Of a DNA stretch of 64,000 nt, positions 1 to 64,000 are shown piece by piece. The DNA lies in the IMG/VR virus record IMGVR_UViG_3300044634_004833, positions 64,001 to 128,000 of that record; one strand, 5' to 3'. Every line of letters starts with the position of its first letter. Positions within the stretch are counted from its first letter, which is position 1. The stretch is from a virus. The translations under genes and the position numbers were made by a program. The notes under the pieces are model-generated. The model was given only the letters and a program-made list of their open reading frames with translations, was not told where the DNA came from and made no database searches.

Positions 1-519
1 AAACAAGATATAGCCAAAGCACAAAGTCTTATTTGTGCAAAAAATAATGATCAAGATGGACTGAAATCGGCAGAAGATATTCTTGAGGAAGGCCTTCAAG
101 CTGAAACGGATATATTGACCAAGCAACAAAATATAACACCAGTAATAACAACACATAATATCGCATCTAATAACAATAATATTGGCCCTAGAGCAGGAAA
201 GGGCAGGCCCAGTAAAAAAACTTCTGAAAAACAAGAAAATGAAGATGTTCCTGTATCTGCTCCGCAGGTAGAAACGGAGAGTAAGTCTGAAGATCCAGAA
301 TTAGGAGATTTGGTTATTCACAAGAGTATTTTGGTAGATAAATGGTTGAAAACTATTGAAAAAATTAAAGATGATGAATTAGAGGGAATTGTTTTAGATA
401 CATCAGTTATTAATATTACAAGAGATCTTATTGTATCATTGTTAAATGACCAGTGCTGCGTTGATTTTCTTATTCATTGGTCCAAAGAAATAAGAAGAAG
501 CACAAGATTTGCCGAATAA
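1..519 (+). CDS. hypothetical protein, 5'-truncated by the window edge
   Basis: Frame is open from position 1 to TAA at 517-519, so the track start at 115 is not necessarily the real start. Confidence 0.7.
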   Translation, partial: KQDIAKAQSLICAKNNDQDGLKSAEDILEEGLQAETDILTKQQNITPVITTHNIASNNNNIGPRAGKGRPSKKTSEKQENEDVPVSAPQVETESKSEDPELGDLVIHKSILVDKWLKTIEKIKDDELEGIVLDTSVINITRDLIVSLLNDQCCVDFLIHWSKEIRRSTRFAE

Positions 520-529
520 GTATTAAAAA

Positions 530-562
530 ATACGACTGAGAGAAACTTTCTCTCAGTCGTAT
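530..562. terminator. perfect 15-bp inverted repeat, probable terminator
   Basis: atacgactgagagaa-act-ttctctcagtcgtat just after a stop codon, with A/T-rich flanks. Confidence 0.6.
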
Positions 563-571
563 ATATTTTAG

Positions 572-850
572 ATGATATGCTTTTGTCCTTATTGTGGCAA
601 GCCATTGCCAAAGCCTCTAAATAATGGTGTTTCGTTCTGCACCAATTGCACAAGAACTATAGTTTCTACCAAACAAAACGAACTTCTTTCCAGCTATAGG
701 ATATTAATAAGCAGAGTCTATACCAACGAAGATCAATTAAAGGCTGCTTTAAAAATAAATGCAGAAGATTATGCTTTTATAAAATCGTTTGCAGACGACG
801 GTCTGAGTGTTGATGAATTTACAAAGCATCTTAAGACTAAAATTGCTTAA
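572..850 (+). CDS. zinc-ribbon protein
   Basis: CPYC...CTNC at the N-terminus. Confidence 0.7.
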   Translation: MICFCPYCGKPLPKPLNNGVSFCTNCTRTIVSTKQNELLSSYRILISRVYTNEDQLKAALKINAEDYAFIKSFADDGLSVDEFTKHLKTKIA

Positions 851-1040
851 AAAATTCTTTTACATCTTTGTTAGATCTTTGAATTAATTCAGTTCTAGTA
901 ATTTTATATTCGTTTTCTGCTTCGATTCCAACTCGAACTTTATAGTTGTCATCAATTCGACATACAGTTATTTTTATTAATTTGCCATCTGGGCAACTAA
1001 TTGTAATGCTTTCATCTTGTTTTCTGGTTAAAACTAACAT
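837..1040 (-). CDS. csrA: carbon storage regulator CsrA/RsmA family RNA-binding protein
   Basis: MLVLTRKQDESITI...KVRVGIEA...ITRTEL signature; SD AGGAG upstream. Confidence 0.92.
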   Translation of the reverse strand: MLVLTRKQDESITISCPDGKLIKITVCRIDDNYKVRVGIEAENEYKITRTELIQRSNKDVKEFFKQF

Positions 1041-1071
1041 GCAAACTCCTTTTTTAATTTTCCCTATTAAA

Positions 1072-1100
1072 ATTGTAGACTATTAAAATTTCAAAATCAA
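1072..1100 (-). promoter_or_regulatory. sigma70-like promoter for csrA
   Basis: TTGATT-N17-TACAAT on the minus strand. Confidence 0.5.
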
Positions 1101-1107
1101 ATTTTTT

Positions 1108-1137
1108 GGTTGTTTTCAAAATAAAATCCCCTAATAT
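1108..1137 (+). promoter_or_regulatory. class I promoter-like motif (GGTTGT-N14-CCCC-TAATAT)
   Basis: Same boxes and 24-nt offset as 7 other intergenic copies. Confidence 0.65.
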
Positions 1138-1168
1138 TTCAAAAGACAAATTCATTCATGAGGGTGCC

Positions 1169-1576
1169 ATGAGCCAGAATCAACCTGTTGGTCAAGATGA
1201 CAAAAAAACACTTGTAACATTAATGGAGGAAAGAAAACTCCTGATGCAACAAATTAAAGAAATAGAAACCCAAATACAGAAAATAGGCGGCTCAATTTCA
1301 GGGGCAAGAGCTTACATCGGAGAATCTAAAATAGGCAGGCCAAAAGGCAGCACAAATAAAAAGTCTCTTGATTCTATTATTCTAGAAACCGTTTACAACT
1401 CTTCTGTTGAAGTTGGTGTAAACGATATAATTGAAAAAGTTATTTTCGAAGGCTATGTTTCTTCTTCTGGTGCAAAAGATTTTTTGAATATTGTGCGTTC
1501 TAGACTTAGTGTTCTAAAGAAACAAAAGAAAATTATTAGAAACGACGATACAGCAAAATTTTCTAAGGCCACTTGA
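1169..1576 (+). CDS. putative DNA-binding protein (coiled coil, GRPKGS hook, winged-helix-like C-terminus)
   Basis: ATG at 1169 after GAGGG and downstream of the promoter motif; GRPKGSTNKK motif. Confidence 0.55.
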   Translation: MSQNQPVGQDDKKTLVTLMEERKLLMQQIKEIETQIQKIGGSISGARAYIGESKIGRPKGSTNKKSLDSIILETVYNSSVEVGVNDIIEKVIFEGYVSSSGAKDFLNIVRSRLSVLKKQKKIIRNDDTAKFSKAT

Positions 1577-1603
1577 TTCAGATATGTTTTTTATTACAAT
1601 CAT

Positions 1604-2830
1604 GTGATGAAAAACAAAAATAACTCAAAAGATATTTTCCTTTGCAACTTCTGCGGAAAACCTTCCGCAGAAGTTGGTCATTTAATAGAGAGTAATATCT
1701 CTAAAGACAAAGTTCGCATATGTTTTGTATGTCATAATACTTGTTCACACATTTTTTCTCATCATAGCAAACAATATAGTGCTAAAAGTTTTTCTAAAAA
1801 AAAGAAATCTAAAAACTTCGATCCTAGAAGTTTAAAAGAATATTTGGATCAATATGTTATTGGTCAAGATTTTGCAAAAAAAGCACTAAGCATTGCTGTT
1901 GCAAACCATTATAAAAGAATTAATGAAATAGTAGAATGTAATAGCAAAGATGAAGTTATTTTAGAAAAGACAAATGTTTTATTAGTTGGGCCAACTGGTT
2001 GTGGAAAAACCATGTTGATCAAAAGGTTGGCAAAATTTCTTAATGTGCCTTTAGCAATAGGCGATGCTACATCCTTGACAGAAGCTGGATATGTTGGCGA
2101 TGATGTGGAAAGTTTGATTTCTACGTTATTGCGTAATTGTGACTTTGATATAGAGGCCGCACAAAGCGGAATTATTTATATTGATGAAATTGATAAGCTT
2201 TCCATAAGCAGAAATAATGTTAGTATTTCCAAAGATGTCGGAGGAGAAGGTGTACAACAATCCTTGTTGAAAATCATAGAAGGCACCACATGTAATGTAA
2301 GTCCGCAAGGTGGTAGAAAGCACCCTGAGCAAAAAATGTTGCATATAGACACAACAAATATTTTGTTTATTGTTGGCGGAACATTTGCAGGAATTGAAGA
2401 TATTTTAGCAAAAAGAAATGGCAGAAAGATGGGTTTTCATCATTCCGCTGAAACAGCACACGAACAAGATGAATCAGTATTGCCAGAAGACCTTATTAAA
2501 TTCGGTATGATACCAGAATTTATTGGAAGGTTCCCCCTCATACAAAAATTGGAAAAACTAAGTGTTGAAGACCTTGTCACGGTTTTGGAAAAACCAAAAA
2601 ACAGTTTGGTAAAACAGTACAAAAAGCAATTTCAATTCGATAATGTACAGTTAACTTTTGAAAAAGATGCTCTTTATTACATAGCAGAAAGAGCCTTTGT
2701 TTTAAGTACAGGGGCAAGAGGATTGAAGCAAATTATAGAAAGAATATTATTTGACTATAATTTTAATGTTGTAGATTATAAAAATAAAAAAATTGTAATT
2801 ACAAAAAAATACGTTGAGGAAAAACTTTGA
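1604..2830 (+). CDS. clpX: ATP-dependent Clp protease ATP-binding subunit ClpX
   Basis: CNFCGK zinc domain, GPTGCGKT, DATSLTEAGYVGDDVE, IDEIDK, GEGVQQSLLK, PQGGRKHP, TGARGL. Confidence 0.97.
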   Translation: MMKNKNNSKDIFLCNFCGKPSAEVGHLIESNISKDKVRICFVCHNTCSHIFSHHSKQYSAKSFSKKKKSKNFDPRSLKEYLDQYVIGQDFAKKALSIAVANHYKRINEIVECNSKDEVILEKTNVLLVGPTGCGKTMLIKRLAKFLNVPLAIGDATSLTEAGYVGDDVESLISTLLRNCDFDIEAAQSGIIYIDEIDKLSISRNNVSISKDVGGEGVQQSLLKIIEGTTCNVSPQGGRKHPEQKMLHIDTTNILFIVGGTFAGIEDILAKRNGRKMGFHHSAETAHEQDESVLPEDLIKFGMIPEFIGRFPLIQKLEKLSVEDLVTVLEKPKNSLVKQYKKQFQFDNVQLTFEKDALYYIAERAFVLSTGARGLKQIIERILFDYNFNVVDYKNKKIVITKKYVEEKL

Positions 2831-3225
2831 TACCAATTTTTGTTTATGGAACTTTAAAAAAAGGCGGTCGAGGGCACCATCTTTTAAAAAATTGTAAATT
2901 CCTTTCTGAAGTTACAACTAAAAAAAATTATAAATTATATAGTAAAATTTCTTATCCGTGTATGGTTTTGGATTTAGAAGATCCAAAATCAGTTCCTGGC
3001 GAATTATATTTAGCTGATTTGTATACCATCAAAGTTTTAAATGAATACGAAGGAGTAGACGTTGGTTTGTATTCTTTGTCTGTAATTGAATTAGATGAAA
3101 ATACTTTTAAAAATAAAGAAATTGTTGTTGCACATGGGTATTGTATGTCTTATATTTACTTAGGCGATGTTTCATATTTAAAAGTTATCGATCAATGGCA
3201 GGAGCAATTAATTCATGAATATTGA
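2827..3225 (+). CDS. gamma-glutamylcyclotransferase family protein
   Basis: IFVYGTLKKG...VPGELY...LNEYEG. Confidence 0.85.
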   Translation: MIPIFVYGTLKKGGRGHHLLKNCKFLSEVTTKKNYKLYSKISYPCMVLDLEDPKSVPGELYLADLYTIKVLNEYEGVDVGLYSLSVIELDENTFKNKEIVVAHGYCMSYIYLGDVSYLKVIDQWQEQLIHEY

Positions 3226-4123
3226 TAAAGTTGATTTTGAGATCAACGAAAACAATTTTAAATATTGGATTACTGGAGACTTCAACGAAACTTCTTATGG
3301 CGAAGAAATAGAATCAGAAATACCAGACGCAGAAGAATTTGCAAAGAAAAAAGTTTTAATTCAAAAAGATATAAACAAGGTCGCTCCTGAAATACGGCAG
3401 TTTTATACTGAGCCACTTCTTACGAAAAAACAAGAGTTTCATATTTTTAGAAAAATGAATTTCTATAAATATAAAATGAAACTTAATTTTGATACTTACA
3501 AGCAAACTGGAATAAACAATTTTGAAAAAATATGTATTGATTATTTTTGTAAATATCAAGAAACTAGAAACTTTATTGCTACTTGCAATACTCGTTTAAC
3601 TGCTCAAGTTATTAAAAAAAGAAAAGATTATTATGGAGAAAATATAAACGATTTAATAAGCGATTGTTTATTTAATATTATGAAAGCAATAGATGGATTT
3701 GATTACACAAGAGGTTTTAAATTTTCAACTTATTGTACATGGGTTTTAATGAACAATTCTTTGAGAGACCATTCTCATGACAAAAAGTTTTATGATAAAA
3801 TTGCAACGAATATTGACAATTCTACTTTTTCAAACAAATTAGATGAAAAACAATATGAAAATGTATCTCAAGTTGAAAAAGATGAAAGCATAAATTATGA
3901 TGTTTTAAAAGTTTTAAATCTTATTAAACAAAGAGATTGCAGAGAACACTTTGTTATTATCCATTGTTTTGGTCTGCTTGGCAAAAGTAAAAAAACACTA
4001 AAGGAAATATCAGCGGAACTTAACTTAACAAAAGAAAGAGTTCGGCAGATTCGTGAAAATGGAGTTAAGTTTATCAAGGATCAAATAAAAGACGGTAAAC
4101 TTAATTTAATTTCTTTAAGCTAG
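3215..4123 (+). CDS. RNA polymerase sigma-70 family factor
   Basis: Region 2 KAIDGFDYTRGFKFSTYCTW; region 4 KTLKEISAELNLTKERVRQI; PLLTxxQExHIFRKMN segment. Confidence 0.92.
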   Translation: MNIDKVDFEINENNFKYWITGDFNETSYGEEIESEIPDAEEFAKKKVLIQKDINKVAPEIRQFYTEPLLTKKQEFHIFRKMNFYKYKMKLNFDTYKQTGINNFEKICIDYFCKYQETRNFIATCNTRLTAQVIKKRKDYYGENINDLISDCLFNIMKAIDGFDYTRGFKFSTYCTWVLMNNSLRDHSHDKKFYDKIATNIDNSTFSNKLDEKQYENVSQVEKDESINYDVLKVLNLIKQRDCREHFVIIHCFGLLGKSKKTLKEISAELNLTKERVRQIRENGVKFIKDQIKDGKLNLISLS

Positions 4124-4263
4124 CCCACAACTGCGGGCTGGAATCAAGACATTCAACCGCCATGTTTTTTATGGTGGGAGAGCTTCTTTTTTTTCATTTC
4201 TTTTGAATCTCTTATTTTTATCCACTCTACAAATTTAATTGGTTTGTTTGGTTTTTGTTCCAT
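4120..4263 (-). CDS. small basic peptide with in-frame TGA codons (candidate selenoprotein): MEQKPNKPIKFVEWIKIRDSKEMKKKKLSHHKKHGG-TGA-MS-TGA-FQPAVVG
   Basis: SD GGAG; third gene of a minus-strand late operon; TGA at 4155-4153 and 4146-4144; SECIS-like hairpin 4139-4122; not in the ORF track. Confidence 0.5.
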
Positions 4264-4264
4264 T

Positions 4265-4510
4265 TTAATCTCCAGTATCTATATCTAAAAATTGCAATCT
4301 GTCTTCTTGATTAAACTTTATAATTTTATTTATTACCCAATCTTGTAAATCGTTTAGATCTATCCTTGCCATTATCAAAGAATAATTTTTTTTATTTTTT
4401 AAATTATTTATGGCATCTAAAAGGAGAGGGTTTTCTTCTATTTTTTCTTTTAGCCAAGGTCTTTTAAAATAAACTTCTTCTATGGTTTCCGCTAATTTAT
4501 CATCAAACAT
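4265..4510 (-). CDS. hypothetical protein
   Basis: ORF tightly packed between neighbouring minus-strand genes. Confidence 0.65.
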   Translation of the reverse strand: MFDDKLAETIEEVYFKRPWLKEKIEENPLLLDAINNLKNKKNYSLIMARIDLNDLQDWVINKIIKFNQEDRLQFLDIDTGD

Positions 4511-4511
4511 A

Positions 4512-4787
4512 TTAACTCTTGCAATTACAATTTTTACATTTACAATTCTTGCAATTATTATTCTTACATTCTTTGCATGGACACTTGCATTTGTTTTCTA
4601 TGTTTCTTTTTTTCACATATTCTTTAAAAGACATAATTCTATGTTCTAGATGGGTGAATTTTTCCACATCCGCAGAACTCATTGAGTCAGCAACATTCTT
4701 TATTTTTTTACTTGGGCACTTGCCATTTTCTTGGCAGTTTTTCACGGCATAAAAAAAATTCTTTTGTTTTTGGCTTCTGGCTGGCAT
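4512..4787 (-). CDS. phage MPAxSxxQ-type small protein with a Cys-rich metallothionein-like tail
   Basis: MPARSQKQKNFF start lies 4 nt after TAAATA; SFKEY motif; C-terminal CKCPCKECKNNNCKNCKCKNCNCKS. Confidence 0.7.
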   Translation of the reverse strand: MPARSQKQKNFFYAVKNCQENGKCPSKKIKNVADSMSSADVEKFTHLEHRIMSFKEYVKKRNIENKCKCPCKECKNNNCKNCKCKNCNCKS

Positions 4788-4844
4788 ACTGTATTTAGTT
4801 GTTGTATTATGATTTTCATCAACCTGCTGCACCACGAGATTAAA

Positions 4845-5159
4845 ATGTCTAGCAAAACTTCAAAAAAATCTCCTGAAAATAAAGTCCCTCTGGTTTTTAT
4901 GACAATAAAAGAAGTAGTTGAATATATTAATAATGAATCTGAATGTCCTTATTTAATTAGTTTTGAGCATAGTATGGCTGGAATGGGAGAAAATGTTATT
5001 AAGATAACTTCTAAAAATACATATAATGTTGTTTGTTATATTAACAACGAAAATAATAAAATTTTTTTCCCAAGGCCTGTTTCGTCTGCTGTTATAAATG
5101 AAATTTTAGATTTGACGAACAAAAAAGATAAACTTTTTTCAAACAACTTCATAAGTTGA
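4845..5159 (+). CDS. hypothetical protein
   Basis: ORF; ATG at 4845 avoids overlap with the divergent gene. Confidence 0.6.
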   Translation: MSSKTSKKSPENKVPLVFMTIKEVVEYINNESECPYLISFEHSMAGMGENVIKITSKNTYNVVCYINNENNKIFFPRPVSSAVINEILDLTNKKDKLFSNNFIS

Positions 5160-5843
5160 ATTTTTTGCTGGCATATTATTTTCATAATCTTCTATTTTTT
5201 CCAAAGCATCAAATAGGTAGTGAGATGTCAAAGTAGACATTACTTTATCGCCTCTTAGGTCTTTTACTATCTCTAGTTGGCAAGATTCAACTCTATCATT
5301 GTAATTATGTGTTGTGAAATACTTATTCATATTGTTATATGAAGCGCCGTTATATTTATCTCCAGGAAAGCTACTGTAACATTTTACACCACAATTAATT
5401 AAATTACATATTACAAATCTTTTAAGATTCAAATTGCAACTTCTATCAGGAAAAGATTTGCTTTCACCATCTCCAAAAATCATTTCTAAATCTTTTTTGT
5501 TATATTTTGATCTAATATTATTGCTTGCGCCATGTATCCAAATTATAAAACATTTTTGATAAAATTTTAATATCGTGTTAACGCTTTGTATTATTGGATT
5601 GAGAAATTCTTTTTTTACATCATCTATTATATGAGAATAGTTATTGCAATCCGCTTGCTCAGATTTTATATCTAATGTTTTAGACTTTTTCCAACCATGA
5701 TTTATGACATAATTGCATCCTAGTAATTTGGCAGTTCTTTCTGTTATCAAATCTGTATTGTAATCATCTGATTTATTGCCGTGTGGGGCAACCAACAATA
5801 AAGGTTTTGCCCCATGTCCGATTGTTACTCTGGCGTTTCTCAT
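5139..5843 (-). CDS. putative zinc-dependent amidohydrolase (N-formylglutamate amidohydrolase-like fold)
   Basis: LLLVAPHG..D..T, IWIHG and QLEI motifs. Confidence 0.5.
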   Translation of the reverse strand: MRNARVTIGHGAKPLLLVAPHGNKSDDYNTDLITERTAKLLGCNYVINHGWKKSKTLDIKSEQADCNNYSHIIDDVKKEFLNPIIQSVNTILKFYQKCFIIWIHGASNNIRSKYNKKDLEMIFGDGESKSFPDRSCNLNLKRFVICNLINCGVKCYSSFPGDKYNGASYNNMNKYFTTHNYNDRVESCQLEIVKDLRGDKVMSTLTSHYLFDALEKIEDYENNMPAKNSTYEVV

Positions 5844-5892
5844 ACTATATTTTATCCTTCGATTTAAATTTTTTTTAAAAGATCCAAAAATT

Positions 5893-5922
5893 GGTTGTTT
5901 TTTTTCTTGGATACCGTATCAT
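5893..5922 (+). promoter_or_regulatory. class I promoter-like motif
   Basis: GGTTGT at 5893 and CCG-TATCAT at 5917 (24-nt offset). Confidence 0.65.
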
Positions 5923-5949
5923 TTAGGGATAAAAATCAAAGAAAGGGGG

Positions 5950-5981
5950 CTGCGATAAAAATTTTCTAATTGCTAGTGGCC
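5950..5981 (+). promoter_or_regulatory. class II bipartite motif CTGCGATAA-N14-CTAGT
   Basis: Identical boxes and spacing at 34111 and 46626. Confidence 0.6.
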
Positions 5982-6039
5982 ATCGCAAGGATTTGCGTGT
6001 TAACCATAATTCCGCCAGATTTAATAAGGAGGTGTCAAT

Positions 6040-6864
6040 ATGTACAAGACTTTTACCCTAGAAGAGCGTCAAGAAATAGCCCAAGCCAATATTCTTGCAA
6101 AGAGTTACTTTGATCAGATTGCTCAAAACTTTAAAAACTATTCTGAATTTGTTGCCCTTCTAAAAAAGGATTATTCTAAAATTTACGATATGTTGCCAAG
6201 TAATCTTAAAAGTAAGTTTTTTGATGATGTTATGATTTTAAAATTGCCTTTGAAGTATGAAGACAAAATGCAAGATGTTTGCAAAGGTATTATTTTGACT
6301 GCTGTTAAGCAAAGAAGCTTTAATGGCATGGATTACGACGAAGCTTATATTGAAGGAATGATTGGGGCAGACAAGGCCCTTTGGATGTACAGGGATAGCG
6401 CAATTAAGTTGCAAACATACGCCATGACTTGTGCTAGGAGTAGGTTGGCTGATTACAGAGAAAAGCAGTTTAATAGTAAGAAGAAAGCAAAGGAATATGG
6501 TTTCGAAGACTTTGACAAGGCTCCTATAACCAAAGAAGAAAAATATCTTGGAAGGGCTTTCCGCAAGAACACAACTGTAGTGGATGCGGTGTTAGACAAT
6601 GAAGAAGCAAAGATTAAGTTTGATGATTTGATAAACATGGCGTGTTCTGATGAGCTGGATTTAGAAATCGTCAAGAACTATTTGGAAAACAATAGGAAAG
6701 GTTCCGAATCAGTTTGGGTTGTAGATGTAATTCAATTCTTTGAGGGAAAGACAGGAAAGCCAATTAGCGCCAACGCTGTGCGTAAAAGGCTTGCGAAAAT
6801 TCAACAAAGGGCAAAAGACATTGCTGACAAAAAAGGCTTTAAAAAAGAAAATATTGTTCTTTAA
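6040..6864 (+). CDS. divergent sigma-70-like factor
   Basis: Region-2-like DEAYIEGMIGADKALWMY...LQTYA; C-terminal HTH-like ISANAVRKRLAKI; strong SD AAGGAGGT. Confidence 0.65.
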   Translation: MYKTFTLEERQEIAQANILAKSYFDQIAQNFKNYSEFVALLKKDYSKIYDMLPSNLKSKFFDDVMILKLPLKYEDKMQDVCKGIILTAVKQRSFNGMDYDEAYIEGMIGADKALWMYRDSAIKLQTYAMTCARSRLADYREKQFNSKKKAKEYGFEDFDKAPITKEEKYLGRAFRKNTTVVDAVLDNEEAKIKFDDLINMACSDELDLEIVKNYLENNRKGSESVWVVDVIQFFEGKTGKPISANAVRKRLAKIQQRAKDIADKKGFKKENIVL

Positions 6865-6894
6865 TTTGGCTTGGCCTTCTGATATTATTTGGTC

Positions 6895-6954
6895 ATTGGC
6901 ACCGGATGCAATAGGCAGGATCGCATAGTGCGATGCATCCGGTGCCAATTTTTT
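6895..6954 (+). terminator. GC-rich branched hairpin with T-tract
   Basis: 16-bp arms attggcaccggatgca / tgcatccggtgccaat, inner atcgca-tag-tgcgat, followed by T-run. Confidence 0.6.
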
Positions 6955-7153
6955 GGATAATAAAATGACAGATGTTTCTTACGAATGGATGATGAGAATA
7001 ATGGAACTTAGGAAGTTCCCCGAGTTGGCTACTAAAGAAGATGTTCAAAAGCTAACCGATGACATCATTCTTTTGATATATGGTTTTAAAGAGAAGGCAA
7101 GCTATGTAGATATAGTATCACATATACAGGAAAGCCATGCACAACAGCCATGA
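6953..7153 (+). CDS. hypothetical protein
   Basis: ORF overlapping the next start. Confidence 0.55.
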   Translation: MDNKMTDVSYEWMMRIMELRKFPELATKEDVQKLTDDIILLIYGFKEKASYVDIVSHIQESHAQQP

Positions 7154-7703
7154 GTTCTTAGATAAGATATGCAAAATTCTTCAAAGGCAAAAGCAAACTA
7201 AAATAAGTGGCAAATTAGAAAAGTTAACTGTTTTTAGAGTTTTGACAAATAAAAACAATTTCCCATATGAAATAGAATTAGATGATATAAAAATAGAGTC
7301 AGTTAATGAAACAAATGAAGATTTTGTCACTCTTGTAAAAAAAATAAACCCATTTTTTAATTTTAATGTAAGCAAAGAAAAGTTAAAGTATTATAAAAAA
7401 TATTATTTTATTACAAATAAAATTTATGAATCGGTTAAAAATTTATTTAACGAAAGACAATTGGTTTCATACTTTTCAATTTATGACATTACAAATCAAA
7501 CTGATATACTTTTGGATGAACATAGACAAAATGGCGCTAGTGATCAATCTTTGTTTAAAACTTTTGAAGAAGCAAAAAATTCGCTTTATGACTATTGCCA
7601 ACTGTATAATAATTTTGGGCTAGAAATGAAAGTTGCAATTCGCAAACATAATTTCATAGGCGATATTCTAGAAGAAACAACTATAGATGTCAGCGAACTG
7701 TGA
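7137..7703 (+). CDS. hypothetical protein
   Basis: 188-aa ORF in operon. Confidence 0.65.
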   Translation: MHNSHEFLDKICKILQRQKQTKISGKLEKLTVFRVLTNKNNFPYEIELDDIKIESVNETNEDFVTLVKKINPFFNFNVSKEKLKYYKKYYFITNKIYESVKNLFNERQLVSYFSIYDITNQTDILLDEHRQNGASDQSLFKTFEEAKNSLYDYCQLYNNFGLEMKVAIRKHNFIGDILEETTIDVSEL

Positions 7704-7710
7704 GGCACAA

Positions 7711-8712
7711 ATGCAAATTGAAAAAGAAGTCAAACTAGATTTCAATGATGTTTTAATCAAACCAAGGCCCAGCGAATTAAAAAGTAGAGCAGAAGTAAAC
7801 CTAGAAGTTTCTTATTTGTGCAAGCATGCCAATAGAATAATAGCCGGGTTTCCTTTAATTGTAGCAAACATGAGTTGTGTTGGCACAATTCCTATGGCAA
7901 AAGCATTGCATAATTATGGATTTTTTGTTGCACTACATAAATTTATAGAAGAAAAAAGATTGGTAGAGTTTTATAACTCCATAGAAAGTCAAAATTCTTT
8001 TTATACTCTTGGTTTGAACGATGATTTGGAAAAATTGGACAGAGTAATAGATTCTTCTAAATATTTAAATAAAATAAACCTTGATGTTGCAAATGGATAC
8101 ATGTATAGTTTTTTAGATTATATAAAGAAAATAAGACAAAGATATCCTAATTTTATTATAATGGCTGGCAATGTAGCAACACCAGAAGGTGTAGAAAACA
8201 TTGTAAAAGCTGGAGCTGATATAGCTAAGTGCGGAATTGCAAATGGTGGCCATTGCGAAACAAAAAACAAAGCTGGAATTGGTTATAAACAATTTTCTGT
8301 ATCAGTTGAATGTGGTCAAGCAGCTAATGAATTGAATGCCCTTTGTTGTTCCGATGGGGGTTCTAAATCTCCTGCAGACATATGCAAGGCTTTGGGAGGC
8401 GGTAGCCATTTCGTTATGGCCGGGGGGCTTTTTGCAGCCACAGATGAATGTGAATCAGAATGGAAAGAAGAGAATGGCATTAAGAAAATGCTTATGTATG
8501 GCATGTCTAGCAAGGTGGCTAATGACAAATACTGTGGCGGATTAAAATCTTACAGAGCATCAGAAGGAAGAGAATCATGGATTGATTACAAAGGACCAGT
8601 TTCTCATATAGCTGTTGATATTAGAGGTGGCGTAGCAAGTTGTTGCACCTATACAAATACAAAAAATTTAGAGAATCTTAGAAAAAACTGCATATTTACG
8701 ATTGGAAAGTGA
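7711..8712 (+). CDS. guaC: GMP reductase
   Basis: KLDFNDVLIKPRPSELKSRAEV, LDVANGY, MAGNVAT, YGMSS, YRASEGR; no CBS domains; start could also be 7687. Confidence 0.92.
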   Translation: MQIEKEVKLDFNDVLIKPRPSELKSRAEVNLEVSYLCKHANRIIAGFPLIVANMSCVGTIPMAKALHNYGFFVALHKFIEEKRLVEFYNSIESQNSFYTLGLNDDLEKLDRVIDSSKYLNKINLDVANGYMYSFLDYIKKIRQRYPNFIIMAGNVATPEGVENIVKAGADIAKCGIANGGHCETKNKAGIGYKQFSVSVECGQAANELNALCCSDGGSKSPADICKALGGGSHFVMAGGLFAATDECESEWKEENGIKKMLMYGMSSKVANDKYCGGLKSYRASEGRESWIDYKGPVSHIAVDIRGGVASCCTYTNTKNLENLRKNCIFTIGK

Positions 8713-8716
8713 AATA

Positions 8717-8845
8717 ATGAATGAGCAAGATCAAAGTCATCTCGAATACTTGACAGCAATTATATTTTTTATTATTCCTGTTGGTCTTTTAATGAACTCA
8801 ATAGTTCTTAAATTTTGTTTGTGGATTCTAAATTTGCATTCGTAA
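8717..8845 (+). CDS. small membrane peptide (42 aa)
   Basis: MNEQDQSHLEYLTAIIFFIIPVGLLMNSIVLKFCLWILNLHS fills the gap exactly; below the track length cut-off. Confidence 0.5.
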   Translation: MNEQDQSHLEYLTAIIFFIIPVGLLMNSIVLKFCLWILNLHS

Positions 8846-8855
8846 ATACATCAAG

Positions 8856-9254
8856 GTGATAAAAATGATTAGTTTAAATGAATACAAAGAAGTGGGAAGT
8901 TTTTCAGGTCTTGTTTCTAAGTTTTTTGAAGCGAGAGATTTCGCTCATAGAGTTCATTTGTTGGCGAAAAATAAATCATACGCTGAACATAAAGCATTAG
9001 GATCTTTTTACGAAGATTTAATTGGTTTGGTAGACAACCTATATGAGACTCATGCAGGACAGTATGGCCCAGCCAAATTTGATTTTAATAAGATTCCCGA
9101 TGGAGATGCCACAGAATATCTTGAGTCTTTGGGAAAAATATGTGTAGCTGGCCATTCTTCTATTGATAAAAAAGATACCCATCTACACAATATTTTAGAT
9201 GAAATTACAGCTTTGGTTTATCACACATTGTATAAGTTAAAAAATTTGAAATAA
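8856..9254 (+). CDS. Dps/ferritin-like phage protein (DUF5856-like)
   Basis: HRVHL...SYAEHKALGSFYE...NILDEI...TLYKLKNL. Confidence 0.75.
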   Translation: MIKMISLNEYKEVGSFSGLVSKFFEARDFAHRVHLLAKNKSYAEHKALGSFYEDLIGLVDNLYETHAGQYGPAKFDFNKIPDGDATEYLESLGKICVAGHSSIDKKDTHLHNILDEITALVYHTLYKLKNLK

Positions 9255-9255
9255 T

Positions 9256-9519
9256 TCACAACTTTGCTTTTTTTAACTTTTTATAGTAGTTAGAATCTTC
9301 TTTAAGATGTGCTAATGCAATCTTCAATATTCTTTCCTCATGTCCTTCGATAACATCAAGCTTTTTAATAGACATATGTTCTTTTTCAGTGTTAACGCCA
9401 GAAACTAATTCCTCTTTACTAAAATTAGAAATATTTAGCTTTGCTTTTTTAGCTATATTTTCAATGTCTTTATAATCAAATTTTTTAGATTCTATTAAAA
9501 TCCACTCTTTGAATTTCAT
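9256..9519 (-). CDS. DUF5661-like phage protein
   Basis: GVNTEKEH...KIALAHLKEDSNYYKKL; MKFKEW start. Confidence 0.75.
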   Translation of the reverse strand: MKFKEWILIESKKFDYKDIENIAKKAKLNISNFSKEELVSGVNTEKEHMSIKKLDVIEGHEERILKIALAHLKEDSNYYKKLKKAKL

Positions 9520-9527
9520 TTTTTTCC

Positions 9528-9794
9528 TTAACGCATTTCTGCTGTCAACCAGTTGTAAACTTCTTCAACATCATCTTTTGATGTCGCAATATGATCATTT
9601 GCCCAATCATGGCCATTTTGAAGCATTTTATCTACTTTTTCAGGATCAAGTGATAACATGTGGTCAACTCTGTCTTTAATAGTTTTTAAATTGTTGAAAA
9701 ACATGTAGTGTTGAACATCATGATCTTTTTCATAATCATGACTTTCTTTGAGTAGTCCTGCCAATATTAGTAGTTCTTTATTTTCTTTTTGCAT
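9528..9794 (-). CDS. conserved phage hypothetical protein
   Basis: YMFF...GHDWANDHIATSKDDVEEV; TATAAATA upstream at 9810-9817. Confidence 0.7.
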   Translation of the reverse strand: MQKENKELLILAGLLKESHDYEKDHDVQHYMFFNNLKTIKDRVDHMLSLDPEKVDKMLQNGHDWANDHIATSKDDVEEVYNWLTAEMR

Positions 9795-9824
9795 AAATCC
9801 CCCTGAAAATATTTATAATCTGGC

Positions 9825-9854
9825 GGTTGTTTTTGAAATAGTAGCCCCTATAAT
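9825..9854 (+). promoter_or_regulatory. class I promoter-like motif
   Basis: GGTTGT at 9825 and CCCC-TATAAT at 9849. Confidence 0.7.
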
Positions 9855-9931
9855 ATAATCTGTGGCAAGCATACTGTATGTTTGCAAATTAAAATTTGAT
9901 TTTTATATAGAGAAGAAAGGTGGGTAACCAC

Positions 9932-10342
9932 ATGCGTAATTTTATTTTTGCTTTGACTGTTTCTGTTGTTTCTTTGGCTGGCGTTCAGGCTGGCGATGCT
10001 CCCAAGGCCCAAGCTGCTCCTGCTGCCAAGGCTGCTGTCGCTTCCTGTGATTGCCAACCAGCAACTGCTGCTCGTCGTCCTCTTCTGGGTCGCCGTAACG
10101 CTTGCGCTGAGACCGTTCTAGTCGAAGGCACCAAGAAGGTCACCGTCCTTGAGCCTAAGAAGGTTCTGGTCGAAAAGACCGTTATGGTTCCTGTCCAGAA
10201 GGAAGTCAAGACCGTGACTCCAGTTAAGGTTGTTGCTGCTCCTGTTTGTTGCAGCACGGCTGCTGTAGCACCAGCTCGTCGTCTTGGCCTCCGCACCCGT
10301 GGCGTTGTGGCTGGCGTTTCTGACTGCGCTAACTGCAAGTAA
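9932..10342 (+). CDS. secreted Ala/Val/Cys-rich protein (planctomycete-style)
   Basis: Signal peptide MRNFIFALTVSVVSLAGVQA; GC-richer codon usage; own promoter and terminator. Confidence 0.7.
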   Translation: MRNFIFALTVSVVSLAGVQAGDAPKAQAAPAAKAAVASCDCQPATAARRPLLGRRNACAETVLVEGTKKVTVLEPKKVLVEKTVMVPVQKEVKTVTPVKVVAAPVCCSTAAVAPARRLGLRTRGVVAGVSDCANCK

Positions 10343-10369
10343 ATCTTGCGTTGTTATTGCTCTTGAATT

Positions 10370-10410
10370 AAAGGTGTAGAGCTTTACAATAAAGCTCTAC
10401 ACCTTTTCTT
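10370..10410 (+). terminator. intrinsic terminator
   Basis: aaaggtgtagagcttt-acaat-aaagctctacaccttt followed by T-rich tail. Confidence 0.8.
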
Positions 10411-10424
10411 TTAGGAGCGTTATT

Positions 10425-10871
10425 ATGTTGGTAGCCATTCTTCTAATTTTAGGCCAGCAGCCACTACCTGCTATGGTAGTATCCATGCCTTTTATAAAGG
10501 CAGATACAATCTGTAAAAATAATCAAAATGAAACAGATAAGACTTTGTTTAGTGACAAGTGTTTAGACAATATGGCTAAAAACTACAAGCCTGTGAAAAT
10601 TTATTATGCTATGTATGGGGTTGATGGCAAAGAAGATATAATTCCTCTAGGAACTGTTTCGTGTATCTATATAACAAAAAACACCATTTATGCAAGGTGC
10701 GAGTTTGATGTTGCTCCTCCAAAAAATATAAAAGATTATATTTGCAACGCCAAACCATATGCTGGAAAAGGTGATTTTGATTTTTCAGACAATTGTATCT
10801 ATACAATCAATAAGGCCGAAATTAAATATTTTGTATTAAGGCCTAAAAATAAAGCTATTATTTTCGAATGA
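10425..10871 (+). CDS. hypothetical protein, possible signal peptide
   Basis: SD AGGAG; hydrophobic N-terminus. Confidence 0.6.
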   Translation: MLVAILLILGQQPLPAMVVSMPFIKADTICKNNQNETDKTLFSDKCLDNMAKNYKPVKIYYAMYGVDGKEDIIPLGTVSCIYITKNTIYARCEFDVAPPKNIKDYICNAKPYAGKGDFDFSDNCIYTINKAEIKYFVLRPKNKAIIFE

Positions 10872-11552
10872 TCAACTGGTATGAAACCAAATTGAGAAGG
10901 TCACATGTTCTTTAGCAAGATATGTGACCTTTAATAATTTGTATAGTTCGTCAGCCAAAAGCACTCCTGCTTTATAATCGGAAGGATAGTGTAGTCCAGC
11001 AAGAATTCTATTCTTTCCCATGCTCTTGCCAAGTTCACTCAATTCGGGTTTTTTCTCTGGAAACATATGGCCCAAAACTTTGGCTGCTAATGCGCCAAAT
11101 GTAGCATGACCGCTTGGGTAAGATGCTGTACTAGCTGTTTTTGATGGGAATATTTTAAATTGCTCCCCCATTTTAGATGCCAAAAAGGCTGGTCTGGGTC
11201 TGTCATATTTCTTTTTGTAGTGCTTTACCGCAATTTCTGTATCCATTTCTAGCAGATAGATGAACTTTTCTAAAGTGGGATCGTCAATTTTTAAGGCATC
11301 ATAAAAAATCGTATTTAGTCTAGGCCAGTATCCATCTTGTTCTTTTATTTCTTTTTTCTGTTTGGTTGTTAATGATTTGAAAGACTTCTCAATCAGCTTT
11401 AGTTCTTCAAAAGTTTCTTTTGAATCGTTAGCAGGAGGATCTGGCAATTTAATTTTATCCCAAGAATCTTCAAATATTTGAATTTTCTTTTTTGGAACAT
11501 CGTAATAATCACGATGTTTCATATCTGAATCTTTTAGATTTTTAATATCCAT
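10872..11552 (-). CDS. PAP2 superfamily phosphatase
   Basis: KKKYDRPRP, SYPSGHA, NRILAGLHYPSD. Confidence 0.9.
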   Translation of the reverse strand: MDIKNLKDSDMKHRDYYDVPKKKIQIFEDSWDKIKLPDPPANDSKETFEELKLIEKSFKSLTTKQKKEIKEQDGYWPRLNTIFYDALKIDDPTLEKFIYLLEMDTEIAVKHYKKKYDRPRPAFLASKMGEQFKIFPSKTASTASYPSGHATFGALAAKVLGHMFPEKKPELSELGKSMGKNRILAGLHYPSDYKAGVLLADELYKLLKVTYLAKEHVTFSIWFHTS

Positions 11553-11555
11553 GCA

Positions 11556-12569
11556 TTATTTATTAGTGTGATTAATAATTGCATCAACATCTTCTATTTT
11601 TGATTCAATAATGTGTGCATGTGATAGATTTAAATTTTTGTAAAAGTCACGATACCTCATCAAGTCATACTTGGCTTCAAGGGCCAATTTGATTACGGTG
11701 GGACTTGGTTTTCTTGGCCGTTTGCTAAGTACAAGTTTTATTAATTTGGGGGTGTAATTATCATGATTGCTGATATTACCCAAATAAGTCCTTATTACAT
11801 AGGCAAGCCCTGAATATCCTTTGTCTATGATGTATTCCAAGCAAAATACAGAATAATTACGGGTAAACACCTCGGCCATTGTTTGAAGGTTATGTGGATT
11901 GATTTTATTGAAAATCATAGTCTGCAAGAAGTCAATGACTTTTTGCTGGCAAATATTTGAGCCAAAAATTGTAGTATTAAATACTATTGGATCAATCTTT
12001 TTATCTGTATAAAGGAAATATTTTAATGCCTTAAGCTTTTCTTCATCAGTATAAGCAGAATTGTGGACAATCAAATGTAAAACACTAATATCAATTGGCA
12101 AGTGTGGTCTATTCTGAGGCCAGCAATAAAATGATAGAAGTATGTCTATTACATACATAGTATCATTTTTTTCTATTTTGCCTTCATCTAGAAAGCTCAT
12201 GAAGTGGTAAATTATTTCTGTGTCCAATTTATTAAGATTTTTATATTTAATTGCATAGTATGCACCATCTTCGGTATCGAGTAATTCGTTAAATCTTTCT
12301 GTGCTTTCCTTGCAAGTTTCTAGTAGCAATTTTATAGCTTGTTCCAAGTAATCATCAGGATAAGATTCATCATGCAAATCTTGATAATTGCAAAATTTAA
12401 TAAAGTCTTTTCTGCTTTTTATGTCAAAATATTTGAAAGAAGAATCGTTAAGCATAAGATGCAAGGCATTTACTACTTTTCCTTCATTTACATTTTCTGT
12501 AAAAGATAGATACATAAAAGATTTAGTAGCGTATATTTCTGGACTGATTGTAGTATTTGCTGGGCACAT
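11556..12569 (-). CDS. hypothetical helical-repeat-like protein
   Basis: 337-aa ORF. Confidence 0.65.
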   Translation of the reverse strand: MCPANTTISPEIYATKSFMYLSFTENVNEGKVVNALHLMLNDSSFKYFDIKSRKDFIKFCNYQDLHDESYPDDYLEQAIKLLLETCKESTERFNELLDTEDGAYYAIKYKNLNKLDTEIIYHFMSFLDEGKIEKNDTMYVIDILLSFYCWPQNRPHLPIDISVLHLIVHNSAYTDEEKLKALKYFLYTDKKIDPIVFNTTIFGSNICQQKVIDFLQTMIFNKINPHNLQTMAEVFTRNYSVFCLEYIIDKGYSGLAYVIRTYLGNISNHDNYTPKLIKLVLSKRPRKPSPTVIKLALEAKYDLMRYRDFYKNLNLSHAHIIESKIEDVDAIINHTNK

Positions 12570-12579
12570 ATAATATTTC

Positions 12580-12987
12580 TCACAATGTGGGTGAAATCAA
12601 CTTCAGTATATCTGCCGAAATTTTTGGTATAGTTGCAGATCTGTTTTTGTTGTGTTTTAACATTTTTTGATGAGGCACGGCTTGTATTCCTTGCCTAATA
12701 TCTCCAACATGCCATACGACATCTCCCAAGCAAATCTTTTCTTCAGAAACATAAATTTTTTGAGTTTCAAATATATTTTTTTTATTTCTTTCTACGATTG
12801 CTTTTTTTAGGTCATCAGAATAGTAATGCAATATTTTTATAGTTTCTTTTATGCCGATGGAGGATATTGCTCCGAATGGCTGATAAATGTTTAAAATTTC
12901 AAATGCTTTTTTTAACTTTTCAAGAAGGATTGGGTTACGAGTAAGGGGAATGTCCCCTTCGACTTTAAATGGCCTATGTTTAAGCAT
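12580..12987 (-). CDS. hypothetical protein
   Basis: ORF with SD AAGGA. Confidence 0.6.
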   Translation of the reverse strand: MLKHRPFKVEGDIPLTRNPILLEKLKKAFEILNIYQPFGAISSIGIKETIKILHYYSDDLKKAIVERNKKNIFETQKIYVSEEKICLGDVVWHVGDIRQGIQAVPHQKMLKHNKNRSATIPKISADILKLISPTL

Positions 12988-13011
12988 ATTTTCCTTCTTT
13001 CCGCTATTGGT

Positions 13012-13239
13012 TTAATTATTCGTTTCTTCTTTAAAATTATATGGGCTGTCGGAATTAATAGCCCAACTATTTAGACTGTCGATAGTCCAGAGAGAGTCTG
13101 TTGAGAAAAAATCCCAAGCCCGGGTGTGGCTTGCGAGGCCAGACCACATGCTCGACCACGAATCTAAAGATCTGCTATTGAATATAGATTCTTTTTTTTC
13201 CCAAATCATTCCTGTGGAAAATACTATGTTTCTTTTCAC
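13012..13239 (-). CDS. small Ser/Trp-rich hypothetical protein
   Basis: ORF within a co-oriented gene run. Confidence 0.45.
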   Translation of the reverse strand: MKRNIVFSTGMIWEKKESIFNSRSLDSWSSMWSGLASHTRAWDFFSTDSLWTIDSLNSWAINSDSPYNFKEETNN

Positions 13240-13264
13240 TTTTGCATCCTTGCAAAAAAATGTG

Positions 13265-13513
13265 TTAGTTTTTAACCTTGTATCCTGCTTTTTTTAAAGT
13301 TCTAAAAACCTTTTCCCAGTCTCCTGCAACTGACAATTCTCGTCCATATTTGTCTTCATATTTAATTTTATATATTTCTGCTTCTGGAAGAACGATTGGC
13401 TCTTCTTGGTCTTTTGGATTAAAGCCAAGAGTATTGGTTAGCAAAGAATCTTCATGAATTTTCACAGCAAACTCCAATTGTTGAATACAGTTTAACTGCT
13501 TGTTTGCTTCCAA
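13265..13513 (-). CDS. hypothetical protein
   Basis: ORF within a co-oriented gene run. Confidence 0.55.
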   Translation of the reverse strand: MEANKQLNCIQQLEFAVKIHEDSLLTNTLGFNPKDQEEPIVLPEAEIYKIKYEDKYGRELSVAGDWEKVFRTLKKAGYKVKN

Positions 13514-13519
13514 TCAATA

Positions 13520-13795
13520 TTAAATTGGTCTTATAGAAAAATCTGATCTCTTGTAGACAAATTTTTCAGCTTCTTCTTTGTTTTTGAACCTTGGGCTTAA
13601 AGTTTCAAACTTGACATGGCCAAGTCCATCTCTGCAAAGGAGGAAATAAACATATCCCCCCTTTTTGGATGTGCTGAAATTACATGGGAAAAATTTGAAA
13701 GCTCCAACCTCAAAAGGTTTGAATTCAGCTATCTTTTTTTTTCCACTGCTTTTAAACTGATTGTTTATAACCGTTCCAACTTTCTTCTTTGGCAT
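13520..13795 (-). CDS. hypothetical protein
   Basis: SD AGGAG. Confidence 0.6.
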   Translation of the reverse strand: MPKKKVGTVINNQFKSSGKKKIAEFKPFEVGAFKFFPCNFSTSKKGGYVYFLLCRDGLGHVKFETLSPRFKNKEEAEKFVYKRSDFSIRPI

Positions 13796-13803
13796 AGCAG
13801 CTC

Positions 13804-14565
13804 CTAGTTTAGCAATCCTTCGATTACTTCTCGCACTTCGTGTTTTTCTTTATAGAATTTTTTCAATCGATTTCTGGTATTATAAAACATGAATTTATCT
13901 GTCTCTCCTGTTTCAAGATACCTTTCAATAGATTTTCTTTGTTTTTCAGTAAGATTTGCATCCTGACAAATCTTATCAATAAATTCTTTGATTTCAAACA
14001 ATTCTGATTCAATATTTTTTTCGTCTTCTATTGAAGCAGCAAAAGAACCTTCTTTAGAACCAGATAGTTCTTCATAAGATATAAATTTGTTAAGAGCGAA
14101 CTTTTCTCGAATTCTAGCAATCGCTCTCGGAATTCCAATTTTCAAACCATTGATAGCGTAAGTTGAGAACATTATATCAGGACGCAGATACATCCAAACA
14201 GAATTTCTCAAGCTAAGCAACATTTCAGCATATACTTCTTCTCTTTGATCTTCTGTAAGTTGGTACTTGTTCATCCATGAAAAAATTGCTGGAACAAACT
14301 TAATGATGAGATCATTTTCTACGATTTCACCATAAAACATTTTTGGATAATCTCTTTCAAATGCTTTACCTAGCAAGTTGGCAGCTTCTTTGCGATGTTT
14401 CTTGAAAAATTGCACATAATAAACAACCGTGCCATTTTTACGAATGCCGAAGGCAGATGTAAACATTTTGCGATTTGTTTCATTTATCAAAGCCATAGTG
14501 CGTTGTCGCCATTTCAATAGAATGGCGTTGGATTTGGCTAGTTTCTTGTAATCAATATTATCCAT
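13804..14565 (-). CDS. divergent sigma-70-like factor, paralogue of 6040..6864
   Basis: EEVYAEMLLSLRNSVWMY...FSTYA; LTEKQR region-4-like segment; likely start ATG 14565 after AAGGAG (track starts at 14706). Confidence 0.65.
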   Translation of the reverse strand: MDNIDYKKLAKSNAILLKWRQRTMALINETNRKMFTSAFGIRKNGTVVYYVQFFKKHRKEAANLLGKAFERDYPKMFYGEIVENDLIIKFVPAIFSWMNKYQLTEDQREEVYAEMLLSLRNSVWMYLRPDIMFSTYAINGLKIGIPRAIARIREKFALNKFISYEELSGSKEGSFAASIEDEKNIESELFEIKEFIDKICQDANLTEKQRKSIERYLETGETDKFMFYNTRNRLKKFYKEKHEVREVIEGLLN

Positions 14566-14839
14566 TGTTTGCACTCCTTGTATTGTTCCTGTTATGTCGA
14601 GACCCTTTAGTACCTTCAAATCCATGAGAAAAGCAATGCCAGCTTTCATTCGAACATTCGAAAGACCACATGCTCGATACATTGCCGTTGTTCTTAAAGT
14701 TTCCATGTCCCGTCGTGGGAATATTAAAGAGAATAGATTGAACAGTTGTTGTGTCTACCCCTCCCAGAAAAGGAATATTTAACCACTTGACATCAAAATG
14801 CCATGATTCAATCCCGGTGCTGTTTATAAACATTATCAT
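14558..14839 (-). CDS. hypothetical protein
   Basis: SD GGAGGG; stop overlaps the sigma-like start; CCCCG-TATTAT promoter-like site upstream (~14881-14891). Confidence 0.45.
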   Translation of the reverse strand: MIMFINSTGIESWHFDVKWLNIPFLGGVDTTTVQSILFNIPTTGHGNFKNNGNVSSMWSFECSNESWHCFSHGFEGTKGSRHNRNNTRSANNG

Positions 14840-14953
14840 TTATTTGGCCCTCCATGATTCCTTGAATTCCCCACGCAAAAATAATACGGGGACCGGCTAA
14901 AAATTTTTCCTTTATTTTCGAGTTTTTTATTTTTGACACTAAAATATAATCAT

Positions 14954-15331
14954 ATGGAAGCCAATATAAATTTTGAATCTTTGCCAAAAACAATTGTATG
15001 CGATATTGATGGTTGTATATTTAAACATCAGGGTAGTTTATGTGCTATGATAAATAGTGAGCCAGAATTATTAGATGGTGTTAAAGAAAAGTTTGATGAA
15101 TGGGATAAGAAAGCATATAGAATAGTATTGTTGACAGGCAGAAAAGAAAGTATGAGAGAGATTACCGAAAGCCAATTGCGAAAATTTGGTTTATTCTGGG
15201 ATTTTTTGATCATGGGAGCGACCAGAGGAGAGCGAGTTCTAATTAACGATAAAAAACCTGGAATTGACAACAACACAGCAACTGCCTTTAATTTGACTCG
15301 CAACGAAGGCATGTCATCTTTGAAAATCTAA
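14954..15331 (+). CDS. HAD-superfamily phosphatase
   Basis: IVCDIDG, LLTGR, LINDK. Confidence 0.85.
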   Translation: MEANINFESLPKTIVCDIDGCIFKHQGSLCAMINSEPELLDGVKEKFDEWDKKAYRIVLLTGRKESMREITESQLRKFGLFWDFLIMGATRGERVLINDKKPGIDNNTATAFNLTRNEGMSSLKI

Positions 15332-15353
15332 TATAATTTATAAGAAGGCAACT

Positions 15354-16568
15354 ATGAATTACGAAATAAAAAATTGCTTGTGTTGCAATAAAAGCAATTT
15401 GTCTTGTGCTTTGGATTTGAATAAGCAGCCTCTTGCTAATAGCTACAGTCCTGTAGGAACTGAACTAGAAGAATATCCATTGGCTATAAACCTTTGTGAA
15501 GATTGTTTTCATTTACAGCTATCTTTTAGAGTTGATCCAGATCTTATGTTTAGAAATTATTTATATGTAAGTGGAACTACCCAAACTTTAAGAGATTATT
15601 TTGATTGGTTTGCAAATAAAGTCAAGTCAGAATATCCAGAATCTACAAGTGTTTTAGATATTGCTTGCAATGATGGATCGCAACTTAATTCTTTCAAAAA
15701 AATTGGATATAACACTTTTGGAATAGACCCAGCAAGCAATCTTTTAAAGTTAAGTACAGATAGTGGCCATAAAGTTTTATGTGATTATTTTAATTCTAAC
15801 TCAGTTGAAAAAATAAAAACTTTTTATAAAACACCATATATCGATGTAATAACTGCTCAAAATGTATTTGCTCATAATGACAATCCTTATGATTTTCTTC
15901 TTTCGTGCAAAAAGCTAATGCATGAAAAAACAAAGTTGTATATCCAAACTTCACAAGCTACAATGATAGAAAATAATCAATTTGACACAATTTATCATGA
16001 GCATATTAGCTTTTTTAATACAAATTCTATGAAGGCTGTAGTAGAAAGAGCTGGCTTATCTTTAAATAATGTAGAAATAACAAATATACATGGAAATTCT
16101 TATGTCTTTGAAATTGGAAGAAAAAAAGCTGATGGTCAAAATGTACAGAATAGATTAAATCATGAAAATATTCTTGGGCTTTTTGATAAAAATACTTATT
16201 TAAATTACGCTAACTTTTGTAAAAATATTTGCTCAGACTTAAAAAATAAAATAAACGAATTCAGAAATGAAGGCTACAAAGTAGCCGGATACGGCGCAGC
16301 AGCAAAAGGTGTTGTGCTTATAAATTTTGCAAAAATAAATTTGGATTTTGTTGTAGATGATAATCCTTTAAAACACAACTTGTGTATGCCTGGAACTAAT
16401 ACTCTAATACATAGTCCATCATTTTTATCAAACTATTCTAATGATAAATTAGTTTTATTGCCATTAGCTTGGAACTTTTTTGACGAAATAAAACTTAAAG
16501 TTAATAACATATTGGGAGAAAACAAAGCTTCGTTTTTAAAATATTTCCCAAAGGTTGAAGTATGTTAA
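15354..16568 (+). CDS. NDP-sugar C-methyltransferase (Zn-binding N-terminus, class I SAM)
   Basis: CLCC..LDLNKQPLANS, VLDIACNDG, FDTIYHEH, YGAAAKG, LAWNF. Confidence 0.9.
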   Translation: MNYEIKNCLCCNKSNLSCALDLNKQPLANSYSPVGTELEEYPLAINLCEDCFHLQLSFRVDPDLMFRNYLYVSGTTQTLRDYFDWFANKVKSEYPESTSVLDIACNDGSQLNSFKKIGYNTFGIDPASNLLKLSTDSGHKVLCDYFNSNSVEKIKTFYKTPYIDVITAQNVFAHNDNPYDFLLSCKKLMHEKTKLYIQTSQATMIENNQFDTIYHEHISFFNTNSMKAVVERAGLSLNNVEITNIHGNSYVFEIGRKKADGQNVQNRLNHENILGLFDKNTYLNYANFCKNICSDLKNKINEFRNEGYKVAGYGAAAKGVVLINFAKINLDFVVDDNPLKHNLCMPGTNTLIHSPSFLSNYSNDKLVLLPLAWNFFDEIKLKVNNILGENKASFLKYFPKVEVC

Positions 16569-17452
16569 GAGTTTTATTAATTGGATCAAATGGATATATT
16601 GGTTCAAGATTTTATTCTGATTACAAAAATAAATATTATTTTAACTTAGTTGATAATTGTTTGCATAACAAAGCTTTATTTGAAGATACAATAAATCAAG
16701 ACTTTAAAAGTTTATCAAACTATTTTATTCAAAGTTTCGATGCAGTCGTTCTTCTTGCAGGGCATAGTAGTGTGCCAATGTGTAGAGGGAATTTTTTAAC
16801 ATCTTATAAAAATAATGTAGATAATTTTGTTGATTTAATATCTAAGCTAAATAAAACACAAAAATTTATATATGCTAGCAGTTCAAGTGTTTATGGAGTT
16901 GTAGATAGTCCAGTAGACGAAAATCATTTATGTTTTAAAACATATGAAAATTATGATACACAAAAAATTATAATTGATTTAATAGCAAATCAAATGGATT
17001 TAAATTATTATGGATTAAGATTCGGAACAGTTAATGGTTATTCTCCGCATACTAGAGAAGATATTATGTTAAATGCAATGACAAAGTCAGCATGGGAGAA
17101 AAATGAAGTTAATATTTTTAATCCAAAAACTAAAAGACCAATACTTGCAGTTGGAGATTTAGCAAGAGCAATAGATTGTATTATTCAATCAAAAGATGAT
17201 AATCATGGAATTTATAATCTTGCTTCTTTTAATTCAAATGTTTTATATCTTGGAACAGAAGTGGCTAATTATTTTAATGTTAATATTAAAAACAATGGAG
17301 ATAATGGAAATAAAACTTATGATTTTGCAATTGATTCATCTAAATTTAAAAATACATTTAATTTTGAATTTAGATATGATATAAAAAAGATATTGCAGGA
17401 ACTTGATTTTTATAAGAATGAATTAAAGTGGACAAAATTAAATATTAGTTAA
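16562..17452 (+). CDS. NAD-dependent epimerase/dehydratase
   Basis: GSNGYIG, YASSSSVYG, YxxxK, LRFGTVNG. Confidence 0.9.
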   Translation: MLRVLLIGSNGYIGSRFYSDYKNKYYFNLVDNCLHNKALFEDTINQDFKSLSNYFIQSFDAVVLLAGHSSVPMCRGNFLTSYKNNVDNFVDLISKLNKTQKFIYASSSSVYGVVDSPVDENHLCFKTYENYDTQKIIIDLIANQMDLNYYGLRFGTVNGYSPHTREDIMLNAMTKSAWEKNEVNIFNPKTKRPILAVGDLARAIDCIIQSKDDNHGIYNLASFNSNVLYLGTEVANYFNVNIKNNGDNGNKTYDFAIDSSKFKNTFNFEFRYDIKKILQELDFYKNELKWTKLNIS

Positions 17453-18094
17453 TATTGTTTTTATATATTTAATTTTATTTTCTATTGTATCTTCATGTTT
17501 TCTGAAAATTGTACCTGTTCCACACACCAAATTATTTGCTCCAGCTTTTACCATCAAAGGTATTGTTTCTGGTTTTACTCCGCCATCAATTTGAATTTCA
17601 AGATTGGGATTGTGTTTTTTGGCCTCAGAAATTTTATTGTAAATGTTATTATAAAATTTACCTCCTAATATTCCTGGATCTATGGCCATTAAGCAAAGGA
17701 TGTCAATATCTTGAATGATATCTAAAATAAAGTGTATTGGAGTGCTAGGATTTAATGCTATGCCAGCTTTTAATCCCAATTCTTTTATTTTGTGAACAAC
17801 TCTACTAGAATGCTTTGTTGCTTCTTGGTGAAAAACAATATAATCCGCTCCGCTTTTGGCGTAAACATCAATATGTTTTTCAGGATCATCAATCATTAAA
17901 TGAACATCAACTGGCTTTTTAGAAATCTTTTTTAACTCTTGTAATATTTCAGGATACAAACCAAATCTAGGAACAAAAATGCCATCCATAACATCAAAGT
18001 GTATTTGATCTATATTGCCGTTTTCTAAACAATATATGTCATCTTTTAAATTTATAGGATCTGCACATATTAATGATGCTGATAGTTTTGTCAT
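17438..18094 (-). CDS. rpe: ribulose-phosphate 3-epimerase family protein
   Basis: HFDVMDGIFVP, DVHLMI, ALNPSTP, IDGG. Confidence 0.9.
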   Translation of the reverse strand: MTKLSASLICADPINLKDDIYCLENGNIDQIHFDVMDGIFVPRFGLYPEILQELKKISKKPVDVHLMIDDPEKHIDVYAKSGADYIVFHQEATKHSSRVVHKIKELGLKAGIALNPSTPIHFILDIIQDIDILCLMAIDPGILGGKFYNNIYNKISEAKKHNPNLEIQIDGGVKPETIPLMVKAGANNLVCGTGTIFRKHEDTIENKIKYIKTILTNI

Positions 18095-18098
18095 AGTT

Positions 18099-18653
18099 TT
18101 ACTCTAGAATACTGTGTGTTTGTTTCATTGATTCTTCTGTAATATTTAGTTTATCCATCATTAATAAAATTAAACTATCAAAAAATAACCACAAGCTTTG
18201 TTCATTTAAAGTTGTCATTGGCTGAATTGATTTTGTTTGATGGTTTCTAATTTTATTTGGGGCTTTAATTTCAATAGCAACGTCTGATAATTTTCCAATT
18301 GTTGATTCTATATTGTTTGTAAATGCAATTATAGTAGCGTTACTACTTTTAGCTATTTTTGCAAGTTCTACAATTGTTTTTGTTTCTCCAGAACCAGAGG
18401 CAACTAAAAACAAGTCCCCTTCGCCAATTCTTGGAACTGTTGTATCCCCTAGATGTGTTGCGTCAAATTTGCAATGGCCTAAGCGCATGCAAAAAGACCT
18501 TATGGCATACCCTACTCTTCCAGCACCACATGTAACTATTTTCTTACTTGAAGAAATATGGTTAATTACTTTTTCTATATTTTCATATTCTGCCAGTAAT
18601 AAAACATTCTCTATTTCATTTAAAACTATTTTTATTTTTTCTTTTATAGACAT
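18099..18653 (-). CDS. SIS-domain sugar-phosphate isomerase (6-phospho-3-hexuloisomerase-like)
   Basis: GAGRVG..MRLGH, ASGSGET, SIQPMTTLNEQ, terminal HSILE. Confidence 0.85.
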   Translation of the reverse strand: MSIKEKIKIVLNEIENVLLLAEYENIEKVINHISSSKKIVTCGAGRVGYAIRSFCMRLGHCKFDATHLGDTTVPRIGEGDLFLVASGSGETKTIVELAKIAKSSNATIIAFTNNIESTIGKLSDVAIEIKAPNKIRNHQTKSIQPMTTLNEQSLWLFFDSLILLMMDKLNITEESMKQTHSILE

Positions 18654-18655
18654 GT

Positions 18656-19450
18656 TTACCTTCTTTTATTTTTTTCGCATAAATCTTTAAAGTATAAAAC
18701 ACATTTCATTGTATCTTCTAAAACATTCCATTTAAAATGTGTTTTATATTGATTGTAATATACTGTAAAATCATTATTGTTTAAACAAGTAACTAATAGT
18801 CCGCATTCATTTCTTATATAACTCGCAGAAGCTATTTGCCAACAACTTCGTGAGTCTCCATAAAAATCATAAAAATTTGCTATCTTATCCATGTTTTCAC
18901 TAGTTGCAAACCAAAGCACATCTTCAACTCTGGATGGCCCGTAGCATTCTGCATGGGCTCCATATACAAAAGTTTTTTCATCTACTTGACTTAAATCATC
19001 TTTTAAAGATTTAGAACTTGAAAATATTAAATCTGGTCGCATTCTTACAACATAATCGTATTTAAAGTTATTGTCTCTTTCATAATCTTTTTTAAAACTA
19101 TTTACATAGTAGCCAGATTCAAACATTGCAACTACATTTTTATTTAATTGTTTGTTAAACCTTAAGCCGCCTTGTATGTTTTGAATTTGCGTATTATTAA
19201 ATTCTTCTATGACTATTCTTTTGGGGTTATAAATTTCTCTAAAATCGTGAATTGTAGATTGAGAAATGGGGTATTGAGTAAAAGTTTGTCTTTCGCTTGG
19301 CAATCCTATATTATGACTTACTGTATCTATGTCCCATGTGTGGACAAAGAAATCACAGTTCTCTTTAAGATATCCTATATATTCTAAAATATTTTTAGAA
19401 CAGTCTACTCCATCTCGTATTTGTCCATTGAAGCAAATTGCAATTTTCAT
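18656..19450 (-). CDS. putative glycosyltransferase-like protein (MKIAICFxGQxR family)
   Basis: MKIAICFNGQIR, DFFVHTW, YDYVVRMRPD. Confidence 0.7.
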   Translation of the reverse strand: MKIAICFNGQIRDGVDCSKNILEYIGYLKENCDFFVHTWDIDTVSHNIGLPSERQTFTQYPISQSTIHDFREIYNPKRIVIEEFNNTQIQNIQGGLRFNKQLNKNVVAMFESGYYVNSFKKDYERDNNFKYDYVVRMRPDLIFSSSKSLKDDLSQVDEKTFVYGAHAECYGPSRVEDVLWFATSENMDKIANFYDFYGDSRSCWQIASASYIRNECGLLVTCLNNNDFTVYYNQYKTHFKWNVLEDTMKCVLYFKDLCEKNKRR

Positions 19451-19511
19451 GAATTATTTATAAAATATACTGACTATTTTAATAATATTAACTACTAAAA
19501 AGAAAAAAATT

Positions 19512-20303
19512 ATGAAAATAGCAATATGTTTCAGTGGACAAATAAGGACAGGTTCGGAATGTTCTAGCAATTTTTTAAATTACATTGGAGACTTAATCAC
19601 AGATTGTGATTTTTTCGTGCATACTTGGGATGTTGAAACAATAAGCATGAACCTCCATGTAGACATAGGAAAAGAAACAAACAAACCATTTGTTGTTGAT
19701 AACAGTGTTTTTGAAACTTTTAAAAATATTTATAATCCAAGAAAAATGACAATTGATAAATATGACTCTGTTTTAACCAGAAACGCACCAGGCGGATTAA
19801 GATTTAATCAAAAAACTAATAATTATGTTGTCTCTTTGTTTGAATCTGTTTTTTATGCAAATGAATTAAAAAAACAATATGAAGAAGAAAATAATTTTAA
19901 ATATGATTATGTTGTTCGTTGTAGACCAGATTTAATTTTTTGTAGTTCTAAATCTTTAAAAGATGATATAGAACAAGCAAGAGATAAGCTTTTTTTATAT
20001 GGAGCACATAAACGTTGTTTTGGCGTAGAAAGAGTTGAAGATATATATTGGATAGCTAAAAGCGATGAAATGAATTGTGTATCAAATTTTTATGAATACT
20101 ACGCTAATCCTAACAATTATATCGGAGTAAATAGAGACTGGCAATTTGTTTTGTCTCATTACATTCAAAAAGAATGCAAATGTAATATAAGTTGTTTAAA
20201 AAATAATGAATTTACAGTTTATTATAATCATTATAAAGATTTATTTGGATGGGATACAACAAATGTAGAGGAATGTATCAAAAGGTGTCGTGAGTTACCT
20301 TGA
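19512..20303 (+). CDS. putative glycosyltransferase-like protein, paralogue of 18656..19450
   Basis: MKIAICFSGQIR, DFFVHTW, YDYVVRCRPD. Confidence 0.7.
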   Translation: MKIAICFSGQIRTGSECSSNFLNYIGDLITDCDFFVHTWDVETISMNLHVDIGKETNKPFVVDNSVFETFKNIYNPRKMTIDKYDSVLTRNAPGGLRFNQKTNNYVVSLFESVFYANELKKQYEEENNFKYDYVVRCRPDLIFCSSKSLKDDIEQARDKLFLYGAHKRCFGVERVEDIYWIAKSDEMNCVSNFYEYYANPNNYIGVNRDWQFVLSHYIQKECKCNISCLKNNEFTVYYNHYKDLFGWDTTNVEECIKRCRELP

Positions 20304-21837
20304 ACAATTCTAAAAATCCTTTTAAAAATAAATATTGTCCAAATTTTTCTGGATGTAATGGCGACATATTTAAATAAGATAAAGCTGCTATTGTTTTTAC
20401 ATGAGAAAGATCATAGTTTTTAATAATCCATGATTCATATAATTCTAAAAACTTTGAATTATTTTTTGTTTGAAAAACTTTTAAAATGTATTTGTTTTCT
20501 TCGTTTGAGAAAGGATCTGATTCTTCGTTTGCAAGACTAAAGTTTACGTTTGTTCCAGCATAAAGTTTTGCTAAATCATAATAGCTATCGCCTAACAAGG
20601 CTCCTTCAAAATCGCTTCTCCAATCTATTAATTTGAATGAATTATTTTTTGTATAAATTACATTTCCAAAATTTAAATCTCCATGAAATATAGAACAGAT
20701 ACCCATATCAGAAATTTTTTCCCAATTTATGTTTTCTAATATAGTATAAATATTGCTTACGTTAATGTTATCAATAATAATATTGTTTTTATAATTTAAA
20801 TTTTTATTAATATAATCTTTTACTCTTTTAAAAGTTTTTTCCTTGTAAAAGGAAAGGCAATTTTTTTTAAAATTATCATATTTTGGTTCTGTTTTATTAA
20901 AAAGATTTTTTTCTAGCCATAATAAAAACTTTTCAAATACTTCAATATTGTCAACCTCATAGAGTGTTTTTCCTTCTATAAAGTTATGGCAAATTAAATT
21001 TTCACAATCTGAATTTATAGAAGATTCTATTAGATTTGATAGCATTTCTGCTCTTTGTTTTTTTAGTTTTATTTTTTCTGGCAGATTTATTTTAGCTACT
21101 TTGTTATTAACTTTGTATGTAAACTCATCTATATCTATTTTTTTAAGTTCATAATGAGCCATTCCTTTTGTTTTTTTATTTAATTCTTCATATAAGCTTT
21201 TTCTTCCAACATCAATCCATGATATTTCTTTTGCAAAAATATCAGCAAAAAAAGGTTTGTAAAAAACCACAACATTTTCTACTTCTTTTTCTCCTTTGCT
21301 TCTTTTATGACTTTCAAATTTTTCCCAGAATTTATCATAATCTTTTATAGCTGCTATTCCAGTATAAGCATATTCATAACTATCTTTTGATTTGTTTTTA
21401 AAATCAACAAGTTTGCCATTTTCAACTTTGCAAGTAGAATAATTTTCCAAGTCATCAACTTTTGAAATACCAATCCAGTTTTGGTCAATGGCTGGCAAAG
21501 TTTTGCCAATAAAAGAATCTGCTGTTGCAATATAGAAAGGACATTGAAGTTCGTTTTTGCAACAATACATGCTATAGCCAGGCCCAGAACCTGGCTTGTC
21601 ATAATTATCAACTATAACAAATTTTATTTTTTTATCCGGATGCAAAGTCTTGCAGTAATCAACTATTTGTTCTGACTTGTATCCTAGAGCTAATACAATT
21701 TCATCAACATCACAGTTTTCTATTACATGGCTTATTACTGCTTTTCCGCCAATAGGAAGCAAGCCTTTGTTTATTTGATTTGTGTAAGATTCCATTCTGG
21801 ATCCTACTCCAGCAGCTAGAATAAGTAGTTTTTTCAT
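20278..21837 (-). CDS. sugar nucleotidyltransferase fused to an APH/choline-kinase-like phosphotransferase
   Basis: LILAAGVGSRM...NKGLLP; C-terminal HGDLNFGN...LIDWR...YDLAK. Confidence 0.85.
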   Translation of the reverse strand: MKKLLILAAGVGSRMESYTNQINKGLLPIGGKAVISHVIENCDVDEIVLALGYKSEQIVDYCKTLHPDKKIKFVIVDNYDKPGSGPGYSMYCCKNELQCPFYIATADSFIGKTLPAIDQNWIGISKVDDLENYSTCKVENGKLVDFKNKSKDSYEYAYTGIAAIKDYDKFWEKFESHKRSKGEKEVENVVVFYKPFFADIFAKEISWIDVGRKSLYEELNKKTKGMAHYELKKIDIDEFTYKVNNKVAKINLPEKIKLKKQRAEMLSNLIESSINSDCENLICHNFIEGKTLYEVDNIEVFEKFLLWLEKNLFNKTEPKYDNFKKNCLSFYKEKTFKRVKDYINKNLNYKNNIIIDNINVSNIYTILENINWEKISDMGICSIFHGDLNFGNVIYTKNNSFKLIDWRSDFEGALLGDSYYDLAKLYAGTNVNFSLANEESDPFSNEENKYILKVFQTKNNSKFLELYESWIIKNYDLSHVKTIAALSYLNMSPLHPEKFGQYLFLKGFLELFKVTHDTF

Positions 21838-21853
21838 AACGTATTTATTATGA

Positions 21854-22960
21854 TTAACCTAAATATAAATTTTTAAACCATTCTTTTGGCGGAGTATTTT
21901 CATTATCAAATCCATGACCATAAGTTTGCATAGGGACTGTAACAGATTCTAAAATGTAATGATTGTATCCTTCTTTTATTTGATTCATATCTATTTCAGG
22001 AAAAATGTCTGTTTCTTGTAATTTTTTATGCCAAAATAATGGTATTCTGTCTAATGTAAATCTATAGTCAGTCCCATTTATTCCATATGCAGATTTTAGT
22101 TTTCGAATTGCTGGATTTACATTTGTAACAGTAGGATCATATTCGTTATATCCATATTTAATTTTCATTGTTTTATTAAAAAAGCCTAATGGAATTTCAA
22201 GTGCTGGCCCACAATTTGATAAATTGCCAACATGTGAATATCCATCGTAGTGTCTGCAAAGTTCTCTAGTTGGAACCCAAGTGTCTACAAACAATTTGTG
22301 GCCTGTAGCTACTGTTATTCCATCTGTTCGATAAAGCGCCCAAGGGTGATATGAATTTTGTTCTCTTTCGAATGCCTCAAGTTCTAGATTGAACCAATAG
22401 TGATGCCACAATTCTTTTCTAACTATACGAATAGCATCGTGAAAACACCAAGGAAATTTTGCTGCCATTTTACTTTCATCTAAAACAGCTTTCAAATTTT
22501 TTGCAATTCTTATTGTTTCAAACCAATGAGAATATTGTAAGGCTGCATGGGGATTTTCAGACTTTGAAACTAGATCATTGCCAATTCTTAAAGCATCTAA
22601 ATTATAATCCATAAATATATGGTCATCATTTCCCGCAAAAAATATTGTGTTGTCGTCGATGCTTTCTAAAATTGGATAAGTATTTCTCCAATTTGCTAAA
22701 TTTTCATTTCTTGTCCAAAATATTTGAACTTTTTCTTCCCCCATCTCATCAATTATATATTTTTCAAGATTGTCTCTCTCGTCAATCAAATCATGGTCTA
22801 GCTTTATATAAAATATAAATTTACTTACAATAGGGTCCATGACGGCGTAACTACTTATGCAATATTTAAAAACATCAAGTCTTTTATCGGTTCTTAAATT
22901 ATGCCTCTGAAATGGCATAAGTCTTTGATTTGAAATTTTTACGTTGAATAAAACAATCAT
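21854..22960 (-). CDS. putative glycosyltransferase-like phage protein
   Basis: NDDHIFMD (DxD-like), PTRELCRHYDGYSHV; paralogue of 24239..25348. Confidence 0.6.
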   Translation of the reverse strand: MIVLFNVKISNQRLMPFQRHNLRTDKRLDVFKYCISSYAVMDPIVSKFIFYIKLDHDLIDERDNLEKYIIDEMGEEKVQIFWTRNENLANWRNTYPILESIDDNTIFFAGNDDHIFMDYNLDALRIGNDLVSKSENPHAALQYSHWFETIRIAKNLKAVLDESKMAAKFPWCFHDAIRIVRKELWHHYWFNLELEAFEREQNSYHPWALYRTDGITVATGHKLFVDTWVPTRELCRHYDGYSHVGNLSNCGPALEIPLGFFNKTMKIKYGYNEYDPTVTNVNPAIRKLKSAYGINGTDYRFTLDRIPLFWHKKLQETDIFPEIDMNQIKEGYNHYILESVTVPMQTYGHGFDNENTPPKEWFKNLYLG

Positions 22961-22969
22961 TTTTCACCA

Positions 22970-23560
22970 TCACTTAGTTACTTCGCAAAACATTTGTTGC
23001 CAGTCGCTTCTAAAAAGAAGCTTCACTTCTCTATTGTAATTCTCTAACCAACGATTAAATGCTCTCAATTCTTGATTATATTCCTCATCATGGCCGTTAT
23101 AAATTTCATCAAACAAAATAAAAGTTCCTGGAGCAATATAATTGTTTAATGAATCAAATATTTCATTTGTAGAATATTCTAAATCGCAATCTACATGAAG
23201 AAACTTAATTTTTGTATTATTGTTATCTAAATGCTGTATAAATCCGGGAAGAGTCTCTGCAAAGTAGCCAACCCACAATTTGACATTACTGTTTACAGGA
23301 GGCAAGCCTTCTTGTGCAAAAGCTCCTGCTGGCAAGTCTCGCCATGCTTCTGATAGACCTTTGAACGAATCAAACCCATGTATAGTCTTTTGAGGATAAA
23401 GAGTGGCGAATTTATTTATAGAAGCCCCAGAGCCAACTCCAAATTCTGCAAATTCACCAGAAGGCAGCTCCTCATTTATATAGCTTTTTATTTCCCAGTG
23501 ATGGTCATATAGCCTAAAAACTTTGGGAATTGCAAAAATATCTGACTCAGTTATTTTCAT
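22970..23560 (-). CDS. TylF/MycF-like class I O-methyltransferase
   Basis: AEFGVGSG, GFDSFKGL, LHVDCD, ILFDE. Confidence 0.85.
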   Translation of the reverse strand: MKITESDIFAIPKVFRLYDHHWEIKSYINEELPSGEFAEFGVGSGASINKFATLYPQKTIHGFDSFKGLSEAWRDLPAGAFAQEGLPPVNSNVKLWVGYFAETLPGFIQHLDNNNTKIKFLHVDCDLEYSTNEIFDSLNNYIAPGTFILFDEIYNGHDEEYNQELRAFNRWLENYNREVKLLFRSDWQQMFCEVTK

Positions 23561-23573
23561 TTTTTTCCTTGAC

Positions 23574-24191
23574 TTAATTATGAACAAATAGAATGTTTTC
23601 AACCTTTATTGGATTTGTAATAGCAGCAATTTTGCCAGCATAAATGCCATCGGCACACGCTATAAAATCAGTCCAAGGAGTTGTTTTTACCAAATCCATT
23701 CTGCTAATGAATGCTCCCATGTCTATTCCGTTTGGACCTGGTCTAGTATGGAATAGCCTCCAAGTATGATGTGAATGTATCATGTTACAAAAAGACATTC
23801 CAGAATTATTGTTGACTGCAGCAGCAAGCATTATTTTAAAAAAGTCTGGAACATAATAATTATCTTCGTTTGTAAAAAGAACCCAATCTGCATGAGGTTC
23901 GATCATAGCTGTTGGATGGCGGTGGTGAAAACCCCAGCATCCTTTTTTGGGAAGATTGTCTAAAAATGTTATCTTGGGACTTAAATTTCTAAATTTATCT
24001 GCTAATGTAATATCATTAAGAGGTCCATCATGATGTATGAAAATTTCAAAATTAGTATAAGTTTGAGCTAGTAATGAATGGACACAACAAAAAGCAGCAT
24101 CTATTTTTCTTTGATCTACATTTAAGTATGCAGATACTACTGCTCTTATTTTTGGATTTCCAGATATATTTTGGTGTGCGTATCTTCCCAT
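23574..24191 (-). CDS. GT2-like glycosyltransferase
   Basis: SLLAQTYTNFEIFIHHDG, FTNEDNYY, IDMGAF. Confidence 0.8.
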   Translation of the reverse strand: MGRYAHQNISGNPKIRAVVSAYLNVDQRKIDAAFCCVHSLLAQTYTNFEIFIHHDGPLNDITLADKFRNLSPKITFLDNLPKKGCWGFHHRHPTAMIEPHADWVLFTNEDNYYVPDFFKIMLAAAVNNNSGMSFCNMIHSHHTWRLFHTRPGPNGIDMGAFISRMDLVKTTPWTDFIACADGIYAGKIAAITNPIKVENILFVHN

Positions 24192-24238
24192 TTTATTAAA
24201 TTCTTTTCTTTTTTAAACTAGTAATTATTATTATATTT

Positions 24239-25348
24239 TTGATGATTATTTTATACAACATACACTTGAAGCCAAATAGAACTGTATTTTACGAAAGACC
24301 AAACTTAAGGTCTGATGATAGAATAGATATTTTTAAATATTCTATTGCAACTCATGCAGTTACAGATCCTTTGGTTTCTAAATTTTTGTTCTTTATATCT
24401 ATAGATCCAGAATGGGAAAACAGAAAAGAAGAAATTGAAAAATTTATTTACAACAACCATGATGAAGAAAAAGTAAAAATTGAATGGAAAGCCAAGGAAA
24501 CATTAGAAGAATGGCAAAATTTAAGTTACGAACTCGATAAAATTGATGATAAAACAATTTATTTTTTGTCAAATGAAGACCATATTTTTATTGATTATGA
24601 TTTGGAAGCTTTGTTTTATACCATTAAAGAAGTGGAAAATGATCCGAATCCTTTTTCAGCCATGTTTTATTCCCATTGGCCCGAATTAATAAGAGTTGCA
24701 AAAAGACTCGGTGGCAACTTAAGTTCTTCTGGATATTCTGTTAATTTCGACTGGTCTGTACACGATTCTATAAGATTGATTAGAAAAGAACTCTGGAGAA
24801 AATATTGGTTCGATTGGGATTTTAGAGATTTGCCTCCTTCTACAAATATATCGAGCATTAAAAAGTTTTTACCAGATGGATTTAATGTAAGCTGTCATGT
24901 TCCAACGAGAGAAATTTGCAGACATTATGACGGATATTCGCATGTTGGCAATCTTTTTAATTATTATCCACCTCTTGAAATACCAAAAGGATTTTTAAGT
25001 AAAAATATGACAGTTCGTTATGGATGGAATGATATTTGGACTCATGATAATTTTTCAAATATTAATCCATTGATGCCAAATATGAAAACTGTAGATCCTA
25101 GATGTGGAGTAGATTATAAACTTACCCTTGACAAACTACCAATGTCATGGTGGGGAAGAATATCTGATATTAATGAAAATCCTCATATGAATGAAGAAGA
25201 AATGGCTGTTGGATACAAAAATTGGCTTTATGATTCTCTAAAAGTTCCTATAGGAGCTTATTGTATGCATTTTAATGAAAATGATTTTCCACCAATAGAA
25301 TGGATTGAAAAACATATAAAACAAGTAAAAATGCTAAGAACCTTTTAA
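24239..25348 (+). CDS. putative glycosyltransferase-like phage protein, paralogue of 21854..22960
   Basis: NEDHIFID, YSHWPE, PTREICRHYDGYSHVGNL. Confidence 0.6.
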   Translation: MMIILYNIHLKPNRTVFYERPNLRSDDRIDIFKYSIATHAVTDPLVSKFLFFISIDPEWENRKEEIEKFIYNNHDEEKVKIEWKAKETLEEWQNLSYELDKIDDKTIYFLSNEDHIFIDYDLEALFYTIKEVENDPNPFSAMFYSHWPELIRVAKRLGGNLSSSGYSVNFDWSVHDSIRLIRKELWRKYWFDWDFRDLPPSTNISSIKKFLPDGFNVSCHVPTREICRHYDGYSHVGNLFNYYPPLEIPKGFLSKNMTVRYGWNDIWTHDNFSNINPLMPNMKTVDPRCGVDYKLTLDKLPMSWWGRISDINENPHMNEEEMAVGYKNWLYDSLKVPIGAYCMHFNENDFPPIEWIEKHIKQVKMLRTF

Positions 25349-25355
25349 ATATAAT

Positions 25356-25949
25356 ATGTTTGACTTAGTAATTGCAAAATATAAAGAAGATATATCATGG
25401 GCAGAACAACTGAATTTTAGAAAATTTATTTATAATAAAAATGATGAGCCTTTTCCCAATTCTATAAAACTTAAAAATATTGGAAGAGAAGCACATACAT
25501 GGGCTTATCATATAGTAAAAAATTATAACAATATTGATGAATATACAATATTCGTACAAGGAGACCCTTTTTACCATTTTGAAAATTTTATGGAAATTGC
25601 AAAAAGATTACCAGAGTCTTTAGATCAACTTAATAAAGTTGATGATGGATTGTATAGTCTTGCTGATATTAATCAACCAGAAGATTTAGATTTTTTAAAA
25701 AATAGAAACGTTCATCCAGATAAAGTTTTAAAATTAATTTCTTCAAAAGAACAAAATAAAACTTTGTTTCCATTTGCTTGGGGAGCCCAACATATTGTAC
25801 ATCGTAATAATATTCTTTGCAAGTCTATTAATTTTTGGCAGAAACTAGTTGAAATACATGATACTGCAATTCATTGGCCTTGGAGTATCGAAAGATGTTG
25901 GTTTGATATTTTTGGTTCTAAAACTTTTAATAATAAATTATTTTTTTAA
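25356..25949 (+). CDS. DUF3431-like protein
   Basis: LVIAKYKEDISW, NIGREAHT, FVQGDPFYH, WSIERCW. Confidence 0.75.
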   Translation: MFDLVIAKYKEDISWAEQLNFRKFIYNKNDEPFPNSIKLKNIGREAHTWAYHIVKNYNNIDEYTIFVQGDPFYHFENFMEIAKRLPESLDQLNKVDDGLYSLADINQPEDLDFLKNRNVHPDKVLKLISSKEQNKTLFPFAWGAQHIVHRNNILCKSINFWQKLVEIHDTAIHWPWSIERCWFDIFGSKTFNNKLFF

Positions 25950-25992
25950 CTTCAAAAATTTTTATATTTATTTGTTTTTTAATAAATAAAGC

Positions 25993-26517
25993 ATGAAAAC
26001 TTTTAGTGAATATTACAAAGATTCTGGCCTAGGGAAATGGTTGGACGAAAAGTGGGTTGACATTAGCAGAAAAGACAAAAGTGGCAAACATCCACCTTGT
26101 GGGGCTTCTGCTAAAAAAGGAACAAGAAAAAAAGGCCAAAAGAAAGCATATCCTAAATGCAGGCCCGCTGCAAAAGCAGCCGCTATGAGCGATGATCTTA
26201 AAAAGAAAGCAACTCAACAAAAAAGAAGAGCCGAAGGAAAAAATAAGCACAAAAAAGGCAGGAAACCAGTCGTTGTATCTCATAAGAATTTGAAAGAGGA
26301 TGTTATGTTAAATGAGGGGAAAAAAAATAAACCTAACAATCCTAAATTATGGAGTAGAGCGCAGGCTTGGGCGAGAAAAAAGTTTGATGTACATCCTAGT
26401 GCCTATAGTAATTTAGCTGCAAGCAAGTGGTACAAGGAACGTGGCGGCACATGGAGAAGCACAAACGAATCTTATTTGCCAACATTCAAGGAATGGTTAG
26501 ATATTAATGCACTTTAA
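25993..26517 (+). CDS. basic virion-type protein with two conserved phage motifs
   Basis: GLGKWLDEKWVDI...PCG...YPKCRP and KPNNPKLW...KFDVHPSAY...YKERGGTW. Confidence 0.7.
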   Translation: MKTFSEYYKDSGLGKWLDEKWVDISRKDKSGKHPPCGASAKKGTRKKGQKKAYPKCRPAAKAAAMSDDLKKKATQQKRRAEGKNKHKKGRKPVVVSHKNLKEDVMLNEGKKNKPNNPKLWSRAQAWARKKFDVHPSAYSNLAASKWYKERGGTWRSTNESYLPTFKEWLDINAL

Positions 26518-29308
26518 ACAATTTATTTTATTATCAGAATCTTTAAACAAAGAAATTGAAGATTTTTTACTAAATGTCAAGAATATTGACAAAGTTGAGA
26601 TGCGCAAATTTATTGATGAATTAAAGGCATCTCCTGAAGAAATTGATAAAAAAGCAGCCTTTGCCAAGATGCAGGAAAAGTTTGGTTTTGCCAAAAAGAA
26701 AAATTTGCCAGACCCACCGAAAAATCCTGCCTTGCAATCTTATTACGATAATTTAGTTGATGGCAAAATAACAATCCCAGAGTATAAGATTGCTGCTCAT
26801 TATCAAAATGCTGCTGGATTAAGTGAAATAATGAGTTCTTTAAGAAGACTTGTGAATCAAGGAATTGTAAATTTACAATACAAAGATGGGCCTGAAATTA
26901 TATACGGAGATGAATCACTTAGAGATTTTGCAGATTCTACAAAGTTTGCTGCTTCTATTCATAAAATAGAATCACAAGCTGGGCTGGCAAAAAAAGAAAT
27001 AAAAGGTGGAACTGCAGATCCATATCTGTTGCAAATAAGCAACGAAGCAGACCAAGTGTGGCCTCCTGCTGGCACAAAAGATAATCCTAGCAACATTTAT
27101 GTGTTCAAAGCTGGATTTGATCCGCAAAAATGCAGATTGATGGGCAAAGGACAAGTTTGGTGCATCTCTAGCTCTCATTTCAAAAAATGGACTATGGCAT
27201 ATAGAATAAACAGAGGTCAAGTTCAATACTTTATTTTTGATTTAAACAAAGACAAAGATGATCCAACACGTTATGTAAATGCAGGTGTTGCAGAATCAGA
27301 AGAGGCAGAAGATGAAGATTATGATACATCTACACTCATGGGAGGCGAATGGGTTGATGCCAGAAATCATCCAGATGAAATAGAAGGTTATTCAAGCGTT
27401 GAAGAGTATGAAAGGTATTTGGCCAGCAAAGGAGTTCCTGTTGAAAAAGTTTTTGTGCCAGAACCACTAAGTGATGATGAAAAAAAATTAAAAACATATT
27501 TAAAACAACAAAACTGGAAGGAAGCCAAAGCTTTAAGCACGGAGCTTTGGGAAGCCTACATATTGTTATCAGATAGACTGCCAGATGAAGCTTACAATAC
27601 GCTTTCTGAAGAACAAAAAACAACTTTTAGACATGGTAAATTACAAACTTTAACTACAAAGCAAATAAGCGATGCTGTTGGTGAAAGGAAAAATAATAAG
27701 AGGAATTTCAAAGAATGGGTAAAAAGCTTATTATTGTACGATATGACAGTCGAGGATATGCTGGGACTAGTTCCCGAAAATGAACAATATGAATTTATGG
27801 ACGAATTTTTAGGATCTGTTCAAGATGGAACTCTTACCAAATTACTTTCACATGGATTAAGAACTATTAATAATAAACAATTTTCAGATTTGCTTATAAA
27901 GCATAGTGAAAAATTTGACAACTCAGCTTATATTGACATGCTTATTTCTAAAGGAATAACAGAGTTTTCTCCAGAAAATATAAAAGTAATTGAAAATATG
28001 CCAGAATATAATTTTGGCAATAGCATGCTTAGTCTTATGCCTGATAAAGGCGGGGATGAAAATTCTGAGACGATGTTTTGGAGTTTGGTTGAAAACCATG
28101 CTGATGTTGTGGCCAAAAAGCTTTCTAAAAACAAAATTTTGTATTCAAATATTTTGAACCTTTTTGGTGATTATAAAATGTTCACAAAGTTTTTTAATGC
28201 AATAAATCCAGAGATTATGAAATATTTGGGTGGCAAGATAGAATCTTCTCTAGATTGGATGTCTCATTCTGACTTGAAAAATTTGCTTAATAAAAGTAAT
28301 AGCGATATCGTAAAATTTATTTACGATAATACAAATGAATATACTCATAGGAAATTATCTCCATTTTTTGACGAAGGAAATAACGATACAGCTAAATTGT
28401 CTCATCTAAAACATGCTAAATATAACTTTGAAAATGGCGAATTATTAAATGGGATTTTAAATTCCAAAAACCCTTTGAGTTTTATATCTGACATAGGTGT
28501 TGAAAAGTTTAGAAAACTTCTATGGTATCCCGAATTCATTGTGAAGGCTATTGAAGTTTTGAATAGAACAAGATCAATTTCACAAAATGATATTTATGAT
28601 TTGATATCCACTGAAACTTTAGACAATTTAGGCTATGAAGACATAAAAAATCTTTTGAAAAAACTACATTTTGATCAAATGTCAGAGTCCAAACTTGTAG
28701 ATTACCTGTTGCAAAGATTAATTGGAATGGAAGTATCTGGAGGAAAGAAAATAGAGTCTAGCAAAGAGGATAGAATCGCTGAATTATTAAATTCTATTCA
28801 TAGTCTGGATAATTCTCTATCTGTTTCAAAATTGCAAAAGCTAAAGAATATGGCTGGCGACAGTGTGTGGAATAATATAAAGCCACAAGCTGTGGCAGAA
28901 TTTTTGCTTAGATTGCCGGAACTACGTTTAAACGAATCAACTATAAATGAAATAGCAAATTTGTTTAATTTGCAATCTTTGGAATCTTTGCCAGTTTCCA
29001 TTTTGGTGAAACTGCTTGATAAGCTTCCAAATTTAAATTACACCAATGGATTTTACCAAGCTATAAAAAATGATCTTGGTTCGTACATGAGATACATGCC
29101 ACCCTTTGTTGTGCTTCTTCTTGATAAAGCAAAAGGCAAAATAGTTTTATCGCCAGCAGAAATTGCCGATTTGATAAACAAAAAGGAATTTACTGCTGTT
29201 GAGACAATAAAAAGGCTGGGCAAGGAACGAATGACCCCGCAGGTTGTTGCGCTTTTGAAGCCAAAAATCAGGGATTATTATCAAAGCGATATGCTTCCGA
29301 GGATGTAG
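26507..29308 (+). CDS. large phage protein (WCISS domain plus helical C-terminus)
   Basis: MHFKQF start; KCRLMGKGQVWCISSS...YFIFD...RYVN...EWVD shared with 52703..55234. Confidence 0.75.
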   Translation: MHFKQFILLSESLNKEIEDFLLNVKNIDKVEMRKFIDELKASPEEIDKKAAFAKMQEKFGFAKKKNLPDPPKNPALQSYYDNLVDGKITIPEYKIAAHYQNAAGLSEIMSSLRRLVNQGIVNLQYKDGPEIIYGDESLRDFADSTKFAASIHKIESQAGLAKKEIKGGTADPYLLQISNEADQVWPPAGTKDNPSNIYVFKAGFDPQKCRLMGKGQVWCISSSHFKKWTMAYRINRGQVQYFIFDLNKDKDDPTRYVNAGVAESEEAEDEDYDTSTLMGGEWVDARNHPDEIEGYSSVEEYERYLASKGVPVEKVFVPEPLSDDEKKLKTYLKQQNWKEAKALSTELWEAYILLSDRLPDEAYNTLSEEQKTTFRHGKLQTLTTKQISDAVGERKNNKRNFKEWVKSLLLYDMTVEDMLGLVPENEQYEFMDEFLGSVQDGTLTKLLSHGLRTINNKQFSDLLIKHSEKFDNSAYIDMLISKGITEFSPENIKVIENMPEYNFGNSMLSLMPDKGGDENSETMFWSLVENHADVVAKKLSKNKILYSNILNLFGDYKMFTKFFNAINPEIMKYLGGKIESSLDWMSHSDLKNLLNKSNSDIVKFIYDNTNEYTHRKLSPFFDEGNNDTAKLSHLKHAKYNFENGELLNGILNSKNPLSFISDIGVEKFRKLLWYPEFIVKAIEVLNRTRSISQNDIYDLISTETLDNLGYEDIKNLLKKLHFDQMSESKLVDYLLQRLIGMEVSGGKKIESSKEDRIAELLNSIHSLDNSLSVSKLQKLKNMAGDSVWNNIKPQAVAEFLLRLPELRLNESTINEIANLFNLQSLESLPVSILVKLLDKLPNLNYTNGFYQAIKNDLGSYMRYMPPFVVLLLDKAKGKIVLSPAEIADLINKKEFTAVETIKRLGKERMTPQVVALLKPKIRDYYQSDMLPRM

Positions 29309-29359
29309 TTTCGTCAACCACCCCCTATAATTTAAATAAAATCAAGGAGGACAACAATC

Positions 29360-29881
29360 ATGAAATTTAAAATTACGATCTTTTTGACGGCTATGCCTTT
29401 TATACTTTTTATTCTGCAAAGTCAGACACAGTTTTCAAAAATTAATGATAAAAACATAAAGTTGGAAAATGAAGTAGCAGTATTAAAAAGCGAATTAAAT
29501 AATCTTCAAGAAACAACGATTGTCAAAATGTTTCAATCCGCAGAAGAAGCAAAAAAGAAAGCTTTGGATATGCTTGACCAGAATATTCAAATTTATAAAA
29601 AAAATGAAGAGTTTAGAATAAAACTATTAAAAGAGTTGGCTGAAGCTTCTGATACTGCCAACAAATATGTTGAAGCCTATGCCAAAAATATTGATTTGGG
29701 AGAATATGGCAAAATGGAACTGATTGCTACTGCTTCTCCAAAAAAGAGGAAACAATTAGAATCGGCTATTGAAAATACTATTAGGCATACAACAGAAGAA
29801 CAAAGAGAGAAGGATATTGAATTGAAGAAACATTTGTATGAAGCTAAAAAAGCATTGCATAATATTAAGAATAATTTTTAG
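29360..29881 (+). CDS. membrane-anchored coiled-coil protein
   Basis: N-terminal hydrophobic segment; SD GGAGG; CCCCC-TATAAT at 29321-29331. Confidence 0.65.
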   Translation: MKFKITIFLTAMPFILFILQSQTQFSKINDKNIKLENEVAVLKSELNNLQETTIVKMFQSAEEAKKKALDMLDQNIQIYKKNEEFRIKLLKELAEASDTANKYVEAYAKNIDLGEYGKMELIATASPKKRKQLESAIENTIRHTTEEQREKDIELKKHLYEAKKALHNIKNNF

Positions 29882-30294
29882 TCTTCTTCTTCTCCTTCAA
29901 GATCTTCTAATTCCAAATGTGAGTCCTCTATTTCACCACAGAAAACACCAAATTTACTAGATAGATGCCCAACTACTTCGATAGGAACTCTGCTGAAAAA
30001 CAATCCTTGGTTTTGATTATTGCATTTATGCTTTTTCAATTCTTTTTTGCCAATCTTAACAAGATGGTAGTCTTTGTCTAACAATCTATCTAAAATGTTT
30101 AAAAATATTATTGGATTGCCATCTACAAATATGGGCTCAAGACTTTTATTTTCTTCATCAAAACAACAATATGCATACTTGTCATCAAGGTATTCAAAAG
30201 TAATAAATTTTATTTTTTCATCAAGACATTCTAAAATTTGTTTAAACCAAGATTTTTCATGCTGCACAAGTGGAATAAGTTTTAGTTTTTCCAT
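29878..30294 (-). CDS. hypothetical protein with acidic tail
   Basis: ORF with TAAATA 5 nt upstream. Confidence 0.65.
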   Translation of the reverse strand: MEKLKLIPLVQHEKSWFKQILECLDEKIKFITFEYLDDKYAYCCFDEENKSLEPIFVDGNPIIFLNILDRLLDKDYHLVKIGKKELKKHKCNNQNQGLFFSRVPIEVVGHLSSKFGVFCGEIEDSHLELEDLEGEEED

Positions 30295-30368
30295 ACCTCT
30301 ATTTATGGGTTTTGTTAATTTTTATTTATTCAGAAACTATAAATAGAATATACTTTGTGGAGATAGAA

Positions 30369-33239
30369 ATGAAGAATTTAGAGGGTTGCACATTCATCGA
30401 ATGGCTCAAAATTGATGAAAACATGGTTTTTATGACAGAAGCAGAAGATACTAATCCAAAAGATACTGATCCAAAAGATACTGATCCAAAAGATACTGAT
30501 CCAAACGCTAAAGGTGAAATTGCTACCGATCCAAAAGCAGGACATACTTTATTTGTTGTTCAAAATAAAAATACGGGCAAAATTTATGCTGCAAGACCAT
30601 TTTTTCCAATTGGAACAAGTAATATTTCTTTTGGAGAAAAAACTATAAACTTCCAAAAAGGTAAGATTTCTTTTGTTCTTAAAATTGAAGAATTTAAAAA
30701 AGAATATCAATTTATGGCAGAAAAAAGCGCTCCAAACAAACCAATAAAATTCAGTTCAAGGAAAGGTTTTATATATGATGCTGTTAATCCAATTTTTGAC
30801 GGATTCATATATCCTGCGAGATTTTGCAGGATGGAATTAGTTCCCGTTATTGACGGTAAGCAGACAGCAGCAAATACTACAAACATTCCTGTTGTAGACA
30901 CAACTGGATACAATCCTTGCAAAGATAAAGAAGAAGCTCCCAAACCTGGTACTGCTGGAGCTAGTGCTGCCGTTGCTAAACAACCAGAAAGCAATGATAA
31001 AAAATCTGGCGATCAAGCTGATGTAAAAGTACATGTAAATGAATTAGATGAAGATTGCAAAATGAAGCTTGGAGACCCTGAAAAGAAATTTGTTGATGAA
31101 GCTTTTTATAATGTTTTAAAATCTGGCAAGCGTGGAAATATTGTTGTTAATGCTTTGGCAGGTTCTGGCAAAACTAGTACACTTGTTTGTCTCTGGGAAA
31201 AGTATGGAATGTATAGTGGTCAAAGATGGTTGTATTTAGTTTTTAATAAAAAAAATCAACTAGAAGCAGCAGAAAGATTTAGATCAGTTGACCAGAAAGA
31301 ATTAACAAGTGCAAAAGGTGAAAAATATATTGTTAACAATGATATTATCATTAAAACTACAAATAAGTTTTTAGGCGATGTATTGAAGCAAACCCCTGGA
31401 TATCATGTTCCAAGAACTGAAAGAAGTGGCGATGCCTTTTTAGCTGGGCAAAAGTTTGATGATAAAGGAACCCCTTTGCCACTCAGAAAAAAATATGAAC
31501 AAATAACAAAGATTGCAGTTGCACAAGATACAGTAGAATTTGACAATCTTGTAGAAGATTCCAGTTTGCCAAAATATGATGTTGTGAAAAACAAATTGTC
31601 ATCTAATAGGGTAGACACTAGATATTCTGCTTTGGGCGGCAAAGGTTTGTCTTTTGTAAAAAGACAAAGGAAAGCTATTATCGAAGCATCGGAAAAACTT
31701 GCAAATTTATCAAAACAATTTGGGGCAGATCCATTTGATAATAAAAAACTAGAAGAAAAATTAGATAACATTCTTGACAGATATGATATTTCTATAAACC
31801 TTAGTAAGGTTATGGAAGGTTGGTATGAAATTCCTAATAATCGCTTTTTTTCTACGGAGTATAGGAATTTGTGGTACCACGTTAATTCTTTTATTGAAGA
31901 TATTTCATTAAAAGAAAAATTAGATATTATTAAGCAGTTGGCAAAATGGCTATTAATAAAAACTGCTCCAGGCAATAAAGATTTAAATGATGCGCCACTT
32001 AAAAATGGTAAAAATATGTCGCAAATGGCAAAAACAAAACTTGGAGCAAAAATAGATTTCGATAAAGTAAGAGACTTTGACGACGACTACTGGTACTCTG
32101 GGATTAATATGGAAAAAATTAATTGGCCTAAGTATAATGTTGTTCTTGCCGATGAAATTCAAGATTTTAATTCTGTGCAAAAAGAGATGTTGAAAAAATT
32201 AGCGGAAAAAGGAGCTACTATTATAGGTGTTGGGGATCCCAATCAAGCAATTTATAGATTCCGTGGTGCAGAAGCTAGTAGCTTTGATGATATTGTAGAA
32301 ACATTGAAAAAAGATAATTTAAGTATCCAAGGAACAGATGATATCATTAAAGGAATGCCTACAAATTACAGAAGCAGACAAGCAGTTATTGATTATGTAA
32401 ATAAGGCAACAAAAGTAAATAACTTGGTTCGTGGCAAGAAGTACGAGGATGACTATCATGGGGAAGTTACAACTAACAAAAGCGTAAAGGATATGTTGTC
32501 TGAAATTCAGGGATATATCAAAAATGGGGAATTAGACAAAAGTACGGCAGTTATAGCTCGAACAAATGCTCCTTTGGGGGCTCTTATGGTTCCTATGTTA
32601 AAAAGAGGTATACCATTTGCAGCTATTGGTACTGATTTCATTTCAGAAATTAAAAAAGAAATGCAAACAATATTAGATGATCTTGGTATTGATGAATATT
32701 ATGATTTAAATTCAATACTTGGCGATTCAGAGGATAATCAACCCAATTATGATGATGAAAATTCAGGCGAATACGGCACAAAAGGAGAGAATAGTCAATT
32801 AGAAAAATTTTACTTAAATAAAGTTAGACAATATCAAGGCATTCCAAGTAAACAAAAAGTACTGAAAGAACTTAGAAAAAATATAGATACAATGGCGCAA
32901 GTTATCTATGCTGCTATGGAAGAGGATGACTCAATAAAAAATATGAGTGGTGTATATGGCTGGCTTGAAGATAAATTCAAGAAGAATATTGTTGATGTCA
33001 AAAAATTGAAAAAATCAGATTTGAAAGATAAAGTAATTTTGACAAGCGTTCACAAAAGTAAGGGGTTTGAATTTGGCAGAGTATATCTTTTAGATATTGA
33101 AAATTTCCCCCATGCAATGGCAACTAGAGATGAAGACAAAGAACAAGAAGAAAACGCCAAATATGTTGCCATGACCAGAGCAGAAGAAGAACTTCACATT
33201 CTAAAACAAAATCCAGACGAAAAATGGAAAGACATTTAA
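30369..33239 (+). CDS. UvrD/Rep-family SF1 helicase with long N-terminal extension
   Basis: NALAGSGKT, DEIQD, VGDPNQAIYRFRGA, TNYRS, HKSKGFEF, YVAMTRA; TATAAATA upstream. Confidence 0.92.
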   Translation: MKNLEGCTFIEWLKIDENMVFMTEAEDTNPKDTDPKDTDPKDTDPNAKGEIATDPKAGHTLFVVQNKNTGKIYAARPFFPIGTSNISFGEKTINFQKGKISFVLKIEEFKKEYQFMAEKSAPNKPIKFSSRKGFIYDAVNPIFDGFIYPARFCRMELVPVIDGKQTAANTTNIPVVDTTGYNPCKDKEEAPKPGTAGASAAVAKQPESNDKKSGDQADVKVHVNELDEDCKMKLGDPEKKFVDEAFYNVLKSGKRGNIVVNALAGSGKTSTLVCLWEKYGMYSGQRWLYLVFNKKNQLEAAERFRSVDQKELTSAKGEKYIVNNDIIIKTTNKFLGDVLKQTPGYHVPRTERSGDAFLAGQKFDDKGTPLPLRKKYEQITKIAVAQDTVEFDNLVEDSSLPKYDVVKNKLSSNRVDTRYSALGGKGLSFVKRQRKAIIEASEKLANLSKQFGADPFDNKKLEEKLDNILDRYDISINLSKVMEGWYEIPNNRFFSTEYRNLWYHVNSFIEDISLKEKLDIIKQLAKWLLIKTAPGNKDLNDAPLKNGKNMSQMAKTKLGAKIDFDKVRDFDDDYWYSGINMEKINWPKYNVVLADEIQDFNSVQKEMLKKLAEKGATIIGVGDPNQAIYRFRGAEASSFDDIVETLKKDNLSIQGTDDIIKGMPTNYRSRQAVIDYVNKATKVNNLVRGKKYEDDYHGEVTTNKSVKDMLSEIQGYIKNGELDKSTAVIARTNAPLGALMVPMLKRGIPFAAIGTDFISEIKKEMQTILDDLGIDEYYDLNSILGDSEDNQPNYDDENSGEYGTKGENSQLEKFYLNKVRQYQGIPSKQKVLKELRKNIDTMAQVIYAAMEEDDSIKNMSGVYGWLEDKFKKNIVDVKKLKKSDLKDKVILTSVHKSKGFEFGRVYLLDIENFPHAMATRDEDKEQEENAKYVAMTRAEEELHILKQNPDEKWKDI
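30445..30505 (+). repeat. 15-bp tandem repeat x4 (KDTDP)
   Basis: aagatactgatccaa units inside the helicase N-terminus. Confidence 0.85.
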
Positions 33240-33988
33240 AGTTTGTGTTGGGCGAGGATTTGCTTAACTTGATTTAGTTTTGCAATCCATCCATTATAAA
33301 CAGAAATCCAATGGTTTTGCCAACCATGTGATCCAGTATTCTTAGATGCTGGCTTATTTAAATAATATTTGTGTGTAAGTTTATCGTATTCCAAGCCTGA
33401 TATAATGCTGTCAATATAATTGCTTGATATTTGTTTTTTGGCTAAGGTTTGTAGATTGCCTTTCATTATTTCTTGAAATTTTGTTTTAAGTATTTTATCT
33501 TTATCGAGCTCTTCTAATTGTTCTTTGCTGAATCTATTTGTTCCCTGTACATTATCATGTAACTTCTTGTCTTCTGCTGCTTGTTCAACTACTTCTTTTG
33601 TTTGAATTCTCATTACATCTTGAACTTCATTTGGAAACAAAGTTTTAAATGCATTGAATGTTTTGTTTTTCTTATCAATTTTTAAAATTTCTTGTTGAAT
33701 TTTTGTTGCAGTGGCTTGGTCAACTGGTTCTGCATTAGCCTTTTTCTTTTTTCCTGCTGCTGCTAAAGGCGTTCTTTGTTGAATTGATAAATTTTGATTA
33801 GCAGATTGGTTTGTAGGTGTTCCACCACCTAATCCAGAAATTGCTGCGCCAGCTAATCCTTTTGCTGCGCCACCTATTGCTGATAATACGTTTCCTATGA
33901 ATTCATTTACTAAAGACTCTTCTTTAATTTGGCTAATTAGCTCAGAGTCTTTGGAATTTACATATTTTTCAAAAGATATCTTTTTCAT
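33236..33988 (-). CDS. hypothetical virion-type protein with Gly/Ala-rich segment
   Basis: MKKISFEKY start; TATAAATA upstream; EFIGNVLSAIGGAAKGLAG. Confidence 0.65.
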   Translation of the reverse strand: MKKISFEKYVNSKDSELISQIKEESLVNEFIGNVLSAIGGAAKGLAGAAISGLGGGTPTNQSANQNLSIQQRTPLAAAGKKKKANAEPVDQATATKIQQEILKIDKKNKTFNAFKTLFPNEVQDVMRIQTKEVVEQAAEDKKLHDNVQGTNRFSKEQLEELDKDKILKTKFQEIMKGNLQTLAKKQISSNYIDSIISGLEYDKLTHKYYLNKPASKNTGSHGWQNHWISVYNGWIAKLNQVKQILAQHKL

Positions 33989-34020
33989 AATTGGTAGTCC
34001 TTATTTTATTTATAATTTTT

Positions 34021-34050
34021 GGTAGTTTTTTTTAAATGCTACCCTATAAT
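34021..34050 (+). promoter_or_regulatory. class I promoter-like motif
   Basis: GGTAGT at 34021 and CCC-TATAAT at 34045. Confidence 0.7.
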
Positions 34051-34110
34051 CTATGCGGTAAGAATGCAGCAAACATGGCTAAGACTACTGGGTAGTTAGG
34101 CAAACTAGGG

Positions 34111-34138
34111 CTGCGATAAATTTATCGTGGCCCCTAGT
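34111..34138 (+). promoter_or_regulatory. class II motif CTGCGATAA-N14-CTAGT embedded in a hairpin
   Basis: Same boxes and spacing as 5950 and 46626. Confidence 0.55.
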
Positions 34139-34177
34139 ATTTTGTTTCCTAACCCTTTAATTCTGGAGTAAACCAAT

Positions 34178-35152
34178 ATGTCAAACTACATTTTAAAATA
34201 CGATGATGTTATTAAAAATAAAAATATTAAAAACTGTATGAGTGCAGATATGAAGTATAGACATGTTATGCCTGTAATAGTTTGCGACAGGGAAGGATGG
34301 AAAGCTTTTAACACCGATGAATACTATTTAAAAATTCATAAGCCTGTTGAAGTAATGAGTATCGAAGAATTGGAGCAGGAAATTAGAGCATGTTATTTAC
34401 CATCTCTTGAACATAATTCTGATTTCAAGAAAAACTATGGTGAACTATCTATTGATCTGATTGATTTGATCAAAATGTTTCATTTACGGCGTTCAAAGTG
34501 TCAACAAGAATTGTTGGCTAGGAAAAATTATTATAGAAACCTAGAAGATATTGAATTTGTACTGGAAGATAACGGATTTAAGATGGGTATTAGTAAAGTA
34601 TTTGAAGATGGCAGAGTTTTTGGAAGGAAATTAATTGATGATAGTCATGTAGCTATGTTTTGGCCCGGATATCGCAAATTATTAATTCATGAATTTGATT
34701 GGCTGTCCTATAACAAAGCATTAGAAAATCATAAAAAATTGAATATTAGCCCTGAAGAATTTAAGAATAATTATGAAGATCTTTATTTTCTTGATCATAC
34801 TTTGGTAGGCAATAGTGATAATCCTAATGGAAGCCTGATTATTTTTGAGAAATTATCAGGTGAATGGCATCGTTGTGGACAAGAGTATTCTTTTGAATAT
34901 AAATATGGCTGGGAAAATGAACTGCCATCATTTCTTGAGGATAGTATCAAAAATTTTCATTATCCCAACTGTCAAAAGTGTGGCGACCCCATGTACACAG
35001 AAACAGTCCATATAACTAAAATAAATGCCAATGTAACATATTGGAAATGTTGTAACAGCAAAAAAAAGAACTGTCGAAAAAAATACGAGTGCGGAAAAGA
35101 TAACCTTGTAATGAAGTATCCTTTCTTTGACAAGGCTTTAACCCCAGCGTAA
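34178..35152 (+). CDS. hypothetical protein with C-terminal zinc ribbon
   Basis: PNCQKCGDPM...YWKCCNS...C; SD GGAG. Confidence 0.7.
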   Translation: MSNYILKYDDVIKNKNIKNCMSADMKYRHVMPVIVCDREGWKAFNTDEYYLKIHKPVEVMSIEELEQEIRACYLPSLEHNSDFKKNYGELSIDLIDLIKMFHLRRSKCQQELLARKNYYRNLEDIEFVLEDNGFKMGISKVFEDGRVFGRKLIDDSHVAMFWPGYRKLLIHEFDWLSYNKALENHKKLNISPEEFKNNYEDLYFLDHTLVGNSDNPNGSLIIFEKLSGEWHRCGQEYSFEYKYGWENELPSFLEDSIKNFHYPNCQKCGDPMYTETVHITKINANVTYWKCCNSKKKNCRKKYECGKDNLVMKYPFFDKALTPA

Positions 35153-35163
35153 GGAGACAAAAA

Positions 35164-35583
35164 ATGTCACAATTAAAAGTTTTCACTCTTTCGACGGATA
35201 TGAATGATGCAGAATTAGATTTGACAATAAAAAAGATGCATCATATTAATAAAACAGAAGAAGGCCCATCTGTTTTAACAATTGATGGTTTTTGCAAAGA
35301 CCCAAGACCACTTTGGCAAATTAAAGAAGTTGTTCAATTTGCTAAAAAGTTGGTATCCAAAGGAGTTTGTAATGAACTTGTTACCTCTACGAACATCAAA
35401 GAGGTAATGCCAGAAGATGTAGATCCTAATATATTGTTGAATAGTTTGGGAAGTATGGAAGTTTGGCTTTTGTCTAAGGGATACAAATTAGAGAGTGTTT
35501 TGATTACGATTGGACTCATGCAAGAATTTGTAGAAGATTTTCAGGTACATGCTCCTGAATACAAAAGGATTCTACAAAGTTAA
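35164..35583 (+). CDS. hypothetical protein
   Basis: IDGFxxDPRPLWQIKEV; SD AAGGAG. Confidence 0.7.
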   Translation: MSQLKVFTLSTDMNDAELDLTIKKMHHINKTEEGPSVLTIDGFCKDPRPLWQIKEVVQFAKKLVSKGVCNELVTSTNIKEVMPEDVDPNILLNSLGSMEVWLLSKGYKLESVLITIGLMQEFVEDFQVHAPEYKRILQS

Positions 35584-35606
35584 AGTTTAAAAAATATAAT
35601 TTTTTT

Positions 35607-35638
35607 AAGAGCCAAGGCGTTCTTGGTTCTTTTTTTTT
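35607..35638 (+). terminator. intrinsic terminator overlapping the next promoter-like site
   Basis: aagagccaag-gcgtt-cttggttctt followed by T-tract; CCCC-TATAAT at 35643-35652. Confidence 0.7.
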
Positions 35639-35687
35639 AATGCCCCTATAATTTTAGCGGTCACCATATCCATCGGAGGGAAACATA

Positions 35688-35897
35688 ATGATGCCTATCG
35701 ACCATATTCCTGCTTATGTTCAGTTTTTTGCCCAAAGCCAATATGAAGTTGCTTTTTATATTAATAAACCTCGTAGGGTTAGAAGCACACAAATAGTTAG
35801 TGCAAACTCTAGTTCTGATGCAAAAGCACTTATTATTGCTCAGTATGGCAAGGACAATGTAAGCATCATCTCTACCAAAAAGGTAGAAAGGAAGTGA
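35688..35897 (+). CDS. small hypothetical protein
   Basis: SD GGAGGG; promoter-like site upstream. Confidence 0.65.
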   Translation: MMPIDHIPAYVQFFAQSQYEVAFYINKPRRVRSTQIVSANSSSDAKALIIAQYGKDNVSIISTKKVERK

Positions 35898-35900
35898 TGT

Positions 35901-37025
35901 GTGAGCATCAAAGACAATGTGGCCAAGAAGAAGGCCAGAGAAGATAGAATCCGTAAAGCGAAACACGAAGAAAGTCGCAGAAAATGCTATCCCCCTATTG
36001 TAATAATAAATGGGGATCAAGTATCTTCGTATTTTCTTAATGCAATTACTAAAGCTGTTGATACTATTAATTTTGATAGTATTTCATCATTCCACAAAGA
36101 TAAAGATCCAAGAGAATACTTGAGAAAAATAACAAGAGCTGAATCATCAGATGTATATTTTCAAGAAGGAGGTAGCCAATACTTAACTTCTTTGCATTTG
36201 TATATTTGGGCTGCATTGATTCAGTCTATTGGTATTGATAAAGTAAAAGCTTTGATGCCTGAAGAAGGATTTCGTGTAGCTTTTTGCAAAAATACTATAT
36301 TTGTTATTTGCAAAAAAATATATGCCAATAATTCGATTCACAATAGATTTTATACTAACAATAATTATGTGCAGGTAGGCAAAAAAAACTACAAGCTTCA
36401 TTATTCGAAGCATATGGTTGAAAGGTTGTTTGAACGAGGTAATTATATAACCGAAAACCAAGCGGGCGAATGGGCCGAAGCTTTTAGAACAGCGTGGGTT
36501 TTTTCTCTATTCTATGATATTGTAGATATAAATCTTTATAAGATTAGTGCTTCTTTCAACCAAATATTTGTAGATTTCTATGTTTTAGCGTCGGGTATTG
36601 AATTCAATTTGGTTGAGCATACAAACACAATAGTTGAATCATGGTCTGAGAACATTCTTGTTAATTCAGATGGATTGCTTGTTGCGAAGCGAATAGTTGC
36701 CCCTATGGCTATATTTGATGCTGAAGGCGATGGTAAATTTGATGATATTGTTTTAAAAACAAGTTTGCTTCCTGGATTTGAAGGAACTTTGGAACATAGC
36801 ATCATGAACAGAATAACTTTCCCTAGATATGTGAAAAAGGCATGTTTAGATGTTTTAGATGATCCACAAAGGAGATATACAAAAGAGTATACTGGAGTTC
36901 AGCATATGTTCAACAAACGATGTGCGCCACAATACTATTGGCTTCAAAACAACAAGACCAAATCGATAGCTTTGAGAAATCTAACCGACAAAGCCGATTC
37001 GATTCCAGAAATTAAACACAACTAA
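35901..37025 (+). CDS. hypothetical protein
   Basis: 374-aa ORF with GTG start after AGGAAG. Confidence 0.7.
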   Translation: MSIKDNVAKKKAREDRIRKAKHEESRRKCYPPIVIINGDQVSSYFLNAITKAVDTINFDSISSFHKDKDPREYLRKITRAESSDVYFQEGGSQYLTSLHLYIWAALIQSIGIDKVKALMPEEGFRVAFCKNTIFVICKKIYANNSIHNRFYTNNNYVQVGKKNYKLHYSKHMVERLFERGNYITENQAGEWAEAFRTAWVFSLFYDIVDINLYKISASFNQIFVDFYVLASGIEFNLVEHTNTIVESWSENILVNSDGLLVAKRIVAPMAIFDAEGDGKFDDIVLKTSLLPGFEGTLEHSIMNRITFPRYVKKACLDVLDDPQRRYTKEYTGVQHMFNKRCAPQYYWLQNNKTKSIALRNLTDKADSIPEIKHN

Positions 37026-37053
37026 TTTTAAAGCTCCGCCCCATAAATATGGC

Positions 37054-38412
37054 ATGGGGGATTTTATGACTATGATACTTGAATTTGCACAATGGTTAGA
37101 TATAGACGAAGCTCGTCGTTTCAACATGGGTAGTGTTGGCAGTGCTGCCGAAGGCAGACAAGCCGGTAGAGATGCAAATGAAATAGTTACATGTATATTA
37201 AGTAAAAAACTTGGCACAAGAATTAGAGATTATCCTCCCAGATCTACTCAAGATTTAGCTGGAATCGATGCAAAATTTTTGGATGGTGAATTTGCAAATC
37301 AAAACTTGCAAATTCAAGCAAGAGCATCTCATGCTGCCCAAGATGACTTTGCAATATCATTAGCCGTTAAAGAAAAAAATGTAGGCAAATTTCTAGGCAG
37401 CAAAATTACAGACATAATAAAGCCAAACCCTAATGCAGAATATTTGACAAAATGGCATCAAAAAACAGCCATTCATGCTTTAATGAGCGCTGATGACAAT
37501 ATGATTTATTTGGCCAAATGGGAAGATCTAGAATCGTTAGCCATGAAGGCATTTGAAAATTGGGAAAACAATCACAACAATATTATAGCCTTAACGATTT
37601 CGTTGCCAAAGCCTGCAAATCAAATGGCTGGAGCTTTAGTTCCACAAGGACATCAAGAAAAGGACCCAGATAAACTACAAGGCTCTATGAGCATTTCTTT
37701 AATAGCTAATGTCGATGGTAAAGACATAGAAGCAAATGCTGATTTTAACATATCCTCAGATGTAGATTCCACAATTCAAAGTATAAAAAATGGTTTCGAA
37801 AATGTTTTAGGTGAAGGCAGTGTAATTTTCGTCAAGAAAGTACCCATGCCTTTTAGACTTAGATATATTGTAAAATTTAAAGAAGGTATTGAAATTGATG
37901 GAGACCCAGTTTGGAACAGTATTAAATACGAAAATAATGAGCCAATTAGAGGACTAAGAATTTATTTCGAAGCTCCTCATGGCAAGTCAGGAACATTTAA
38001 TACGGAAAGAGATACATTCGTTGATCCAGAAACACATATTACTGTAAGATTGACTAGATCAACTCAAGGACCAGATTATAACCAGCAAACAGTTTATAAT
38101 CCTATGGTGTTCATACCAGCCAAAAGCGTACCAACAAAACAAATTCCAATAACTCAAGAAGATATTGACCAATGTAAAGAAAAACCAGAAGTTGTAATTG
38201 ATACTAGAAATGATATGGAAAAGGCTGAAGATGAAGCCAATGAAAAAGGCCAAGGAACTGTTAAGATAATGTCTTCGAATCCTAAAAATATAAAAAGTAA
38301 ACAAGAAGAGATTGAAAAATTTGCTAGAAGAAACAATCTAAATGTTTCGTGGCCAGATAAAAAAGATGATAAAAATTTAGGGAATACTGCAATTTACACA
38401 AAAAAGGCATAA
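37054..38412 (+). CDS. hypothetical virion-type protein, possible PD-(D/E)xK-like N-terminal domain
   Basis: ILEFAQWLDIDE motif; QDLAGIDAKF...LQIQAR; TAAATA 4 nt upstream. Confidence 0.65.
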   Translation: MGDFMTMILEFAQWLDIDEARRFNMGSVGSAAEGRQAGRDANEIVTCILSKKLGTRIRDYPPRSTQDLAGIDAKFLDGEFANQNLQIQARASHAAQDDFAISLAVKEKNVGKFLGSKITDIIKPNPNAEYLTKWHQKTAIHALMSADDNMIYLAKWEDLESLAMKAFENWENNHNNIIALTISLPKPANQMAGALVPQGHQEKDPDKLQGSMSISLIANVDGKDIEANADFNISSDVDSTIQSIKNGFENVLGEGSVIFVKKVPMPFRLRYIVKFKEGIEIDGDPVWNSIKYENNEPIRGLRIYFEAPHGKSGTFNTERDTFVDPETHITVRLTRSTQGPDYNQQTVYNPMVFIPAKSVPTKQIPITQEDIDQCKEKPEVVIDTRNDMEKAEDEANEKGQGTVKIMSSNPKNIKSKQEEIEKFARRNNLNVSWPDKKDDKNLGNTAIYTKKA

Positions 38413-38413
38413 A

Positions 38414-38965
38414 ATGAAAAGTTTTTTAAAGTGGCTTAATGAAGAAAATGAAGGTTTGTCTTTTTCTTTTGATCCTATGAAAGCACAAAAGAGCAACGAG
38501 CCAAAGTTGAATCCAAGAGTAGAAGAAAAACTAAACAACGCAGTTTTGGCTCTTACTCCAACTATTCCCGGCGTTCCTTTTGGAAATCTAAAAAGAAGCC
38601 AATCATCTCAATACTCTGGCATGACTTATGAAACTAATCTTGATGATATTCTTAAAACATATGTTGATATGATTCATGATCTCAATAAAGATGTTAAGAT
38701 GAAAACAGGAAAGCAAAGCCTATTATTAAATTATTTGAGTGCCAATACGCCAGAAGACTATATGAACAAAATTGAAAACAAAGTGGCTGAATTAGGAAAA
38801 GGATATCTACAAGCATTTCAAAGAATTCAAAAATATCATCAACTATTTGTTGATATCAAAAATAAGTATGGAGATAAAGCCCCTCAAATTAAGGTGACGA
38901 TCAGAAAGCATCGTCCAGAAGATGAGCCTTTTGTAGAACAAAAGAAAAATCCCAGTAGCTTTTAA
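38414..38965 (+). CDS. hypothetical virion-type protein
   Basis: MKSFLKWLNEE start. Confidence 0.65.
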   Translation: MKSFLKWLNEENEGLSFSFDPMKAQKSNEPKLNPRVEEKLNNAVLALTPTIPGVPFGNLKRSQSSQYSGMTYETNLDDILKTYVDMIHDLNKDVKMKTGKQSLLLNYLSANTPEDYMNKIENKVAELGKGYLQAFQRIQKYHQLFVDIKNKYGDKAPQIKVTIRKHRPEDEPFVEQKKNPSSF

Positions 38966-38983
38966 AACAAAACCCCGTATAAT
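38954..38983 (+). promoter_or_regulatory. class I promoter-like motif
   Basis: AGTAGC at 38954 and CCCCG-TATAAT at 38978. Confidence 0.6.
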
Positions 38984-39009
38984 TAATTCAACCTAATGGG
39001 GATTGTACT

Positions 39010-39828
39010 ATGCTTAGGCGTTTGTTCACTGATGGCAACGGTGTTGATATTTCTGGCAAAACCCTTATTGTTTTTGATGTAGAAACTACAGGTCTAAATC
39101 CTGAAAATAAACTCACACAGATAACCACCATTTCTGCTGTTAAATACAATTCAAATGGAGATAGATTTGGGGACTCTTTTGACGAACATGTTGTTTTAAA
39201 CAACGATGTAAAAGAAAGACTCGCATTTGAAACAATTTTCCCTGTGCCAGATAATGAAAATATTAGCCAGTGGATTAAGAAGTCTGGCTGGGATTCAAGT
39301 CGGGCTACATTAAATGAATTGCAATCAGTGCAAGCATTTAAAAATTGGGTAGAGAAGCATGAAAATTATTTATTGGTAGGATACAATGTTAATTTTGATA
39401 TTAATATGATTAATTATCAATTGGCAAAAGAAAATAGACAAATTACAAGCAATTGTTATGATGTAATGGAATTGGCAAAAACCACATTCAGAGCTTTAAT
39501 TAATACTATGGCTCAAACTGGCAATACAGTTGCACAAAAATTCATTACAGATATTTCTGTTAATGAAAAACCATCTTATAAGCTTGAATTGATTGGGCCA
39601 GCTTTGGGATTTGCCACAGATAAGTCTCATGAATCTTTGGATGATTGCAAACAAACTGGAAGAATTTATTTTGAAATGAGAAAGATTATTAAAAAGAATA
39701 TTAGAATCATGAAGACACCTGCCTTTATGGAAAATTTTAGGTCTGCTCTCTTATCTTGGAATTATCAGATGTCCAAAAGCAATCGAAAGCAAGTTAATAT
39801 TGCTGTCCATGTTCCATCCGCAGTTTAG
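39010..39828 (+). CDS. DEDDh 3'-5' exonuclease (DnaQ-like)
   Basis: VFDVETTGL, VGYNVNFD, SHESLDD. Confidence 0.88.
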   Translation: MLRRLFTDGNGVDISGKTLIVFDVETTGLNPENKLTQITTISAVKYNSNGDRFGDSFDEHVVLNNDVKERLAFETIFPVPDNENISQWIKKSGWDSSRATLNELQSVQAFKNWVEKHENYLLVGYNVNFDINMINYQLAKENRQITSNCYDVMELAKTTFRALINTMAQTGNTVAQKFITDISVNEKPSYKLELIGPALGFATDKSHESLDDCKQTGRIYFEMRKIIKKNIRIMKTPAFMENFRSALLSWNYQMSKSNRKQVNIAVHVPSAV

Positions 39829-39829
39829 G

Positions 39830-39859
39830 AGTTGTATTTAACTGGCCAGCCCCTATAAT
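39830..39859 (+). promoter_or_regulatory. class I promoter-like motif upstream of the tRNA
   Basis: AGTTGT at 39830 and CCCC-TATAAT at 39854. Confidence 0.7.
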
Positions 39860-39881
39860 TTAATAGTCAACGAAAGTTAAC

Positions 39882-39955
39882 GCTCCCGTAGCTCAACTGG
39901 ATAGAGCAACAGATTTCTACTCTGTAGGTTGCTGATTCGACTTCAGCCGGGAGCA
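39882..39955 (+). tRNA. trnR: tRNA-Arg (anticodon TCT), no encoded CCA
   Basis: Acceptor gctcccg/cgggagc; D arm gctc/gagc; anticodon arm acaga-ttTCTac-tctgt; T arm gctga-ttcgact-tcagc. Confidence 0.92.
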
Positions 39956-39983
39956 TTTTGTATTCTTAAAAAAGGAGATTTAA

Positions 39984-40523
39984 ATGGGCAGATTATATGA
40001 TTTCACAAATTTTGATGGCGTAAATTTGTTGAATGATGTGTTTGTTGAAACAGGCACATTTCAAGGTGAAACTCTTGCACAAGCTGTTATTGCTGGATTC
40101 AAAGAAGTCCATACTATTGATGTAGTCCAAAAATATTGTGATAACGCAAAACTTAGATTTAAAGATTATGAAAATCTTCATTGCCATTGCGGAACCAGTC
40201 CTGATATTTTGAGTAAAATATTAGATGGAAAAAAATCAACTACTTTTTGGCTAGATGCTCATTATCAAAATAATGCCGATTTTGAGACTTGTGAAAAATA
40301 TGGTCAATGTCCTGTGCTTGAAGAATTAAAAGTAATTTTTTCAATTGAGTGGCAAGCAAGAATTGTAATTCTAATAGATGACTCACATATGTTTAGGAAT
40401 CCTGATCAAAATCGTTTCAAAGTAGAAGAGTGGCCAAAGGAAGACAAAATATTTTCTATTGTGCCAGAAGGATATACAATTAAAGATATTAATGATATTT
40501 TGATTATAACAAGAAAAGATTAA
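39984..40523 (+). CDS. class I SAM-dependent methyltransferase-like protein
   Basis: VFVETGTFQGET, FWLDAH, CPVLEEL, ILIDD. Confidence 0.75.
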   Translation: MGRLYDFTNFDGVNLLNDVFVETGTFQGETLAQAVIAGFKEVHTIDVVQKYCDNAKLRFKDYENLHCHCGTSPDILSKILDGKKSTTFWLDAHYQNNADFETCEKYGQCPVLEELKVIFSIEWQARIVILIDDSHMFRNPDQNRFKVEEWPKEDKIFSIVPEGYTIKDINDILIITRKD

Positions 40524-40560
40524 TATTGCTGCTTCTATATTATAATTGGAGGTAATTACT

Positions 40561-40806
40561 ATGGCTAAAGGTTTAAAGGGTAATAAGATCAAGGCAAAGC
40601 GTATTGCCGATGTGCAAAAGGTGCTAAACCAAGTTGCTCATCCTGCTGCTGCAGCCAAGTATAATCATATTCGTGTTCAGTTTGAAGATGGCAAAGAAGC
40701 TCATCTTCTTTTCACTGATGGCGAAATGGAGAAGGCTTTAGCTAGAGCAAAGAAGAATCCAGAAGATTGTCCAAATGTTTCTGTTTTCCGTGATATTTTT
40801 GATTGA
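40561..40806 (+). CDS. hypothetical protein
   Basis: SD GGAGG; ATG at 40561. Confidence 0.7.
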   Translation: MAKGLKGNKIKAKRIADVQKVLNQVAHPAAAAKYNHIRVQFEDGKEAHLLFTDGEMEKALARAKKNPEDCPNVSVFRDIFD

Positions 40807-40828
40807 TTGATACTTATTTAAATTTACT

Positions 40829-41032
40829 ATGACACCAGAACTACTTTTATCAGATAAGTTTGTTGAATTTTCACAAAAAATCTCTGCTCTTCATGAATCG
40901 AAGAAAAAGATCAGTACAGAATTAAAGAAGGTTGTTGAAGAGGGCAAGGCTAATCTCAAGAAGATTGACGATGAAGCCACTGTTTTAACAGCTGAATTTG
41001 AAACTTGGCAAAAAGAACAGGTCAAGAAGTAA
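40829..41032 (+). CDS. small coiled-coil protein
   Basis: ORF coupled to the next gene by TAATG. Confidence 0.65.
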   Translation: MTPELLLSDKFVEFSQKISALHESKKKISTELKKVVEEGKANLKKIDDEATVLTAEFETWQKEQVKK

Positions 41033-41673
41033 TGGTATTGAATCCTTTAAAGAGTCATCCATCTATAAAGATGGATGACTTATCTGTTAATTTAAACAAA
41101 GGTTGGGCATACCAAGCTTTGCCTGGATATATTGAGTATGATAAAGAATACTGGGAAAAATATATTGTATATGAAACAAATGATATTTGCAAGAAGCTAA
41201 ATGATTTCAGGTGTTCTATAACAGAAAAATATTGTACAAATGTATTAGACGTTGGGATAGGAAGTGGAATATTTTTAAAGAATTTAAATATTAATAAAAA
41301 AGGTTTTGATGTTAATAAACATGCAGTAGAATGGTTGAAAAATAATAATTTATATCATAACCCTTATGAAGAAAAAAATGATTTTGATGGTTTTTGTTTT
41401 TGGGATGTTTTAGAGCATTTTGAAAATCCAAATGATATTTTATGTAAAATTCCAAAAAATAGTTATGTTATAACTTCTTTGCCAATATTTAACGATATAA
41501 CAAAAGTTCATTTATCAAAACATTATAGACCAAATGAACACTTATGTTATTTTACTTCTGATGGATTAATAAATTTCTTTTCAGAATTGTTATTTGATTG
41601 TGTTGAAATAAGAAGCGATGAAATAAAAATCGGCAGGCAAGATGTTTTAGCTTTTGTTTTTAAAAAATCTTAA
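41032..41673 (+). CDS. class I SAM-dependent methyltransferase
   Basis: VLDVGIGSG, FWDVLEHFENP, KHYRPNEH. Confidence 0.82.
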   Translation: MVLNPLKSHPSIKMDDLSVNLNKGWAYQALPGYIEYDKEYWEKYIVYETNDICKKLNDFRCSITEKYCTNVLDVGIGSGIFLKNLNINKKGFDVNKHAVEWLKNNNLYHNPYEEKNDFDGFCFWDVLEHFENPNDILCKIPKNSYVITSLPIFNDITKVHLSKHYRPNEHLCYFTSDGLINFFSELLFDCVEIRSDEIKIGRQDVLAFVFKKS

Positions 41674-42674
41674 ATTTCAAAAGCAAATGAATCACACAAG
41701 TTTGAATAAAATAGATCTGGTTTGTTGCAAAATGGATAGTAACATCTTTTATTATCGAATAAATGACCATTTGTCGATTTTATTTTAATATTTTCTTTTG
41801 AAAATTTTTGTCCAGCTATAACAGATAAGCATGAATCAACTCCAATATAACCAGAAGATTTTTTTACTATTTCTATGCTTTCCTCTATATTTGAATCTTT
41901 TATGTGCAATATATTTGGATGAGGGTTTTTACAGTTACAAAAAACACAAACTAAATAAGTGCTTTTAGATTTGCATAAGTTATAAACACAATTTATTTCT
42001 TCTTCAGACATTTGTCTATTTTGCAGGTCTCTGTTTGGGTCTCTATTGCTAACTGTGACCATGCTTACATAAAACTGTGGCAAATTAAATTTTTTAATAT
42101 CTACATTATTGTTAGACATTAGAGAAGAATATTTTGGTGTTATTTCATTCTTATGTATTCTTGGAAAAACTTCGGCAATGCTAAAGTCTACCGTCTTGAA
42201 AGTTTTGTTTTTTATATAAGGATTATTTGTTGCAACTAAATAGTCTTTTAATTGTGGCCAGTTGTCGAAGTGGTATCTATCTTCTGGAAATTTATTAAAC
42301 AAATTAATTACATTTAAATTTGGATAGCATAACTTAATAAGTTTTGTAATTTCATTTGCACCTCTTGTAGCTAAAACAACTTGATTCAAACTTTCTATTT
42401 TGTCTGCAAATAAGTGAGATTCTACAGAGATAAAGTCTCCTATTCCGCCAGTTATTATAGCATCATATTTTATTGCCCTATCAAACCAATTATTATTTGG
42501 TATTTTTGGAGCTTCAAAAATTTTGTTGCTTGTTTTATGAACTCTTTGGTTGTCTATTGTTTTTATTTTATCATTACGCCAATTAATATTAGATGTTGGT
42601 ACGCTGCCTCCTCGTCTTTCGATAGACTTGCGTACTAAATCTTGTATTTTTATTGTTTTATTGTTTTCCATCAA
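41670..42674 (-). CDS. GT9/heptosyltransferase-like glycosyltransferase
   Basis: GGIGDF...YIGVDSCLSVIA. Confidence 0.6.
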   Translation of the reverse strand: MMENNKTIKIQDLVRKSIERRGGSVPTSNINWRNDKIKTIDNQRVHKTSNKIFEAPKIPNNNWFDRAIKYDAIITGGIGDFISVESHLFADKIESLNQVVLATRGANEITKLIKLCYPNLNVINLFNKFPEDRYHFDNWPQLKDYLVATNNPYIKNKTFKTVDFSIAEVFPRIHKNEITPKYSSLMSNNNVDIKKFNLPQFYVSMVTVSNRDPNRDLQNRQMSEEEINCVYNLCKSKSTYLVCVFCNCKNPHPNILHIKDSNIEESIEIVKKSSGYIGVDSCLSVIAGQKFSKENIKIKSTNGHLFDNKRCYYPFCNKPDLFYSNLCDSFAFEI

Positions 42675-42985
42675 GAGTTAATATATTTTTGTCTTAGTTC
42701 TTCTGCAAGTTCTTCAGCAATTGCTGCATTCACGTTTCTTCTTGTCAATTCTTTTATTAGATTTTTTTCTATGAACAGCTTATATGCTAAACCTTTTCTT
42801 TTGGCACTTTTCTTAATAAAATCTTGTCCTTTTTTGCATTCCTGTAATATTCTGAAAGCACCTATGCATATTGAAATTATCATAAGAATTGTAAATGGGT
42901 CAAAACCAATAGCATCATCAAATTTGTCGTGTACTATTTTTGATATATCTTTTTCATTCATAGTTGTCTCCATTTTTGTTTCCAT
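42671..42985 (-). CDS. small membrane protein
   Basis: GFDPFTILMIISICIGAFRIL transmembrane segment. Confidence 0.65.
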   Translation of the reverse strand: METKMETTMNEKDISKIVHDKFDDAIGFDPFTILMIISICIGAFRILQECKKGQDFIKKSAKRKGLAYKLFIEKNLIKELTRRNVNAAIAEELAEELRQKYINS

Positions 42986-43004
42986 ACTATATAGGTTTGT
43001 ATAA

Positions 43005-43037
43005 AAAAAAAGAGTCTGGTTGCCCAGACTCTTTTTT
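43005..43037. terminator. bidirectional intrinsic terminator
   Basis: aaaaaagagtctgg-ttgc-ccagactctttttt. Confidence 0.8.
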
Positions 43038-43054
43038 GTTTCGTTAAGTATAAA

Positions 43055-43327
43055 TCATGTGCTTGATACAACGCCAATAACGTCTGTTATGGTTTGAAGT
43101 GTGTCGGTGAATTCAGCACCGTCAGCCATTTCTGTAACCTTAACATCTTGACCAACGCCACCAGCGGCGGTTGTCATATAACCTGTTCTCTGAGCAGAGA
43201 CAGGGATTGTGGCGGGTTGGCCAGCAGCAGTGTTTGGATTGGTGATGTAAGTAACGCTTGTGTCCAAGGATCCCTCGTCAGCCAAGTTTCTGGCTTCTGG
43301 AGTTAGCCTTAATTGATAAGTTGCCAT
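43055..43327 (-). CDS. small, probably abundant late/structural protein
   Basis: TATAAATA at 43383-43390, SD AGGAG, own terminator, Thr/Ala/Gly-rich. Confidence 0.65.
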   Translation of the reverse strand: MATYQLRLTPEARNLADEGSLDTSVTYITNPNTAAGQPATIPVSAQRTGYMTTAAGGVGQDVKVTEMADGAEFTDTLQTITDVIGVVSST

Positions 43328-43431
43328 AATTTTCTCCTATAAAAAAAGGTCATGCATGCCTCTATTAGGCACAGTTATATATTATTTATATACTTTCTTT
43401 TCATTTTATATACAATTTTTTTATACCAATT

Positions 43432-43461
43432 GGTTGTTTGCCGTGGGTAGCCCCCTACAAT
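43432..43461 (+). promoter_or_regulatory. class I promoter-like motif
   Basis: GGTTGT at 43432 and CCCCC-TACAAT at 43456. Confidence 0.7.
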
Positions 43462-43506
43462 TTGAAGTGTCAGGCCGAAAGTAAAGTTATGAAAGGAAGG
43501 CAAATC

Positions 43507-43845
43507 ATGAAAAATGAAAAAGAAGTTTTGTGGGATGAAATTGATATTGGCACCCATCCATACAGTGAAATAGGTGTTGCAACTACAGATGCTGATTATC
43601 TTACAAAAGCCAAACAGGAAGCAGTCGCTTTTCGTCGCCAACTTATTCGTAAGTTTGGCAAGAGGGAAGATGCTGAATTCTTGGTACGCAAAATTAAGCA
43701 GCCTGACAACATTTATTACAATGTTGTTTTGACTTATCAGATCAACGACTTTGATTCATCTAACTTTGCATTTATTCAAGTGGAAGAATCTATTCCAGAC
43801 CATTGGGATGATATGGCTAAAAAGGAATTAGCTCAAGTTAAATAG
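43507..43845 (+). CDS. conserved phage hypothetical protein
   Basis: IGTHPYSE...DY...AKQEAVAFRRQL...PDHWD; ATG 43507 after AGGAAGG. Confidence 0.65.
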   Translation: MKNEKEVLWDEIDIGTHPYSEIGVATTDADYLTKAKQEAVAFRRQLIRKFGKREDAEFLVRKIKQPDNIYYNVVLTYQINDFDSSNFAFIQVEESIPDHWDDMAKKELAQVK

Positions 43846-43855
43846 ACAAACCCGC

Positions 43856-43888
43856 TAAACTACGCATATATACAGTATGCGTAGTTTA
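43856..43888 (+). promoter_or_regulatory. hairpin sequestering a start codon, with a late-promoter box at its top
   Basis: taaactacgcata-tatacag-tATGcgtagttta. Confidence 0.6.
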
Positions 43889-44611
43889 TTTGATTTTTAT
43901 GAAAGCAAAAAGTCTACTCTTGAGTACCATGAGACTCTTAATCCAAAACTATGGATCGGAGAGAAGCTTAAACCTCAAATTAGACAAAAACTTCTTGAAA
44001 TAGCTAATTTTTGGGCAGAGCATGCTTTAATTCCTGAAGATGCAATACAGGATATAACATTGGTAGGCGGAAATGCCAATTTTAATTATACAGATTTGTC
44101 AGATGTTGATTTGCACCTCTTAATAGACAAATCAAAAATAGCAGAATGCGAAGATAAAATACTAGATGAATATCTAAAAGATAAAAAAGCTATATGGGGT
44201 CTTACTCATGACCTTCAGATTTATGGCATACCTGTAGAGATATATGCACAGGACATTTCTGAAAAGACAAGCAAAGACCAAGGGGTTTTTTCAGTAAAAA
44301 ACAACAAATGGGTTAGCAAACCAACATATAAAAGAATTAATATAAACGATCCTATTATTCAAAAAAAAGCAAGATCTATAGAAAATGTTATTAATTATTT
44401 TATGCAAAATAAAGTAGATAATCTTCAATTGTTAAATAATTTTAAAGATAAAGTAAGAAACATGAGAGGCACTGCCATTAAAAGAGGTGGTGAATTTAGT
44501 GTTGAAAATTTAGCATTCAAAGAATTAAGAAATAAAGGTCTGCTTGATAAATTTACTAATTATATTGTAAGCATCGAAGATAAGAAACTTAGTTTGGGGG
44601 AAAATGATTAA
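43877..44611 (+). CDS. Pol-beta-superfamily nucleotidyltransferase
   Basis: LVGGNANFNYTDLSDVDLH, PVEIYAQ, GEFSVENLAFKELR. Confidence 0.8.
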   Translation: MRSLFDFYESKKSTLEYHETLNPKLWIGEKLKPQIRQKLLEIANFWAEHALIPEDAIQDITLVGGNANFNYTDLSDVDLHLLIDKSKIAECEDKILDEYLKDKKAIWGLTHDLQIYGIPVEIYAQDISEKTSKDQGVFSVKNNKWVSKPTYKRININDPIIQKKARSIENVINYFMQNKVDNLQLLNNFKDKVRNMRGTAIKRGGEFSVENLAFKELRNKGLLDKFTNYIVSIEDKKLSLGEND

Positions 44612-44843
44612 ATTCAATGATTGGATACACACAAGAGAATCAAGTGCCTCGACCAGAAACAAATGGATGGCTGCTTTAGGTCTTCAGCCAATGTATTCAG
44701 CAGATGTGTTTGGACATGCAACTCCAAGACCTTGGGTTGCAGAAAAACTACTTAAAAATTTAAAGAAGAAAAAGAAGAAGAAGAAGAAGAAATCTAAACA
44801 CAAAAAGCACAAAACCTTTAAGGAGTTTTTGGAAAACAAATAG
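44604..44843 (+). CDS. small Lys-rich virion-type protein
   Basis: MIKFNDW start, poly-K tract, terminal TFKEFLE. Confidence 0.65.
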   Translation: MIKFNDWIHTRESSASTRNKWMAALGLQPMYSADVFGHATPRPWVAEKLLKNLKKKKKKKKKKSKHKKHKTFKEFLENK

Positions 44844-44864
44844 GCATCGTTATAATTATTCATA

Positions 44865-45215
44865 ATGATTTTTAAAGAATGCCGCAACTGCAAAGAACAA
44901 AGAATACTAGAAGATTTTCCTCTTTTTTCAACTAAAGAAGCTGGAAGAAAAAATACCTGCAAAATTTGTACTTATAAACTAAGTGAGATCAGACGGCATC
45001 TAAAAATTACAAATCCTCCACCGCCTCCCGGCAACTGTCCGATTTGTAATTTCTTTACTGATTCATGGATACTTGATCATTGTCATTTTTCAAATGCTTT
45101 TCGTGGATACATATGTAATTCTTGCAACCTTGGTCTTGGTAGATTTAATGATGATATTGATATTTTGAGAAAAGCAATTGATTACCTTGGCAGGCAGACC
45201 ACTCCTGTTCCTTAA
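44865..45215 (+). CDS. endonuclease VII-domain protein
   Basis: CPIC...LDHCH...RGYICNSCNLGLGRFND. Confidence 0.85.
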   Translation: MIFKECRNCKEQRILEDFPLFSTKEAGRKNTCKICTYKLSEIRRHLKITNPPPPPGNCPICNFFTDSWILDHCHFSNAFRGYICNSCNLGLGRFNDDIDILRKAIDYLGRQTTPVP

Positions 45216-45218
45216 TCC

Positions 45219-45461
45219 TTAGTCTTTTCTAATGCCTTGTACTTTTGGATTGGAATCCATTTTTTTTATTATGTTCAAAGCTTTCCAAGGAGCCTTTTTG
45301 GAAAGATTCTTTAACCTAACATGGTCTTTAGCATCAATTGTATAAGTATAAAGTCTATCCCCTATGTAAACCATTACACGGCCATCGCTGAACCAGCCAG
45401 CATATTTAATTTGTTTTTCATCGGCTTCAAAAAGCCATTGTTTAAATTGTAATTGACTCAT
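45219..45461 (-). CDS. small virion-type protein
   Basis: QFKQWLFE motif; TATATA upstream. Confidence 0.65.
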   Translation of the reverse strand: MSQLQFKQWLFEADEKQIKYAGWFSDGRVMVYIGDRLYTYTIDAKDHVRLKNLSKKAPWKALNIIKKMDSNPKVQGIRKD

Positions 45462-45542
45462 TGTTGTATATATTTGAATTTGCCTATTATTTTTGTTGAC
45501 TCATTGTCGATTTGTTGGCATGATAATAACAAGGGGAAATAT

Positions 45543-46571
45543 ATGCTTATTGACAAGCCTTCATTACAATTTAAACAAAACAAACACACAACCTATGTTG
45601 GCGATTCTTTGCAATTTTTAAAAGCACTTCCAGAAGACCCTATTTTCAATCTTATCTTCACCTCCCCTCCGTACAATCTTGGCAAGACCTATGAAGATAA
45701 AGTTGAAATTGGAGAATATTTAAAGCTAATAATTCCTATTTTAGAAGAATCATTTAAAAGACTTGCTCCAGATGGCTCGTTGATTCTTCAGGTAGGCAAT
45801 TATATTACATCTGGAAAGACTAGAGTTCCACTTGACTACATATTCTTTCCATGCTTAAGCCAATTAGGATTTATATTTCAACAAAGAATCATATGGCATT
45901 ATCGACATGGCCTTCATGGTAAAAATAGATTTGATGGAAGACATGAAGCTGCTATGTGGTTCACCAAGAACGAAGACTATAAGTTCAATATTGATCCTGT
46001 AAGAGTTCCACAACTTTATCCCAATTACAAGAACAAAGGTGTTAAAACAGCAAACCCTATGGGTAAGAACCCTAGTGATACTTGGGAAATGGAAGCCCCA
46101 GAACTTATGACGGCAGATTTCATTGATAACATTCCTAATGTTAAGAAGAACCATTGTGAAAAAGTTGATCTTGTAAACCCTGTTTCAGCAGATGAAACCC
46201 ATCCTTGCCAGTTCCCTGTAGGTCTGGCAGAACGATTCATTTTGTCAATGACAGACAAAGGCGACGTTGTTTTCGACCCATTTGCAGGAGTTGGATCCTG
46301 TGGGGTTGCAGCAGTTATGAACGAAAGAATTTATCTTGGTTGCGACTTAATTGAACGATATGGACTAACTGCCGACCAAAGAATAGAAGATCATCTTCAA
46401 GGAAAGAGGAAGTACAGGCCTCATAACGCTAAGATTCCCGATCCTGCCAATAGTAGTTGTGGCCCTAATCCCAAACCCAAGAAATCAGACCATAAACAAG
46501 CGCAAAAGCCAACCTCTGCCTCGTTTGATTGGTCAAGCATCCAAATAAATTTGAACGATTTAGTCAAGTAG
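45543..46571 (+). CDS. site-specific DNA methyltransferase (N4-C/N6-A, beta class, M.BglII-like)
   Basis: TSPPYN, IIWHYRHG, HPCQFP, DPFAGVGS. Confidence 0.92.
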   Translation: MLIDKPSLQFKQNKHTTYVGDSLQFLKALPEDPIFNLIFTSPPYNLGKTYEDKVEIGEYLKLIIPILEESFKRLAPDGSLILQVGNYITSGKTRVPLDYIFFPCLSQLGFIFQQRIIWHYRHGLHGKNRFDGRHEAAMWFTKNEDYKFNIDPVRVPQLYPNYKNKGVKTANPMGKNPSDTWEMEAPELMTADFIDNIPNVKKNHCEKVDLVNPVSADETHPCQFPVGLAERFILSMTDKGDVVFDPFAGVGSCGVAAVMNERIYLGCDLIERYGLTADQRIEDHLQGKRKYRPHNAKIPDPANSSCGPNPKPKKSDHKQAQKPTSASFDWSSIQINLNDLVK

Positions 46572-46601
46572 GTTGTTTTTTTTGTAGTCCTCCCTAAAAC
46601 T
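46571..46601 (+). promoter_or_regulatory. class I promoter-like motif
   Basis: GGTTGT at 46571 and CCC-TAAAAC at 46595. Confidence 0.55.
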
Positions 46602-46625
46602 ATATTGTGGGCAGGGAAAGACCCC

Positions 46626-46657
46626 CTGCGATAAGTTTTTCAAATACTCTAGTGGCC
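46626..46657 (+). promoter_or_regulatory. class II motif CTGCGATAA-N14-CTAGTGGCC
   Basis: Both 9-nt boxes identical to the copy at 5950. Confidence 0.6.
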
Positions 46658-46695
46658 GGGAAGCCATTAACTAAAGTATGGAAGGAGGTGCAGCG

Positions 46696-47616
46696 ATGCA
46701 TTGTTTGCGTTTTCAACAAGGACATGGTGGTCGTTTCAGTGATCAGAGCTTGAGCAAGAAAAGCCCATCCTATATTGTTGATAAAGACTATGCGATTTGG
46801 CAGGATGACTGCCGTAAACTTTTGAAAGAATTGCCTCGTACTAAATCAATCAACATGGTGTGGAGTTCTCCTCCATATAATGTTGGCAAGTGCTATGAGA
46901 ACAATAAATCAATTAATGAATATCTAGACTTTCATAAAGAAGTGATTGATGAAATCATTCCTCGTATGGATGATGATGGAATTGTTTGCTGGCAAGTTGG
47001 TTTCTATGTGAATAATAAAACTGGCGAAATTGTGCCGCTTGAATATTTCTTCTATGACATGTTCAAGAAACATGGTTTGATTATGAAGAATCGAATCATT
47101 TGGCATTATCGACATGGTTTGACTTACGATAGTCGATTCGCTGGCAGACATGAAACAATTATGGTCATGACTAAAGGTAATCATAATTTTAATGTTGATC
47201 CTGTGCGTATGCCACAGATTTATAAGAATAAGAAGAAGAATGGAAAGTTGACCTGCAATCCTCTTGGTAAAAACCCTGGAGATGTTTGGGATAACATTCC
47301 TAATGTTAAGGCTAGTCACCCAGAGAAGATTGATCTGTATAATGGTCATACCAAGACCAAAGAGAAACATCCTTGCCAAACTCCAGTTGGTCTGGTTGAA
47401 AGGTGCTTGTTGAGCATGACTAAACCAAAAGACCTTATCTTGGACCCATTTGCAGGTACTGGAAGTATTGGTGTTGCTGCTGCAATTCATGGACGGCGAT
47501 TCTGGGGCTGTGAAATTTCAGCCAAATACGCTATCGCTGCCCAAGGTCGAATCAACCAAGCGTTGAGAGGGGAAGCTATGTGGCGACCCCATAACAAACC
47601 TATAAAATCTGTTTAA
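46696..47616 (+). CDS. site-specific DNA methyltransferase (beta class), paralogue of the upstream MTase
   Basis: SSPPYN, IIWHYRHG, CNPLGKNPGDVW, DPFAGTGS; SD AGGAGG. Confidence 0.92.
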   Translation: MHCLRFQQGHGGRFSDQSLSKKSPSYIVDKDYAIWQDDCRKLLKELPRTKSINMVWSSPPYNVGKCYENNKSINEYLDFHKEVIDEIIPRMDDDGIVCWQVGFYVNNKTGEIVPLEYFFYDMFKKHGLIMKNRIIWHYRHGLTYDSRFAGRHETIMVMTKGNHNFNVDPVRMPQIYKNKKKNGKLTCNPLGKNPGDVWDNIPNVKASHPEKIDLYNGHTKTKEKHPCQTPVGLVERCLLSMTKPKDLILDPFAGTGSIGVAAAIHGRRFWGCEISAKYAIAAQGRINQALRGEAMWRPHNKPIKSV

Positions 47617-47662
47617 AAGTTAGTTTTGGTTTTTTCATTCATTTAAGAAAGGATGGTGCGTT

Positions 47663-49423
47663 ATGTCTACTACTCACGAGTTGGATGATCCTATTATTTT
47701 GAGAGACACTTTTAATATTGTTGATGCTGCTACAAGGATGCGGGCTATTAAGGATGCTTTGAATGATTCTTCTAAACGAGCACAAGCTATGCCCGTTGGA
47801 AACGAAGATATTATCATAGATGGCAATCAGTATAGTTGGGAGCCAACTATGCTTGATTTTGATAATTTATTATTTGATGTTGCAAACTTCCGTACTCCGA
47901 TTGCTTGCCAAGAATTTGGTATAGATGATCCTTATAGTAAATGGGATAGCGATCAAATTGAAGACCAATTGATTGCGATGAAAGCATTATACGAATGTGA
48001 ATACAAGGAAGAAGGTCAACGAGTTCTTTTTGACAATTTGAAATCTCACAAAAAACTTATTCGCCCATTAGTCGTGGACGGAATGGGCGTTGTTCGTGAA
48101 GGCAACAAAAGACTTTTTGCAATTTTGGAGCTTCATAAAAGAGGTGTTTGGCATCGCAAACAAATCGAAGTTGTAGTCCTGCATGAAAAAATACATGTAG
48201 TAGGCGGTGGCACAGAGTTGCAACCTGTTACTGACAAAACTCTAATTCAGAAAGTAAAAGAGCATTATAGCAAGCATGATGATGGCAAGAGAGATCATCA
48301 TGACTTCGAAAAAGCAGAACAAACCTATCTCCGCTACAACAAGGTTAATCCTTTTGATTCCACTCCTCTTCCTGCGGAGTTGGCAAACAAATCTAAAGAA
48401 AATAGGAAAATTATTAAAGAAGAATTTTTGCTAGGCGAAGCCATCTCTAAATTTAGGGATAAAACTGCCAGTTTGAGAGATGCTGGTGGCAAATTGATTT
48501 TGCCTGTGCGAACTAGTGGTCACATGCAAATAGTTCAATTAATGAAAGATATTGTTGACGTTATTAAAGCAATTAAACGACAATATGCAAACAATCCTCT
48601 TCTAAACCAGTTTATTGATTATGCATATCAAGAAACAATCAGCTATATTATCATGTTTCATGACGTAAATCATCCAGATCATGATCGAACTAGGCAAGAT
48701 TGTTACAGAGCTACTCATGGAGAAGTATGCCACAAATACTTCCTGCACTGTTTTGATAATGTTTGGGTTGAATCGATACCAAATTTTTTAATGCTGAAGT
48801 CGCAAGCAGTTGCCCCATCGCAACCTGCAACGCCCACACAGAATATTCAAGCACCCCCACAGAATATTCAAGCACCCCCACAGAATATTCAGCCAGTTTC
48901 TTCGCCTCCTTCTGGGCCTTCAGGGGCACAAGGCAGATTGCAAAGGGGTGGCGGTACTACGCCTCCTCCAGTTGCAACCATGTCTGATTATGATTCTATG
49001 AAGTTTGATAGAGATTATGTAAAGCAGGTTAAGGCAGATAAGGATAGGAATGGCGATGACATTTGTGAAAAAATCCATGATAGTGTTGGCAAAGTAACAG
49101 AAAACATAGAGTCTTTGTTGATAACTAAGATTTCAGGAAAGACTCAACTTGTATTATCTCCTGAAAACACTGGCAAGATAGTCAAATTGTTGATGAACAA
49201 TATTTGTGATAGCGCAGGTGTCATATTTGAGATTGAAAAGCTAGCACCTCCGATGGTGCAAAACAAATTTGTGGTAGATATTTTTTCTAAAGTTGTCGAA
49301 CATGGATTGCGTTTGATTTATAGAGTAATGCAATCTAATGGACAAGCAACTAATGATGTTGAAAAAATAATTGAGCGACAGACATTGGATGCAGTTCGAA
49401 ATCATTTGTTTGGCAAGAAGTAA
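47663..49423 (+). CDS. ParB/sulfiredoxin-like N-terminal domain protein
   Basis: LFDVANFR...RPLVVDGMGVVREGNKRLFAI; Pro/Gln linker. Confidence 0.65.
   Translation: MSTTHELDDPIILRDTFNIVDAATRMRAIKDALNDSSKRAQAMPVGNEDIIIDGNQYSWEPTMLDFDNLLFDVANFRTPIACQEFGIDDPYSKWDSDQIEDQLIAMKALYECEYKEEGQRVLFDNLKSHKKLIRPLVVDGMGVVREGNKRLFAILELHKRGVWHRKQIEVVVLHEKIHVVGGGTELQPVTDKTLIQKVKEHYSKHDDGKRDHHDFEKAEQTYLRYNKVNPFDSTPLPAELANKSKENRKIIKEEFLLGEAISKFRDKTASLRDAGGKLILPVRTSGHMQIVQLMKDIVDVIKAIKRQYANNPLLNQFIDYAYQETISYIIMFHDVNHPDHDRTRQDCYRATHGEVCHKYFLHCFDNVWVESIPNFLMLKSQAVAPSQPATPTQNIQAPPQNIQAPPQNIQPVSSPPSGPSGAQGRLQRGGGTTPPPVATMSDYDSMKFDRDYVKQVKADKDRNGDDICEKIHDSVGKVTENIESLLITKISGKTQLVLSPENTGKIVKLLMNNICDSAGVIFEIEKLAPPMVQNKFVVDIFSKVVEHGLRLIYRVMQSNGQATNDVEKIIERQTLDAVRNHLFGKK
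48837..48891 (+). repeat. 21-bp tandem repeat x2.6 (QNIQAPP)
   Basis: cacagaatattcaagcacccc units. Confidence 0.85.
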
Positions 49424-49436
49424 TAGGAGTAAAATC

Positions 49437-51377
49437 ATGGATAAGGTTAAGATACAACTTTCTGTAAATAAGTCTTTTGTAGAAGTTTATTGTATTGGGA
49501 ATGGAGAGTCCTACAAAGAGATAATGAAATTTGTAGGAATTCAAACTCAGGCAATGCCATATATTGGCAAGTCTGTAATCTCCACCAAATTATCAGAAGA
49601 TCAATATAGAATAGTCTTTGAAAGAGAAGCATTCGTAAAGTTATGGATAAGTTTTAAAAATTGGTATGCCATTCATTCAGGATTGCATTTTCGTAATTAT
49701 GGCGCTCATTTTGCAGACATGGAGATGACTGAAGAAGACGAAGATATAATTGATAGCATAGTTGCAGGAAATAATTATTCTGATGTTAAATTAGAAAACT
49801 ATACTTCAAGGAAAGATGCCGAAAACGAGATAATAAAACAGGATTTGATTAAGTTTGGAGTTTCACTATCTGATGAAACAAATCTTGAGGAAGATCAGTA
49901 TGCTAGTGTTAAACAACACTTAAATGGCAGTATTTTTAATTGCAGTTTGGCTGGCTGTGGAAAAACTATAGTTTCATTATCATCGTATGTCCTTGAGACA
50001 AACTGGCAAGTTCCTTTGGTCGTATTCGGCTCAAAAAGCGCAATAGATTCATGGCAAGTTCAAGAATTGCCTAAGTGGGTTCCAGAAATAGCGAAAAATC
50101 ATACAGTTAGAATTACATCTAAGAACATGCACATGTTTGATATGCTTGTGCGTAATAAAAAAGTAGTTTTAATAAACTATGATATTATTCATAGGATTTT
50201 TAATAAGCTATCACATTATTTTAAAGATGTTCATCCATATTGTATTTTGGATGAAGCACACCGTTTGAAAAATATAGCATCTAGGAAGACTGGCGCTATG
50301 TTGCGCTTGGTCGGATCGGCTTACAAAGTTAGAATTGTTACTGCAACTCCGAATCCCAATGATATTGCTGGCGGGCCTCAAAAAGATTTAATTACTTTGT
50401 TGATGCTTGCACATCCTAATGCTCATATTTCGCAATTTCAAGATGAAGAGTATTCTAAGAATGAATTCAGTAGGTTGACAACATACTCAAACAACTTACC
50501 AGATGAAGTTGTTATGCCTACTTATTTTGCAGAAATGAGTGCTTTGCATAAAGATTTCTATCTTAGGCATATTGCCAGCAAGAATAACATTAGACGTATT
50601 CAGGGCTATCTTAGAAGCCAAGACCTCATTCGTGCAAGCCGAGCGCTTGCACATATAATGATGTACATAGCCTTTCCTTCTAGTCCAACGATATTGGCTA
50701 GACTAGAAAGAGATGATGATATTGATTCTGCAGAGATAGAAAGTCTTAGAAATTCCGGTCATGGAAGCAAGATTAATGCAACAGTAAACATTGCCAAAGA
50801 TATTCTTGATGAAGGCAAAAAAGTAATTATATGGACTTCATGGAATGATACTGCAAATTATTTGCAAAGTTTCTTTAGAGCAGAGAATGCAGTAATTTAT
50901 AATGGTTCTGTAAGGGACAAAACTGTCCCATTGAAGGAGTTTCATGAGAATCCCAACTGTAGATTGTTTGTTGGGAATATAGGTTGTGGAGAAGCTATTA
51001 GTTTGCACAGGGTTGCACAACACGCCATATTTAATGACTATAATTATAATTACTGCCATTACGTTCAAAGTCGTAATAGGCATCGTCGTAGGAATATGCC
51101 AGTAGGAACAGTTCCTACTACATATTTTATTCAAGCCACCTACAATGGCAATCCAGAGTGGACAGTTGACCACAACATATCTGAAAGGATTGGCTTGAAG
51201 CATCGGAATAGCACAGATTTATTTAGCAGAATGGCACCTGTTGACTATTCAAAACCAAAGGACGATGCTCAAAAACTTGCAGGAACAGACAACAAAAATG
51301 ATATTAGGACTAATATTGAAGGAGCTTTGCGTACCATGATGGATTTACATGAAGGCATGGACAACAATGACTCTTGA
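49437..51377 (+). CDS. SNF2-like SF2 helicase/ATPase
   Basis: AGCGKT, ILDEAHRLKN, TATP, KVIIWT, GEAISL, QSRNRHRR; ATG 49437 after AGGAG. Confidence 0.85.
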   Translation: MDKVKIQLSVNKSFVEVYCIGNGESYKEIMKFVGIQTQAMPYIGKSVISTKLSEDQYRIVFEREAFVKLWISFKNWYAIHSGLHFRNYGAHFADMEMTEEDEDIIDSIVAGNNYSDVKLENYTSRKDAENEIIKQDLIKFGVSLSDETNLEEDQYASVKQHLNGSIFNCSLAGCGKTIVSLSSYVLETNWQVPLVVFGSKSAIDSWQVQELPKWVPEIAKNHTVRITSKNMHMFDMLVRNKKVVLINYDIIHRIFNKLSHYFKDVHPYCILDEAHRLKNIASRKTGAMLRLVGSAYKVRIVTATPNPNDIAGGPQKDLITLLMLAHPNAHISQFQDEEYSKNEFSRLTTYSNNLPDEVVMPTYFAEMSALHKDFYLRHIASKNNIRRIQGYLRSQDLIRASRALAHIMMYIAFPSSPTILARLERDDDIDSAEIESLRNSGHGSKINATVNIAKDILDEGKKVIIWTSWNDTANYLQSFFRAENAVIYNGSVRDKTVPLKEFHENPNCRLFVGNIGCGEAISLHRVAQHAIFNDYNYNYCHYVQSRNRHRRRNMPVGTVPTTYFIQATYNGNPEWTVDHNISERIGLKHRNSTDLFSRMAPVDYSKPKDDAQKLAGTDNKNDIRTNIEGALRTMMDLHEGMDNNDS

Positions 51378-52311
51378 TCTAAATACAAGCACATTTAACA
51401 AGCTGTGCGATATTTGGAACATATTGTCTAAAAACAAAGGAATAGATGTAGACTATCTTTCACATCTCTGCAAATCTATTAGATATAACGCAGGTTATGT
51501 TTTAGATTTTGGAATCAAAAATGAATTATTTTTTATAGATGAAAATAATTTAGTTTCTTTGACAAAGGAACAAACTATTTTTCAATTTAGATTGCAATTT
51601 ATTATAAATTATATTAAAAATAATATTGACATTTTGCCATACAAGAAGTCATTGCTTCGAGGAAGAATCGCTTTCATAAATGAAATAGGAATTTACAACA
51701 ATGTTTATCAGATTATGAACGATGCAGGATTAATCAAAGAAAGCTCTCATGATGCTGCTGTGTTTTGGAAATTTATAGATGCTATTGCTAGAAATAAATT
51801 GAATTTACTTAAAGGGGACTATGGATTAATTGGCGAAGAGCTGTCTATTGAATTAGAGAACTCTTATTTAGATGCTGTAAGCTTGACAGTCAATGGACCC
51901 AAAAGAAAATGCAAATGGATATCTATAGACCGTCCTCATGCAGGATACGATATAAGAAGTTATTACATAGATTCTAAAAACCGTTATGTCAAAAAACGTA
52001 TTGAAGTAAAAACTTCAAGGGATATAATAAAAGGAAGGATGTTTATAACTTGGAATGAATGGCGCAAAATGCGTTATGAAACAAGTTGTGGCAAGCTTCC
52101 AATCAAATATGTTATTCACCTTTGGGATATACATGATTTGAAGCATCCAAGACGAGCTATTTTGTGTTATGATGACATAGCTCCTTGTGTGCCAAGATTA
52201 AGAAATGGGGGCAGGATTGAGTCATTTAACATCGATGTTCGTAGGTTCTACGATAACCACAGATTCCACTATATTTCCAATCAAATTACCACAACTTTAT
52301 CACAGCCATAG
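51349..52311 (+). CDS. DUF3883/NOV-C PD-(D/E)xK nuclease domain protein
   Basis: GLIGEELSIELE...AGYDIRSY...IEVKTS...FITWNEW. Confidence 0.82.
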   Translation: MKAWTTMTLDLNTSTFNKLCDIWNILSKNKGIDVDYLSHLCKSIRYNAGYVLDFGIKNELFFIDENNLVSLTKEQTIFQFRLQFIINYIKNNIDILPYKKSLLRGRIAFINEIGIYNNVYQIMNDAGLIKESSHDAAVFWKFIDAIARNKLNLLKGDYGLIGEELSIELENSYLDAVSLTVNGPKRKCKWISIDRPHAGYDIRSYYIDSKNRYVKKRIEVKTSRDIIKGRMFITWNEWRKMRYETSCGKLPIKYVIHLWDIHDLKHPRRAILCYDDIAPCVPRLRNGGRIESFNIDVRRFYDNHRFHYISNQITTTLSQP

Positions 52312-52717
52312 GTTTGCAGAGAACACAAACCAAGCATTTGTAAATAATGATTTTGCAAATTTATTTTTATTTTTGCCTAAGCCAGATATAGCAATTAAAA
52401 CAAAAGACTTCAGAAAAACAGTTTCCGAATTATTTGTTAAAAATCAATATAAACAAGTTGATAGATCTTGTTTTTTCATAAAAAATAATATTGGCATAAT
52501 ATTTCAAACTGGCAACAAAATGAATGCTGCAACTGATTTGCTATACCTTCAAAACGAATATGTTCTACAAAATATTTATGGAGCAATTTATTGCACCCCT
52601 TCGAAAAAATGGAGAGATATTTGGTCGGAAGGAGTTATAGAAGCTGATAATGTAATTGGCTTGTTAAATGATTGCAAAGCAGTAATAACTTTGCCCGTCA
52701 CACTATTCGAATTTTAA
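52205..52717 (+). CDS. BglII/BstYI-like restriction endonuclease fold, probably catalytically degenerate; start uncertain
   Basis: HSHRFA, FIKNNIGIIFQTGN...DLLYLQ, KKW..WSEG, ITLPVTLF. Confidence 0.5.
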   Translation: MGAGLSHLTSMFVGSTITTDSTIFPIKLPQLYHSHRFAENTNQAFVNNDFANLFLFLPKPDIAIKTKDFRKTVSELFVKNQYKQVDRSCFFIKNNIGIIFQTGNKMNAATDLLYLQNEYVLQNIYGAIYCTPSKKWRDIWSEGVIEADNVIGLLNDCKAVITLPVTLFEF

Positions 52718-55234
52718 ATCGTTTTTAACTCTTTTCACAGTTGCTCCAGCCCAATTTATGTCTGGCGCTAACTCTTGGACTTTTGCTGGATCAATTTTTG
52801 CGACAGTATTTGAGCCTAGAGCATTGAATACTTTTTTCAAATTAGTTGATATAGCAGTTTGATCTCCTGATTTTTCTGCTTCTGTTTCCATTTGTTTAAG
52901 AAATTTAGCAACAAGCTCGTTGATTACATTTTCATCCTTTGTTGCCCACCACTCAGGACTTATAGCAAAAATTTCATTCCAATGCCTACCTGTAAGCTGC
53001 ATTACCAAATCTTCATCAGTAATATTGTTCATGTTTTCCCAGCCAATGTATTTATCAAGATATTTTTCACTAATTGAATTATTAAGATAAAAACGATAGG
53101 TTTGCAACAAAGACCTGACTTCTGAAGAATTAAGAACTTTATTTTTCACTAAAGCATCAGTCAATTCTTTTCTTTTTTCTGCTTCTGAATAAATAAAGAA
53201 CCTCGTAAAATTAATATCAGGATAATATTTGGCGAAATTGGTCATAAACCAAATTTGGAATTCGTATCTGTTTTTTATGCTCAATAAGTTGCTGACTTCC
53301 CACTCATCAAATTTCTTAAATTTTTCAGCACCTATAATTTTTGTTAATTCATTTAAGTTTTTATTTGGAGCATGAATTAGCATGAATGCAATATCACTAT
53401 TTGATAATTTTTCTATATTATCAGTAATTTGATTTGTATCAGAATTTAAGTTGTCTGAATTTATGATTGCTTGAATAAATTTCAAATAAACGTCAGGATC
53501 ATTTCCATTTTCCTGTAATAAATTTAAAGCTTCAAGTATTTTTATTAATACAGGACCTCTTTGTTCTGTTAATACTTTTAGTTTTTTAGGATCTTTTATC
53601 CATGTATCTAATTCTTCCTGAAAAGCATGTATATTTTGTATAATTCCAAGTTTTTTAAATGTTTCTGGGTCTAATTTTTCGTATAACTTATTAATAAGAA
53701 CCCCTCCATGTATTACCATATTAATTATTTTATCATTTAAATAAGTGCTTCCTAAATTTTTAAAAACATCAGGATCATTTTTTAGTTTATCAAACAATTC
53801 ATCGCCTATGATTTCAAATCGTTCATTCATATCTTCTGGTGTTCTAGATCGCTTAATAAATTGAATTGCATCAGATAGATTTACTTTTCTTTTTATATTT
53901 TTAATCATATTCCATATTTCTTCTTTTTTATTATATTCTCCCATTGATATTATGAAGCTTTCTATAAAATTATCATAATTCCATCCTATATCAGAATATG
54001 ATAAATGGGTCAAATAATCTTTCAAATGTTTTTCATTTTTTGAAAGGAATAAAGCTTTCGACTTTGAATTAATTTTTTTGCCAATAATAAAAATGGCTTT
54101 CTCAGCATCAGATAGTTCGTCAAATTTATTGTCAGCAAGATTGTCTGTTAATTTTAGGAAATAGTACATTCTTTTGCAAATTCCATCAATTAAATCTTTT
54201 TCTTGTTCACAATCTTTTTTTACAGCATTTAAATTTTGTTGTTCAATTTGATCTTTTACAGATGTTTCAAATTTACTCAACGGCTCTGCTTTGAATTCAG
54301 AAACATTAACACCCATAGATTTAAGATAATCCAAATATTCTGGTAAATTTTGGTAGCCGTTTACTGAAAAAGAAATATTATCTTTTGTTGCGCCTCTAGC
54401 ATTTCTTCTGTCTACCCATTCAGAATATTCACCGGCAGTAGCAACTCCCGGGTTCACATATCTTGCTGGGTCGTTTGAGCTTTTGTTAAAATCAAATATA
54501 AAGTATTGAGTTTGTCCGTATTCATGTCTATAGTTAAAGTAATATTTTACACTTTCTGAACTACTAATGCACCATCTTTGGCCTTTGCCCATAATCCTAC
54601 ATTTAAATGGATCATCTCCTTTAAAAACCCATATGTTTTTGCCTTTTGAAACTAAATCAGCATTATTTTGTAGTTCTAAAAAAGCTGGATTTTGCAGTCC
54701 TTTTTCTGTTTTAAAATCTCCGTCATTATTTGGTTGGTGTTGTATACCATGTAATATTGAAATAAATTGATTCATATCATTGTAATTTGATATAATCTGA
54801 TCCTCAAATCGTATTTCAGGCTTGTTTTTGAAAAGTAACTCAATTTGATTGTTAGATATAAAACTTCTTAACAGAACCATCATTTCATCAATTGCTTGTT
54901 GAAATAATACGCTATTGTTTTCTTTTTCTGCGAAGTAAACAGCCGTTTTATATTCTGGTATGGTTATTTGTTTGTTTTTCAAATTATCATAAAGAACTTT
55001 TAAAACAGGTAACTTTGGCTCTTCTATTTCAATTTCTTTTTTCTTAATGAACTTGCTTTGAAGAATTGAAAAGGCTGATTTTTTATCGTGTGGAGTTGGG
55101 GCGGCTTCAAGCTCTGCAATAGCTTTCTCGACTTCTTCTTTGTTTGCTGGCCACTTAGCTTGCAAAAGTATATTTTTTACATTTGGATCAAGAGTTTCCC
55201 ATAGCTTGATCCATTTTTTGAAGGTTATATTCAT
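52703..55234 (-). CDS. large phage protein, paralogue of 26507..29308
   Basis: ITFKKW start; KCRIMGKGQRWCISSS...YFIFD...RYVNPG...EWVD. Confidence 0.75.
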   Translation of the reverse strand: MNITFKKWIKLWETLDPNVKNILLQAKWPANKEEVEKAIAELEAAPTPHDKKSAFSILQSKFIKKKEIEIEEPKLPVLKVLYDNLKNKQITIPEYKTAVYFAEKENNSVLFQQAIDEMMVLLRSFISNNQIELLFKNKPEIRFEDQIISNYNDMNQFISILHGIQHQPNNDGDFKTEKGLQNPAFLELQNNADLVSKGKNIWVFKGDDPFKCRIMGKGQRWCISSSESVKYYFNYRHEYGQTQYFIFDFNKSSNDPARYVNPGVATAGEYSEWVDRRNARGATKDNISFSVNGYQNLPEYLDYLKSMGVNVSEFKAEPLSKFETSVKDQIEQQNLNAVKKDCEQEKDLIDGICKRMYYFLKLTDNLADNKFDELSDAEKAIFIIGKKINSKSKALFLSKNEKHLKDYLTHLSYSDIGWNYDNFIESFIISMGEYNKKEEIWNMIKNIKRKVNLSDAIQFIKRSRTPEDMNERFEIIGDELFDKLKNDPDVFKNLGSTYLNDKIINMVIHGGVLINKLYEKLDPETFKKLGIIQNIHAFQEELDTWIKDPKKLKVLTEQRGPVLIKILEALNLLQENGNDPDVYLKFIQAIINSDNLNSDTNQITDNIEKLSNSDIAFMLIHAPNKNLNELTKIIGAEKFKKFDEWEVSNLLSIKNRYEFQIWFMTNFAKYYPDINFTRFFIYSEAEKRKELTDALVKNKVLNSSEVRSLLQTYRFYLNNSISEKYLDKYIGWENMNNITDEDLVMQLTGRHWNEIFAISPEWWATKDENVINELVAKFLKQMETEAEKSGDQTAISTNLKKVFNALGSNTVAKIDPAKVQELAPDINWAGATVKRVKNDLKFE

Positions 55235-55305
55235 GAGATAATCTATTTATTTAGCAACTATCTTAAAATTAATCTATTCTAAATAAATAATACAGGAGAA
55301 ATACT

Positions 55306-58300
55306 ATGGACTACAAATTTGAATTGCCAAAACAAGCACCTAATGTTGATTTGGATCCTATTAAAATTAATGGTAAATCATTACAAATTACTGGATACAT
55401 AGAAACTGTAGATCCATTTGGAAATGTAAAAATATCAGTGCCCAAAGACGGCCAAAGATTTAACGATACACCACAGAATTTGGCGGATGTAATGGGAGCA
55501 ATAAATCCCACTCCAACACATTATATTCTTTATAATGGTACTCAAGGTTTGACAGATTATCAGCTTCAATTAGGAACAGAACAATCTTATGCATATGATC
55601 CTGTAATTACATATACAACAGATGGGGATTATAAAGTAAAAGTTATAACATGTGCAGATGCAGAAGGAATTAATAAAATAATATATAATAGTTCATTAGT
55701 ACCAGAAAAGTGTTTGTTTGATGCTCTGTCAGATGTAGTAGATTTAGGATACAAATTAAGACTTATGAGTCCAGATTATGCTTCTGCAGGAGCAACAACC
55801 GAACTTATATGTGAATATTTTCTTTTTAGAGGATATTCTTTTTCTGTTAAAAGTACAGTTGACGTATGGATTACCACTAGTCAGTTTGCCAGTTCTTGGA
55901 TTTATCCTGGCCCCAACCCAAATAAACCTACAAGATTTTTAAACAAACCAAGTGTTTTGCCACAAGGCGCAACAACTACTACTACCACAACAACTACTTC
56001 TACCACTACTACTACAACATCGGCTCCAATTTCAACCTCAACTACAACGACAGCGGCTCCGGGTGCTGGTGGCAGACTGCCTCTTCCCGGCAATTCTTTG
56101 TCTTATAACGGTGTCACTCTTACAGGCTCTGGTTCAGGTAGTAATTATGCAGCACCATTTACCTATTGTTCAGTATCCATGCCTGCTAATTCTATGATTC
56201 TTGGAAATGCTGGAAGTGGTACTTATACGCTTACATTCTCTTTGCCTGTAAACAATATTCAAATTTTAGGATCAGGTCAAAATTTTGGAGAAACCTTTAC
56301 ATTTTCAGTCAATAATGGCACATTAACCACAAGTCTAATGCCAGGAATTGGTTGCAATGCCACTTTAACTGGAAATACTGTAGGTAATTCCAGCGTTGGT
56401 TCTTTTGGAGCAACGCTAGCATCAACATCAGATTACACATCTTTGTCTATAACATTCCCCGGCGGTGGCGGCGGCACATTGTTCTCAGTTATAGAAAGCT
56501 CTGTTGTTTCTGGAGCAACCACAACTACACCTGTTCCAACAACCACAACAACTACTACACCTGCGCCTACTACAACTACACCTGTTCCAACAACCACTAC
56601 CACTCCAGCACCTGCAGTTTCTACTGGATTGCCATTAATTGGAACCTCTTCTGTTATAAATGGTGTTACATTAACGGCATCTGGCGTTGGAACTTCTTAT
56701 TCAAGCCCTTGGTCAAGCTGCTCTCCTCCTATCTCAATTACTGCACCTTGCTTGTTCTTGGGAAGAGCCATTGGAACATATACTGTTTCATTTGATTCAT
56801 TACAGAATGATATAGTAATTTTTGCAAACGCTAGTGACACAGGAGAAAGCTTTGACTTTGGAGTAGACTCAGGAACACTAAGCATTAGTGTTGTTCAAAG
56901 CTGCGGAGTAACAGTATCTGGAACAACAGTTTCTAGCGTTGGAGCAAATGTTGGATGGGTCATAAGGCTCACAAGCACAACTCCATACTCTCAAATAACA
57001 ATATATTCTGGTGCTGTAACATCTGGAAGCCTTTTTGGAATTTATGCAAGCTCAATAGTTCCAGGTGCAGTAGTAACAACTACAACGCCAATTCCAACAA
57101 CTACTACAACCACAACTACTACAACCACTCCCGAACCAACAACAACCACCACTACTACTACACCTGCTCCAACGACCACTACAACCACAACTACTACAAC
57201 TACAACCACTACAACTACAACCACTACAACAACTACAACTACGCCCGCACCAGACCAAGCATATTCATTGTTTGGATGGGGAGAAGGTAACCTAGGAAAT
57301 AATCGTTCTGCTGGAGCCCAATCGCCAACTCAAACAGTTTCTGGCGGAACAAATTGGGGAACACCTCCAAAATGCTCTTATGCACAACACTATGCCATAT
57401 TGAAGAAGGATGCAACACTCTGGGCATGGGGCACTAATAGTGCAGGAGAACTTGGTAATAACACAACAACAAATAGAAGTTCTCCTATTCAAATTGCTGC
57501 CCCCGCAGGAGTTACATGGAATGCTGTAAATATGGGATATCAAACCACATTTGTTATAGACACAACCGGCGCATTGTGGGGATGGGGCAAAAATAACTTT
57601 GGGCAGTTGGGCATTAGCACTACAATAAATGTAAGCTCTCCTGTTCAGATCAGCGCCGATACAACATGGAGTTCTATTGTAGCAGGCAATTTTGCTACTT
57701 ATGCAATTAAGAAAAATGGAACTTTATGGGCATTTGGATACAATGTACAAGGACAAATCGGAGATGGAACAATAGTAAACAAAAGCAGCCCAGTTCAAAT
57801 TGGCTCTGACACCACATGGTCACAAATAACTGCTGGTCAAGGACACGCATTATCAATTAAATCAGATGGAACTTTGTGGGCATGGGGAGCAGGGTCTAAC
57901 GGTTCCCTTGGAAATGGTACAATAACACATAGAAGTAGCCCCATTCAAATAGGAACTGATAATACATGGTCTTTAATACAATCAACTGGATTTGGCGGAG
58001 CAGCTTTGAAAACAGATGGAAGCCTATGGTGCTGGGGCGGAAATACAAATGGCGCTCTAGGAGATGGAACAACAGTTCACAGAAGTAGCCCAATTCAAAT
58101 AGGATCTGATACAAATTGGACAGATATCGCTGGAGGACAGTATTCTGTAGTTGCACTAAAATCAGACAAATCCTTATGGCATTGGGGCTATGGTGGAGCA
58201 ATGGGCATAGGTGTAAACTCTGCCAGAAGCTCTCCAGTTCAGACATTAAAAGCAGATACCTTATGGATTTCAATAGGCAGCAGCTTAAGAAACTTCTTCT

Positions 58301-59562
58301 GCATTAGAGGTGTTACAACAACAACGACAACTACAACACCAGCACCTACAACTACAACACCAGCACCTACAACTACAACACCAGCACCTACAACGACAAC
58401 GACAACACCAGCACCTACAACGACAACACCAGCACCTACAACGACAACACCAGCACCTACAACTACAACACCAGCACCTACAACTACAACACCAGCACCT
58501 ACAACCACTCCTGCTCCAGCAGGAGGAAGTGGATTGTGGGCATGGGGATTCAACTCTTATGGAATGCTTGGAGATGGGACAGTTGAAAGCAGAAGTAGCC
58601 CAGTGCAAATGTTGACATCATCATTTAATGATATTGCAGATGGCGGATACGCTCAACATGGTGCTGCTGTAAAAGCAGATGGAACTCTTTGGATATGGGG
58701 CAACAATAGCTACGGACAGCTAGGGGATGGAACAACTGTGGCTAAAAGTTCGCCTACTCAAGTTGGAACTGAAAATACTTGGGATGAAGTAGTCAAGGGA
58801 CTCAACACCGCTGCTTCTAAAACAGATGGAAGTTTATGGGGCTGGGGAGGAAACGCATATGGACAACTTGGCATAGGAACAAAAATAAATGTTAGCTCTC
58901 CTGTTCAAATTATGGGCGCATCATCTGGATATTATGATATTACAATATCTGCTGCAAATGCAGCCGTAATAAAGAAAGATGGGACTTTATGGGCATGGGG
59001 ACCTAACAATGATGGAATTTTGGGCACTAATGATAAAATACACAGATCGTCTCCAGTACAAATAGGTTCTGATACAACATGGAGAAATGTTACTTTTACA
59101 GCCTACTCTATGTGTGCAATTAAGTCTGATGGCACTTTATGGAGCTGTGGAAACGGATACAGCGGAGTAACAGGTTTAAATAATACTTTAAACTATAGCT
59201 CCCCAACTCAAATAGGAACAGATAATACATGGAGCTATGTTTTTGCAACCTACTTATTAGTACACGCAATAAAGAACGATGGTTCTCTATGGGTTTGGGG
59301 ACAAGGAGGAGCATCAGAATCTGGAATTACTCGTAGCAGTCCAACTCAGGTAATAACAGGAAAATCATTCAGCAAAGTTGTTTCTGGTATGGCTACCTCT
59401 GCTGGATTGACTACTGATGGAAAACTATGGGCATGGGGACAAAATGCATATGGCTCAATGGGAGAGGCCGCATCTAGTGCCAGTCCAGTAATGTTATTCT
59501 CCGATACCACATGGTCTGATATTTCAGCAATCGCTGCTGGATTCCACGCCACAAAAGCATAG
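55306..59562 (+). CDS. large RCC1/BLIP-II repeat protein with Thr/Pro-rich linkers (putative fibre/adhesin)
   Basis: Two blocks of DGTLWAWG.N..G.LG....RSSPVQ repeats; poly-T/TTTPAP linkers; two beta-rich paralogous domains. Confidence 0.85.
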   Translation: MDYKFELPKQAPNVDLDPIKINGKSLQITGYIETVDPFGNVKISVPKDGQRFNDTPQNLADVMGAINPTPTHYILYNGTQGLTDYQLQLGTEQSYAYDPVITYTTDGDYKVKVITCADAEGINKIIYNSSLVPEKCLFDALSDVVDLGYKLRLMSPDYASAGATTELICEYFLFRGYSFSVKSTVDVWITTSQFASSWIYPGPNPNKPTRFLNKPSVLPQGATTTTTTTTTSTTTTTTSAPISTSTTTTAAPGAGGRLPLPGNSLSYNGVTLTGSGSGSNYAAPFTYCSVSMPANSMILGNAGSGTYTLTFSLPVNNIQILGSGQNFGETFTFSVNNGTLTTSLMPGIGCNATLTGNTVGNSSVGSFGATLASTSDYTSLSITFPGGGGGTLFSVIESSVVSGATTTTPVPTTTTTTTPAPTTTTPVPTTTTTPAPAVSTGLPLIGTSSVINGVTLTASGVGTSYSSPWSSCSPPISITAPCLFLGRAIGTYTVSFDSLQNDIVIFANASDTGESFDFGVDSGTLSISVVQSCGVTVSGTTVSSVGANVGWVIRLTSTTPYSQITIYSGAVTSGSLFGIYASSIVPGAVVTTTTPIPTTTTTTTTTTTPEPTTTTTTTTPAPTTTTTTTTTTTTTTTTTTTTTTTTPAPDQAYSLFGWGEGNLGNNRSAGAQSPTQTVSGGTNWGTPPKCSYAQHYAILKKDATLWAWGTNSAGELGNNTTTNRSSPIQIAAPAGVTWNAVNMGYQTTFVIDTTGALWGWGKNNFGQLGISTTINVSSPVQISADTTWSSIVAGNFATYAIKKNGTLWAFGYNVQGQIGDGTIVNKSSPVQIGSDTTWSQITAGQGHALSIKSDGTLWAWGAGSNGSLGNGTITHRSSPIQIGTDNTWSLIQSTGFGGAALKTDGSLWCWGGNTNGALGDGTTVHRSSPIQIGSDTNWTDIAGGQYSVVALKSDKSLWHWGYGGAMGIGVNSARSSPVQTLKADTLWISIGSSLRNFFCIRGVTTTTTTTTPAPTTTTPAPTTTTPAPTTTTTTPAPTTTTPAPTTTTPAPTTTTPAPTTTTPAPTTTPAPAGGSGLWAWGFNSYGMLGDGTVESRSSPVQMLTSSFNDIADGGYAQHGAAVKADGTLWIWGNNSYGQLGDGTTVAKSSPTQVGTENTWDEVVKGLNTAASKTDGSLWGWGGNAYGQLGIGTKINVSSPVQIMGASSGYYDITISAANAAVIKKDGTLWAWGPNNDGILGTNDKIHRSSPVQIGSDTTWRNVTFTAYSMCAIKSDGTLWSCGNGYSGVTGLNNTLNYSSPTQIGTDNTWSYVFATYLLVHAIKNDGSLWVWGQGGASESGITRSSPTQVITGKSFSKVVSGMATSAGLTTDGKLWAWGQNAYGSMGEAASSASPVMLFSDTTWSDISAIAAGFHATKA
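58327..58506 (+). repeat. imperfect 21-bp tandem repeat (TTTPAPT)
   Basis: acaactacaacaccagcacct units; related Thr tracts near 55970-56075, 56515-56615 and 57075-57250. Confidence 0.85.
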
Positions 59563-59569
59563 CCTTTAG

Positions 59570-59598
59570 CTCCCGCATGAAATTCATGCGGGAGTTTT
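59570..59598 (+). terminator. intrinsic terminator
   Basis: ctcccgcatga-aat-tcatgcgggag-tttt after the RCC1 gene. Confidence 0.75.
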
Positions 59599-59648
59599 AG
59601 TTACAATTTTTTTGATTTGCCCCTATCATTTGGGCAGGAGATCAAAAC

Positions 59649-60245
59649 ATGCTTAGAACTACGATTCTTTCTTTTTTAGTGTTTTTAATTATGGTTAGCG
59701 ATCCAACCATTGCGAAAGCTGGTTGAGGCGCACCAAGCTTGCCCCGGTCGGGGTATATGCCAATTCAAATCACACAAACTCAATTAGAAATACTTGAAAT
59801 AGATAGAAAAGCAAGAGCTATTGCTCATACTATGTACGCTGAAAACAATGAAGAACAAATAGAACTATCTGTCAAAAGCTCCGATAAAATACATCGTATT
59901 GCTGCCGTTTTTTATTATCAACAAAAAATGGACCCTAATCCATGTTTGCTTAATCTTCTTGCAGATCAAGATCCATTAGTTGTTGAAGCAGCACATATCG
60001 CATGTATTATTATTGCAAACAATAAAAAACACAAAGATTTTAACAAGTATCCCAAAGGACATTTAATCGACTTTGGACCTTGGTTAAATAGACTCAACAA
60101 CCAAAGCGAAGGCACAGGAGCCAGACAAGAAGCTATTGATATGTGGCAATCCCACTTTGATAAAATACTTAAAAACAAAAAAGAAATTGAAGATAAGCCA
60201 AAAGAAGAAAAGAAAAGTGTAGAAGAAATTCTTAGAATTAAATGA
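59649..60245 (+). CDS. secreted HEAT-like repeat protein with in-frame TGA (candidate selenoprotein, Sec26)
   Basis: Promoter-like CCCC-TATCAT, SD AGGAG, ATG 59649, signal peptide ending AKA, TGA 59724-59726 in frame with the 59739 ORF, SECIS-like hairpin 59740-59755. Confidence 0.72.
59740..59755 (+). promoter_or_regulatory. bacterial SECIS-like element
   Basis: tgcccc-GGTC-ggggta; 19 nt separate the TGA from the loop. Confidence 0.65.
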
Positions 60246-60249
60246 AGAC

Positions 60250-60285
60250 AAAAAAGTACCCCGGTGTTAACCGGGGTACTTTTTT
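60250..60285. terminator. bidirectional intrinsic terminator
   Basis: aaaaaagtaccccggt-gtta-accggggtactttttt between convergent genes. Confidence 0.88.
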
Positions 60286-60292
60286 GTTGCGA

Positions 60293-61012
60293 TCAAGGAC
60301 CTGTTTTAATTACTCCCTTTGTTGATTCTAAGCCATCTATGTTTAAATCCATAAATAAATTATCTTTAGAAAATTTAGCAACTTTAATTTGCTTTTGGCC
60401 ATTTACATATGAAACATAACTTGTAAGTTGTATGGAATTTCCATTTTGATCCAAACTTGTATCTAATCCCATAGGCATTCCCTCATAGCCTCTTCCATTA
60501 GCTATTTGGCTTGAACTAAGACCAGCTTGTGTTTTTAAACCACCAGCCTTGGGAACACACATTCCTGGCATTTTCTGACCTACAAATGTGCCAACAAATG
60601 GTTCTATTGAAGTCCCGCCAGGAATCTGATCGTTAGCACCAGCATCTTGTGTAACATCAACTGTGGTAGGAGGAAGACATAAACAATCACCACAATTTGC
60701 ATCACAATTCCAATCAGATCCACTCCATGTGCATGTGCATGTGCCTTTGCAAGGAGGAGAATTAGTTAAATAAGGATAAGGAGGAGGTGGTGTAGTAATA
60801 ACTCCCGGTGTTGTAGGTGGCGTAGTTGTTACCATAGGTGGCGTAGTTGTCACCATAGGAGGTGTTGTTGTCACCATAGGTGTTGTTGTTGGAGCCATAG
60901 GTGTTGTTGTTGGAGCCGCCGTTGTTCCAAGAGGAGGCGAAGTTGTTGGAGCATCTGTTGTGCCTCCACCTGGACCTACTGTTGTTACTGCTTGCCCGTG
61001 AACATAACTCAT
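60293..61012 (-). CDS. Thr/Pro-rich protein with a Cys-rich module
   Basis: (VTTTPPM)n repeats; CKGTCTCTWSGSDWNCDANCGDCLCLPP. Confidence 0.7.
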   Translation of the reverse strand: MSYVHGQAVTTVGPGGGTTDAPTTSPPLGTTAAPTTTPMAPTTTPMVTTTPPMVTTTPPMVTTTPPTTPGVITTPPPPYPYLTNSPPCKGTCTCTWSGSDWNCDANCGDCLCLPPTTVDVTQDAGANDQIPGGTSIEPFVGTFVGQKMPGMCVPKAGGLKTQAGLSSSQIANGRGYEGMPMGLDTSLDQNGNSIQLTSYVSYVNGQKQIKVAKFSKDNLFMDLNIDGLESTKGVIKTGP

Positions 61013-61088
61013 ATTTTCCCCTTTATATTTTTAAAAACTATAAAATATATATGCATTATTTTTTTAATTGACAAACTCTAATAATCCT

Positions 61089-61715
61089 ATGGTTAACCAT
61101 GAATATAAATTTGTGTATATTCACCCGCCCAAAAATGCGGGAACAAGCATAGAACAGCTTTTCAATTTCCCTAGACCTATGCAACCTCATGATCTAGCAG
61201 ACACATATAAAAAGAAATATCCAGATTATTATTATTGGATTACTATAAGAAATAGTTGGGATAGACTTGTATCAATGTATTATTATAATGAAGGAATATC
61301 TAACAGACTTACATTTAAAGAATTTTGTATGGAAATTGTACATCCTGATGGTAAAAGCGGCATTCCAAACTCTCCCGGCTGGTCACACTACCTTGGCGCT
61401 CATGGACAAATGTACTATTGCTATTATCAAGATACAGGTATTTATTGTATAGATTTTTATGTTAATACATGGTGCATGAAAGAACAATTACCAATTCTAT
61501 TTGATAGATTAAATATAAACAAAAACATTCTTAATAACGTTCCCTATATTAATACAACAAAGCACAAAGACTACAGAGAAGAATACGATGAAGAATCTAA
61601 AGAAGCTTGTTATTTAAGATACCAAAGAGAAATAGATCATTTCGGTTTTGATTTTGACGATCCTAAAAAAACCAAACCATTCGTTGGAATAGACTTGTCT
61701 GGCATGAAAGTTTAG
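61089..61715 (+). CDS. sulfotransferase family 2-like protein
   Basis: FVYIHPPKNAGTSI, IRNSWDRLVSMY, EIDHFGF. Confidence 0.85.
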   Translation: MVNHEYKFVYIHPPKNAGTSIEQLFNFPRPMQPHDLADTYKKKYPDYYYWITIRNSWDRLVSMYYYNEGISNRLTFKEFCMEIVHPDGKSGIPNSPGWSHYLGAHGQMYYCYYQDTGIYCIDFYVNTWCMKEQLPILFDRLNINKNILNNVPYINTTKHKDYREEYDEESKEACYLRYQREIDHFGFDFDDPKKTKPFVGIDLSGMKV

Positions 61716-61744
61716 TTATACTGAGCTCAATTAGGAGACCAGCC

Positions 61745-62083
61745 ATGAACAAAGCTATATTTAATTTACAAGAATGCACGATACGAATTGAAAAAGGATT
61801 AATTATTATACAATCAACAAAGCCTCTCTCACACGTCCCAGAAGAATTTTATCCCTTTGATATTATTGAAGATAAAAACATTGATGATTTAATCAGACAA
61901 ATTGTCGGAAAAGAACCACAAGGCACTCTTAAAGATCTACCTAAGTTAACAACCGATGATAAATTTTGGTTTATGTCAGATGAAGAACTATTAAAAGTGT
62001 TTGAAGAAGATATTCAATATAAAAAATATTATAAACAACCTACAAAATTTCCAAACTTTAGTGTTATTGCGCCAAAAGACTAA
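61745..62083 (+). CDS. hypothetical protein
   Basis: SD AGGAG. Confidence 0.6.
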   Translation: MNKAIFNLQECTIRIEKGLIIIQSTKPLSHVPEEFYPFDIIEDKNIDDLIRQIVGKEPQGTLKDLPKLTTDDKFWFMSDEELLKVFEEDIQYKKYYKQPTKFPNFSVIAPKD

Positions 62084-63999
62084 AAGCCACGCAAAGCTTT
62101 TTGCTTGAGTTTGTTGAATTCATTCGGCAAATCTTTTCTCAAAATTTGCACGAATTTTTCCAACGATTTAAATGCTGCCATAGAATCAAAACCTTCTCGA
62201 TCAGTCTGAGGATGCAAATCAAACTGTAATTCTAATTCAATTTTTATTTCAGGTAACCTAGCTTTTGGATTTTTACTATAATCCTCATAATATTTTTTAA
62301 TTAGAGGGCTATTAGTTTTTAGTTCAGCTATGTCAAGGTTTACATCAAACTTCATGTTTGGAAATTGTGTTGCATCATTCCTTGCTAATTCAAGTTTTTC
62401 TTCAACTAAGATAGTCATTTCGCTTTTAAGTGTCTCTCCAGAATTATCAAACTTTATATTTCTGTAAAATAAGTCTTCTTGAGTACCAAAAATATTAGAT
62501 GGAACAGAAAATCCGCCTTGTTTATTTACTAAACCATATAAATCACCAACTAAAATTGGTGGAACTTCTACTTTGAAAGCATCATTATAAGCAGAACCAT
62601 AGCCAGAACGCCCTGCATTTCTAGTAGAACGACTATGTCTTACTTTAATGTCCGCAGATTTCTGAATAATACTTTTTGATTCTATTATATCAGCACTTTC
62701 CAAAGCTTTTAATAAGATGTCTGGAACCTTTTCAATATCTCTGTCAAAAATATCCATTGCATCAAAAAATCGTTCAGCTTCCTGCAAGTCAGCAGTTTGA
62801 TCATCTGGCCTACCTTTTCTAAAAGATAATTTGAAACAAAGAGATTCATGCTCAATTGTTAATGCAAATCTCTCTCTCATAGGAGACAAATTATTCATGC
62901 TTCTATAATCTAAAAGATTATTTAATATTTGATCTAATTCATCCATTTTATCAACCAAATAATTATTAGGCACATTCTCAGACAAAATGGGGAAATCACT
63001 TGCTGGTATTAGTAATTTAATTGAATTTAGTGGAAAACAATGCTGATAATTAACAGTAAGTTTTTCCACAAATTCATTTGGCAATTCAGTAGAAGGCACT
63101 ATTATGAGTTGTAATTTGTAGCTAAGATTATGATCTTCCCAGTTTCCCCTTATTCTGTTTGCTAATTCTTGTTGCGACATAGTACTGATAGCAACATCTG
63201 ACTGATCATTTGTTTCATCTGTATCCTCACCCCTAACTTTACCTACAAGGTCAAAAGAAGGAATATTAAAATATTTGGAAAGTATGTTTTCACTACTAGA
63301 GTCTGAAACTCCTCCATGTAATGTAACTTTACTCAAATTTTTATCAAAATCACCAACATCATGATTATTTTCTGTAGCCCAAGACCTCATAACATTATAA
63401 TACTTGTCATTCACATGAGAACCACTCTTCTCTCTTAAATATACTTTTGTTTCTGGAACTAATATCTTTTTGTCATTTACAGTAAAACTACGCAGACGAA
63501 TTCTTTCTATTGGCTTAATTCCTCTTACTCCACGACATTTGTCCTCAAAAATTTCATCTGCATCTAAATCCACTCCTTCTAAATCGTCTGTATTAACCAA
63601 ATATGAAACAATTCCACCAGTCCTAGCTTCAGATTGTGCAGATTTCCAATAACCTCTATTGGGGGAATGACAACTTGATGAATCTTCAAAATCAGACATC
63701 CTTACAATGTCTATTGGCTTTCTACTTATTACGACACTCTCTGGCAATTTATCAGGCTTTGGAACCTCTTGCCCTGTTTCAAATATTCTCAGTAATTGTT
63801 TGTAGTCTTGGTTATTAGGGCTTTTGTTTATCAAATTCTGCAAAAATCTACCTAGTTTAATAACTTGGTCTTTTTCACCTTGTTGTGTTACTGTTTTTTG
63901 AGTGACTTTCTTGTTGGCCCAATCAATCTTAACATTATCCTGATTTTCAATTTGCTTCAGTATGTCCTTGTCTTTACCATATGGTATGACAATTCTATC
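62080..63999 (-). CDS. large phage protein, 5'-truncated by the window edge
   Basis: Frame stays open to the window end; VVISRKPIDIVRMSDF...SCHSP motif. Confidence 0.75.
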   Translation of the reverse strand, partial: DRIVIPYGKDKDILKQIENQDNVKIDWANKKVTQKTVTQQGEKDQVIKLGRFLQNLINKSPNNQDYKQLLRIFETGQEVPKPDKLPESVVISRKPIDIVRMSDFEDSSSCHSPNRGYWKSAQSEARTGGIVSYLVNTDDLEGVDLDADEIFEDKCRGVRGIKPIERIRLRSFTVNDKKILVPETKVYLREKSGSHVNDKYYNVMRSWATENNHDVGDFDKNLSKVTLHGGVSDSSSENILSKYFNIPSFDLVGKVRGEDTDETNDQSDVAISTMSQQELANRIRGNWEDHNLSYKLQLIIVPSTELPNEFVEKLTVNYQHCFPLNSIKLLIPASDFPILSENVPNNYLVDKMDELDQILNNLLDYRSMNNLSPMRERFALTIEHESLCFKLSFRKGRPDDQTADLQEAERFFDAMDIFDRDIEKVPDILLKALESADIIESKSIIQKSADIKVRHSRSTRNAGRSGYGSAYNDAFKVEVPPILVGDLYGLVNKQGGFSVPSNIFGTQEDLFYRNIKFDNSGETLKSEMTILVEEKLELARNDATQFPNMKFDVNLDIAELKTNSPLIKKYYEDYSKNPKARLPEIKIELELQFDLHPQTDREGFDSMAAFKSLEKFVQILRKDLPNEFNKLKQKALRGF

Positions 64000-64000
64000 T

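What the first reader, a model, noticed from the sequence alone, without database searches (positions are those of the whole stretch)
45543..52717. Six-gene defence-like operon on a phage: 2 x MTase, ParB-like, SNF2 helicase, DUF3883 nuclease, BglII-like protein
Seen: co-oriented, closely packed or overlapping genes for two beta-class amino-MTases, a ParB/Srx-like protein, a SNF2-type ATPase, a DUF3883 PD-(D/E)xK nuclease and a BglII-like fold protein. The block uses CGA/CGT Arg codons noticeably more often than flanking genes (impression by eye). Established: each of these domains is enriched in bacterial defence islands. The combination does not match the named systems I know: DISARM needs DUF1998/PLD, BREX needs PglZ/BrxC, Zorya needs membrane ZorAB. 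Inference: a possibly undescribed RM-coupled system, with methylation marking self and a ParB/SNF2/nuclease effector, captured by the phage for interference with competing phages or for host DNA degradation.
Basis: partly seen in the sequence, partly recalled or inferred. Interest (0 to 1): 0.85.

Follow-up and report, generated by a model that had tools for sequence, protein, structure and literature searches.

The report
AbiR-like methylase-gated nuclease cassette on phage
A very large phage carries a six-gene block (two DNA methylases, a ParB-like protein, an SNF2 motor, a DUF3883 nuclease and a probably nuclease-dead BglII-like protein). It is a phage-borne variant of the poorly understood bacterial anti-phage system AbiR, not a wholly new kind of system.

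Summary
Six co-oriented genes lie at 45543-52717 of a 155-kb IMG/VR phage record. They are two paralogous SPPY beta-class MTases, a 586-aa ParB-like protein (X), a divergent SNF2 ATPase, a DUF3883 nuclease with an intact D-E-K triad, and a weak BglII-like protein whose catalytic Glu aligns to Ile. The codon bias is real (Arg CGN 42% against 20%, p=6e-6).

The block is syntenic in related phage contigs. It is rearranged in a distant lineage, where X-SNF2-DUF3883 is followed by a Dam-like and an SPPY MTase.

X-SNF2 is also a conserved core in bacteria and plasmids. It was found in 9 of 399 genomes sampled from one phylum and in 68 PLSDB plasmids. All 9 genome hits have the SNF2 gene directly downstream. 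The nuclease is either DUF3883 as a separate gene or a PLD domain fused to SNF2. A DNA MTase of varying class lies within two genes in 8 of 9 loci.

Loci with a sigma-like protein, ParB-like X and PLD-SNF2 beside a C5 MTase and a Sau3AI-like enzyme match the published description of lactococcal AbiR, which is toxic without its methylase.

PADLOC finds no system match. This scan reached the same AbiR-like reading on at least 23 other genomes. New here are the huge-phage carriage, the twin MTases and the probably nuclease-dead BglII-like protein.

The parts
45543..46571 (+). M1: beta-class amino-MTase, 342 aa. SPPY motif IV at residue 41 and FAGVG motif I at residue 247. Probably N4-cytosine specific.
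   Evidence: Pfam PF01555 E=2.9e-44. Motifs and SD-preceded ATG. 45% identical to M2. Relatives are called at 342 aa.
46611..46652 (+). M1-M2 spacer. A GC hairpin (46611-46629) overlaps a phage-specific promoter-like motif, CTGCGATAA-N14-CTAG (46626-46652).
   Evidence: The motif occurs 14 times in the 155-kb record, all on the + strand and each 15-60 nt upstream of an SD and ATG. None was expected by chance. Hairpin.
46696..47616 (+). M2: paralogous beta-class amino-MTase, 306 aa from the SD-preceded ATG (the ORF opens at 46678). SPPY plus FAGTG.
   Evidence: Pfam PF01555 E=4.9e-48. Motifs. The best solved relative is M.MboIIA, E=6.7e-26.
47663..49423 (+). X: 586 aa. N-terminal ParB/Srx-like domain (about residues 45-215; N75-x-R77 and VDGMGVVREGNKRLF at 138-152), a helical region to about 345, a low-complexity Pro/Gln linker and a C-terminal helical domain. 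Counterpart of AbiRii.
   Evidence: No hit in Pfam, PHROGs, PADLOC, NCBIfam or PDB sequences. Only 4 relatives in a search of 5.8 billion proteins and 4 clusters in 1.84 billion representatives. Motifs. hhalign to the bacterial X of L051, P=6e-4 over 144 columns covering both motifs. phmmer chain win_X-L008_X 8e-8, L008_X-L070_X 1e-11, L070_X-L051_X 7e-20. Match to pNOB8 ParB-N 5k5d, Z 5.2 over 99 residues.
49437..51377 (+). SNF2-family ATPase, 646 aa. N-terminal region of about 165 aa of unknown fold. Walker A GCGKT at 173, DEAH at 272, TATP at 302, motif VI QSRNRHRR at 544. Counterpart of the Snf2 part of AbiRiii.
   Evidence: Pfam SNF2-rel_dom E=2.1e-14, phrog_62 E=3.3e-31, weak PADLOC ZorD/DrmD/DpdE/PbeA hits. 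Motifs. phmmer to the plasmid X-linked helicase L070, 6e-25.
51349..52311 (+). DUF3883/NOV_C PD-(D/E)xK nuclease, 320 aa, with catalytic D201, E219, K221. It overlaps the SNF2 gene by 29 nt. Presumed cleavage subunit.
   Evidence: Pfam PF13020 E=1.6e-8. Invariant residues in alignment A7. The same overlapping SNF2/NOV_C gene pair occurs in L008, L013, L051, L061, L065 and Javan191.
52205..52717 (+). BglII-like protein, up to 170 aa with an uncertain start. The restriction-endonuclease-like core is plausible, but the family's catalytic Glu aligns to Ile99. Possibly a non-cleaving site reader.
   Evidence: Pfam PF09195 E=0.024 over residues 82-168. 'Weak' PF09195 hits are on record for homologues. 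An HMM built from 7 genuine family members aligns D86....FIKNNIGI-I99-F-Q101 to D....vKdrvaiEvQ. The AF2 model has pLDDT 49 and only weak PD-(D/E)xK matches.

Best explanation
The block is a phage-borne member of the AbiR-like family of methylation-gated ParB-SNF2-nuclease systems.

Shown:
- X (ParB-like) and the SNF2 ATPase form a conserved two-gene core.
- The core occurs in huge phages, a streptococcal prophage record, plasmids of Lactobacillales and bacterial chromosomes.
- The core comes with a nuclease, either DUF3883 as a separate overlapping gene or a PLD domain fused to SNF2.
- The core nearly always has a DNA methyltransferase of variable class beside it.

Inferred mechanism:
- M1 and M2, paralogous SPPY enzymes that are probably m4C-forming, mark the phage genome at a short site. 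The site may be asymmetric, with one enzyme acting on each strand.
- The ParB-like protein loads on or senses DNA.
- The SNF2 motor translocates, and the DUF3883 nuclease cuts DNA that lacks the mark.
- The BglII-like protein lacks the family's catalytic Glu and may serve as a sequence or methylation reader.
- Packaged phage DNA arrives already methylated. The system would therefore spare the phage and attack the unmethylated host chromosome or co-infecting phages, or act as an addiction module that keeps the MTases in place.
For: 1. Linkage inside phages. The same six genes in the same order lie on related contigs from different samples. A 35%-identical relative keeps X-SNF2-NOV_C-BglII-like. 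A distant lineage (L008-L010) has X-SNF2-NOV_C followed by a Dam-like MTase and an SPPY MTase, so the MTases moved but stayed linked.

2. Bacterial counterparts.
- L051 and L061: C5 MTase-X-SNF2-NOV_C beside an AspBHI-like REase.
- L065: X-SNF2-NOV_C-SPPY MTase.
- X hit 9 of 399 sampled genomes. All 9 have SNF2 directly downstream, and 8 of 9 have a DNA MTase within two genes (C5, D12 or beta class).

3. Plasmids and a prophage record.
- 68 PLSDB plasmids carry X.
- The Enterococcus plasmids examined carry sigma-like protein-X-SNF2.
- A L. lactis plasmid carries type III Mod-Res-ParB-helicase with overlapping genes.
- Streptococcus phage Javan191 carries X-SNF2-311 aa ORF plus a C5 MTase.

4. 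Homology network by phmmer and hhalign.

5. Match to AbiR. The published AbiR has AbiRi (sigma70-like, about 820 aa), AbiRii (ParB-like, superposed on 5K5D) and AbiRiii (N-terminal endonuclease plus Snf2). It requires the LlaKR2I methylase, is toxic without it and blocks phage DNA replication (PMC13064643). L063 reproduces this layout, including a Sau3AI-like enzyme and a C5 MTase.

6. Catalytic motifs of SNF2 and DUF3883 are intact.

7. Composition differs from the rest of the phage, which is consistent with acquisition.
Against: - No experiment bears on this phage.
- I could not compare directly with the pKR223 AbiR sequences. The link to AbiR rests on a published description and on transitive homology.
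- No AbiRi homologue was found in or beside the block.
- The nuclease is of a different fold from the PLD-type domain seen in the AbiR-architecture loci, and it is a separate gene.
- The ParB fold of X is supported only by motifs and weak matches: hhalign against canonical ParB gives P=0.015 and probability 3%, and the AF2 model has pLDDT 60.6.
- The Enterococcus plasmid copies examined show no adjacent MTase in the annotation, so the methylase link is not universal.
- The base specificity of M1 and M2 is unsettled. SPPY suggests m4C, but the nearest solved relative is the adenine MTase M.MboIIA.
- What the phage uses the system for is pure inference.
Confidence: 0.62

Rival explanations
1. 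Counter-defence module. M1 and M2 methylate the phage genome to evade host restriction. The SNF2 motor and ParB-like protein make methylation fast and processive on entering or replicating DNA, as proposed for the DarB-type methylase-SNF2 dyad of phages and plasmids. The nucleases are accessory or unrelated.
For: SNF2 ATPases are widely coupled to MTases, and ParB domains also occur, in polyvalent proteins of phages and conjugative elements. DarB protects P1 DNA from type I restriction (PMC5512222). The SNF2 hits phrog_62 and the MTases hit phrog_67, which are long phage profiles. A promoter-like motif shared with a gene array elsewhere in the phage precedes M2. ParB-like partners of phage DNA-modifying enzymes are known (PMC13229309, title and abstract only).
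Against: The SNF2 gene is translationally overlapped by a nuclease gene with an intact D-E-K triad in every lineage. The homologous core sits in bacterial chromosomes next to R-M genes, and in AbiR it is an anti-phage system that is toxic without its methylase. The MTases are separate small enzymes, not DarB-like fusions.
Confidence: 0.17
2. Two independent modules that merely sit together. Orphan MTases protect the phage, and a separate X-SNF2-DUF3883 effector is gated by something other than these MTases. The BglII-like gene is a decayed remnant of a type II R-M system.
For: A hairpin and a promoter-like motif separate M1 from M2. Some plasmid X-SNF2 loci show no adjacent MTase. The BglII-like protein lacks the catalytic Glu. 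L013 carries SNF2-NOV_C without X or an MTase.
Against: An MTase accompanies the core in independent rearrangements and with four MTase classes. All beta-class MTases found with the core share the SPPY motif. The BglII-like ORF is kept open and 73-98% identical across the clade, which does not look like decay.
Confidence: 0.12
3. Phage DNA-metabolism genes. The SNF2 remodeller and the PD-(D/E)xK nuclease work in replication-fork or recombination processing, like the SNF2/VRR-NUC pairs of many phages. ParB-like X works in genome organisation or partition.
For: The neighbourhood holds endonuclease VII, an RNase T-like exonuclease and a UvrD-like helicase. SNF2 helicases are common in phage replication modules (my own knowledge).
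Against: The phage already has a canonical ParB_N protein elsewhere. The block has atypical composition. Its relatives are sporadic (9 of 399 genomes), lie on mobile elements and sit beside R-M genes. That is the pattern of a conflict system, not of core replication.
Confidence: 0.07

Closest known systems
AbiR of Lactococcus lactis plasmid pKR223 (AbiRi/a, AbiRii/b, AbiRiii/c plus the LlaKR2I methylase; Twomey 2000 and Yang 2006, as summarised in PMC13064643)
   Same: A ParB-like protein lies directly upstream of an Snf2-family ATPase that is coupled to a nuclease. The system is functionally tied to a DNA methylase and occurs on mobile DNA. X and SNF2 of the window are linked by significant pairwise matches to loci that reproduce the AbiR layout.
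   Different: No sigma70-like AbiRi was found. The nuclease is a separate DUF3883 PD-(D/E)xK protein, not an N-terminal domain of the motor. The block encodes two MTases of its own, SPPY beta class rather than C5. It has an extra BglII-like protein. It is carried by a very large phage, not a dairy plasmid. No direct sequence comparison with pKR223 was possible.
MTase-ParB-SNF2-DUF3883 cassettes of bacteria
   Same: Same four protein families in the same order, with overlapping SNF2/DUF3883 genes. L065 even has an SPPY beta-class MTase related to M1 at 1e-27.
   Different: The phage version has two tandem paralogous MTases upstream and a BglII-like gene downstream. X carries a long C-terminal extension (586 aa against 400-456 aa). 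Its sequences are very divergent, with 18-20% identity to the bacterial X and SNF2.
Hma / Type-1 BREX-related system (HmaA SNF2-DUF3883 fusion, DUF1156 MTase, DUF499 ATPase; PMC11232893, PMC12839542)
   Same: An SNF2 motor plus a DUF3883/NOV_C nuclease act as effector, with an MTase thought to protect self. HmaA's NOV_C nickase activity is needed for defence.
   Different: Motor and nuclease are separate proteins here. The MTase belongs to another family (PF01555). There is no DUF499 ATPase, and a ParB-like protein is present instead. No HmaA model was among the PADLOC hits for the window's proteins; only the bacterial NOV_C of L051 touches it weakly, at 1.9e-4.
Type III restriction-modification (Mod/Res)
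   Same: A beta-class MTase combined with an SF2 ATPase and a PD-(D/E)xK nuclease. One lactococcal plasmid fuses a type III Mod-Res pair and the ParB-helicase pair into one overlapping operon.
   Different: The motor is SNF2-type and is split from its nuclease. There are two MTases with SPPY rather than DPPY, plus the ParB-like and BglII-like proteins.
DarB-type methylase-SNF2 dyad and ParB domains of polyvalent phage and plasmid proteins (PMC5512222)
   Same: The same three domain types (MTase, SNF2, ParB) occur on a phage.
   Different: Those are giant fused, virion- or conjugation-delivered anti-restriction proteins without a dedicated nuclease partner. Here the genes are separate and a conserved active-looking nuclease is coupled to the motor.

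Membership tests
AbiR (lactococcal, three genes plus methylase) | ParB-fold protein (AbiRii) encoded directly upstream of the Snf2 gene | tested here: met
   X lies 13 nt upstream of SNF2. The N-x-R and GN[KR]R motifs are present. hhalign to bacterial X gives P=6e-4 and the phmmer chain links them. Plasmid homologues are named ParB N-terminal domain proteins. AbiRii and X both find 5K5D. The fold evidence for X itself is weak.
AbiR (lactococcal, three genes plus methylase) | Snf2 ATPase carrying an N-terminal endonuclease domain (AbiRiii) | tested here: not met
   The SNF2 core is present, but residues 1-170 have no family hit. The PLD domain seen in L062 and L067 is absent. The nuclease is the separate DUF3883 gene.
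AbiR (lactococcal, three genes plus methylase) | Sigma70-like protein of about 820 aa (AbiRi) | tested here: not met
   phmmer and hhalign of the plasmid and chromosomal sigma-like proteins against the 843-aa neighbour, the C-terminus of X and the L008 neighbours gave nothing (P 0.3-0.8). 'Not found with these queries' is the accurate wording.
AbiR (lactococcal, three genes plus methylase) | Activity depends on a DNA methylase, and the system is toxic without it | not testable with these tools
   Only the genomic association can be shown. MTases are adjacent here and in 8 of 9 bacterial loci.
AbiR (lactococcal, three genes plus methylase) | Sequence homology to the pKR223 AbiRa/b/c proteins themselves | not tested
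Twomey 2000 and Yang 2006 are not held.
Hma / Type-1 BR system | SNF2 helicase fused to a C-terminal NOV_C REase, a DUF1156 MTase and a DUF499 ATPase | tested here: not met
   SNF2 and NOV_C are separate genes. The MTases are PF01555. No DUF499 or DUF1156 was found in any of the six proteins. No HmaA model was among the PADLOC hits.
DISARM | DrmA helicase, DrmB (DUF1998) and DrmC (PLD), with DrmD/DrmMI in class 1 | tested here: not met
   Only weak DrmD-type matches to the SNF2 core (E 1.9e-6, and NCBIfam 22 bits against a cut-off of 950). No DrmA, DrmB or DrmC.
BREX / Zorya | PglZ and BrxC for BREX; ZorA and ZorB for Zorya | tested here: not met
   No such PADLOC or Pfam hits in the block or its two neighbours. 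The only hit is ZorD-like to the SNF2 core, E 1.3e-7.
BglII-family type II restriction endonuclease (PF09195) | Score above the family threshold, and the catalytic Asp and Glu-x-Gln (D...E-V-Q in genuine members) | tested here: not met
   14.8 bits against a cut-off of 26. In the alignment to an HMM of 7 genuine members, the Glu position is Ile99, invariant in 4 homologues. The Asp aligns only with a 4-residue insertion. Gln101 is kept. The alignment is low-scoring, so fold membership stays open.
ParB/Srx superfamily | ParB_N fold with the Arg-rich GxxR box | tested here: inconclusive
   PF02195 does not hit X. hhalign against 15 genuine ParB proteins gives P=0.015 and probability 3%, but it is aligned on the GERR box. 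VIA-align to 5k5d gives Z 5.2 over 99 residues. Atlas clusters containing ParB_N appear.
Type III R-M | Mod (beta-class MTase) plus Res (one polypeptide with an SF2 helicase and a C-terminal PD-(D/E)xK domain) | tested here: not met
   A beta-class MTase is present, but with SPPY. The ATPase is SNF2-type and split from the nuclease.

The most novel reading that the evidence does not exclude
The phage uses the cassette offensively. Its genome arrives pre-methylated by M1/M2. The nuclease-dead BglII-like protein reads the unmethylated target site and licenses the ParB-like/SNF2/DUF3883 machine to shred the host chromosome or rival phage DNA. That would make it a virus-encoded, ATP-driven restriction system with a separate 'dead restriction enzyme' as its specificity subunit. 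It would also give a tractable handle on the unsolved mechanism of AbiR.
Probability: 0.2. Interest if true: 0.75.

Novelty: new variant of a known kind. Interest (0 to 1): 0.5.

Why it matters
AbiR was named in 2000 and is still not understood mechanistically. PADLOC v2 gave no hit for the ParB-like component and no system-level match for its relatives. Yet the ParB-SNF2 core turns up in phages, plasmids and chromosomes, next to methylases of four classes.

A compact phage version with its own methylases, a separate nuclease and a candidate site reader gives a clean set of parts for testing how methylation gates an SNF2-driven nuclease. It also shows that very large phages carry this kind of system, presumably for conflict with the host or with other phages.

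The finding is a useful extension of a known family, not a new principle.

Tried and rejected
- Structure of X (AF2 on 5 sequences, pLDDT 60.6). Foldseek against PDB gave nothing at E<=0.001. The wide VIA-align list was dominated by a helical hairpin.
- Structure of the BglII-like protein (pLDDT 49.4). No significant match; only Z 3.5-4.3 to McrC, Hjc, VRR-NUC and the Hna nuclease domain.
- PDB sequence and profile searches for X and the BglII-like protein gave no hits, even at E<=10.
- Complex prediction on SNF2 plus DUF3883 returned no verdict. It counts neither for nor against binding.
- Pattern scans of IMG/VR with the X, SNF2 and NOV_C alignments found no relatives. Megablast and tblastn of the block, X and P0015 against INPHARED found none either.
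- The sigma-70 promoter scan was uninformative: 31 sites against 31.1 expected.
- The search for an AbiRi homologue in the 843-aa neighbour, the X C-terminus and the L008 neighbours was negative.
- My first hhalign against ParB used wrongly framed sequences and was discarded.
- A complete type II BglII-like R-M reading was rejected because the catalytic Glu is missing.
- Hma, DISARM, BREX, Zorya and Dpd membership were each rejected on missing core genes.
- Genomes flagged unpublished (G344, G121, G227, G019, G002) were not used for any claim.

Full report
**What and where.** The window is bases 64001-128000 of a 154,941-bp IMG/VR virus record that CheckV rates 31% complete, so it comes from a very large phage. 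The reported stretch holds six co-oriented ORFs. With starts refined from relatives and ribosome-binding sites, they are:

| Gene | Coordinates | Note |
|---|---|---|
| M1 | 45543-46571 | |
| M2 | 46696-47616 | |
| X | 47663-49423 | |
| SNF2 | 49437-51377 | |
| DUF3883 | 51349-52311 | overlaps SNF2 by 29 nt |
| BglII-like | 52205-52717 | start uncertain |

**The individual proteins.**
- M1 and M2. Both are PF01555 enzymes (E=2.9e-44 and 4.9e-48) and are 45% identical paralogues. SPPY (motif IV) precedes FxGxG (motif I), which is the beta-class order. From general knowledge of this class, SPPY is typical of N4-cytosine enzymes and DPPY of adenine enzymes. The nearest solved relative, however, is the adenine MTase M.MboIIA, so I treat m4C as probable, not shown.
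- SNF2. The protein has a clear SNF2 N-lobe and intact Walker A, DEAH, TATP and motif VI.
- DUF3883. The protein matches NOV_C (E=1.6e-8). D201, E219, K221, N236 and E237 are invariant across five homologues down to 21% identity.
- X. It has no hit in Pfam, PHROGs, PADLOC, NCBIfam or the PDB. It is very rare: 4 relatives in a word-indexed search of 5.8 billion proteins, and 4 clusters in an exhaustive profile search of 1.84 billion representatives.
- ParB evidence for X. The conserved N-terminal part carries N-x-R and VDGxGxVxEGN[KR]RL. Structure and profile evidence for a ParB/Srx fold is individually weak but all points the same way: pNOB8 ParB-N 5k5d at Z 5.2 over 99 residues, an hhalign alignment on the GERR box of genuine ParB proteins at P=0.015, and Atlas clusters containing ParB_N.
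- BglII-like protein. It scores only E=0.024 against PF09195, though homologues carry precomputed 'weak' hits. I built an HMM from seven genuine family members found in published genomes. The alignment keeps the scaffold (K-x-x-[IV]-x-[IV]-x-x-Q-x-G and a downstream D-L), but the catalytic Glu falls on Ile99, which is invariant in the clade. The Asp aligns only with a four-residue insertion. Another first-reader note on this window said the same (e1-5706316), and I confirm it, with the caveat that the alignment scores low.

**Composition.** CGN codons make up 42% of Arg codons in the block against 20% in 26 flanking ORFs (p=5.8e-6). GC3 and GC are also higher.

**Is the block a unit?** Within the phage lineage it is syntenic on contigs from several independent samples. 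A 35%-identical relative keeps X-SNF2-NOV_C-BglII-like. The most distant X relative found by the exhaustive search (P0015, E=9.7e-6) lies in a different context. There, X-SNF2-NOV_C is followed, not preceded, by two MTases: one of the Dam PF05869 family and one SPPY beta-class. A rearrangement and an MTase family swap with linkage retained argue for functional coupling.

**Beyond phages.** A pattern scan with the NOV_C alignment found an Erysipelotrichaceae chromosome with C5 MTase-X(456 aa, DGNRR)-SNF2-NOV_C next to an AspBHI-like enzyme. Its X aligns to the phage X profile over both motifs (P=6e-4).

I then searched 399 genomes of that phylum with this bacterial X.
- Nine genomes hit, and in all nine an SNF2 gene follows directly.
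- The nuclease is NOV_C as a separate gene in L051, L061 and L065.
- In L062 and L067, a PLD domain is fused to the N-terminus of an SNF2 of about 850 aa (L062: Pfam PLDc_2; both: PADLOC PbeA N-terminus, down to 1e-54). L063, L066 and L068 have similarly long SNF2 proteins. The domain was not confirmed there, and L066 showed no PLDc_2 hit at E<=0.001.
- A DNA MTase lies within two genes in eight of the nine loci: C5 in six, D12 in one and SPPY beta-class in one.
- Type II REase-like genes lie next to the MTase in L063, L066 and L067.

X also occurs on 68 PLSDB plasmids, 52 of them from Enterococcus.
- The two Enterococcus plasmids examined carry a sigma-like HTH protein of 815-864 aa, then X, then SNF2.
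- A L. lactis conjugative plasmid has type III Mod-Res-'ParB N-terminal domain protein'-helicase with overlapping genes.
- The Streptococcus phage Javan191 record carries X-SNF2-311 aa ORF with a convergent C5 MTase.
- A small HK97-like phage contig has SNF2-NOV_C next to a ParE/Phd pair.
- phmmer ties the families together: win_X-L008_X 8e-8, L008_X-L070_X 1e-11, L070_X-L051_X 7e-20, win_SNF2-L070 helicase 6e-25.

**What it is.** A sigma-like protein, a ParB-like protein and a nuclease-Snf2 fusion beside a C5 methylase and a Sau3AI-type enzyme (L063) is the published description of lactococcal AbiR. AbiRi resembles sigma70 and is about 820 aa. AbiRii resembles ParB and superposes on 5K5D. AbiRiii has an N-terminal endonuclease and a C-terminal Snf2. 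The system needs the LlaKR2I methylase, is toxic without it and interferes with phage DNA replication (PMC13064643).

The phage block therefore belongs to an AbiR-like family, in the variant where the nuclease is a separate DUF3883 protein. PADLOC v2 gives only type II MTase hits and weak helicase-core or DUF3883 matches (ZorD, DrmD, DpdE, PbeA, PDC-S36, PD-T4-1, TmtA). It finds nothing for X.

After reaching AbiR from the plasmid loci, I queried the scan's notes. The same AbiR-like reading had been reached for MTase-ParB-SNF2-DUF3883 cassettes on at least 23 other genomes. That is agreement among AI notes, not independent evidence.

**How it probably works (inference).**
- By analogy with AbiR's methylase dependence, and with the SNF2-DUF3883 effector HmaA (PMC11232893) and the related Type-1 BR systems (PMC12839542), M1/M2 mark self DNA.
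- The ParB-like protein loads on or senses DNA, the SNF2 motor translocates, and DUF3883 cuts unmarked DNA.
- Two paralogous MTases suggest an asymmetric site with one enzyme per strand.
- The BglII-like protein, lacking the catalytic Glu, may be a site reader.
- On a phage, packaged DNA is already methylated. The targets would then be the host chromosome or co-infecting phages, or the cassette may simply be addictive.

A phage-specific promoter-like motif, CTGCGATAA-N14-YTAG, precedes M2. It occurs 14 times in the record, all on the + strand and all just upstream of genes. This ties M2 and, presumably, the closely packed genes downstream of it to a defined transcription class.

**Rivals.**
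- A DarB-like anti-restriction reading (PMC5512222) explains MTase plus SNF2 plus ParB. It does not explain the conserved, overlapping, active-looking nuclease or the bacterial R-M contexts.
- An 'independent neighbours' reading is weakened by the repeated re-association with different MTases.
- A replication or repair reading fits the neighbourhood (endonuclease VII, RNase T-like, UvrD-like). It does not fit the sporadic, mobile, R-M-linked distribution.

**Limits.**
- No direct comparison with the pKR223 sequences was possible.
- No AbiRi homologue was found.
- The fold models are poor.
- The complex prediction gave no verdict.
- The Enterococcus plasmid loci examined show no adjacent MTase.

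**Verdict.** This is a new variant (phage-borne, twin SPPY MTases, separate DUF3883, BglII-like reader candidate) of a known but mechanistically unsolved kind of system.

Noticed in passing
window 5950-5976, 34111-34137 and 46626-46652; 11 more copies downstream in the record (G000:C1:141904-153789): The motif CTGCGATAA-N14-YTAG occurs 14 times in the 155-kb record. All copies are on the + strand and each lies 15-60 nt upstream of an SD and ATG. None was expected in shuffles. It looks like a phage-specific promoter class.
   Followed up: partly
G000:C1:63377-63511 (just left of the window; locus L011): The phage also encodes a canonical ParB_N protein (PF02195, 27.6 bits, in a 440-aa frame). 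X is therefore a second, divergent ParB-like protein.
   Followed up: no
L004/L012/L050 (CAYVOK010000001.1, 271,226 bp): A 271-kb contig syntenic with this phage is deposited in a MAG labelled Acidimicrobiaceae. It probably is a mis-binned huge-phage contig. It has an insertion between endonuclease VII and M1 holding a prepilin-type N_methyl/SBP_bac_10 protein and a nucleoside deoxyribosyltransferase-like gene.
   Followed up: no
L071 (L. lactis plasmid pIBB109_AgSa_3, NZ_CP087603.1: 36069-44083): A type III Mod, a Res, a ParB N-terminal domain protein and a DEAD/DEAH helicase form one operon. The last three genes overlap. The AbiR-like ParB-SNF2 pair appears grafted onto a type III R-M system.
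   Followed up: partly
L013 5577-9121: A small HK97-like phage contig carries overlapping SNF2 and NOV_C genes plus a DUF2971 protein next to a ParE/Phd toxin-antitoxin pair. It has no ParB-like gene and no MTase.
   Followed up: no
L072 (Streptococcus phage Javan191, MK448700.1: 936-6607): A deposited prophage record carries X, an SNF2 helicase, an overlapping 311-aa ORF and a convergent C5 MTase at its very end. All but the helicase and the MTase are annotated hypothetical.
   Followed up: partly
window 55306-59562: A 1418-aa protein with strong PHROG 'regulator of chromosome condensation' (RCC1-repeat) matches (E=1e-82). Its GC is 0.42, well above the phage average.
   Followed up: no
window 52703-55234 (- strand): An 843-aa protein of no known family converges on the block and overlaps the end of the BglII-like ORF by 15 nt. 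It keeps this position in all related phage contigs. No similarity to AbiRi-like proteins was detected.
   Followed up: partly
L062 3614-4882: A DUF6996-DUF6997-DUF7226 protein lies beside a D12 adenine MTase directly downstream of a PLD-SNF2/ParB-like pair. It may be the partner endonuclease of that MTase.
   Followed up: no

Follow-up and report, generated by a model that had tools for sequence, protein, structure and literature searches.

Does the short open reading frame near the end of this stretch of viral DNA begin where gene callers place it, or is it the larger part of a longer gene in which an in-frame UGA is read as selenocysteine (Sec)? The stretch, referred to here as the window, comprises 64,000 nucleotides (bases 64001-128000) of the record IMGVR_UViG_3300044634_004833, which has a length of 154,941 bp, a GC content of ~33% and an estimated completeness of 31%. 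An earlier note on this DNA had observed that the called frame starts at a TTG (59739) with no Shine-Dalgarno sequence, and that a Shine-Dalgarno AGGAG, an ATG (59649), a signal peptide and Gly-TGA lie upstream in the same frame. Direct reading of the sequence agreed on every one of these points. The ATG (59649-51), 24 codons, Gly25 (GGT), the TGA (59724-26) and the called frame (59739-60245) share one frame; G-A-P-S-L-P-R-S-G-Y is encoded directly 3' of the TGA, and 172 further in-frame codons run from there to a second TGA. The gene is a self-contained unit between terminator-like hairpins at 59570-59598 and 60248-60287, and the gene upstream of it encodes an RCC1-repeat protein of 1418 residues whose reading frame ends at 59562 (Table 1). 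A promoter-like site had also been proposed; the sequence is there, but matches of its grade are not enriched, with 4 found versus 3.7 expected in shuffles. A GCCCCTA motif 5' of the gene occurs in the relative L016 as well.

Table 1 Coordinates of the candidate selenoprotein gene and its flanking elements in the window.
Feature	Position	Strand	Remarks
Hairpin with 10-bp stem and 5-nt loop, then T-run	59570..59598	+	terminates the upstream RCC1-repeat gene; 5' limit of the unit
Promoter-like GTTACA-18-TATCAT, preceded by CCCC	59600..59629	+	9/12 match
Shine-Dalgarno AGGAG	59636..59640	+	8 nt 5' of ATG 59649
Predicted signal peptide, codons 1-24, MLRTTILSFLVFLIMVSDPTIAKA	59649..59720	+	n-region MLR, 13-residue hydrophobic core, c-region ending A-K-A
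In-frame TGA, putatively read as selenocysteine, residue 26	59724..59726	+	TGA in 14/14 loci read
Predicted mature protein G25-K198	59721..60242	+	Sec-bearing flexible N-terminal tail, helical HEAT-like core, Lys-rich C-terminus, end EILRIK
SECIS-type apical hairpin UGCCCC-GGUC-GGGGUA, loop 59746-59749	59740..59755	+	direct read, folding
Cys99 codon TGT	59943..59945	+	Cys at or adjoining position 99 in all Sec-type members
Own stop codon, also TGA	60243..60245	+	direct read
Two-way intrinsic terminator: perfect 18-bp hairpin flanked by A-run and T-run	60248..60287	.	direct read

We searched 5.8 billion proteins for relatives, obtained 16, and fetched the DNA for as many of them as possible. 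All 16 database relatives are without a leader and several begin with L/M-P-R-S-G, just past the stop; the database proteins of this family are headless because gene callers stopped at the TGA. Including the window, 14 loci were read (the others being L016, L002/L012, L004, L006, L007, L011, L015, L013, L014, L037, L039 and L040, with L004 identical over the region read to L005 and L008-L010). They amount to ~12 distinct sequences (13 loci and ~11 distinct sequences besides the window) and come from different samples and independent assemblies. The earlier note had left it to such homologues to decide between a retained TGA and Trp or another residue. We found the TGA at the aligned codon throughout, at identities to the window protein from 87% down to ~25-32% and on contigs of 35-69% GC, and a sense codon in none of the 14 loci with readable upstream DNA. 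Every locus with 5' sequence has the same layout of an ATG, a hydrophobic leader usually ending in K-A-K-A-G, the TGA, G/K-x-P and the domain, with variants such as A-E-A-G-TGA-G-K-P (L037), F-G-G-N-TGA-K-A-P (L039) and R-G-G-TGA-G-K-G-P (L040). A Shine-Dalgarno-like purine-rich run precedes the ATG in 10 of the 12 loci tabulated, a tabulation in which two start coordinates are mis-set.

The manner in which these sequences differ indicates that translation passes through the TGA, with coding and purifying selection on both sides of it. Leaders of the homologues vary in sequence and in length, always by whole codons. Directly 3' of the TGA, variation is synonymous (Gly as GGC, GGT, GGG or GGA; Pro as CCA, CCC or CCT), and across the mature part the window and its closest relative, L016 (87% identity), are separated by 37 synonymous versus 16 non-synonymous codon differences. 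In place of the window's TTG 59739, L016 has CTA, which is no start codon. Because of the whole-codon variation of the leaders, the synonymous changes and this CTA, a sequencing error, a pseudogene or a separate downstream start is very unlikely.

A hairpin with its first loop G at base 23, counted from the U of the UGA, had been noted 3' of the TGA, and we read the same element at 59740-59755. It folds with -8.8 kcal/mol alone, and with -13.3 kcal/mol in a 45-nt fold. The consensus of bacterial SECIS elements (bSECIS) comprises a loop of 3-9 nt, an upper stem of 4-16 bp, a G in the first two loop positions, a spacing of 16-37 nt between UGA and loop and a minimum free energy <= -7.5 kcal/mol (PMC13188914). 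With a GGUC loop, 6 bp, 19 nt and -8.8 kcal/mol, the window element lies within all of these limits. The Rfam search returned no family at gathering thresholds and chance-level matches only around the hairpin. When all TGAs of the 155-kb record with an open frame on both sides were scanned, TGA 59724 was the only convincing site.

The hairpin recurs at the same place in the homologues. One of at least 5 bp, with the loop starting at +20 to +28 after the U of the UGA, is present in 13 of the 14 loci, and in 11 of the 14 it also has GU in the loop and a dG <= -6.5. L040 has a weak 4-bp hairpin only, the loop of L037 holds GGGC and L015 folds in a shifted register. Hairpins of this class (>=5 bp, dG <= -6.5, a loop of 3-5 nt with GU, loop start at +20..+28) occur by chance at 0.14% of positions in the window, 0.3% in L013, 1% in L014 and 0.1% in L039. 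Aligned on their loops, all 14 sequences have the same loop G, and over 90% have the next U. Most members have GCCCC/GGGGC as their stem, as would also be expected from the conserved peptide L-P-R-S-G; in four lineages another peptide comes with another stem at the same place, namely GCCUCA-GUA-UGAGGC (L014), GCUGGC-CGUGU-GUCAGC (L013), ACGCCUU-GGUC-AAGGCGU (L039) and GCCCUGAC-CCG-GUCAGGGC (L015). The peptides encoded across the hairpin thus vary between lineages (LPRSG, PPQYEA, PAGRVS, PRLGQG).

Whether the hairpin also covaries, a question raised along with the original proposal, received a divided answer. Its position is kept, and three inner stem pairs each show one double change that preserves pairing in the loop-centred alignment, but in a pair-shuffle test on a gapless alignment the observed values were equalled or exceeded in 87-146 of 500 shuffles. 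This lack of significance follows from the small number of sequences and from a register that slips between loops of 3, 4 and 5 nt. The single-sequence folding z-score is unremarkable (-0.2 for the window). Since the shuffle test and the z-scores are null, the case for the hairpin is built on position and cross-lineage conservation; the alignments make positional conservation strong and covariation suggestive. The selenoprotein reading proposed in the earlier note gains support from these data, as the TGA and the hairpin are kept in homologues and the element fits the bSECIS consensus.

The predicted protein would be exported and cleaved after A-K-A by signal peptidase I. Its leader has a maximum Kyte-Doolittle 9-residue mean of 3.27 and Ala at -3 and -1. 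Most homologue leaders fit the signal-peptide descriptors; positions -3 and -1 are occupied by other residues in L039 and L040, and two leaders are without charge in the first 6 residues. The residues leading up to Sec are K-A-G-U in most members and E-A-G-U in L002 and L037. A lipoprotein, with Sec standing in for the lipidated Cys of an L-[AS]-[GA]-C lipobox, was considered and rejected, as position -3 is a charged Lys or Glu.

An AF2 model (pLDDT 76 overall, >90 in the core) places a helical core at residues ~43-140 and 152-181 behind a disordered, Sec-bearing N-terminal tail. The HEAT-like assignment made earlier is weakly supported: Pfam HEAT/HEAT_2 models match 9-10 of 20 members, with best E values of 0.003-0.04 that lie below the gathering threshold, and VIA-align returns generic helical repeats and alpha-solenoids with Z <= 8.7, a range expected for any helical repeat. 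Foldseek against the PDB gave no match at E <= 0.001. None of the PHROG, PADLOC or NCBIfam models matches the protein; the scan of NCBIfam 20.0, which took in 20 family members, produced three isolated matches at E >= 0.013, none above its own cut-off. Many members share the C-terminal tail K-K-S-x-x-E-I-L-G-[IV]-[EK].

We then considered the cysteines of the wider family, for which a profile search of 1.84 billion representatives gave 37 relatives. One group is without the TGA; it is ~25% identical, matches the core at an hhalign probability of 99.6% and carries 1-2 Cys in the linker between the leader and the first helix. In P0041/L041, for instance, the signal peptide is followed by A-V-G-C-G...C-S-P-T-R-S-S-Y, versus A-K-A-G-U-G in the window protein. 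The profile alignment of Cys-type and Sec-type relatives spans the core and not the Cys/Sec linker. Because that linker is not alignable with confidence, the Cys of the TGA-less relatives is a plausible counterpart of Sec. A further Cys, at or adjoining position 99, is invariant in A1 and A3 and present in P0019, P0020 and P0026, and absent in 8/8 Cys-type relatives. Because Cys99 co-occurs with Sec-type members, we propose that Sec26 and Cys99 might form a selenenylsulfide redox pair or latch, which is the most speculative step of our reading.

The gene is carried by a myovirus-like jumbo phage, an assignment that follows from a collinear contig with a tail sheath and from a GMP reductase in the window that clusters with Uroviricota proteins. 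The contig (271 kb, 36% GC) is collinear with 87% of the 155-kb fragment at ~76% nucleotide identity, and encodes a tail sheath (phrog_23, E 1.7e-73), DnaB, ribonucleotide reductase, SbcC, HNH endonucleases and six tRNAs. Pfam models for capsid (Gp23) and terminase have no match in the 155-kb fragment, and no terminase was found on the 271-kb contig. The family is not exclusive to phages. In L009, MFS and SDR genes adjoin the family gene; in L006 and L015 it is flanked by a tubulin-like and VWA pair and by a staphylococcal-type nuclease, and stop and start codons overlap; in L037 it adjoins genes for a nuclease and a TIR protein.

INPHARED phage genomes held no match to the protein by tblastn, a helicase query against INPHARED returned distant matches only, from mixed hosts and without a host clue, and a pattern scan of IMG/VR viral contigs found no relative. 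Among GTDB species genomes there was one match only, the 271-kb phage contig, inside a metagenome-assembled genome (MAG) labelled 'Acidimicrobiaceae' that has 70% GC, selA, selB, tRNA-Sec and a Sec-containing selD. We rejected this MAG as host evidence (70% GC versus 36% for the contig); because of the 34-point GC gap, the presence of the contig in it is most likely a binning artefact. A comparison with the MAG's own selD SECIS was set aside as uninformative.

Together, these observations suggest the following mechanism. The unit 59600-60287 would be one gene for a 198-residue precursor. Ribosomes would initiate at ATG 59649 and produce a signal peptide for the Sec translocon; at UGA 59724, selenocysteine would be inserted in place of termination, and the mRNA hairpin 59740-59755 would be the bacterial SECIS to which the host's SelB-GTP-Sec-tRNA(Sec) is recruited. 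After cleavage by signal peptidase I behind A-K-A, the exported protein would begin with Gly-Sec-Gly, a flexible tail on a small HEAT-like helical domain, in which a selenenylsulfide between Sec26 and Cys99 may serve as redox pair or latch. We infer that the residue inserted at UGA 59724 is Sec, and estimate the probability that this is a genuine bacterial-type selenoprotein gene on a phage at about 0.78 from the sequence comparisons.

The main rival is Sec-independent readthrough. The hairpin would slow or shield termination, a near-cognate tRNA for Trp, Cys or Arg would decode the UGA, and a mixture of leader and full-length protein would result. Recoding of any kind would fit a conserved UGA flanked by coding sequence, no Sec machinery is tied to the phage, and formal covariation is weak. 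Set against this, the loop and its geometry (G in 14/14, U in over 90%, a distance of 19-24 nt from the UGA) correspond to the SelB-binding consensus and not to a generic roadblock. The UGA-less relatives carry Cys, the residue that Sec replaces, and the partner Cys99 is kept in all Sec-type members. Plain readthrough would put no demand on which residue is inserted, yet a sense codon occurs in no member. On this balance, we consider readthrough without Sec improbable.

Slightly less probable again is that the locus makes two products, a leader peptide that ends at the TGA and a cytoplasmic HEAT-like protein from TTG 59739 or ATG 59757, by reinitiation or an internal start. This is the reading of every gene caller, and several members do have a TTG or ATG soon after the TGA. 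However, the TTG of the window is without a Shine-Dalgarno sequence, and the CTA of L016 moves the next start to 6 codons later, yet G-A-P-K-L-P-R-S-G-Y ahead of that start is conserved as protein. The first possible start after the TGA shifts between members, whereas the frame is never broken, and synonymous changes fall between the TGA and those starts. Nor is there an evident reason for a free-standing 25-residue signal peptide ending in A-K-A-G in every lineage.

We also asked how TGA is used elsewhere in this genome. Stop-codon recoding occurs in some large phages and only 31% of the genome is in hand, so a changed genetic code or a suppressor tRNA of phage or host might give the TGA a standard amino acid. 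However, TGA ends 29% of the long reading frames both here and in the 271-kb relative (45/153 and 81/275, respectively), as well as this very gene, directly before its terminator; in 8 loci it is the terminal stop of the homologous gene itself. Neither the 155-kb record nor the 271-kb relative has a tRNA with a UCA anticodon, be it tRNA-Sec or a suppressor. Members furthermore reside in contigs of widely differing GC, one of which has ordinary bacterial genes. Recoding of TGA 59724 is site-specific, and a general change of code is very improbable. A nonsense mutation, pseudogene or assembly error, which a lone in-frame stop in one sequence would resemble, is already refuted by the same TGA in ~12 distinct sequences from independent assemblies and by the purifying selection seen against L016 (37 synonymous versus 16 non-synonymous).

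The selenocysteine reading places demands on the host. We found no selA, selB or selD on the 155-kb phage record or the 271-kb relative contig; because these phage DNAs hold no sel genes, the host would supply SelA, SelB, SelD and tRNA-Sec.

The window contains a second candidate Sec site, in a small, unrelated minus-strand reading frame that ends H-G-G-TGA-M-S-TGA, with the first TGA at 4153-4155. Over 21 nt around both TGAs the relative phage has the same sequence, versus 73% identity in the flanks. The part upstream is conserved in frame in that phage, and the frame past the second TGA is not. The hairpin is AGCCCGC/GUGGGCU here versus UGCCAC/GUGGCA in the relative, with an AGUU loop kept at +24 to +27. 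This reading frame resembles the 'UXX-star' class of selenoproteins listed in PMC13188914, and if the site is real, one phage would have two independent Sec sites of the same geometry.

A wider claim can be built on these data, which we hold to be somewhat better than an even bet: that the proteins constitute an uncatalogued family of exported selenoproteins, which jumbo phages and other mobile DNA spread and in which Sec, as mature residue 2, has a co-conserved Cys of the small HEAT-like domain as its partner, and that this phage, having at least two independent Sec genes (59649 and 4153), relies on and reports a Sec-decoding host.

Selenocysteine decoding has been treated as a trait of cells, and full-text literature searches found no paper describing a phage selenoprotein. 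A 2026 inventory lists 119 prokaryotic selenoprotein families, among them no HEAT-like exported family, and the word 'phage' is absent from it (PMC13188914). If our reading is correct, phages can exploit this rare machinery (SelA, SelB, SelD, tRNA-Sec and selenium), a Sec codon becomes a marker for host prediction, and expression of the protein is tied to the selenium supply. The design would be unusual as well, with Sec beside the signal-peptide cleavage site and on a non-thioredoxin fold. In every member, standard gene calling discards the Sec residue along with the export signal, so that databases hold only headless, apparently cytoplasmic proteins.

How does the element compare with known SECIS elements? 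The SECIS loop of E. coli fdhF is AGGUCU, and the core of the window loop, GGUC, equals the core of that loop. In its strict form, the fdhF SECIS lies 11 nt past the UGA and is a minimal hairpin of 17 nt that has U17 bulged and G23/U24 in the loop (PMC8659212). The likeness to fdhF holds for G23, which is in the loop, and fails for U24 and the bulged U17: in the window the U is at 25, and positions 17-22 pair perfectly with 27-32 in a 6-bp upper stem free of bulges. The distance from the UGA to the start of this hairpin is 13 nt. With bacterial bSECIS genes (PMC13188914) it shares the conserved in-frame UGA, a stem-loop in the coding region, a small loop starting G-G/U, 19-nt spacing and a free energy below -7.5 kcal/mol. 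Compared to bacterial selenoprotein genes, the gene in the window is phage-borne, and its Sec would lie 26 codons into the reading frame, directly behind a signal peptide.

Among bacterial selenoproteins, the exported thiol:disulfide interchange, DsbA-like and DsbG-like proteins (PMC13188914) resemble the predicted protein in having an export signal and, probably, a Sec-Cys redox or metal-binding role. These Dsb-type proteins have a thioredoxin fold with UxxC or CxxU, whereas the window protein would be a HEAT-like helical repeat whose mature N-terminus has the motif G-U-G-x-P, with Sec 73 residues from its candidate partner Cys. With bacterial HEAT, HEAT_2 and PBS-lyase-type proteins it shares alpha-solenoid neighbours, through sub-threshold matches that carry no functional inference.

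Among viruses, the only selenoprotein genes named in a review of recoding are the GPx1-like gene of molluscum contagiosum virus and the GPx4-like gene of fowlpox virus (PMC8310308). Like these poxvirus genes, the gene described here would be a virus-borne selenoprotein gene that needs cellular Sec machinery, and the fowlpox SECIS is also located in the coding region (PMC8310308). Poxviruses, however, infect eukaryotes, their SECIS elements are of the eukaryotic kind and their GPx genes were captured from cells, whereas here a bacterial virus would use a bacterial-type SECIS, and the window protein, unlike poxvirus GPx, is without a known cellular enzyme counterpart. In conclusion, the mechanism of Sec insertion would be known in kind, and the carrier, the protein family and the position of Sec at the mature N-terminus would be new.

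The probable selenocysteine (Sec) gene of the window is flanked by an RCC1-repeat protein and by a protein with a Pro/Thr-rich N-terminal half (see table), both of which look like surface or host-contact proteins. The setting was also examined in GC-rich contigs carrying relatives with TGA at the same codon. At two of these loci, L015 and L006, the Sec gene comes fourth in a row of closely packed genes; in L015 its stop and start codons overlap with those of its neighbours at both ends, and a staphylococcal-nuclease gene lies downstream. In the relative L037, the Sec gene adjoins a nuclease and a TIR protein. These surroundings may represent a conflict-system neighbourhood.

Within the family, the C-terminal tail K-K-S-x-x-E-I-L-G-[IV]-[EK]-stop is conserved between the window gene (60195-60242) and the protein relatives P0020, P0023, P0025, P0027, P0030, P0039 and P0045, and other relatives, forming a second group, carry D-D-S-I-P-G-[FM]-K-I-K-R at the C-terminus in its place. 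The first tail is similar to the first residues of a J-domain, with no sequence beyond it. In one member (L007:442-447), Cys directly follows the Sec codon (G-U-C-K-P), giving an adjacent Sec-Cys pair.

Features of the phage record and of related contigs
Feature	Location	Strand
tRNAs Arg-UCU, Thr-UGU	window 39882-39955	
RCC1-repeat protein, 1418 residues, interrupted by long Thr/Pro-Thr linkers	window 55306-59562	+
239-residue protein, N-terminal half Pro/Thr-rich, middle region Cys-rich	window 60293-61012	-
Small ORF, ~37 codons, K-F-x-E-W-[IV]-K-I-R motif	window 4120-4263	-
Further TGA	record 154277, outside window	+
Further TGA	record 37819, outside window	-
Closest relative, L016 (L047-L060, whole contig C1)	G001:C1:78279-88872	
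Relative-phage tRNAs Asn, Leu-UAA, Ile-UAU, Met, Thr-UGU, Tyr	L048, L049	
Uncharacterised 504/296-residue protein, Tubulin_2-like, VWA_2 protein (~690 residues), Sec gene, in this order	L015:298-5974 / L006:11-4576	

The closest relative lies on a 271-kb, 36% GC jumbo-phage contig with a tail sheath, RNR and six tRNAs. This contig was deposited as contig 1 in a 70% GC 'Acidimicrobiaceae' MAG, a placement that is probably bin contamination, or at best a co-abundance link. The tRNAs of both phages read mostly A/U-ending codons. Such a bias would be expected if host GC exceeded phage GC.

Both further TGAs in the record have a GU-loop hairpin at +23..+29 (counted from the U of UGA). The open frames on either side are short (19/23 codons at 154277 and 27/32 at 37819), and these sites may be due to chance. 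The small minus-strand ORF ends in H-G-G-TGA-M-S-TGA, with its first TGA at window 4153-4155 and an AGUU-loop hairpin downstream (loop at +24..+27). In a comparison of two phages, the 271-kb relative retains both TGAs and the AGUU loop, and its hairpin stem differs with compensation; the frame beyond the second TGA is not retained. This ORF is a candidate selenopeptide of the 'UXX-star' type.
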